In this document: positions 1 through 33,098 of the stretch, piece by piece
Layout of the letters: each line of letters opens with the position of its first letter
How positions within the stretch are numbered: position 1 is the stretch's first letter
NCBI GenBank assembly: GCA_017609225.1
Contig: JAFCEK010000002.1
Span: 1-33,098 of the forward strand
DNA length: 33,098 nucleotides
Source: Candidatus Aenigmatarchaeota archaeon
GTDB lineage: Archaea > Aenigmatarchaeota > Aenigmatarchaeia > QMZP01
Reading direction: 5' to 3'
Made by a program: the position numbers and the translations under genes
Notes under the pieces: generated by a model
Told to the model about the DNA's origin: nothing
Databases searched by the model: none
The model's input: the letters and a program-made list of their open reading frames with translations, nothing else

Positions 1-2
1 TT

Positions 3-512
3 GCAGGCTTCAATGGACTGGAAACAGGGCTTGGCCTGATAATATTGAGCACCCTGGGGGTTGTGGCGCTTTTTGTTAACGGAACCATATGGCTTGCTGT
101 TATTGCATTTGCTGCTGCAGCTGCGCTTCTTGGTTTTCTGATATTCAACTGGTGCCCTGCAAGGGTTTTCCCTGGTGATTCCATGACATACAGCATAGGT
201 GCGCTTATTGCAAGCATAGCGATTGTTGGCAATATGGAGAAGATTGGCCTTATACTGTTCATACCATTCATACTGGATGCTATTCTTTCCCTTTGGCCAG
301 AATTTACAGGAAAGGGCAAGGTTGAGGCGTTTGGGAAGCCTAATCCTGACGGGAGTCTGGAGATGCCTTACAAAGGCATAAATGACATGACGCATGTGGC
401 AATGTTTGTGCTGAAAAAAGTAAAGAAAAAGGTTTATGAAGCCAATGTAACAGAATTTCTGCTTCTGTTTGAGCTTTTCTTTGTGCTGGTTGTTTTTGCT
501 TTCTTTGTCTGA
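3..512 (+). CDS. Glycosyltransferase family 4 (MraY/GPT-like) polyprenyl-phosphate GlcNAc-1-phosphate transferase, AglH-like; 5'-truncated by the window edge
   Basis: The frame is open from base 3 (AGFNGLETGLG...), giving the GPT-type xGxNGLE motif. It also has FNWCPARVFPGDS and multiple TM helices. Confidence 0.85.
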   Translation, partial: AGFNGLETGLGLIILSTLGVVALFVNGTIWLAVIAFAAAAALLGFLIFNWCPARVFPGDSMTYSIGALIASIAIVGNMEKIGLILFIPFILDAILSLWPEFTGKGKVEAFGKPNPDGSLEMPYKGINDMTHVAMFVLKKVKKKVYEANVTEFLLLFELFFVLVVFAFFV

Positions 513-513
513 T

Positions 514-969
514 TTATTCGCTTCTCCAGTTTTTGGATACCAGATATAAAATCCCTATTATCAGGGCTATTCCGAGAATCAGTACAAGGTTTTCGGATGT
601 TACAAAGCCATACGGGAGCCAGTCATTTATCAAATCTGTTCCCTGGTTTGCAAGGAATATTATTATAAGGGTTATTATAACCAGCAGCAGTCCTGTGTTT
701 ATGCCACCCTTACCCCCAACCTTCGGGAAGCTCTTCTTAATGAATCCTATCAAAAAAACAACAACAAACAGAACAACTGCATAGGGAAGCACTGCAAAAA
801 TAAATGTCACAAACTCGTACTGGCTTGCTGTAAAGAAAGCCAGAATAAGTGCTATAATCATCTTGGCGCCCTTGTTTTTGAAGGGAGCGCCCATCTCCAG
901 GGCGCCGTATGCTATTGCAAGTACCAAAAAGAACGGAATTGCAAAATCCATGAAATTGTACAGTACCAT
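514..969 (-). CDS. Uncharacterised multi-pass membrane protein (DPANN-type family)
   Basis: 151-aa ORF with about 5 hydrophobic helices. The N-terminal pattern PFFLVLAIAYGAL...NKGAKMIIALILAFF resembles small membrane proteins common in DPANN genomes (from recall). Confidence 0.75.
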   Translation of the reverse strand: MVLYNFMDFAIPFFLVLAIAYGALEMGAPFKNKGAKMIIALILAFFTASQYEFVTFIFAVLPYAVVLFVVVFLIGFIKKSFPKVGGKGGINTGLLLVIITLIIIFLANQGTDLINDWLPYGFVTSENLVLILGIALIIGILYLVSKNWRSE

Positions 970-978
970 GCTAAAACC

Positions 979-1710
979 CTATGGCAATCTGCCGCCAGAT
1001 GCCTTTTTCTCTTCATAATCCATTTTTTCAAGTATTTTTTCCAGTTTCTTAACTTTTTCCTTAAGCCTTCCGCCAACAGGAACTCCGCCTATCATAAGTT
1101 TTTCCTTGTATTCGGATATTATGGCATAAGCCTCTCCTGACATGGCTGCATATGCCCTCCAGGCGCCAGGGTCTTCCTTCACTGCCTTTTGTATGTTTTC
1201 AAGTTCCTGTAATTTTAAATCAACCTTTTTTTCAAGGCTTTTTACTTCACCAAGCAGTTCAGCCTTACCTCTTTGGATAACCTGCTCTACAATGCCTTGT
1301 TTGCCGCTGGATCTCAGGGCAGACATGCTGCCGCCTTCTCCTCCGCCTTTGCCAAAATGTCCTCTTATGAAGTACCAGAATCCCCCAAGGATTATTATTA
1401 TTATGAACCAGATGTCAGAAAGCCAGAGGAATATTGGATACCATCCGTTAATTATTATGAATATATACACAGCAATCGCTATAAGCAGTCTCAGGCCCTG
1501 CGTAAGCTTTGTGCCATGAAGAACAGTGTTGCTCAGTATGTAAATGAACAGCAGGATTATGACTGTTGGAAAGAAGAAAAAATAAAGCAATGGTCCCAGC
1601 GGCTGCAGAACCTGATGGTATGGTGCCTGCACAAAACTCTGGCAGCTCTGCATGGACTGCGATGTAGGGCACAGAAACTGCATGAGCAGGTTCATTATGT
1701 CAATCGCCAT
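979..1710 (-). CDS. Uncharacterised membrane protein, 3 TM helices plus C-terminal coiled coil
   Basis: 243-aa ORF: three hydrophobic segments, a Gly-rich linker (GKGGGEGGS), then a K/E-rich helical tail. It ends 9 bp before the next co-oriented gene. Confidence 0.75.
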   Translation of the reverse strand: MAIDIMNLLMQFLCPTSQSMQSCQSFVQAPYHQVLQPLGPLLYFFFFPTVIILLFIYILSNTVLHGTKLTQGLRLLIAIAVYIFIIINGWYPIFLWLSDIWFIIIIILGGFWYFIRGHFGKGGGEGGSMSALRSSGKQGIVEQVIQRGKAELLGEVKSLEKKVDLKLQELENIQKAVKEDPGAWRAYAAMSGEAYAIISEYKEKLMIGGVPVGGRLKEKVKKLEKILEKMDYEEKKASGGRLP

Positions 1711-1738
1711 GTTTAAAATATGTATCCAAATGCTTAAA

Positions 1739-1754
1739 TTGGTTCATGAACCAA
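1739..1754. promoter_or_regulatory. Perfect 16-bp palindrome TTGGTTCATGAACCAA in a divergent promoter region; candidate operator
   Basis: The sequence equals its own reverse complement. It abuts a minus-strand TATA-like TTTAAG about 25 bp upstream of the ATG at 1710. Confidence 0.45.
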
Positions 1755-1811
1755 CTGGCTGCAGGAGATAATATTATAACAGGTTACCAATTATAATACG
1801 GGTAGTATAAA

Positions 1812-3068
1812 ATGCTGCTGGAAATTGCTATTCTGGTTATACTTATAATTTTGTCGGCTTTTTTCTCTGGAACAGAGATAGCATTGTTTTCGCTGAGTGA
1901 TGTAAAGGTTAAGAAGCTCATAAAGGCAAGAAAAAAAGGAGCCAAAACACTGAAGAAGCTGAAATCAAGGCCGCACAGACTGCTTGTGACCATACTGATA
2001 GGAAACAATATAGTTAATATAGGGGCGGCCTCTCTTGCAACAGTGGTTGCCACCAATACATTCGGCTCTTCAGGCATGGGAATAGCAACAGGTATAATGA
2101 CATTCCTTATACTTGTTTTTGGGGAGATTGCACCAAAATCGTTTTTTCATCAAAAGGCTGAAAGCATGTCGCTGCTTGTTGCAAAGCCCATATACATTCT
2201 CTCATATGTTCTTTATCCCATTATAGTGTTTCTTGATCTGATAAGCAGGGGAATAATGAGAATTGCAGGGGTGAAAAGGATCAAGGATGAGATAACAGAA
2301 GAGGAGGTAATGGCTGCATTGTCCCTTGGTGCCGAGGCAGGGGTAATAGAAAGGGATGAAGAGGAAATGATTGAGAATATAATAGATTTTGGTGACAACA
2401 GAGTCAGGGATGTTATGACTCCCATAAAGAAAACAGTAACCATGAGCTCTGACAAGAAGCTGATGCATGTGATAACAAAGATACTTGAAACCAGGTATTC
2501 AAGGATTCCCGTATACAGAAAAAACATCAACAACATCATAGGGATAGTGAATCTGAGAAGCATAATGAAGCATGTAAAAAGAAAGGATTTTGATGTGAGC
2601 GTGGACAGGCTTGTATATCCTGTTATCTTTGTAAAAGAGGATGATATGCTTGATGATGTGCTTGATTTGCTGAAGGAAAACGCAACCCATATGGCAATAG
2701 TGCTTGACAAAAAAAGGAAGGTAAAAGGTGTTGTGACTATGGAGGACCTGCTGGAGGAAATAGTAGGGGAAATATATGATGAGTCTGATATCAAGAGGGT
2801 AAAGATACACTTCATAGACAGAAAAACAGCAATAGTTAACGGAAACACGCTGATAAAAGAGCTGCAGGAGGAGATAGGAATCCCTTTAAAGGGCAGGGGA
2901 TTCAGTATCTCTGATGTTGTTTCTGCAAGGTTTAATCAAAAGCCAAAGAAAGGGCAGAAAATAGAGCTGAAAAACTTTGTTCTGACTGTTCTTTCTGTTA
3001 GTAAAAACAATCCTGCAAAAATAAACAGAATAAAAATAGTAAAGAAGAGGGGAAAAATAAAGAAATAG
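1812..3068 (+). CDS. CorB/CNNM (hemolysin/TlyC-like) Mg2+ transporter: DUF21 + CBS pair + CorC_HlyC domain
   Basis: Motifs LSAFFSGTEIALFS, TILIGNNIVNI, LVFGEIAPK, VRDVMTP, YSRIPVY and GVVTMEDLLEEIVGEIYDE. Confidence 0.93.
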   Translation: MLLEIAILVILIILSAFFSGTEIALFSLSDVKVKKLIKARKKGAKTLKKLKSRPHRLLVTILIGNNIVNIGAASLATVVATNTFGSSGMGIATGIMTFLILVFGEIAPKSFFHQKAESMSLLVAKPIYILSYVLYPIIVFLDLISRGIMRIAGVKRIKDEITEEEVMAALSLGAEAGVIERDEEEMIENIIDFGDNRVRDVMTPIKKTVTMSSDKKLMHVITKILETRYSRIPVYRKNINNIIGIVNLRSIMKHVKRKDFDVSVDRLVYPVIFVKEDDMLDDVLDLLKENATHMAIVLDKKRKVKGVVTMEDLLEEIVGEIYDESDIKRVKIHFIDRKTAIVNGNTLIKELQEEIGIPLKGRGFSISDVVSARFNQKPKKGQKIELKNFVLTVLSVSKNNPAKINRIKIVKKRGKIKK

Positions 3069-3117
3069 TTTCTGCTTTTTTGAAGCATTGAAAATTTATA
3101 ATTCAGAACATGCAAAG

Positions 3118-3131
3118 AAAAGTATTTAAAT
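3118..3131 (+). promoter_or_regulatory. BRE/TATA-like promoter for the surface glycoprotein gene (probably leaderless)
   Basis: GAAAAGTATTTAAA lies about 25 bp upstream of the ATG at 3152. Confidence 0.45.
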
Positions 3132-3151
3132 TAAAAATACAAGATGATTTT

Positions 3152-6100
3152 ATGTTTGGAAGGGGGCTTTCCGGATTTGCTGGATTTGGGTTTGTATCCA
3201 TATCTTTCATGCTGATTCTGTTTCTCTGTTTTTTAGCATTTCCTGTTTTCAGCGCTTACAGTGCATATGGAAATTTCAGTGTCCAGAATGAAACCGTGTA
3301 TGTGAACTGGTCAAGCGGCTTTGTGAATGTAACATCTTATACAGATTACATTAACATAAGTATAATAAATACATCAACAGGAGTTTTTTCACTCTATTAT
3401 CAGAATGACAGCAGTCTTTACTGGAATGGTTCATATTCGAATCTGACGGAAACAACATATTCATACTGTTTTTCTGCTGTTGGTTTTCCTGGCATGAAGT
3501 TTATTGTGCAAAACGGCTCTATGGCATACAGCAATGTTAACTTTAATGTAAGCAATGGAACAAGCACCAACTTCACAATAACAGCACATATGCTGTGCCC
3601 CCCCGGAAGGTATTCAGGGAATGTCACATTGAACAACACAAATCATACATATGCAAATGATTCTGTGAACATCATGGTTACATTTGATATACCAATAAGC
3701 AGGCATAATGTTCTGAACGAAACAACATATACAGGATGGCTGAAAGGCAAAATTCCATTATACAATGAAACCGGGACGAATGAAACATACCACAAATATT
3801 ACATGAATACAAGCGAGCTGGAGAATGTGTCAGGCTTCACTGCAACAATGACAGGGTATACAGATGACCTGGATTTGTTTTTATTTGATGAGAACGGCGT
3901 ACTTATAAACCAGAGCATAAACAAAAGCTCTCTGAATGAGGAAATATCTTTTGCAAGGTTCCCTTCCCCAAATTCCGGTGTTATGTGGGAGTTCAGGGTT
4001 TATGGTAATGTCACATCTTCTGCGCTTCAAAACTATAATATATCCTTATATTTCACCACGCTTGATGCCCTGAACAGCTCCAATGAAAGCCAGAGAATCA
4101 ATTCACTGAATTTTGGAGCATTAATTTCAAATCAGAGCAATTCAAGTGAAGTGTTCAGGCTTGCGAACATGGATGACCAGAACCTGACAAACGTGAATGA
4201 AACAAAGGAGCTTTATCATATAAAAATCTGGAACAATGGCTCAACCGGATACAATGAAACGAGAAACTTTACTGATTTCCTTGTTGTGAATTTCACTGAA
4301 AGAATTGAGGTCAGCATAGAATGGGGTCCTGAATCAGGAAAAAACATAACCGACTGGGACCTTTATCTCTATGACAACTCAGGCAATCTTATAAACAGCT
4401 CAACATCAAAGTACATAAATGCAAACATCACAAACGGGACAAGAACAGAATATATAACATACAGCGGTCCGTTTAACTCAAGCAATGATGGCTTCTGGAA
4501 GATATATGTTGTAAATATGACATCTGCAACAGGTGCTGGCCATAGTTTATACAAGGTGAGGGCAAAGATGTGGCTTAATGCATCTGCATGGATAAACACA
4601 AACTTTACTGCAAACACATCGTTTGCCGGGAATGCCACAGGAGGGAATTCAAGCTATGATGTGAATGTAACAATAACAGTGCCTTCAAGAAATATTATAA
4701 ACGGCAGCTACAGGGGGTTCCTTATATACAGCAATGGAAGCGGATGGAAATTTATGCTGCCTCTTAAATTTGATGTTTATGCAGGCATGCTTATAATGAA
4801 CAATTCTATTAGCAATGCGACATATGCTTTCAGGGACAACATAGGATTCAACAAAACCATAAACATAAGCATACCTTATGAAAATATCGGCGGCCTGACT
4901 ATATATTATAATGAATCCAGTTCATATTCTCTTGTGAACACTAACAATGCATCTGCATACATAAATTTTAGCGTGGAGCTGCCTGGAGGAAGCGACAGGG
5001 CTATAAACCCGGGAGAAAACAGCACAATAAACATAACAATCTATCTTGATGTAGATAAAACAGGGAACCAGGAAGGGGTATATACAGGGAATATAACCTT
5101 TTTCACAAACACAACAAATGAAACGAAAAGCTCTTATCCTTACAGTGTATTTACGCAAACAATAACCCTGAACCTTTCACGCTATCTTGATGTTTCACTG
5201 GACAGCATAACACCAACCAACATAAACGGAACAGCGCAGCCTGTTACATTTACATTATCCGTAAGGCTTGCAAACGGCACAGTGATATCAAAGAATAATA
5301 TAATGAACTATCAGAACTTCACATCTGTTTCTGTAAGGGAAACGAATGTTTCATCATATACCCAGTCATTCAGCTCTATAGAATCTGCTGTTGGCTCTTC
5401 TGCATGCGGCGTAAGCACATGCAGCATAAATGCAACATCATACTCGGGCCTTAAGGGGGGAAATTTCAATGTAACTGTTTCTGTGAGCTGGAACACATCC
5501 ATGTACAGCGATGGGTATGGTGCACAGGAGCTTACAGGCAGGGTAACAAACGGCAGCCTTTATGTCCAGGAGCTTGGCTTGTATATAATAGCACTGAACA
5601 GCACAAGCATTGGTGTAATAAACGAGGGAAGCTACAAGTACTTTTATGTTGGTTTGATAAATTATGGGAACAGGTCGGCTGCCATAACAGCAGACCAGAT
5701 ATCATTCAACAAGGGCAGCTGCCAGGTAACGCTTGCCACATCCAGCAGCTACAGCAACTGCTCTGTTTCTGCTTTTAACACATCAACATACAATTATACT
5801 TTGGCTGGTCTTGCTACACAGCAATGTTATTTTTACTGGAGGATTACAGGGAATTCTGTAAGCTCTGATTCCTCGTGTTCAGATGCCAGCATACAGGTTA
5901 ACACAGACAATGTATACAACAGCATGACAGGGATATCTCTTACTGTAAATAATACAGGAACAGGCTCATCCTCCAGCAGTTCAAATCCTTCGGAAACTGT
6001 CAACAGGTCACTGTCAATACTTGCATATCCTTCGCATATTTCAATAAAGCTTAATGAAACAAACACATCAGCAATAACAGTAAGCAATACAGGCAATGTT

Positions 6101-7084
6101 TCCATTACAGCCCAGCTCAGCGTTATATTTACAGAACTGCAGAATGCAAGTGTATACATAACTCCAAGCAACTGCAGCCTGAGTTCAACAGGCACAAGCT
6201 GCATATTTACAGTAAAAATAAATGTTTCAAACACAACCCTGCTGGGCAACTACAGCGGGATTTTCAAGGCTGTTTCCACTACACACTCAAGTGTATACAG
6301 TACAAAGGATTTTGTGCTTTCTGTTCTTCCAACACCTGAAAGAGAAGAGGAGATAAATTATTCATATACCGAATACTTTAATGACTTTCTGAATCTGAGT
6401 TCGGTGTTTGAAGGGATAAAAGCATCCGGCCTTGTTTCTGAAGATAATATAAGCAAGGTTGAACTGCTTCTGAACCAGACAAACGAAACAATAAACCAGA
6501 TGAAAGCATATATATCAGCAGGTGACTTTGTATCAGCTGAGGGGTTGCTGGAAGACCTTAAACTAAAACTTGACAGGATAAGAACAGAAATCCTGCTTCT
6601 TTCAGAGGAGGAACAGGTAAAGATGGAGGCAGCTGCAAGCGGAATCTGGATATGGGTTGTGATAGTTATTGTGATTATAGGTGCAGCTGGTCTGTTAATT
6701 TATATGTTTCTGCCTCCTGAAGGCTACAAGCATGGGCGTGGGTTTATTCCAAAAAAAGAGCGCGACATGCGAAGCAGGATAAAGGAACTGCTGAAAAAAT
6801 TCATATCAAAATTCAGGGGGAGTGGGGAAGGCATAAAATCCGTTAGAAAGGCCTTTAAGAGAAAATCCGGTTATAAATTCAAACCGCACAGATACTCCAA
6901 TGGATATGAAAGGGTGGGCGGCTACAAATATTCATATGGATCTGCGATTAACAATATCAGAATGCCTGAACTTCCAAGGATGAGGTCAGGATTTCTTAAA
7001 AAACTGGGTTCAATAAGGAAAATAGCAAGAAGGAGGCAAAGGGAGCAGAGATTTATTTATGAGTTTGTGCCTGTTTCCCAGTAA
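3152..7084 (+). CDS. Large secreted, C-terminally anchored cell-surface glycoprotein with two PPC-like domains
   Basis: Hydrophobic signal peptide, very dense N-x-S/T sequons, two DLxLYDxxG-type motifs (DDLDLFLFDENG, DWDLYLYDNSG), Ig-like strands, Ser-rich linker, coiled coil, TM helix at ~6644-6712 and a basic tail. The start was moved from 3110 to 3152 on TATA spacing. Confidence 0.8.
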   Translation: MFGRGLSGFAGFGFVSISFMLILFLCFLAFPVFSAYSAYGNFSVQNETVYVNWSSGFVNVTSYTDYINISIINTSTGVFSLYYQNDSSLYWNGSYSNLTETTYSYCFSAVGFPGMKFIVQNGSMAYSNVNFNVSNGTSTNFTITAHMLCPPGRYSGNVTLNNTNHTYANDSVNIMVTFDIPISRHNVLNETTYTGWLKGKIPLYNETGTNETYHKYYMNTSELENVSGFTATMTGYTDDLDLFLFDENGVLINQSINKSSLNEEISFARFPSPNSGVMWEFRVYGNVTSSALQNYNISLYFTTLDALNSSNESQRINSLNFGALISNQSNSSEVFRLANMDDQNLTNVNETKELYHIKIWNNGSTGYNETRNFTDFLVVNFTERIEVSIEWGPESGKNITDWDLYLYDNSGNLINSSTSKYINANITNGTRTEYITYSGPFNSSNDGFWKIYVVNMTSATGAGHSLYKVRAKMWLNASAWINTNFTANTSFAGNATGGNSSYDVNVTITVPSRNIINGSYRGFLIYSNGSGWKFMLPLKFDVYAGMLIMNNSISNATYAFRDNIGFNKTINISIPYENIGGLTIYYNESSSYSLVNTNNASAYINFSVELPGGSDRAINPGENSTINITIYLDVDKTGNQEGVYTGNITFFTNTTNETKSSYPYSVFTQTITLNLSRYLDVSLDSITPTNINGTAQPVTFTLSVRLANGTVISKNNIMNYQNFTSVSVRETNVSSYTQSFSSIESAVGSSACGVSTCSINATSYSGLKGGNFNVTVSVSWNTSMYSDGYGAQELTGRVTNGSLYVQELGLYIIALNSTSIGVINEGSYKYFYVGLINYGNRSAAITADQISFNKGSCQVTLATSSSYSNCSVSAFNTSTYNYTLAGLATQQCYFYWRITGNSVSSDSSCSDASIQVNTDNVYNSMTGISLTVNNTGTGSSSSSSNPSETVNRSLSILAYPSHISIKLNETNTSAITVSNTGNVSITAQLSVIFTELQNASVYITPSNCSLSSTGTSCIFTVKINVSNTTLLGNYSGIFKAVSTTHSSVYSTKDFVLSVLPTPEREEEINYSYTEYFNDFLNLSSVFEGIKASGLVSEDNISKVELLLNQTNETINQMKAYISAGDFVSAEGLLEDLKLKLDRIRTEILLLSEEEQVKMEAAASGIWIWVVIVIVIIGAAGLLIYMFLPPEGYKHGRGFIPKKERDMRSRIKELLKKFISKFRGSGEGIKSVRKAFKRKSGYKFKPHRYSNGYERVGGYKYSYGSAINNIRMPELPRMRSGFLKKLGSIRKIARRRQREQRFIYEFVPVSQ

Positions 7085-7113
7085 ATAGCTTTTGGGTTTT
7101 TAGCTGAGTAAAA

Positions 7114-8904
7114 TTATTCCCTGCCTGTAAGTGTTTCCACTATTTTTGCATAGGCAGGCCTTGTTATCAGTATTCCTATCAGCACACCCACAACAGTGGT
7201 TATGGCAAAGCCCCTTACCAGTCCAATACCAAGAAACATCAGAGGCATCATGGCTGCTATGGTTGTTGCTGCAGCTCCGAATATGATGAAGAATGCCATT
7301 TTAATTTTATCCTTTATTGTATATGCCCGTTTTTCCTCCTTGCCTGACATGGTTTCATCCGCAATTATTATCTGATGGTCAACACTTGTTCCCAGGGCTG
7401 CTATCATCCCGCCTATGGCCGGAAGGTCTATGGTCCATGACATTAAACCAAGAAGTGGTATAAGTATTGCGCCAACCCATGCATATATGTCTATTTCATG
7501 CTTCTTCCACCATGCAGTTGATATAAGAAGGAAATTTAAAACAAGTATTACTGCCCATATCATTGAATCTCCTGTTGATGCAACTCCAAGTATTATAATA
7601 ACCTCTGACATTCCTATAAGCACAAGGGGTATGGAAATCTTCAGGCTTCTGTATCTGACAAAAACAATGATTATTACAATTACTGCTGCAATGCCTGCTG
7701 CACAAAAAGCGGAATTAAAGAAGCCCTCACCAAGCCTTGGTGAAATAACATCAACAGAAACTGTTTCAATCTTGACGGGAAGCTCCCCTGACCTCAGTAT
7801 GGTCTGAAGTCTCAGTTTTTCCTCCACAGCATCCTCTTTTTGCTGCCTTGTTCCTGTAATCTGTGGTGTCTGGTAAACCCTGCCTCCCAAATCTGCTCCA
7901 ATCCTCAGGTCGGAAACAAGCTTATCATCAAGGTATAAATATATTTTTGAGTCAAGGTATTCCTCGCCTGTCTGAATGTCAACATATCTTGGGATGCCTG
8001 CTGTTACATCAGCAAATCTCTCTGCACCTTCAAGCGACACCGATATAACAAAATAGAACTGATACACATTCCCGAGCGGTCTTATGCCTGACCTTTGGGG
8101 GTCTGAATAGACGATCTCTATGTCTTTTCCCGTGTAAACCGTTGCCAGAAGTATTATTTTGTTTCCTGTTTTGTTCGCATACTGGAATTCCATGCCTCTG
8201 AAATTGAATGTCTGGTTCAGATAAAGAACTGTGTTGTTGATTTCAATGCTGTTGTTATATACAATCACAGGATAGCTGCTTTCGCCCAGAACCAGCGTTC
8301 CTCTGCTGTCAGATATCTCTATGGGCTTCTCAACCTTTGCCTCAAATCTTCCCTGTTTTGACAGCAGGTTTTCAATCACCTCTCCGCCTATGCCTGCTGC
8401 CTCTATCTGCACATAATAATTTTCTCCGGATTTTATGCTGTAAAACCCTATCTCTCTCAGGCCGTAAAGATTTGCCCTTGTCTGAAGCGTTGATATTATC
8501 TGGTCTATTGTATCAGCTGTGTCATTTTCCTTTGGCTTGAGTATTATCCTTGTTCCTCCGCGCAGGTCAAGGCCAAGGTCCAGGTTTGTTCTTTCAATAT
8601 CTGTTGCATCTATCCCAAGGCTGTTATTCACATCAAAAATGTATTTTTTTCCGTTTGCTGTAAGGGAAACCTTTCCTGTTAGGTTTTCTGTTTTTAAGGC
8701 CCATTCATCATAGTTTTTTATTTTTTGTCCGTTCAGGGCTGTTATTATCATGCCCTGCTCCAGTTCGCCAAACGCCGGCGAGTTTTCTGAAACATAAACT
8801 ATTTCAACGCCGTTTCTTCCGTATGGATATGCCTTCATGCCTATTGCAAGCACTGCACCAATCACCATTATTACCAGAAGCCATACACGCCAGTACTTAA
8901 GCAT
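7114..8904 (-). CDS. secD: Protein translocase subunit SecD (archaeal), with a PDZ-like insertion
   Basis: LGLDLRGGTRI, ILRSGELPV, ISPRLGE, GTSVDHQIII and RGFAITT motifs; it overlaps the 3' end of secF. Confidence 0.93.
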   Translation of the reverse strand: MLKYWRVWLLVIMVIGAVLAIGMKAYPYGRNGVEIVYVSENSPAFGELEQGMIITALNGQKIKNYDEWALKTENLTGKVSLTANGKKYIFDVNNSLGIDATDIERTNLDLGLDLRGGTRIILKPKENDTADTIDQIISTLQTRANLYGLREIGFYSIKSGENYYVQIEAAGIGGEVIENLLSKQGRFEAKVEKPIEISDSRGTLVLGESSYPVIVYNNSIEINNTVLYLNQTFNFRGMEFQYANKTGNKIILLATVYTGKDIEIVYSDPQRSGIRPLGNVYQFYFVISVSLEGAERFADVTAGIPRYVDIQTGEEYLDSKIYLYLDDKLVSDLRIGADLGGRVYQTPQITGTRQQKEDAVEEKLRLQTILRSGELPVKIETVSVDVISPRLGEGFFNSAFCAAGIAAVIVIIIVFVRYRSLKISIPLVLIGMSEVIIILGVASTGDSMIWAVILVLNFLLISTAWWKKHEIDIYAWVGAILIPLLGLMSWTIDLPAIGGMIAALGTSVDHQIIIADETMSGKEEKRAYTIKDKIKMAFFIIFGAAATTIAAMMPLMFLGIGLVRGFAITTVVGVLIGILITRPAYAKIVETLTGRE

Positions 8905-9790
8905 ATGTTCTTCCCTTCCTTTCTGTATACCATCTTAGCAGAACAGAGTTCTGGAGCCATGTGTTCATTATATCAACAATCAGGCCTATCAGCAGAACAG
9001 CAGCTATCTGGGACAGCACAGGAGAGATTGCCGAGAGAAGCAGCGCTGCCAGTGCCCCTATGCTTGTCATGCTCATTGTAATTCCTGTTTTGAATGCACC
9101 CCTTATTTTTTCGCTGGTTTCACCTGCTGATTTTAATATTCTGGTTGTAAGCAGTATATCGGTATCAACAGAATAACCTATAATCATAAGCAGCGCTGCC
9201 AGCCCTGCAAGGCTCAGCTCAATGCCAAAAAGCTGCATGAGCCCCAGCGTTATAACAATGTCTGATGCTGCAGCAGCTATCACATAAAGCGATGGCATCA
9301 AAATCCTGAAAACAATGAAAACAATTATTCCCATAAATATGAAGGCAACTATTATTGCTGTTTGTGCCTGCACCCAGAATACCTCTCCAAGCGCAGGGCC
9401 TATGTTTGCTATGGAATAATCCTCTGTTGGTATTCCAAGTTCATGGATTTTCTGGAGAACAAGCTTTGAATCCACAGCAGAATCCGTGTTTATCATAACG
9501 CCTGTTCCTCCAAGGCCCCTTATTTCTCTTATTATAACATCCCCGAAACTCTCTTCAAGTGACTGCTCCAAAAACTGCGTATCAACAGAGTTTGGGGTTA
9601 TTAGTGTTATTACTTTTCCTCCCCTGAGCTCTATTGACCTCTGAAACCATTCACCTGTCTGAGTATATTGATTTACAAGCAGTGCTACAGAAAATACAAG
9701 AACCGCTACAGGTATTATTAAAAGCAGCCTGTATTTTCTGCTCTCTTCTCTGTCGCTCTCCACAAGAACACCTTTTATCTGTTTCTGCAT
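8897..9790 (-). CDS. secF: Protein translocase subunit SecF (archaeal)
   Basis: SIELRGG, IGPALG and LAALLMIIGYSVDTDILLTTR motifs; 6 TM helices. Confidence 0.95.
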   Translation of the reverse strand: MQKQIKGVLVESDREESRKYRLLLIIPVAVLVFSVALLVNQYTQTGEWFQRSIELRGGKVITLITPNSVDTQFLEQSLEESFGDVIIREIRGLGGTGVMINTDSAVDSKLVLQKIHELGIPTEDYSIANIGPALGEVFWVQAQTAIIVAFIFMGIIVFIVFRILMPSLYVIAAAASDIVITLGLMQLFGIELSLAGLAALLMIIGYSVDTDILLTTRILKSAGETSEKIRGAFKTGITMSMTSIGALAALLLSAISPVLSQIAAVLLIGLIVDIMNTWLQNSVLLRWYTERKGRTYA

Positions 9791-9815
9791 TCCATATGTT
9801 TTTTCAGTATTTGAA

Positions 9816-11192
9816 TTAAGTTTTTAAATAGGTTATTCCTGCTTCAATAATCTTTTTAAATAAAAAGATGTTGCCTGCCCTTATCTGGTTAAGAAGGAAT
9901 CCTGGCCTTATATAAAAACTAAGATATGCCTTTCTCAGGAGCTTCTTCAGTTCCCTGTAACTAAGTCCGGGAATGCTCATAACAGGCTCCAGGGTTGTGT
10001 ACTTTGACCAGTCCTCTGTAAGAAGCAGTCCCTTTCTTTTGGCTTCATCAAAAATTCTTGTTCCGGGATATGGCGTGCATATTGTGAACTGGGCAAAATC
10101 TGTTTTGAGAATTCTTGCAAATTTTATGGTTTTGTTTATGGTTTTTTTTGTTTCGCCGGGTATTCCCAGTATGAAAGATCCCAGGGTTTTTATGCCTTCC
10201 TGCTTTGCTGTTTTTATTGCATCCACTGACTGTCTTAGTGTTATGCCCTTGCCTATTTTGTCAAGAATCCTCTGGCTTCCTGATTCTATGCCAAAATATA
10301 TGGTGTGGCAGCCTGCCTTTTTCAGTTTTCTGGCGAGTCCCCTGCTTATTGTGTTTACCCTTGAGGAGCATGTCCATGACAGGTCAATCTTTTCCTTTGT
10401 CATTATATTGCATATCTCTTCAGCCCTTTTCTGGTTCAGGGTAAATGTGTCATCCATGAATTCCACTTCCTTTATGCTGTATTCATCCTTCAGCATACGC
10501 AGCTCCTCTGCCACATTTTCAGGGCTTCTGGATCTCCATATATTGCCGCAAATAAGGGATGAAGAGCAATAGATGCAGTTGTACGGGCATCCTCTTGATG
10601 TCATTATTATACCGAATCTGTATCTTCCCAGCTTATATTTTTCCATTGGCAGCAGATGTCTTGCAGGATGCGGAAGTGAATCAAGGTTTTTTATAAAGCC
10701 CCTGTCCGGGTTGTTTATGATCTTATTTCCAATTCTGAATGATATGCCTCTTATTTTTTTCATTTCTGCTTTTGGTTTTTTCTTTTCCAGAAAATTTGCA
10801 ATCTCCAGTATTGTCTGCTCCCCCTCGCCCCTTACTATAATATCTATGTATCTGCATTCCCTTAGTGTCTGTTCTGCTGTAAATGTTACATGCGGCCCCC
10901 CGATAATAACAGTGCAGTTTGGGTTTTCCTCCTTTGCTGTTTTTGCTGTTTTGTATGCCCCGTATATGGCTGATGTCACGCTTGTTATGCCTACTATGTC
11001 TGGTTTTGATTTTTTTATTATCCTTTTGAAATCAGAGAAGCTGTAATTCATGGTAGGACAGTCTATTATGCTGACATCATGCATTTTTTCAAGAACAGCT
11101 GCCAAATATGCAAGACCCAGTGGCTGGCCTGAAACACCAAGAAATTTTTTGAGGTCGGATTCTGCCGGCGGTGAAACAAGCATTATCTTCAT
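9816..11192 (-). CDS. Cobalamin-binding (class B) radical SAM protein
   Basis: N-terminal B12-binding domain (MKIMLVSPP, PLGLAYLAA, IIGGPHVT, IVRGEGE), SRGCPYNCIYC cluster motif, FMDDTF and YFGIESGS. The start was reset to ATG 11192 because the longer ORF overlaps the GGR gene on the opposite strand. Confidence 0.9.
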   Translation of the reverse strand: MKIMLVSPPAESDLKKFLGVSGQPLGLAYLAAVLEKMHDVSIIDCPTMNYSFSDFKRIIKKSKPDIVGITSVTSAIYGAYKTAKTAKEENPNCTVIIGGPHVTFTAEQTLRECRYIDIIVRGEGEQTILEIANFLEKKKPKAEMKKIRGISFRIGNKIINNPDRGFIKNLDSLPHPARHLLPMEKYKLGRYRFGIIMTSRGCPYNCIYCSSSLICGNIWRSRSPENVAEELRMLKDEYSIKEVEFMDDTFTLNQKRAEEICNIMTKEKIDLSWTCSSRVNTISRGLARKLKKAGCHTIYFGIESGSQRILDKIGKGITLRQSVDAIKTAKQEGIKTLGSFILGIPGETKKTINKTIKFARILKTDFAQFTICTPYPGTRIFDEAKRKGLLLTEDWSKYTTLEPVMSIPGLSYRELKKLLRKAYLSFYIRPGFLLNQIRAGNIFLFKKIIEAGITYLKT

Positions 11193-11250
11193 GAAACCAC
11201 ATGTTAGAATTGCTGTTAAACTTTTTATTGTTTTTATGTAAATCAAATTC

Positions 11251-12291
11251 ATGTATGATCTTGTTGTTGCTGGAGCAGGGCCTGCAGGGATATATGCAGC
11301 AAAGCTCTGCGAGTCCAAGCTTAAGGTTCTGGTTATTGAGGAGCATGAAGAGATAGGCATGCCCATGCACTGTTCCGGTCTGGTTTCAAAAAACCTTGAC
11401 AGGTTTGTGAAGGCTGATATAAAATTCATTGATCACAGGGTTTCCGGGGCTGTGCTTCATTCTGCCGGAGGCAGGAAGCTTAAATTGAAAAAACATGGAA
11501 CAGCTGCATATGTGATAAACAGGGCTGATTTTGACAGGCATATGGCAAAGGGGCTTGCATCAGAGCTTAAGCTGAAAACAAGGGTTGAATCTGTTTCATT
11601 TGAAAAGGACAGGGTTCTGGTTGAAACAGATAAAGGCATGTTTGAGGCAAAATTGCTTCTTGCTGCTGATGGCTCGAATTCTGCTGTGGGCAGAGCCCTT
11701 GGGGCAAAGCCAAAGGAAATTCTGAACGGGCTTATTGGCATTGTAAAAAAGCCTGACAAATCAAAAAACGTGGAGATGTGGTTCAATAGAAATAAAACAG
11801 ACGGCTTCTTCTGGAAGATACCAAGAGGTACAAGCACTGAATACGGCATGATGGGTTCAGGCGCAAAATTCATCCAGCTTGAAAACTTCTTTGGACTGGA
11901 TGACTATGAAAAAATGTCACATCCCATTCCTCTGGGACCTCCAAAAACATTTTTCAGCAGATGTCTGCTTGTTGGAGATGCTGCAGCACAGGTAAAGCCA
12001 TGGTCAGGCGGCGGTGTTATATATGGACTTACATGCGCAGAAATTGCTGCAAAAACCATACTTAACGCTTTCCGGAAAAACGATTTTTCCGAAGAATTTC
12101 TGCGCAGCTATGAAGATGAATGGAGGAAAAAAATCGGAAAAAACATAGCAATGGGCATGCTGTTCAGGGAATTCTACAAAAAAATGAGCAATGAGCAGAT
12201 TGAAAGGATTTTTCAGATGCTTAAAAAAAGAAAAACTGACTTCAGCTTCCTGGATATGGATTTTCCTGCTGAATATTTAACTAAGTTTTGA
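11251..12291 (+). CDS. Geranylgeranyl reductase family FAD-dependent oxidoreductase (DGGGPL reductase-like)
   Basis: YDLVVAGAGPAG, IGMPMHCSG, RADFDR, AADG, FFWKIP and LVGDAAAQVKPWSGGG motifs. Confidence 0.9.
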   Translation: MYDLVVAGAGPAGIYAAKLCESKLKVLVIEEHEEIGMPMHCSGLVSKNLDRFVKADIKFIDHRVSGAVLHSAGGRKLKLKKHGTAAYVINRADFDRHMAKGLASELKLKTRVESVSFEKDRVLVETDKGMFEAKLLLAADGSNSAVGRALGAKPKEILNGLIGIVKKPDKSKNVEMWFNRNKTDGFFWKIPRGTSTEYGMMGSGAKFIQLENFFGLDDYEKMSHPIPLGPPKTFFSRCLLVGDAAAQVKPWSGGGVIYGLTCAEIAAKTILNAFRKNDFSEEFLRSYEDEWRKKIGKNIAMGMLFREFYKKMSNEQIERIFQMLKKRKTDFSFLDMDFPAEYLTKF

Positions 12292-12395
12292 GTTCTTTTT
12301 CCCAAGGGTTTTTCTTGTGACATGCGGCAGCGTCTGTAAGAAAAAGGCTTCTGGATATGGATTTTCCTGCTGAATATTTAACTAAGTTTTGAGTT
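12250..12395 (+). repeat. Perfect 45-bp direct repeat (12250-12294 and 12351-12395) duplicating the GGR 3' end, with a 56-bp spacer
   Basis: CTGGATATGGATTTTCCTGCTGAATATTTAACTAAGTTTTGAGTT occurs twice. Confidence 0.95.
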
Positions 12396-12398
12396 GCA

Positions 12399-12812
12399 TC
12401 ATTCATTCCCTTCTTCTAATTCCCATTTAAGGCCATAATGTATCAGGCCGTCCTTGCCGTCTTCATATATTTTTCTGAAAACCGCTCTTACCTTTTTTCC
12501 TATTTCTATATTTTCTATATCACCCACAACATGGCCTGCTATATTTGTTCCCTCTTCAAGCTTTATTACAGCAATAGCATATGGAATGTTCTTTTCAAAT
12601 CCTTCTGGAGGAACCTTTATTATAGTATAGGAAATTATTTCACCTTTTCCTGAGAACTGGAAAGATTCAAGCTTTCCTTTTCTTCTGCATTTCGGGCACA
12701 ATATCCTTGAAGGGAAAAAAACAGTGTTACATGTAACGCATTTTGAACCTATTAAATTGTACCTTGATTTCTGCATCCTCCAATGCAATGGAACACTTGA
12801 CTTATGAACCAT
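12399..12812 (-). CDS. DUF35 Zn-ribbon/OB-fold scaffold of the thiolase/HMG-CoA synthase complex
   Basis: VPLHWR...RYNLIGSKCVTC...FFPSRILCPKC and GLIHYGLK motifs; AAGGTGA RBS before ATG 12812; follows the thiolase gene. Confidence 0.92.
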   Translation of the reverse strand: MVHKSSVPLHWRMQKSRYNLIGSKCVTCNTVFFPSRILCPKCRRKGKLESFQFSGKGEIISYTIIKVPPEGFEKNIPYAIAVIKLEEGTNIAGHVVGDIENIEIGKKVRAVFRKIYEDGKDGLIHYGLKWELEEGNE

Positions 12813-13025
12813 ATACTTCACCTTGCAATCTGTTACGGGGACAGCTTTGTTATCAGCATATCCTGTTTTTGGTGTTAGCTATCATTTTATACTTCGCCTT
12901 GTATTCTGTGACGGGGACCACTTTGTTCATCCTGTGTTAGTGGTCAAACCCTTACTTATGCTTTGTATTCTATGACGGAACAGCTATAAATTCAGTGTAG
13001 TCTGTTAGGTAGTAGCTGTCATTTT
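12812..13025. repeat. Three degenerate tandem repeats of ~64-76 bp between the thiolase and DUF35 genes
   Basis: Units start at ~12812, ~12888 and ~12952. Cores: CTTGCAATCTGTTACGGGGACAGCTTTGTT, CTTGTATTCTGTGACGGGGACCACTTTGTT and TTTGTATTCTATGACGGAACAGCTATAAA. Confidence 0.8.
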
Positions 13026-13053
13026 TTTCATATCACCTCTTAATCATCATATA

Positions 13054-14235
13054 TTAGCTTGTTATGGGCTCTGGCTCTGTTCCCAGTATATGCACAATGC
13101 TTGTTGCGCCCGAACCTCCTATATTGAGGGCAAGGCCATTGTCTGCACCTTTAATCTGAATTGGCCCGCATTCTCCCCTGAGCTGTCTTACAATATCAAC
13201 AATCTGCCTTATGCCTGTTGCACCGACCGGATGTCCTATTGCCTTCAGACCGCCTGTTGTATTGATTGGCTTTTCTCCCTTTATTGTAATCTTTCCTTCT
13301 TCCACGAATTTTCCTCCCTTGCCTTTTTCACAGAATCCCAGGTCCTCTATTGATATGATTTCATTAATTGAGAAGCAGTCATGAACCTCTGCAAGGTTTA
13401 TATCTTCCGGTTTCATATGTGCCTGCTCATATGCCTTTCTTGACGCAACCTTTGTTGCAGCCATCTCCACTAAACTCTTTCTGTCATGCAGGGCGAGCGT
13501 GTCAGATGCCTGGCCGGAGCCCAGAATCCATACAGGCTGTTTGGCTATGTTTCTTGCAATTCTTTCTGATGCCAGAACAACAGCTGCTGCACCATCTGTT
13601 ATGGGAGAGCAGTCAAGAAGCCTTAAAGGATCTGCAATAACAGGGGACTTTATAACATCATCAACTGTTATCTCTTTTGGAAACTGTGCCTTTTCATTAT
13701 GAACAGCGTTTTTATGGTTGTTTACGCTAACCATTGCCAGCTGCTCTCTTGTGGTTCCAAACATATGCATATGTGCCCTTGCTATTAAGGCATAAAGCCC
13801 TGTGAATGTCAGCCCTATGGAGCTTTCCCATTCCTGGTCACCCGCTCCCATAAGGGTTGCTATTGCATCTGTTCCCTTTAAATCAGTCATCTTTTCTGCT
13901 CCTGCTGCAACAACTATCTCATGCTCCCCTGAAAGTATTGAGTGGTATGCCTTTCTGAACGCCAGCGCACCGGAAGCGCATGCTGCCTCGCATCTTGTTG
14001 CAGGTATAGGGTTCAGCCCTGCCTGGTCTGTTGCCAATGGGGCAAGGTGTTCCTGGCCTATAAACCTTCCTGCAGACATATTTCCTATAAACAGGGCGTT
14101 TATGCTTGAGCCGTCCACTCCCGCATCCTTGATTGCAAGTATGCCTGCCTCTGTAGATAGGTCTCTCAGGGATTTTTCCCAGTGTTCATCAAACTTTGTC
14201 ATTCCTATTCCAATTACAGCAACTCTCTTTGTCAT
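13054..14235 (-). CDS. Acetyl-CoA acetyltransferase (archaeal acetoacetyl-CoA thiolase)
   Basis: EAACASG catalytic Cys, CSPITDGAAA, EVHDCF, GHPVGATG and NIGG motifs; adjacent to HMG-CoA synthase and DUF35. Confidence 0.95.
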   Translation of the reverse strand: MTKRVAVIGIGMTKFDEHWEKSLRDLSTEAGILAIKDAGVDGSSINALFIGNMSAGRFIGQEHLAPLATDQAGLNPIPATRCEAACASGALAFRKAYHSILSGEHEIVVAAGAEKMTDLKGTDAIATLMGAGDQEWESSIGLTFTGLYALIARAHMHMFGTTREQLAMVSVNNHKNAVHNEKAQFPKEITVDDVIKSPVIADPLRLLDCSPITDGAAAVVLASERIARNIAKQPVWILGSGQASDTLALHDRKSLVEMAATKVASRKAYEQAHMKPEDINLAEVHDCFSINEIISIEDLGFCEKGKGGKFVEEGKITIKGEKPINTTGGLKAIGHPVGATGIRQIVDIVRQLRGECGPIQIKGADNGLALNIGGSGATSIVHILGTEPEPITS

Positions 14236-14240
14236 GTTAA

Positions 14241-15281
14241 TCACTCTGTTTTCAGTTTTCCCATTATTCTTGCATACCTCCCATAATCAATGTTCTGTTT
14301 TCTTTTTATGTAATATTCTGTTTTTTTCGCCTTTTCCCTTCTTTCAAGAATTTTATCTGTAACATTTATCACAAACGAGTCAGAGCCTGCCCCGGAACCA
14401 TATGATGTCATAAGAATCCTGTCGCCTGGCTTTGCCACATCCAGAACATTGCATAAACCCAGCGGTGAGGAGCCTGAATAGCAGTTTCCTATTCGGGTTA
14501 CAACAAGACTCTGTTTTAGCTGTTCCATTGAAAATCCCAGAACCTTTGCTGCCCTTGTAGGGAATTTTCCATTGGGCATATGAAGAACAACATATGCAAA
14601 ATCCGAGGGTCTTAATCCTAGCTTTTTCATCATGTTTGTTGAGGCAGATACAACATGCTTGAAATATGCAGGCTTTCCTGTAAATCTTGCTCCATGCCTT
14701 GGATAGTCCTGCTTGTCCCTTCTCCAGAAATCCGGAGTGTCTGTTGTGAATGAACATGTGCCTTCTATTTCTGCAAGCGGGTCTTTCCCTATCACAAAGG
14801 CAGCACCACCTGCGGCTGCTGTATATTCCAGTGCATCGCCGGGCCTGCTCTGGCTTGTATCAGCACCAATTGCCATTCCATATTCTATCTGTCCTGCCTT
14901 TACATGGGAAATGCAGCACTGTATGCCTGCTGTTCCTGCCTTGCATGCAAACTCCAGGTCAGCAACCATAAGGTCTGTGCCAAGCTGCAGTGCCTCGGCA
15001 ACTATTGTGCCTGAAGGCTTTACAACATAAGGATGGCTCTCTGAACCTATGTAGAGTGCCCCTATTTTTTCCGGCTTTATGCCTGCCCTTAAAAGCGCGT
15101 TTTTCCCTGCCTCAACGCTGATGGTAACTGTATCTTCGTCTATATCAGGGACGCTTTTTTCCTCTATCCCAAGGCCTTTTTTTATGTTTTCCGGGTTTTC
15201 TCCCCAGACCTTTGTTATCTCTTCAACTGTTATCCTGAATTTTGGTATATAACAGCCATAACCTACTATACCTACGGACAT
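14241..15281 (-). CDS. mvaS: Hydroxymethylglutaryl-CoA synthase (archaeal type)
   Basis: [42 protein letters not shown] and SYGSGAGSD motifs. The start could be at 15287 instead. Confidence 0.96.
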
Positions 15282-15427
15282 AATCATCAAGCCTATTAAT
15301 TAAGCAATGCTAAACTTTTTAAATACTAAAACTTAACTTCGACTATTGTCTAACTATGGTTTGGTATATTATGAGCCCTGTGAATTAAGATTTAAAGCTT
15401 TGCATTATATTTAATACAGATGATGTT

Positions 15428-16513
15428 ATGATCAGCATATCAAAGCCTATGATAGGCAAAGAGGAGATAAAGGCTGTAATTGATGTACTGCAGTCAGGCA
15501 GTCTTGTGCAGGGAAAGAACGTAAAACTTTTTGAAAGGGAGTTTGCAGAGTATATTGGCACAGCCCATGCTGCTGCAGTCAGCTCCGGAACAGCAGCGCT
15601 TCACATAGCCCTTGAATGCCTTGGCATAAGGCCGGGAGATGAGGTTATAACAACGCCCTTTACATTTATTGCAACAGCAAATGCTGTTCTTTACCAGAAG
15701 GCAAAACCAGTATTTGCAGACATAAAGCCAGACACATACAACATAAATCCTGATGAAATAAAGAAAAAAATAACAGACAAAACAAAGGCTGTTATAGCGG
15801 TTCATCTTTATGGCAACCCATGTGATATGGAACATATTGCAGAGATATGCAGGGAAAAGGGAATAGCCCTTGTTGAGGATTGTGCACAGGCTGCTGGTGC
15901 AGAATACAAAGGCAAAAAGGTTGGTGGGTTCGGGGATATGGCTGTGTTCTCTTTTTATGCAACCAAAAACATGAGCACAGGAGAAGGGGGAATGATTGCT
16001 GCAGACAAAAAGGAACTGGTTGAAAGGGCCAAGGTGATGATAAACCAGGGACAGTCAAAAGAATATGAGCATGTGGAGCTGGGATATAACTACAGGATGA
16101 CAGAGATACAGGCAGCAATAGGCATGATCCAGCTGAAAAATCTTGACTCCTGGAACAGGATGAGAATTGAGAATGCAAACTTTTTAACAGAAAACCTGAA
16201 AGGGATCTCCGGTATTGGAACGCCTATAGCAAAACCGGAAGCAAAGCATGTTTTTCATCAGTACACGATAAAGGTACTGAATGGAAAAAGGGGCAGGGTA
16301 ATGGAACATCTGAAAAACAAAAGAATCGACTCAAGGGTTTATTATCCAAAGCCTGTATACCTGCAGCCTTTTTATCTAAGAAAAGGCTTCAGGCCAGGAC
16401 TTTGCCCTGTTGCAGAAAAAATTTCAGAGCAGGTTCTGAGCCTGCCTGTACATCCCGGACTGACACAGGAGAATCTTAACAGAATTGTTTCAGAAGTGAA
16501 AAATGCCTTGTAA
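15428..16513 (+). CDS. DegT/DnrJ/EryC1/StrS PLP-dependent sugar aminotransferase (WbpE/WlbC-like)
   Basis: SSGTAALH, VHLYG, EDCAQA, FSFYATKNMSTGEGG (PLP Lys), GYNYRMTE and LSLPVHP motifs. Confidence 0.93.
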   Translation: MISISKPMIGKEEIKAVIDVLQSGSLVQGKNVKLFEREFAEYIGTAHAAAVSSGTAALHIALECLGIRPGDEVITTPFTFIATANAVLYQKAKPVFADIKPDTYNINPDEIKKKITDKTKAVIAVHLYGNPCDMEHIAEICREKGIALVEDCAQAAGAEYKGKKVGGFGDMAVFSFYATKNMSTGEGGMIAADKKELVERAKVMINQGQSKEYEHVELGYNYRMTEIQAAIGMIQLKNLDSWNRMRIENANFLTENLKGISGIGTPIAKPEAKHVFHQYTIKVLNGKRGRVMEHLKNKRIDSRVYYPKPVYLQPFYLRKGFRPGLCPVAEKISEQVLSLPVHPGLTQENLNRIVSEVKNAL

Positions 16514-16514
16514 T

Positions 16515-17093
16515 CTATTTTTCAAAAACCTCTTTTGGCACCTCAAATGTTTTCCTGCATTTCGGGCATTCAAACAATATGCTGCCGGCTTTTTCCTGTT
16601 TTTTCTCGGATTTCATGCCGCATATGCATACAAATCCTTTTATCTTTGCAGGATTTCCGTAAACAAGCGCATGAGCAGGAACATCCTTTGTTACAACAGA
16701 ACCTGCACCAACCATTGCATATTCCCCTATAACAACTCCGCAGAGTATTGTGGAATTGGCTCCTATGCTTGCTCCTTTTTTCACAACTATCTTCTTTCCA
16801 ACCCTGCTTTTATCCCAGATAAAGGCCCTGGGATAGGGGTCATTGGTGAATGTAACATGCGGTCCTATCAGGACATCATCCCCTATTTCCGCATTGTAAA
16901 CGCATGCATTGTTTTCTATTTTTACGCCTGAACCTATTTTCACTCCGGCATCAATATAAACATTCTTTCCCAGCACGCAGTTTTTTCCAAGTTCAGCATT
17001 TTCCCTTATCTGGGCATGATGCCATATCCTGCAGTTTTCGCCTATCTTCGATTTCGGCGAAACATCTGCTGTTTTATGCATATAGCTTTCCAT
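16515..17093 (-). CDS. Hexapeptide-repeat N-acetyltransferase (WbpD/WlbB-like) with C-terminal Zn ribbon
   Basis: [45 protein letters not shown] and GNPA motifs; C-terminal CICG...CPKC. The start was reset to ATG 17093, immediately after the upstream stop. Confidence 0.9.
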
Positions 17094-17094
17094 A

Positions 17095-18066
17095 TCAATC
17101 CCTTGAAAGTTCTGCTGCCTTAAGGGCAATCTCAAGTACAGAGAAGCCATCCTCCCCTGTAACAAGCGGTTTTTTGTTGTTTATTATGCATTCCAAAAAA
17201 CTTTTCAGCTCAAGCCTGAGGGGCTCCTGCTTTTCAATCTTAACCTCAATCTTTTCTGGTTTTGCAAACTCCACAACATCCTCAAAGCTTTTCTCCGGCT
17301 TTCTGTATTTGCTTTTATATAATATTAATTCCTGGGTTATGTAATTTACCTCTGCATAGCCCTTTGTGCCTGTTACCGCAAGGTTTCTTATTTTTACAGG
17401 TGTTATCCAGTTCACCTGAACAAAGGCGTTTGTTCCGTCATACTTTAACAGTATATCAGCATAATCCTCCCTGTGGTTTATCAGCGCCCTGCCGGCTGCT
17501 GCTGCTATATCTGTTGGCTTTTTTTCAAGTATGTAATTGAAAATATCAATATCATGAACGCCTATATCCACTATCACATTTGCATCCTTAACCTGCGGGG
17601 GGAACACGCCAACCCTTCTGGCAACAATGGTTGTTATGTCTCCAAGTTCTCCTTTTTTTATTATTTCCTTCAGTTTCTGGACAGCCGGATTAAACCTTTC
17701 TATGTGACCAACTGCAAGCTTTATGTCCTTTGATTTTGCAGCAGCCATTATTTCCCTTGCGTTTTCCAGCGTATCTGCTATGGGCTTTTCAATAAGAACA
17801 TGCTTTCCTGCATTAATGCAGTCAATGGCTATCTGTTTGTGATAGATTGTGGGCACTGCGATGGAAACCGCATCTATATCTTCCTTTTCAAGCATCTTTC
17901 TGTAATCCCTGTAATAGCTGCAGCCAAACCTTTCTGCGATTTTTCTGCCTTTTTTTTCATTCAAATCAGAAACAGCTACAAGATTTGACTCAGGAAGCTC
18001 TGAATATATTCTTGCATGGTGCTGTCCCATGTTTCCGATACCAATAACAGCTGTATTTAATGGCAT
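17095..18066 (-). CDS. Gfo/Idh/MocA NAD-dependent sugar 3-dehydrogenase (WbpB/WlbA-like)
   Basis: [35 protein letters not shown] and NWITPVKIR motifs. Confidence 0.92.
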
Positions 18067-18069
18067 AAT

Positions 18070-18687
18070 TCACCTGTATGCAAAGCGGTAAACCTCGAAC
18101 CCTTCAGCAAAATCAAATCCCATCTGCTTTCCTCTTACCTTTGCAAGGGCTCTTATAAATTCCATATCAAAGTAATATCTTCTCTTCTGGGTTTCATAAC
18201 ATTCCAGTGACCTTATTTTCTTTTCAAGCTGCTCCTCTGTAAGGGAAACAAAGGCAACAGGCTGAAACCTTGGCGTGCTCTTCACATCCTCATACATTAT
18301 TATGCTCTGGTTTCTGAAAATCCTGACAGCCTCTTCTGCAAGGGTTTTATGGTCCTGATGTATGTTGTTTATTGAATGTACAACTATGATATCAGGTTTC
18401 CAGTTTTCTCTTTCCTCCTCCAGTATGCCTCTTATTTTTTCCGCATTTTCAGGGAATTTTGTATTTGGTATGTTCAGCAGCCTGTAATGCTCTTTGCCAA
18501 TGCCAAGGGCTTCCATGCTTTTTTCAAATTCCTTTGTTATGCCCTGATTCCCGGGCTGCTCTTCACAATCAGAAAAAACCAGCAGCTTTATTTCATTTTT
18601 GTCCTTTAATCTTACAAGTAGCCCTGCTGCCCCCAGTTCAATATCATCTGGATGTGCTCCAAGGAACATTATCTTCATATGAATCAT
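18070..18687 (-). CDS. PIG-L/LmbE family N-deacetylase
   Basis: GAHPDDIELG and HQDH metal-binding motifs; AKVRG...AEGF C-terminus. The start could be at 18678 instead. Confidence 0.9.
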   Translation of the reverse strand: MIHMKIMFLGAHPDDIELGAAGLLVRLKDKNEIKLLVFSDCEEQPGNQGITKEFEKSMEALGIGKEHYRLLNIPNTKFPENAEKIRGILEEERENWKPDIIVVHSINNIHQDHKTLAEEAVRIFRNQSIIMYEDVKSTPRFQPVAFVSLTEEQLEKKIRSLECYETQKRRYYFDMEFIRALAKVRGKQMGFDFAEGFEVYRFAYR

Positions 18688-18777
18688 TTCCTTATTGTAT
18701 AGAGTGCTTTTATTTGTTCTCTTTATAAATTTTATAAATAGCGAAAAACCCTATATAACCACTACAGGAGAATAGAA

Positions 18778-19827
18778 ATGGAAAAACTTACTATACTAAC
18801 AACAGGCGCTGGCGCTCCCGGGGCAGCAGGCATATTCAAAGGGTTCAGGATGGGAGCAGAACAGGATGGAAAACAGCTCAGGATAATAACCTCTGATATG
18901 GACAGGTATGCCTATGGATTCCATCTTGCTGACAAAGGATATGTGATACCTGAGGCATCAAGTCCCAGATTTATTCAGAGGCTTATGGAAATATGCAGGA
19001 AGGAAAGACCTGACTTGCTTTTTTCCTGGGTAACGCCTGAGCTTCTTAAAATATCAAGGTTTTCTGAAAACTTCAAAAACATTGATGTGATACCTGTGGT
19101 ATCAGGGATGGAGGCAATTGAAATTTCCCAGAATAAACCAAAATGTTTTGAGTTGTTCAGCAGGATTTCGCCGAAATTCAGGGTTGTTGAAACCCTGGAG
19201 GATTTTGAAAAAACCGTAAAGGAATTTGGATATCCTGAAAAGAATGTCTGCTTCAAGCCGGTTAGCGGATACGGAATGAGGGGATTCCGCATCCTTTCAG
19301 GAAAAGCCAATCTGCTTGAGGAAAAACCGGAAAAGGCAACCACTGATATGGCCAGTGCGCTGAATATGCTTGCATCATATGATGAATTTCCAGAGATTGT
19401 TGTCATGGAATACCTGTCCGGGAAGGAGTACACTGTTGATATGCTGCTGGATAATGGAAATCCTGTTCTAACAGTACCAAGAGAAAGGTTCAGGATAAAG
19501 TCAGGCATATCAAACATTGCGGTAATAAAAGAAAACCAGGAGATTGCAGGAACTGCTGAAAAAATAGCAAAGAAACTGGATCTGTCATACAATGCAAACA
19601 TACAGTTCAAGCTGGATGAAAACAAAAAACCAAAACTTATAGAGGTGCAGCCAAGGCTTTCAGGAACGGTGATAGCATGTATCGGGGCAGGTGTCAATTT
19701 CCCATACATGGCAGCAAAGCTTGCCCTGGGTGAGAGTTTTGAAAAGCCTGAAATAAAATGGGAAACCACAATGAAGAGGTTCTGGAATGAAGTTTTTATA
19801 AGGAATGGGGAGAAATGGTTTTTATGA
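18778..19827 (+). CDS. ATP-grasp domain ligase (PylC/CarB-like N-terminus)
   Basis: LTTGAGAPG, CFKPVSGYGMRG, VMEYLSGKEYTVD, NIQF and LIEVQPRLSG motifs; AGGAG RBS. Confidence 0.88.
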   Translation: MEKLTILTTGAGAPGAAGIFKGFRMGAEQDGKQLRIITSDMDRYAYGFHLADKGYVIPEASSPRFIQRLMEICRKERPDLLFSWVTPELLKISRFSENFKNIDVIPVVSGMEAIEISQNKPKCFELFSRISPKFRVVETLEDFEKTVKEFGYPEKNVCFKPVSGYGMRGFRILSGKANLLEEKPEKATTDMASALNMLASYDEFPEIVVMEYLSGKEYTVDMLLDNGNPVLTVPRERFRIKSGISNIAVIKENQEIAGTAEKIAKKLDLSYNANIQFKLDENKKPKLIEVQPRLSGTVIACIGAGVNFPYMAAKLALGESFEKPEIKWETTMKRFWNEVFIRNGEKWFL

Positions 19828-20357
19828 ACACAACTGAATGCATTAAAACCAGATACAGCATAAGGGAATACAGCGATGCAGCAGTATCTGAAGGTTTGGT
19901 TAAGGAAATACTTCAGGCTGCTGTTTGCGCGCCATCTGCAGGGAACGCCCAGGACTGGGAGTTTATAGTTGTAAGAAAACAAGAGATAAAAAAACAGCTT
20001 GCCGAGGCAGCGCTGGGTCAGGGCTTCATAGCTGATGCGCCTGTTCTTGTTGTTGTATGTTCCAACCTGAAAAAGATAGGCTCTGCATACGGGGAAAGGG
20101 GGGTTTCGCTTTACTCCATACAGGATACAGCTGCTGCGGCAATGTGTCTTATGCTTGCTGCCTGGGAAAAAGGCCTGGGAACATGCTGGGTTGGCGCGTT
20201 TGATGAAGGGAGAGTTAAAGAAATCCTTGTACTTCCAATGGATGTCAGACCGCTTGCAATAATAACGCTGGGCTATCCAAGGGCTGGCATTGAAAAGCCA
20301 AAATCCAGGGATTTATCCGGGGTGCTGCACTGGGAGCATTATGGTGGTGCTGAATGA
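19824..20357 (+). CDS. Nitroreductase family flavoprotein
   Basis: TRYSIREY, APSAGNAQDWEFIVV, GLGTCWVGAF and LGYP motifs; ATGA overlap with the upstream stop. Confidence 0.93.
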   Translation: MNTTECIKTRYSIREYSDAAVSEGLVKEILQAAVCAPSAGNAQDWEFIVVRKQEIKKQLAEAALGQGFIADAPVLVVVCSNLKKIGSAYGERGVSLYSIQDTAAAAMCLMLAAWEKGLGTCWVGAFDEGRVKEILVLPMDVRPLAIITLGYPRAGIEKPKSRDLSGVLHWEHYGGAE

Positions 20358-20803
20358 GAAAAGAAGCTATGATGAGTTTGTTTGTAGGGCTGGTAATGAT
20401 CTCCTCAATTCTGGGTTTTGCTGTAATGCATCTGAATTTCACAAATGCTCCTGCAAACCAGGGGCCTGCAATATCAAATATTGTAAACAGAACCCTCACG
20501 ACAGAAGAAAGGCTTTTCGTGCTCAGAACAGGCAGGGTTTTGATAAGGGATTTGTATCCCTTTAATTGTACATCATGTATTGAGGATAACATAGCCTTTG
20601 AATCCTTTGCCAACAAATTTTCAAATTTTGTTGTTCTGGAAATGGCTGCTGTTCCTGAAAATGAAACCAGAATAGAAATGATAGGTAGAGATGGGAAAAT
20701 AATAGACCTTTGGAACATTACAATAACAGAAGATGCACTGCTTCCAATGTTTTGTGAACTTGTGCTGGCACAGCCAAAAGAATGCCTGCTGCTGGAGATA
20801 TAG
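20354..20803 (+). CDS. Uncharacterised membrane-anchored secreted protein with CxxC
   Basis: N-terminal TM helix, CTSC motif and a C-terminal Cys pair; ATGA coupling to the nitroreductase gene. Confidence 0.75.
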   Translation: MRKEAMMSLFVGLVMISSILGFAVMHLNFTNAPANQGPAISNIVNRTLTTEERLFVLRTGRVLIRDLYPFNCTSCIEDNIAFESFANKFSNFVVLEMAAVPENETRIEMIGRDGKIIDLWNITITEDALLPMFCELVLAQPKECLLLEI

Positions 20804-20853
20804 TTTTAATCCGTTTAATACTGTTTTTAGTAAAGATTTTTCATCTGTTATCT

Positions 20854-20958
20854 AATGGTTCAGTTAGCTGAAAAAGTGCAACGCCTCCTTTGGAGGTGTG
20901 TGTTTTTTGGGCGCTTTTTGCCATTGTTAGCAAATAGTTTAGTTAACTGAAAAAGTGC
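20854..20958 (-). repeat. Imperfect 26-bp direct repeat (20854-20879 and 20933-20958) duplicating the alaS 3' end, with a 53-bp spacer
   Basis: AATGGTTCAGTTAGCTGAAAAAGTGC versus AATAGTTTAGTTAACTGAAAAAGTGC, 23/26 identical. Confidence 0.8.
20881..20908 (+). terminator. Hairpin plus T-run at a convergent gene junction; possible terminator
   Basis: ACGCCTCC-TTT-GGAGGTGT stem-loop followed by GTGTTTTTT. Confidence 0.4.
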
Positions 20959-23854
20959 TTTTGATAACTTTAAGAAGTTTTGAAAGTTCTGCCTTGCCCT
21001 GACCCAGCTCCTTTGAGCCTCCTCCAGAGCCGCCCGCAAGCTGGCATATTTCCTTTATCTTTTTTCCAATATCTGTTTTTCTGCTCATGCCAACAATATC
21101 GCCTGCCTGGTTTGCAAGTATAACAGAAAGCTCTGGGTTTTTGGAAACAAGGTTATGTGCAATTTCTATCATTTCCTTTCTCTCTGCAGCAATCACATCA
21201 AACAGCCTGTTTTCATTTGCTTTTTTCAAAAGCTTTTCTGCTTCAAGGGCTGCAAATTCTTTTCTGATTTTTTCAAGCTCCTTTTTCTGGGCTTTCCAGA
21301 CGCTGAAAATATACCTGCTCAGATCACCCAGGGTTTTCATGGTTTTTTTCTCCAGATATTCATCCAGTTTTTTTTCCTTCATACCAGACCTTTTTCTCAG
21401 TGTGTTGATTTCCTTCCATTGCTGCACTATCTCCCTGAGAAATCTTTCTATTGTTTTTTCAAGCTGGTCAGGATGCACAGAAAAAACAGAGGATGCATCA
21501 TTTATCTGTCCCAAAACATTCTTTTCTGTAAACCTCTTTAATTCATTTCCTGTCTTCACGAAATGCAGGTCTTTTTTTATCATTTTTATTATGTTTTCCA
21601 TTGTTTTCATGCTTCTCCGGATATGCATCTCTGCCTGGGCGCCTGACTTTATTGTTATTCTGTCAATCCCGTCCTGAATCCTTTCAGAGCCCAGAACAAT
21701 GATTCTGCCAACATCTCCTGTATTGCTGTAATGGGTTCCGCCGCATGCCTCATGGTCAAGGTTTCCTATTGAAACTATTCTTATTGTTTTCTCTGGAACC
21801 GCACCGCCCTGATATATGCCCATTCCATATTTGTTTTCTGCCTTATTTCTTGGCAGCATCTCAATCTTTATGGGTATGCGTTTCTTTACAATATCATTTG
21901 CCTTTTCCTCTATCTTTTCAATCTCTTCTTTTGATATCGGCTTGTAGTGCGTTATGTCAAGATGTGCCTTTTCTGTTGTCTTTTTTGAGCCTGCCTGGAA
22001 AACATGCCTTCCCAAAATCTCCCTGGCTGCCAGGTTTATTATATGTATTGATGTATGGTGTTTTGCGAGCTGCTCTCTTCTTTCCCTGTCAATTTTTCCT
22101 GCAATAGTCATGCCTTCCCTGAGTTTCGGATTTTCCAGGTAATGCACAATAACATCCCCAAACTTCTGAACATTGAAAACCCTGAAATTGTTTATATAAC
22201 CAGAATCAGCATCCTGTCCTCCTGACTCCGGATAGAAGAGTGTTTTGTCAAGAACTATCTTGTTTTTGTCAATTATTTTCAGAACCTTTGCCCTGAATTC
22301 CGTCTGCTGCGGATTTTCATGGTAAAGCTTTTTTGTTGCAGGAATTCCTGAAACATCAACATGCTCTTCTTCCTCTTCCCTTTCAGTCATATGCCTCTCG
22401 GAAAGCTTTGTATAAAAATCATCAGGTATCTCAATCCTGATTTTTTTCTCTCTTGCAATCTCCTGAACAAGCTCAGGCTGGATGCCATTGGATTCATAAA
22501 GCTGTATTAGTTTGCTCTCATCAAATGTGCTGTCTCTGGAGCTTCTTGCCTTTTCAAGAATTGACTCAACAATCTTTCTTCCTCTTCCCCTTGTTTCCTC
22601 GAGTCTTTTTCTTTCAACATCAATTATATCTGAAAAGTTTTCAAGGCCTGCACTGAGATTTGGAAACATTGGCTTCAGATATCTTGCATGCTCCTCTGCT
22701 ATTTTTACAATATCTATGTCAAAACCAAACTCCTTTATAAATTCCAGCGCCCTCCTCAGAATAACCCTCAGATTGTAGCCGCCCCCAACATTGCTTGGCA
22801 GTGCGCCATCGCTTACTGCAAACAACAGGGCCTTTGTATGGTCTGCTATTGCATAAAGTGCCTCAAGCGGTGCTATATGCCTTTCCAGCTTCTCAAAGCT
22901 TGTTCCGAGTTTTTTTGCAATAGCTGTCTTTACATCTTTCATGCTCCTTGCCTCATCAATATTCATCCCGCCGGCAAGTTCTGCATACCTTAAAAACAAT
23001 TCCCTGTCATAATCTGTGTTTTTTTTCAGTTTTTCCATGACAGGCCCGAATGTGGCATCATAACTTGTGGGGGTTCCCTGGGTTATCCAGGCAAACCTCT
23101 CCAGGCCTGCACCCATGTCTATAACCTTGTTTTTCATGATTTTGTATTTATCCAGTGTTCCAATGAATTCCGTAAAAACAGCATTGCCAAGCTCAAGCCC
23201 TCTTGCAAAATATTCAAGGGAGTATCCAAATGCTGCGGGCCCAAGCCAGGCATCCTCAATCCATGTTATTTCTTCCGGTTTTATGCCAAAAACCCTTGTA
23301 ACAAGCTCAAAATCAAGCTCTGCGCACCTGTCCTTCCAGTAGCCGTTCCTGCCGTCATACAGGGAGTGCTGGCCTATCATTACAAAGTTTGTGTAATGTT
23401 TTCCTGTCCTGCCTACATTGGGGATGTCATTAAAACGCATGCATGACTGCGGTATAATCAGCGGATTTGCAGGGAATTCAAAAACTGTTTCTCTTCCTAC
23501 CTTTCTCTGAAATGAAACTATGCTTGCTATTGTAAAGTACAGGCCGGGAAACCATCTGCATACAGAAGGGTATGACTGTATGCTCTCATGTCCTCTCTTC
23601 ACAAAAAATTTCTCAATTGCCCTCCATGTTTCAATATAATCCATTTTTCTTTTGCATGGAGAATTGTTTATAAAGCCATATCTGACGCATGGTGCATCAC
23701 CGCAAAGCTCTGTCTGCGGGTCAAGCGTCCAGAAAAATTTTCCGCATGAGCTGCATTTTTTTCTGGTAAATCCATTCTCCTCAAAGAGTTTTACCTTCCA
23801 GTACTTATCCGGGTTTTTCTGCAGTTTCCTTATAAGGTCTTTTTTTGTTGCCAT
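20939..23854 (-). CDS. alaS: Alanine--tRNA ligase (archaeal type)
   Basis: N-terminal Zn ribbon CSSC...CGDAPC, MRFNDIPNVGRTGKH, GLELGNAVF, IDMGAGLER, editing HTSIH/CGGTH motifs and C-Ala GGSGGG. Confidence 0.98.
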   Translation of the reverse strand: MATKKDLIRKLQKNPDKYWKVKLFEENGFTRKKCSSCGKFFWTLDPQTELCGDAPCVRYGFINNSPCKRKMDYIETWRAIEKFFVKRGHESIQSYPSVCRWFPGLYFTIASIVSFQRKVGRETVFEFPANPLIIPQSCMRFNDIPNVGRTGKHYTNFVMIGQHSLYDGRNGYWKDRCAELDFELVTRVFGIKPEEITWIEDAWLGPAAFGYSLEYFARGLELGNAVFTEFIGTLDKYKIMKNKVIDMGAGLERFAWITQGTPTSYDATFGPVMEKLKKNTDYDRELFLRYAELAGGMNIDEARSMKDVKTAIAKKLGTSFEKLERHIAPLEALYAIADHTKALLFAVSDGALPSNVGGGYNLRVILRRALEFIKEFGFDIDIVKIAEEHARYLKPMFPNLSAGLENFSDIIDVERKRLEETRGRGRKIVESILEKARSSRDSTFDESKLIQLYESNGIQPELVQEIAREKKIRIEIPDDFYTKLSERHMTEREEEEEHVDVSGIPATKKLYHENPQQTEFRAKVLKIIDKNKIVLDKTLFYPESGGQDADSGYINNFRVFNVQKFGDVIVHYLENPKLREGMTIAGKIDRERREQLAKHHTSIHIINLAAREILGRHVFQAGSKKTTEKAHLDITHYKPISKEEIEKIEEKANDIVKKRIPIKIEMLPRNKAENKYGMGIYQGGAVPEKTIRIVSIGNLDHEACGGTHYSNTGDVGRIIVLGSERIQDGIDRITIKSGAQAEMHIRRSMKTMENIIKMIKKDLHFVKTGNELKRFTEKNVLGQINDASSVFSVHPDQLEKTIERFLREIVQQWKEINTLRKRSGMKEKKLDEYLEKKTMKTLGDLSRYIFSVWKAQKKELEKIRKEFAALEAEKLLKKANENRLFDVIAAERKEMIEIAHNLVSKNPELSVILANQAGDIVGMSRKTDIGKKIKEICQLAGGSGGGSKELGQGKAELSKLLKVIKSTFSVN

Positions 23855-23970
23855 AAAAACACAGCACCGTATAAAATTAAATAAGTGTTGTATCTTTGTA
23901 TATATTAAATATATTTAGTGTTTATAGCAACAGTATCAGGAATTTAATAAGAGGCATCCAATTATATTAT

Positions 23971-26082
23971 ATGAAGAGGGGGCAGGCTGAATTAATCATC
24001 ATAATTGGACTGTTTGCGGTTTTGGCTTTGGTTGCCTATTTTACATACCAGAGTGGCATATTTGTTTCTTCAGCTGTTCCTGAAAGCATAAAGGCAGAGC
24101 AGGAGCAGGTAAAGAATTCTGTGCTGAATCTGGCAAGGACTGGTGCATCCAGGGTTATAGAAATTACAGAGGCACATGGCGGATATCTGAATTTGTCTTT
24201 GCTTGCCGGTGATTATGATTTTGAGCCCGGCTTTGATTATACTGTTTTTATGCAAACCAAGGTGCCTTACTGGCAGAAATGCCAGAATGACATAAGCCCC
24301 ACAAAAGCACTGGCCAAAAGAAATATTGAATCCGGACTGGAATTTTACCTGAAAAAAAATCTTAATGATACCCTGGCTGTCTATGGGGAAAACATTACAT
24401 ATGATCTGGAAAATCTGGATGTAAAGGCAACAATTCTGAATGACAAGATAGATTTTGAAGTTGACCTTCCAACCACAGTACAGGACTATGAAATAGAACA
24501 GCCGTATGCATTTTCAATACCTTCAAAGTTTGGTGATATATTTGACTTTGCAAAGGACTTTGCATCTGCATCAGCATCAAAAAGGTTTTTGGAATCCTTT
24601 ACCATAAATACCATTTATTCTTCAAACACGCTGAAAACTTCAGGTGTGCTGACAGAATGTGGTGATTCAATCTATCTCTCAACAGATGACATAAAGAACG
24701 GGCTTTATGGTGCAATAGAATACACGCTTGCCAATATATTATGGTGGCAGGAAATGCCTGCTGCTGGTTCAGGCTTCAAGGTTTATGCAATAGAAGATTT
24801 AAACGGAAAGAAATATCCGCATCTCAGCCCAATAAGATTCTATCTTCCTGACGGATTTAAGCCCAGTGCATCAGCTCCTGTAATCGTTACCAATAATGAA
24901 TACATTATAGATTATCTTATATTTGTTTTGCCTGCATGCATCAAGGCATACAACCTGAAATACACTGTTTCATATCCTGTTATCATAAGAATAAACGACC
25001 AGCTCACAGGCCATGGATTTAATTTTGCATCGCTTGTTTTTGTGGATAACATGACAAAGGGAGAATGCACTGCTGCAGGTATTGTTCCTGGTCCTTCCGC
25101 ATGTGAAAACCTTGCCTGCTCTGCAAATATAGCTGTTGTTGATGGAAACAACAACGCACTTGAAAATGTTTCTGTATTTTTTGGTGGTTGTCTTATAGGA
25201 AAAACAGGAGATAATGGGGTTGTTGAAGGCAGCATAGCCTGCGGCGAACAGATATTCATGATGCAGAAACCCGGTTATGAGCTTTATATGCAAACCCTTT
25301 CATCTTCATCTGTAAATGGCACATACAAGCTGCACAAAATTCCTGAGCTGACAATAAAGTTTGCAGATGTTTTAATAACTGAAAATTCCAGTACATTTTC
25401 TTTGCCGGATGGAAATATAACAAATATTAACTACAGAAAATGCACTGTAAATACCGCGACAGAAACTGTTTTCACAAACCTTTCTTCAACAGAAAACCCA
25501 GGCAGGCATTATATGTTAACAAATATAAATTCATCCAGCGTGCCGGAAGGCTGCTCAAATAATCCTGCCTGCGAGAGCTGTTATGCAGACCCTGCAAACA
25601 ATAATGATGACTGTATTGCATGCTCCCGGCTTTGCACCGCAAACATCACTGACTCTGTAACAGTTGATTACATAACAGCTGGTAATTATGATATAGAATG
25701 CGAGATATGGGATACTGAAAACTACATAGTAAAAGGCGGTTTCAAATCAAATTACAACCTGCCTGAACAGGACAGTAATCTGTATTTTTATATACCGCGC
25801 GGCATTGATGATGCATCTGCTGCAGAATCAGAAAAAATTGAAATAACGGAAAGACTCAGGAACTGGTGCAGCATGGAGCCTGTGTCAGTAGCCGAGCAGA
25901 AAAACACAATAGGCATTACAGGGGTTTGCGGCTGCCATGAATTAAGAGGTCTTATAGATAAGGAGTTTCTTTCCTGCATGGGCAGTATGAATGATCTTTT
26001 TGACAGTAACTGGAACTGCAACAGGGACAATGTTTTAAGCGAGATATATTCAAGATGTGGTTACAGGGTGTTGGGATGTTAG
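23971..26082 (+). CDS. Class III (type IV pilin-like) signal-peptide surface protein, Cys-rich
   Basis: MKRG|QAELIIIIGLFAVLAL prepilin-type N-terminus at ATG 23971, a carboxypeptidase-regulatory/PEGA-like segment (IAVVDGNNNALENVSV...GKTGDNG) and many Cys residues. A TATA-like ATTTAATAA lies about 25 bp upstream. Confidence 0.8.
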   Translation: MKRGQAELIIIIGLFAVLALVAYFTYQSGIFVSSAVPESIKAEQEQVKNSVLNLARTGASRVIEITEAHGGYLNLSLLAGDYDFEPGFDYTVFMQTKVPYWQKCQNDISPTKALAKRNIESGLEFYLKKNLNDTLAVYGENITYDLENLDVKATILNDKIDFEVDLPTTVQDYEIEQPYAFSIPSKFGDIFDFAKDFASASASKRFLESFTINTIYSSNTLKTSGVLTECGDSIYLSTDDIKNGLYGAIEYTLANILWWQEMPAAGSGFKVYAIEDLNGKKYPHLSPIRFYLPDGFKPSASAPVIVTNNEYIIDYLIFVLPACIKAYNLKYTVSYPVIIRINDQLTGHGFNFASLVFVDNMTKGECTAAGIVPGPSACENLACSANIAVVDGNNNALENVSVFFGGCLIGKTGDNGVVEGSIACGEQIFMMQKPGYELYMQTLSSSSVNGTYKLHKIPELTIKFADVLITENSSTFSLPDGNITNINYRKCTVNTATETVFTNLSSTENPGRHYMLTNINSSSVPEGCSNNPACESCYADPANNNDDCIACSRLCTANITDSVTVDYITAGNYDIECEIWDTENYIVKGGFKSNYNLPEQDSNLYFYIPRGIDDASAAESEKIEITERLRNWCSMEPVSVAEQKNTIGITGVCGCHELRGLIDKEFLSCMGSMNDLFDSNWNCNRDNVLSEIYSRCGYRVLGC

Positions 26083-29000
26083 ATTACAGGATGTTTAACT
26101 TGGCAGTTGTGTTTTTTGCAGCATATCTGCTGATTTCCTTAACCATGGTGCAGGCCACCAATATTAACATATATGTTGCGGGTATTTCTTTCGGTACCGT
26201 GGAATACAAACCGGAAAAGCTTGTAAAAAGGGAAATAAGGATTGAAAAAACAGATCCTTTCTGGAACAGTGCGAATGTTTTTATGAATATAAGCGTCAGG
26301 GAAGGGGAAATGAAGGCAGCATATATCTACAAATGCAGAGGCCTCCAGCCTCATGAATGTATTAAATCTGGTTTCTATGACAGCTTTATACCTGAAAATG
26401 GTTTATGGTTTGCAAAAAACTATCAATGGTCTGAGCTGGCAGACACATCGGTTCCGCCATCTCCTGAAAATCCACAAAAAGCAAAGATTATAATGCTGAT
26501 TGAACTGGAAACAGAAACAGGCGAAAGATGGGTTGGATTTTTTGACGAAATAAAAAGAACTGATTTCAGTTTTCCTGAGCCATGGCTCTTCAATTATTCA
26601 CTGAATGAAGCAGAGCTTCATGTAAATATGGATTATGCAACCCAGATAGAATCGTTTGTTCAGGGGAAAGAAATGATTCCCTTTAACCCGGAATGGACTG
26701 AAAAGATTGTTTTTTCTGGCACAGAAAAAGCGTATGAGTTCCAGGCTGAAAGCCCTCCAGGATTTCAGGCAGATGATGTATATAACCACAGTACAAACAC
26801 AATAACAAATATAAGCAAAGAGTATTCTTTTGCCCTGCCTTATACTGATGGTATTGTTTATAATCCTATTGTTTTAAACCTGAATCCGTCTTTCACATGC
26901 GGTAACGGCCAGTGCGAAACAGAGCTCGGGGAAAGTTCAGCAAACTGCTGCTATGACTGTGCATGCACAGCAGGATATTACTGCGATGCCTCAAGTCCAT
27001 GCAAGCGGATTGATGGGATAACGCTTGATTTATATGGAAAGCAAAATACACATATCACCAGTTGCTCTGAATCTCATGTTGTGAATATCACGCTCAGGCT
27101 GAACAATCCGCCTTTTGGCATGCAGTTTATAGGCAAACAATATATACTTGCAGGCCAGACATATACTGCAGCATGCGAAGGCGGACCTTCAGTATATATT
27201 TGCCATATTCCTGTTCCTGCTGATCCCAAGTGCGATGAGGGAACATATAACATTGGCCCAAACTATATTATATTTAACATAACATTTCCTGATGGTCCAA
27301 GAAATCCGATAAAAAAAGATCTTGTTGTGCAGTTTCCAAATATAACAGTTGCCTCATGGGAATGCGGAAACAACATGTGTGAGACAGAGCTTGGGGAAAG
27401 TTCAGCAAACTGCTGCTATGACTGTGCATGCACAGCAGGATATTACTGCGACTGGTACGATGGATCTGGAACATGCAAACCCGAAGTTACAGACTCCAAT
27501 CTTTTGATATCTTTTGTAAACCCAAGGGTGTTTAATTCATCATTACAAGGCCAGGAGCATTTTAATCTGATTGCTCAGATACTGAACAGGCCTGACAGTC
27601 TTGTATCAAATCCTGAAGCTTCATGTGCCATAGACTGCAGGTATAACCTTACCAGCATATGTACTGCTGCATGCAGCATTAGCTGCGCCGAAGAGGCCGG
27701 CGGTCCAAATCCTAATATATACAATTCCTCATGCGAGATAAGCTTTGATATATTAAATTACAACCAGAGCAGAAACTATATTCTGTATCCGGAGATGAAC
27801 TATATCATCAGTTATAAGAACGGCTCTGCAAGCATAACAAAAACACTGACAGGCAGTATTGATACGATCACACTGGGTCCGCATCGCTGCGGGGATGGTG
27901 AATGCACACCTGATGAGAGCATGGAAACATGCTGCTATGACTGTGCATGCACAGCAGGATATTACTGCTATACGGAGAATCCGGGTTATCCTGGTTTATA
28001 TGATGAATGCAGGAACGAATCAGGGATTAGTATGCAAATAACAACCAATTCTCCAACCGTTTTTTCAGATTCCAGTGCAGAGCATACCATAAACATTACA
28101 ATTAATATAAGCAACAAGCCAGGCGGAACTGTTATTGAAGGCAAAATATGCAAACTTGGCGGCCTGGAAAACGGTGTTGCATGTTTCCTGTCATGTTCAG
28201 ATGATGTTTCTTCCAGCCCTGAAAACTATGTAATGAACTGCAATATAACTGTTCCTGCAATAAACTATCTGACCTCTCCCTTTTACAATAACCAGACAAA
28301 AAAACTTGAGTTTTCATCAAACAGCATAAGGATTTCAATAAGGTTTAATGACGGCTCGCGCGGTTATGCTACAAAAGAGCTTAACGGGGAATTTGATGAT
28401 GTTGTGATAACGCCTGAATTTTATTGCGGAAACCATGTATGCGAAGATAGTCTGGAAACTCCTGAAACAGCAAGCAACTGCTGTGTGGATTGTGCCTGCA
28501 AGCAAGACCCCTTGTTCGGTTCAGAGTATTTCTGTCTTATATCATCTGAAAATCCCGGCGGCACCTGCATTCATATGACTGATATAGGGCTTGTTATTGA
28601 TGACCCAGACACTGCAAAATGCACAATAAGCAACATTGGCGATGGGTGCCTGTTTATGCATGCAGTGAATTTCAATGCAGAAATAGTCAATGCCCCACAT
28701 GATGTTCAAATAATAAGCAGTTACTATACATATGATGGCATTGATTACGCATTAACCTGCATGCAGGATTCCATGAACCATACAAATTATTCCTGCTCCT
28801 TTGTGATTCCTCATCCCGAAGGCCCGCAGGAAGGGAGCATGGTGAAAAATGTTGATGTTAATTTTGTTGTAAGATATACAGATGGAAACGAGCTTATAAC
28901 GCAGAACATCTCCGGAAGTTTCAGCCTTTACATAAAAATGGAAAAAACATCTGATGTCAGGACATGCGAAGCCCAGCTAAATGAAATTGAAGAGGATATT

Positions 29001-29381
29001 AAAGAGATAAAAGACCTGAAGGATTTTGTTAAAGGGTTTGTTAATGTGTTTCTGGGCATTGCTTCATTTTTTGCTCCTTTTTGTGCTCTGGAAATAGCCA
29101 CAGGAGGATTGCTGCTGTGGTTTGGTGTGGCTTCATGTGTCTGGGCTGCTGTTGCTAGTTGTATGGCTTCCTGCATTAGTGCAACTATTATACCGCTTAT
29201 TGATGATACCCTGGAAGAAGCAGAAGGTATGAAAGCCAATATAGAATCCAGATGCCAGGCCACAGATCTTGACAGCCTTAACAGCGGTATTATTGGGATG
29301 TTTGATAAAAGCGAAAGGATATCAACACTTGTTTCGGGTGTAACATGTGCTGTCTGCTTTATAGCAGCCATTTTCCTTTAG
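26076..29381 (+). CDS. Large secreted protein with four CGxxxC...E...CCxDCAC repeats and a C-terminal coiled-coil/hydrophobic region
   Basis: Signal peptide; Cys repeats begin at 26898, 27363, 27888 and 28425 and are separated by beta-rich domains; hydrophobic C-terminus. The start overlaps the upstream stop; 26091 is an alternative. Confidence 0.82.
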   Translation: MLDYRMFNLAVVFFAAYLLISLTMVQATNINIYVAGISFGTVEYKPEKLVKREIRIEKTDPFWNSANVFMNISVREGEMKAAYIYKCRGLQPHECIKSGFYDSFIPENGLWFAKNYQWSELADTSVPPSPENPQKAKIIMLIELETETGERWVGFFDEIKRTDFSFPEPWLFNYSLNEAELHVNMDYATQIESFVQGKEMIPFNPEWTEKIVFSGTEKAYEFQAESPPGFQADDVYNHSTNTITNISKEYSFALPYTDGIVYNPIVLNLNPSFTCGNGQCETELGESSANCCYDCACTAGYYCDASSPCKRIDGITLDLYGKQNTHITSCSESHVVNITLRLNNPPFGMQFIGKQYILAGQTYTAACEGGPSVYICHIPVPADPKCDEGTYNIGPNYIIFNITFPDGPRNPIKKDLVVQFPNITVASWECGNNMCETELGESSANCCYDCACTAGYYCDWYDGSGTCKPEVTDSNLLISFVNPRVFNSSLQGQEHFNLIAQILNRPDSLVSNPEASCAIDCRYNLTSICTAACSISCAEEAGGPNPNIYNSSCEISFDILNYNQSRNYILYPEMNYIISYKNGSASITKTLTGSIDTITLGPHRCGDGECTPDESMETCCYDCACTAGYYCYTENPGYPGLYDECRNESGISMQITTNSPTVFSDSSAEHTINITINISNKPGGTVIEGKICKLGGLENGVACFLSCSDDVSSSPENYVMNCNITVPAINYLTSPFYNNQTKKLEFSSNSIRISIRFNDGSRGYATKELNGEFDDVVITPEFYCGNHVCEDSLETPETASNCCVDCACKQDPLFGSEYFCLISSENPGGTCIHMTDIGLVIDDPDTAKCTISNIGDGCLFMHAVNFNAEIVNAPHDVQIISSYYTYDGIDYALTCMQDSMNHTNYSCSFVIPHPEGPQEGSMVKNVDVNFVVRYTDGNELITQNISGSFSLYIKMEKTSDVRTCEAQLNEIEEDIKEIKDLKDFVKGFVNVFLGIASFFAPFCALEIATGGLLLWFGVASCVWAAVASCMASCISATIIPLIDDTLEEAEGMKANIESRCQATDLDSLNSGIIGMFDKSERISTLVSGVTCAVCFIAAIFL
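26919..27968 (+). repeat. Intragenic nucleotide-identical repeats
   Basis: 59 bp are identical at 26928-26986 and 27393-27451. The 39-bp core TGCTGCTATGACTGTGCATGCACAGCAGGATATTACTGC is identical at 26946, 27411 and 27930. Confidence 0.95.
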
Positions 29382-29432
29382 GAACATGACAACTAAGCCA
29401 AATCCTGCCCGGGCTTCAAAATTTTCAAAAAA

Positions 29433-29900
29433 TTACCCGAACAGGCTGCTTAGTCCTGCTGCTGCCTCTTCAGCTTTCTTGGCAGAATCTTCCTCTTTCT
29501 TTTCTTCCTTTTTTTCCTCTGTTTTTTCTGCTGCTGGTGCTGCTGATGGGACTGCAACTGCCTGCTTTACTGCTTCATCTATGTTGACTCCTTCAAGGCT
29601 TGCAACAAGAGCCTTGACCTGTGCTTCATCCGGTTTCTCTCCTGTAGCCTCTATTACCTTTTTTACTCCCTGTTCATCAACAGGCTTTCCGGCTGAATGG
29701 AGAAGCAATGCAGCATATACATAGTTTACCTTGGGTTCTGCCTTTGCTTCCTCTGGTTTTTCTTCGGGTTTTTGCTCTTTTGCATTTTCCTTGGATTCTT
29801 TCTGCTCTTCTGGTTTTGCCTCTTCATTTGAAGCTTCCTGCTTTGGCTCCTCTTTTGGCTCTTCCTTTTTTTCAGCTTCTGGTTTGTTTTCCTCTGTCAT
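29433..29900 (-). CDS. rpl12: Ribosomal stalk protein P1 (aL12) with a 57-aa acidic N-terminal extension
   Basis: [27 protein letters not shown] and C-terminal [12 protein letters not shown] motifs; GGAGGTG RBS before ATG 29900. Confidence 0.95.
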
Positions 29901-29925
29901 CTATTACACCTCCGTTTTTATCTGT

Positions 29926-30759
29926 TCATTTTATTTTTTCCTTGAGTGCCGCTGCATGGGCACTGGCACAGGCAAGCATCTGGGCTATATTTTCCTGGGT
30001 TGGTATGCCTGCCTCCAATGATAATGAAAGTGCCTCATTATATGCCTTTGATATCAGTATTGAAATGTTTTCTGGAGTAAAGTAATTTATATTTATTGAA
30101 AGATTGAATCCCTGGGATGCGCAGGATTTTAGTGCATCCAAATATGCATCCTTTGGTATGAACAGTATATCTTTTGTATATATGGTCCCGTTTTCCCAGG
30201 CAGCTGCAAGATTCAGGCCGAGATTCATGGGATTAATTCCAAGCTTTGAAAGAACATCTGCAAGCTCTTTGCTTATTTCATCTCCCTCTTTTGCCACAAC
30301 AGTGTCCTCTTTTACAACAATTTTTTCTGCCTCAACGCCTGCCGGGATTTTAACCTTCTGAAGCTCTCCTATAACAGGTCCCGGAGCAAGGTTTGTGGGA
30401 CCTGCCCTGACAACAATATCATTGGGTGCTATGTCACCAGGTTTGGCAGGCGCCTCTGATTTTGATTCTTCTATTATTCTTGCAAGCTTGAACGGATTTT
30501 CACTGCTGAACAGGAATGCCGGCTCACCTTCTATATATGCCTCAAGTCCTGACAGCCCCTTCTTTTTTGCTTCCTTGAGTATGATTTTTATAAGCCTCTT
30601 TTTGACCATTTTTATTACTGCCTTTCCTCTCAGCTTTTCTCTTATCTGATGGAGCTGCCTGGCAGGCAGTTTGTGCATATTCAGTATTCCTATAACAGGG
30701 TATTTCTCCATCTTTTCCTTAACCTCTTTCACTGTTTTTATTTTCTTTTTACTTACCAT
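29926..30759 (-). CDS. rpl10: Ribosomal protein uL10 (P0), lacking the acidic C-terminal tail
   Basis: LPARQLHQIREKLRG, NPFKL, APAKPGDIAPNDIVVRAGPT and LSKLGINP motifs; position between rpl1 and rpl12. Confidence 0.96.
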   Translation of the reverse strand: MVSKKKIKTVKEVKEKMEKYPVIGILNMHKLPARQLHQIREKLRGKAVIKMVKKRLIKIILKEAKKKGLSGLEAYIEGEPAFLFSSENPFKLARIIEESKSEAPAKPGDIAPNDIVVRAGPTNLAPGPVIGELQKVKIPAGVEAEKIVVKEDTVVAKEGDEISKELADVLSKLGINPMNLGLNLAAAWENGTIYTKDILFIPKDAYLDALKSCASQGFNLSININYFTPENISILISKAYNEALSLSLEAGIPTQENIAQMLACASAHAAALKEKIK

Positions 30760-30772
30760 ACTACTACCTCTT

Positions 30773-31603
30773 TTACCTGAATGGAACCTTTACAGCCGGT
30801 CCCATTGTTAGTTTGACATGCACGGATTTTATATTGTTAACGCCTTTTGGCAGTTTTTCTTTTATTGACTCCAGCACAGCATCCGCATTTGCAGCCACAT
30901 CATCATCAGGCATTTTTTCTGAACCAATAACCATATGAACTACAGGGCTTTCTTTGAGAGAGATTCTGATTGTTTTGTTTGCCATAGCAACAAAGGGTTC
31001 TATTTTTGCATTCGGTGGTACTGGCTTTGGCACCTTGCCTCTCGGGCCAAGAACTGCTCCAAGGCTTTTACCAATCAGCGGCATGAGTGAAACCTCGCTG
31101 TAAAACCAGTCATATTCATTGGCTATTTTCTTCATTTTTTTTCTGTCCTTTGCGAGTTTTTCTATCTCATTCTTGCTTACAACAAGTCCTATCCCTTCTG
31201 CTTTTTTTGCCAATGTTGTAAGGCTGTCTGTAAACATTGCTATTTTAACTGGCTTGCCTCTTCCCTTTGGAAGTGAAAAATCATAACTGAATCTGTTTTC
31301 GGGTTTTTTCAGGTTTATATCCTTCAGATTAACAGAGATTGTCCATGTCTGCTCAAAATTTCTTTTTTTTGAGTTTTCCCTTGCCTTTTTTATGCCATCA
31401 AGCACTGTCTTTATTTTGGTTTTTTCTTCATTCTCCGGGCTGGGTTTTTCAGGCACAGAGCCCTGGCTGCCCTTTTTTTTAATTTTTGCCTTTTCAATCC
31501 TTTCCGCATCAGAACCAGCAGTACTGGGTTTTTTGGTTGCTTCTTCTGAATCAGTATGCCCTAGCCTTTTCTCTGCCTTCCTAGCGGGTTGTTCCCTGTC
31601 CAT
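30773..31603 (-). CDS. rpl1: Ribosomal protein uL1 with a ~60-aa charged N-terminal extension
   Basis: KKRNFEQT, LPKGRGK, MPLIGKSLGAVLGPRGKVP and VKLTMGP motifs; GGAGG RBS before ATG 31603. Confidence 0.96.
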   Translation of the reverse strand: MDREQPARKAEKRLGHTDSEEATKKPSTAGSDAERIEKAKIKKKGSQGSVPEKPSPENEEKTKIKTVLDGIKKARENSKKRNFEQTWTISVNLKDINLKKPENRFSYDFSLPKGRGKPVKIAMFTDSLTTLAKKAEGIGLVVSKNEIEKLAKDRKKMKKIANEYDWFYSEVSLMPLIGKSLGAVLGPRGKVPKPVPPNAKIEPFVAMANKTIRISLKESPVVHMVIGSEKMPDDDVAANADAVLESIKEKLPKGVNNIKSVHVKLTMGPAVKVPFR

Positions 31604-31607
31604 TGCA

Positions 31608-31648
31608 ATCCTCCTACCGAAGTAGTATGAAAGCATCCTGCTTTGGAT
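31608..31648 (-). promoter_or_regulatory. Candidate structured 5' leader of the rpl1-rpl10-rpl12 operon
   Basis: AUCC[AAAGCA-GGA-UGCUUU]CAUA[CUAC-UUCG-GUAG]GA-GGAU can fold into a three-way junction covering the RBS. TATA box TTTATAAATA at 31680-31671. Confidence 0.5.
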
Positions 31649-31718
31649 GTTATGAATATTAGCATGGAAGTATTTATAAACTTTAGGTGCTTTCTCCCAA
31701 TAACTTTTATGTTAATGC

Positions 31719-32216
31719 TTATTTTCTTGCCCTTATTTTTTTCATTCTTTCCTTCAGGGTTTCATGCTTTCTTTCAAGGGCTTTAAGCCTTTTTTCTGTC
31801 TGCTGCCTTTTTTTGAACTCCTGCACAATAACCTTTGTTGCATCATTCAGCCGGTTTTCAATTTCCACCATCTTTCTTATCAAATCCCTCTGCGTTTTTT
31901 CTATTTTTTCATCAAGGTCTGCCCTTTTCACATCAAGATGGTAAAGCCTGTTTTCATGCCTTTCCTTCAGGTTGCGCGTCAGCGAATGGCTCTTGTCCAT
32001 CCAGTTTGTAAGATATCTTATGCTTTCAGCAAATTCCTTTTTTTGTCTTTCAAATTCCCTGTTTGAAAGCTCTTCATTGATTTTATGTATGCCTATGACT
32101 ATTACCATCAGGCCGAATGCTATATCCAGAAAGAATATATTAAACGCTGTCTGGAATATTATTGCTGCTCCAAGTATTACAAACAATATCCAGAATATTG
32201 TATTCCAGGTTATCAT
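31719..32216 (-). CDS. Uncharacterised 2-TM plus coiled-coil protein inserted between rpl11 and rpl1
   Basis: 165-aa ORF with two N-terminal TM helices and a K/E/R-rich heptad tail; own GAAAGGTTTAAAT promoter-like motif about 25 bp upstream. Confidence 0.75.
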   Translation of the reverse strand: MITWNTIFWILFVILGAAIIFQTAFNIFFLDIAFGLMVIVIGIHKINEELSNREFERQKKEFAESIRYLTNWMDKSHSLTRNLKERHENRLYHLDVKRADLDEKIEKTQRDLIRKMVEIENRLNDATKVIVQEFKKRQQTEKRLKALERKHETLKERMKKIRARK

Positions 32217-32255
32217 GTTTCGCTATTAAACAGTAAATAATTTAAACCTTTCGCT

Positions 32256-32879
32256 CTATTTGTCCTGCTTTTCCTCGGGTTTTTCCTTTGTTTCAGCTGG
32301 TTTTTCTTCTGCTGCTTCTGCCTCTGCTTCGGCTGGCTTTTCCTTTTCTTCAGCCTCTGCCGGCGCCTCCTCTTCAGTTGTCTTTGCCCTTGCCGACTCC
32401 TTTGCTGCCTCTTCCTCTGCCCTTTGTTTGTCCAGCTCTTCGTATCTTTTAAGCTCCTCTTCTGTTATGGCGCCTTTTCCTATTGTCACGCCCATGCTCC
32501 TTGCTGTTCCTTTTACCTGGTTCAGGAATTGCGGGTCATCAGAACCGAATTTCATTTTTGATATTTTCTTTACCTGCTCCTCTGTCAGGTCACCAACCCT
32601 TTTTATGCCAGGCATGTCGCAGCCCTTGTTTATGTCAATCTCTTTTTTTATCAGCGCTGAAACCGGTGGCGTTCCAACCTCTATTTCAAATGTTTTCTTT
32701 TCTGTATCAACTATAACCTTAACCGGCACCTGCATTCCCTTAAGCTCGCCTGTTTTCTCATTTATGCTGTCTATAACCTCTTTTATGTTTACACCCAGAG
32801 GTCCCAGTGCAGGACCGAGCGGCGGGCCTGCTGATGCCTTTCCTCCTTCCACCATTGCTGAAACTGTTTGCTTTGGCAT
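32256..32879 (-). CDS. rpl11: Ribosomal protein uL11 with an acidic C-terminal extension
   Basis: [40 protein letters not shown] and GTARSMGVT motifs. Confidence 0.97.
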
Positions 32880-32921
32880 ATTACACCAACATTTCTTTTT
32901 AAAAGAAACAACTATTTAAAT

Positions 32922-33098
32922 TTATTCTTCTTTCTTTTCCTTCTTCTTTTCGCCAGGCTCTTCTGTTTCAGGGCCTTCTTTGATTATTTCTGCCTGCTCT
33001 GGTTCTGTTTTTTCCGGCTCTTTTGGCGGATATTCCTCTTCTCCTTCTTTTATAAGATGCTCTCCCTCCCTTGCCTCTTCTTCTATGGCTTCCATTGG
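32922..33098 (-). CDS. 3' end of an unidentified gene with a Glu/Pro/Lys-rich tail (truncated by the window edge)
   Basis: Open frame from 33098 to TAA at 32922 encodes PMEAIEEEAREGEHLIKEGEEEYPPKEPEKTEPEQAEIIKEGPETEEPGEKKKEKKEE*; it is absent from the supplied ORF track. Confidence 0.6.
   Translation of the reverse strand, partial: PMEAIEEEAREGEHLIKEGEEEYPPKEPEKTEPEQAEIIKEGPETEEPGEKKKEKKEE

Follow-up and report, generated by a model that had tools for sequence, protein, structure and literature searches.

Exactly identical blocks of DNA lie in three cysteine knots encoded within a single archaeal gene, and they are very probably the product of recurrent short-tract gene conversion inside this gene, confined to the conserved knot. 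The gene is located in the window, i.e. the whole stretch of 33,098 nucleotides from Candidatus Aenigmatarchaeota archaeon that was analysed here. The process is an ordinary one of a known kind, found in this case in an uncharacterised protein family.

Gene and domain organization

The gene encodes a product of 1108 amino acids with 60 cysteines and 20 N-x-S/T sequons, which is predicted from the sequence and from structural models to be secreted and membrane-anchored and to comprise four modules, each consisting of an eight-cysteine knot and an Ig-like beta-sandwich (the "body"); such a protein would presumably act at the cell surface. The features discussed below are the following:

23971..26082, + strand: upstream partner gene, 703 aa from ATG; the open reading frame opens at TTG 23896
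26055..29381, + strand: gene for the four-module cysteine-rich putative surface protein, 1108 aa (1101 aa in the database copy, which begins at M8, 26076)
26157..26879, + strand: N-terminal beta-rich domain, approximately aa 35-275, after a signal or transmembrane helix (aa 11-28)
26898..27002, + strand: knot 1, aa 282-316, eight cysteines in the pattern C-x4-C-x10-CC-x2-C-x-C-x5-C-x5-C
26928..26986, + strand: identical block, copy 1, 59 nt as in copy 2, including the inner 39 nt common to all three copies (26946-26984)
27003..27362, + strand: body 1, predicted Ig-like beta-sandwich
27363..27476, + strand: knot 2, aa 437-474
27393..27451, + strand: identical block, copy 2, 59 nt; inner 39 nt at 27411-27449
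27477..27887, + strand: body 2, predicted Ig-like beta-sandwich (pLDDT of the module-2 model, 94.6)
27888..28010, + strand: knot 3, aa 612-652
27930..27968, + strand: identical block, copy 3, 39 nt, with immediate divergence on both flanks
28011..28424, + strand: body 3, predicted Ig-like beta-sandwich
28425..28568, + strand: knot 4, aa 791-838, not converted; CC at 28479
28569..28946, + strand: body 4, predicted Ig-like beta-sandwich
28950..29378, + strand: C-terminal long helices (aa 966-1016, 1024-1068 and 1076-1107 in the full-length AF2 model)

In the same full-length model, the pLDDT of 10-residue blocks across the N-terminal domain (aa 31-280) is mostly 72-89, with a lowest value of 65. 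The C-terminal region may form a charged coiled-coil-like stalk followed by cysteine-rich hydrophobic helices, which could serve as a membrane anchor. No family was assigned to the 1108-aa protein by Pfam (E<=0.01) or NCBIfam, and Pfam analysis of 88 modules from 22 genes returned single chance-level matches only. Additionally, the ESM Atlas gave no usable match to the protein, and a literature search found no paper on the four-module family, which is uncharacterised and probably belongs to the Aenigmatarchaeota.

Identical blocks in the cores of knots 1 to 3

As already reported in a preliminary description of this DNA, three sites on the + strand (26946-26984, 27411-27449 and 27930-27968) carry exactly the same 39-mer (TGCTGC...TACTGC), synonymous positions included. 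In copies 1 and 2 the identity extends over 59 nt (26928-26986 and 27393-27451). The blocks form the cores of knots 1-3. Over a wider stretch of 90 nt, copies 1 and 2 share 91% identity, and the flanks of the tracts fall with sharp edges to unalignable sequence or to about 74% identity. The blocks are spaced 465 and 519 nt apart (984 nt from copy 1 to copy 3), all multiples of three, so that every copy is in frame. The counterpart in knot 4, which the same description had considered diverged, indeed matches the 39-mer at 21 of 39 nt.

Allowing up to three mismatches, no fourth copy of the 39-mer was found in the 33-kb window (any match in 0 of 100 shuffles), and only the three knot copies, with no silent donor, were found in the organism's own genome (880 kb in 79 contigs, 78% complete). 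A paralogue located on C32 has knots that match the 39-mer at no more than 30 of 39 nt. Exact copies numbered 0 in metagenome_contigs and 0 in viral_contigs, and a fully degenerate back-translation of the 13 block residues also gave 0 in metagenome_contigs, in scans from which near-identical genomes were possibly left out. At the residue level, CCYDC is near-invariant among homologues. The variant CCYDCACTAGYYC is absent from 34 homologues, as is the peptide CACTAGYYC, which among 85 knots is carried only by the three of the window.

The identity at third codon positions goes beyond what protein-level constraint would produce, as had been suspected. Given identical residues and the codon usage of the genome, the probability of identical codons in the 13-codon block is about 10^-4.0 for two copies and 10^-7.4 for three copies, and that for the 19-codon pair within the 59-mer is about 10^-7.0. 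When the gene was reshuffled synonymously 1000 times, no repeat of 59 nt arose, the longest being 51 nt. A comparison of the blocks with their flanks, proposed earlier, shows an excess of synonymous identity in the knots, where identical residues have identical codons in 23/27 (modules 1 and 2), 15/19 (modules 1 and 3) and 14/18 (modules 2 and 3) cases, whereas the corresponding values in the bodies are at chance level (10/20, 17/34 and 15/31).

Homology and fixed order of the modules

The domains between the blocks had been described as showing little evident similarity. They are certainly divergent, with 17-27% residue identity and saturated synonymous sites, but they are not unrelated: all four modules align with one another, and when the bodies were compared profile to profile with the knots removed, the result was 95-99% probability for five of the six module pairs (55% for modules 2 and 4). 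The repeat length is approximately 155-180 codons, and we propose that the four modules arose by an ancient tandem duplication.

Four knots are found at the same positions in all 21 near-full-length homologues detected by protein search, and these positions are kept in 22/22 genes with four recognisable knots. In a FastTree phylogeny of the 88 bodies from these 22 genes (133 columns), the bodies fall into four position groups, each on one side of a branch, with support values of 84, 99, 75 and 98, two of them below 95. This strict clustering by position indicates that the number and order of the modules are ancient and fixed. The protein of the window can be aligned with its orthologues over the whole length, the best homologue sharing 43% identity.

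Identical tracts in other orthologues

Exact intragenic repeats of at least 26 nt were identified in 5 of 28 orthologous genes, namely that of the window (59, 39 and 39 nt), L005 (56 nt), L010 (37 nt), L031 (35 nt) and L017 (26 nt). In all five genes the tracts are in-frame repeats located at knots, with sequences that differ from gene to gene. The observed lengths were reached in 0 (window), 0 (L005), 1 (L010), 0 (L031) and 2 (L017) of 1000 reshuffles. For L006, 18 of 1000 reshuffles attained the observed 21 nt, and nothing notable was seen in the remaining 22 genes. Tracts can also be observed in records with other styles of contig name (NODE_..., k141_...), which form an overlapping set and not independent cases.

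For 55 of the 85 knots, the nearest nucleotide neighbour is the positional counterpart in a different gene; for 11 knots it lies in the same gene. These 11 are the knots of modules 1-3 in the window, modules 1 and 2 in L005, modules 2 and 3 in L010, modules 1 and 2 in L031, and module 4 in both L012 and L025. The three knots of the window are mutual nearest neighbours, as are the knot pairs in L005, L010 and L031. The segment over which knots were aligned had been set around the motif by our own choice. A phylogenetic conflict thus exists within these genes, with converted knots grouping by genome and bodies grouping by repeat position. In the other 16 four-knot genes, shared codons in the knots numbered 529 of 824 against 466 expected, a small excess that local codon preference could partly explain.

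Proposed mechanism and alternative explanations

The identical blocks would be explained by recent, short-tract, non-reciprocal copying between the eight-cysteine knots that open modules 1, 2 and 3, either through gene conversion by homologous recombination or through template switching. While the bodies diverged, purifying selection would have kept the knots alike, so only the knots would retain enough DNA similarity to seed an exchange, and a swapped knot core would be tolerated. At least two events would be required, one between modules 1 and 2 over at least 59 nt and another bringing module 3 to the same 39 nt; together they may have spread the lineage-specific CACTAGYYC to three knots, although the direction of copying is our reconstruction. 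Other family members would have undergone the same process independently, and its net effect would be homogenisation, i.e. concerted evolution of a sub-domain. The recent gene conversion put forward in the preliminary description is therefore retained on the basis of the codon excess, the sharp edges, the residue variant common to the three knots and the independent tracts in orthologues. Moreover, a Rad51/RadA-family protein is encoded in the genome (E 2e-94).

The same description had also suggested a cassette-type system with the blocks as its recombination joints, through which modules would be added, dropped, reordered or swapped so as to diversify an adhesin. The direct repeats are in frame at spacings of 465, 519 and 984 nt, so that exchange between them would indeed delete or duplicate whole modules in frame, and the nearest orthologue of the bodies in the window differs by module (L017, L006, L019 and L005), albeit with small margins. 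Nevertheless, the positions of the four knots are constant in the 21 homologues and in the 22 four-knot genes, the bodies group strictly by position, and from genome to genome the four bodies show correlated divergence (r 0.60-0.74). The block, and any silent donor, is absent elsewhere in the 78% complete genome, and no recombinase, integrase or reverse transcriptase was found among the 24 ORFs of at least 150 aa in the 33-kb window. With an invariant module order and a block restricted to one gene, shuffling of modules is very unlikely. A diversifying effect has to be abandoned as well, since conversion is limited to the best-conserved portion of the protein, as opposed to its variable portion, and makes the copies alike. 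A related possibility is that the knots are not merely tolerated but maintained as in-frame joints, at which RadA-dependent unequal or inter-allele exchange drops, adds or swaps Ig-like modules. We regard this as improbable; if it were true, the length or binding surface of an episymbiont's host-contact protein would vary at the population level, and the four-module form would be only the majority consensus in assemblies, whose contigs could miss rare variants.

Short-tract conversion must also be weighed against other readings. The DNA comes from a genome assembled from a metagenome in 79 contigs, and differing knots could have been made identical during assembly or polishing, or a chimaeric contig could have been joined at the repeats. 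Such an artefact has little likelihood: each block is in frame in the expected knot and has unique flanks, the protein aligns with orthologues over its entire length, comparable tracts of other sequences occur in four other genomes, including some with differently named contigs, and the shared residues form a coherent lineage-specific variant. In general, repeats of 39-59 nt are shorter than usual reads, and assemblers join at repeats and do not rewrite sequence. Less probable still is selection on the nucleotide sequence itself as a functional DNA or RNA element, such as a protein-binding palindrome or an RNA structure. The block does contain a perfect 14-nt palindrome, CTGTGCATGCACAG, with only these three sites in the genome, but it follows from the codons chosen for D-C-A-C-T and is missing from the tracts of other lineages, which differ in sequence. 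Orthologues choose other codons for the same residues (codon identity at identical knot residues between genes is only 0.52), which argues against a conserved nucleotide-level constraint, and the 59-mer folds no better than shuffled sequences (z 0.41; 127 of 200 shuffles equal or surpass it). Finally, chance alone, acting through conserved residues such as the near-invariant CCYDC and through biased codons for Cys, Thr and Ala (TGC 0.71, ACA 0.63 and GCA 0.54 in the genome), is hardly conceivable, given that the codon usage of the genome yields probabilities of only 10^-7.4 and 10^-7.0 and that 0 of 1000 reshuffles reached the observed length; even the minority codons TGT, GAC and TAC are used identically in all copies.

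Comparison with known systems and folds

The concerted evolution of repeats within a gene, driven by gene conversion, is a general phenomenon in microbial surface proteins. The present case resembles it in the sharp-edged identical tracts within diverged in-frame repeats and in that repeats are more alike within a genome than across genomes. It differs in that only the cysteine-knot core of about 13-19 codons is homogenised, and in that the repeats are ancient and position-orthologous across an archaeal family and do not form a recent tandem array. The gene offers a clean case of concerted evolution acting on a sub-domain only, while the rest of each repeat has become unrecognisable in its DNA; existing knowledge is not overturned by it. 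It also illustrates that identical blocks within a repeat protein need not mean mobile cassettes. A limited literature search found no description of such knot conversion in DPANN archaea.

In Neisseria pilE/pilS and Borrelia vlsE, silent donor cassettes supply variable segments and diversify the expressed gene. Short-tract gene conversion in the gene of a surface protein is common to those systems and to the one proposed here. Unlike them, the present gene has no donor outside itself in the 78% complete genome, the segment copied is a conserved one, and the copies become more alike. Among archaea, recombination has been reported from marker exchange in Sulfolobus acidocaldarius (PMC3367456), and gene conversion from Haloferax volcanii (PMC11276520). 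The likeness lies in archaeal recombination or conversion as such, a RadA-type gene being present here as well. Both are experimental systems in which exchange runs between DNA molecules or chromosome copies, whereas in our case exchange would have taken place between repeats of one gene in an uncultured lineage.

The architecture, in which a small cysteine knot and the Ig-like sandwich after it recur along a membrane-anchored ectodomain, is reminiscent of Plexin/Met-family ectodomains. In a Foldseek search with the full-length model, the Plexin A4 and A1 ectodomains were the top matches (E 2.4e-13 to 1.3e-11, with TM-scores near 0.09), and further chains of Ig domains ranked just behind them. 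In the VIA search with a module, Met/plexin IPT domains were among tied matches with Z of 7.0-7.3, below the value of 8 under which this tool reports background; no Z exceeded 7.8, and the knot (residues 1-42) was barely covered by any match. Foldseek and VIA together matched the module to generic Ig-like sandwiches only (best E 9e-4). EFF-1, which also came up as a fold match, was disregarded (probability 0.18-0.23). PDB sequence profiles matched the module to T4 Hoc Ig-like domains only (E 1.8e-4) and gave no match for the whole protein. PSI (PF01437) and TIG/IPT (PF01833) had no match in the protein at E<=0.01 and in 0 of 88 modules at E<=1, and the spacing of the knot cysteines differs from that of PSI. 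The likeness to plexins is best read as a resemblance of architecture, not as family membership.

A conserved two-gene operon

The start of the surface-protein gene overlaps or abuts the stop codon of the upstream partner gene (26080-26082), and this two-gene operon occurs in 44 of the 46 genomes from the archaeal family. A homologue of the partner was found in 37 of the 42 loci fetched, and in 35 of these 37 it is located directly upstream and co-oriented. The partner protein has no family in Pfam or NCBIfam, and the ESM Atlas matched it to unnamed DPANN clusters only. The finding points to a conserved operon without family assignment that pairs a gene with a putative pilin-like signal and a gene for a putatively membrane-anchored protein of knots and Ig-like domains, and the operon is a reasonable candidate for a cell-envelope or host-contact function in DPANN archaea. 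The N-terminus of the partner consists of MKRGQAELIIIIG followed by a hydrophobic helix. It resembles the archaeal class III (pilin-type) signal, for which the criterion was a short basic N-terminus, [GA] then Q, and then a hydrophobic helix. The corresponding motif, M[KR][KR][AG]Q[AV]E[FL] with a hydrophobic stretch after it, can be observed at the N-terminus of the partner in the window and in 11 orthologues.

Identical blocks in the knots of a four-module protein

Exact matching placed a 39-nt block at 26946, 27411 and 27930 on the + strand, and showed 59 identical nt between copy 1 (26928-26986) and copy 2 (27393-27451), both as claimed in the preliminary description. Over the next 31 nt upstream, identity between these two copies falls to about 74%, and several of the differences are synonymous; the identity of copy 3 is exactly 39 nt, with immediate divergence on either flank. 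The divergence reported for copy 4 was also confirmed, as the counterpart in knot 4 (CC at 28479) matches the block at 21/39 nt. No fourth copy was detected in the window at up to 3 mismatches, and shuffled sequences gave zero matches. The genome-wide search suggested in that description returned only the three known copies (880 kb in 79 contigs, 78% complete).

The copies are spaced by 465 and 519 nt, each divisible by three, and share one reading frame within a single ORF (26055-29381, + strand, 1108 aa), for which no match was found in Pfam or NCBIfam. The layout of this main protein, deduced from its sequence together with an AF2 model of the entire chain (pLDDT 73, pTM 0.38), is as follows.

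N-terminus: signal or transmembrane helix
About aa 35-275: beta-rich domain (sequence and AF2 model)
Starts at aa 282, 437, 612 and 791: four modules (M1-M4)
aa 966-1016, 1024-1068 and 1076-1107: three long C-terminal helices

Each module begins with an 8-Cys knot (CGxGxCE..LGE..NCCYDCxC..GYYC..C), and a body of about 120-140 aa makes up the rest. The model of module 2, built from an 88-module alignment (pLDDT 94.6), predicts a beta-sandwich with the small knot packed on top. The C-terminal helices, charged in the case of the first, hydrophobic and rich in Cys in the later ones, suggest a stalk and membrane anchor. The blocks make up the cores of knots 1-3 (GESSAN-CCYDCACTAGYYC-D), and each contains the perfect 14-nt palindrome CTGTGCATGCACAG.

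26955-26968: palindrome in copy 1
27420-27433: palindrome in copy 2
27939-27952: palindrome in copy 3

The hexamer GCATGC occurs 380 times in the genome, against about 140 expected by base composition.

The architecture is similar to that of plexin/Met ectodomains, in which a PSI knot and an IPT sandwich are repeated. The top Foldseek matches of the whole model were plexin A4 and A1 (E 2.4e-13 to 1.3e-11, with a TM of only ~0.09), and a VIA search with the module gave IPT domains among tied matches (Z 7.0-7.3, within the background of the tool). Neither PSI nor TIG profiles matched the main protein or its modules. The likeness is thus a resemblance, not membership.

Ancient modules in a constant order

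The intervening domains had been described as showing little similarity; they are in fact homologous, and all four modules align. After removal of the knots, profile-profile comparison of the bodies gave 95-99% probability in 5/6 pairs; the value for M2/M4 was 55%. Searching 5.8 billion proteins, we recovered 34 homologues. The closest one apart from the protein itself is 43% identical, and all 21 near-full-length homologues (1071-1263 aa) carry four knots at the same positions. Remoter homologues of 1085-1710 aa, with 0-3 recognisable knots, were frequent in the same search. The main protein has matches in 52/91 genomes of its taxonomic order and in 44/46 of its own family. Thirty fetched loci yielded 28 genes, two loci lacking an ORF with at least two knots, and four knots were recognisable in 22 of the 28.

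In a tree of 88 bodies (FastTree, 133 columns; a coarse test), M1, M2, M3 and M4 are each split off from the rest by a single branch (support 84, 99, 75 and 98, respectively). Moreover, pairwise divergence between genomes is correlated among the four bodies (r 0.60-0.74). No sign of module reordering, loss, gain or swapping was observed in the homologues, the 22 four-knot genes or the body tree. The arrangement of the modules is ancient and has stayed the same.

Codon identity and comparable tracts in orthologous genes

With codon frequencies counted over 470 long genomic ORFs, and conditioning on the residues, we obtained probabilities of ~10^-7.4 for the same 13 codons in three copies and ~10^-7.0 for the same 19 codons in two copies. 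The minority codons TGT, GAC and TAC of the block are identical across all copies. When the whole gene was redrawn synonymously 1000 times, a 59-nt repeat was never reached (maximum 51). Chance identity without copying is therefore rejected. Identical residues use the same codon in 23/27, 15/19 and 14/18 cases in the knots, and in 10/20, 17/34 and 15/31 cases, the chance level, in the bodies.

Exact intragenic repeats of at least 17 nt are present in 7 of the 28 genes, and of at least 26 nt in 5.

Longest exact repeats in the window gene and four orthologous genes (gene; longest repeat; location; reshuffles reaching that length)
Window gene (L004); 59 nt (also 39, 39); M1/M2, with M3; 0/1000
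L005; 56 nt; knots M1/M2; 0/1000
L010; 37 nt; knots M2/M3; 1/1000
L031; 35 nt; knots M1/M2; 0/1000
L017; 26 nt; knots M2/M3; 2/1000

All five tracts lie at knots, in frame, and are centred on CCYDC; their nucleotide sequence and ends differ from gene to gene. The 21-nt repeat of a sixth gene (L006) was attained in 18/1000 reshuffles, and the remaining 22 genes are unremarkable. Tracts were also seen in records with other contig-naming styles, an overlapping set that adds zero independent cases.

The nearest nucleotide neighbour was determined for 85 knots, three with an atypical motif being left out. It was the same module of another genome in 55 cases, a knot of the same gene in 11 and neither of these in 19. 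The 11 comprise three from the window gene, two each from L005, L010 and L031, and the M4 knots of L012 and L025. For identical knot residues compared between genes, the share of identical codons is only 0.52, so no constraint acts on the DNA itself. In the 16 genes that lack clear tracts, the within-gene excess is small (529/824 shared codons vs 466 expected); older tracts that have decayed, or a local preference for certain codons, could account for it. The same process has acted elsewhere in this protein family.

Origin of the identical blocks

Among 34 homologues and 85 knots, the residues CACTAGYYC occur nowhere but in knots 1-3 of the window gene, and a DNA pattern allowing every possible codon for CCYDCACTAGYYC had no match in a metagenome collection. 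Since CACTAGYYC is confined to these knots, a variant from one knot of this lineage is now present in three. The simplest account would be that short tracts were copied non-reciprocally from knot to knot at least twice, once between M1 and M2, spanning at least 59 nt, and once bringing M3 to identity across 39 nt; the swapped knot core would be functionally interchangeable. Because purifying selection keeps the knots alike, only they would be similar enough at the DNA level for pairing or template switching to start; the longer identity after conversion should ease further exchange. A RadA/Rad51-family gene is present in the genome (E 2e-94). The pathway may be recombination or replication template switching, and copying may have run in either direction.

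The preliminary description had proposed gene conversion or cassette-like shuffling of domains through the blocks, diversifying an adhesin. Conversion is supported, by the codon identity and the tracts in orthologues. Shuffling and diversification are not: on that description's own terms, shuffling is refuted by the invariant module order and by the lack of a donor copy in the genome (78% complete), where the knots of a paralogue on contig C32 reach at most 30/39, and no recombinase was found nearby among 24 ORFs scanned in the window. An assembly artefact that made the blocks identical is unlikely, as a typical read is longer than these repeats, each block is in its expected place, the protein aligns with orthologues end to end, and the phenomenon recurs in other genomes. 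Selection on the DNA or RNA itself would be consistent with the palindrome, which occurs genome-wide only at the three block sites, but that palindrome is a consequence of codon choice at D-C-A-C-T; in folding, the 59-mer does not differ from shuffled versions (z 0.41), and the block sequence is not conserved among orthologues, leaving this explanation without support. The palindrome could be a break-prone site favouring exchange or a mere by-product of codon choice.

Concerted evolution of intragenic repeats driven by gene conversion is a well-known process, of which the window gene is a new example. What is special here is that only a sub-domain is homogenised, inside ancient repeats that are otherwise orthologous by position. 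The process itself is of a familiar type, acting in a protein family not yet characterised, and the case is of modest interest.

Partner gene, paralogues and other genes of the window

A partner gene (23971-26082, 703 aa) abuts the start of the main gene, and the two form a conserved operon (23971-29381) with no family assignment. Partner homologues occur in 37/42 fetched loci (two overlapping sources, so that counts are not independent), directly upstream and co-oriented in 35/37; one of the other two has a gap of ~3.4 kb, and in the other the partner follows a C-terminal fragment of a main-protein relative. Of the five loci without a partner, four have a tandem main-gene paralogue upstream and the fifth is a short contig. 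Partner N-termini read M[KR][KR][AG]Q[AV]E[FL] and continue into a hydrophobic helix, a putative archaeal pilin-type signal. Atlas look-alikes of the partner belong to unnamed clusters from Aenigmatarchaeota, Nanobdellota and Woesearchaeota. The signal peptide, 20 sequons, 60 cysteines, Ig-like modules and anchor suggest that the two proteins may act at the cell surface or in contact with a host.

The same genome (G000) encodes a 1473-aa paralogue of the main protein (C32:17005-21426) with only three recognisable knots (aa 298, 603 and 767). The C-terminal region of this paralogue differs, and its knots show no conversion with those of the window (best 30/39). Tandem pairs of the main gene on one contig were observed in several genera (G026:C11, G033:C2, G032:C95, G034:C12 and G025:C9). 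Three orthologues have a single in-frame stop (G060:C11 TGA, G038:C67 TAA and G022:C8 TAA), which may mean a pseudogene, a split gene or an error in sequencing.

Additionally, the window encodes archaeal ribosomal proteins P0, P1, L1 and L11, alaS, secDF, HMG-CoA synthase and a large ORF.

3110-7084, + strand: ORF of 1324 aa
29433-29900, - strand: ribosomal protein P1
30773-31636, - strand: ribosomal protein L1
32256-32879, - strand: ribosomal protein L11

The 1324-aa ORF, without a match in Pfam or NCBIfam, is probably a further surface glycoprotein, judging from its N-terminal hydrophobic segment and many N-x-S/T sequons. Lys/Glu/Pro/Ala-rich extensions are present at the N-termini of P1 (~55 aa) and L1 (~85 aa) and at the C-terminus of L11 (~70 aa), and account for the CT-rich direct-repeat families in the window.
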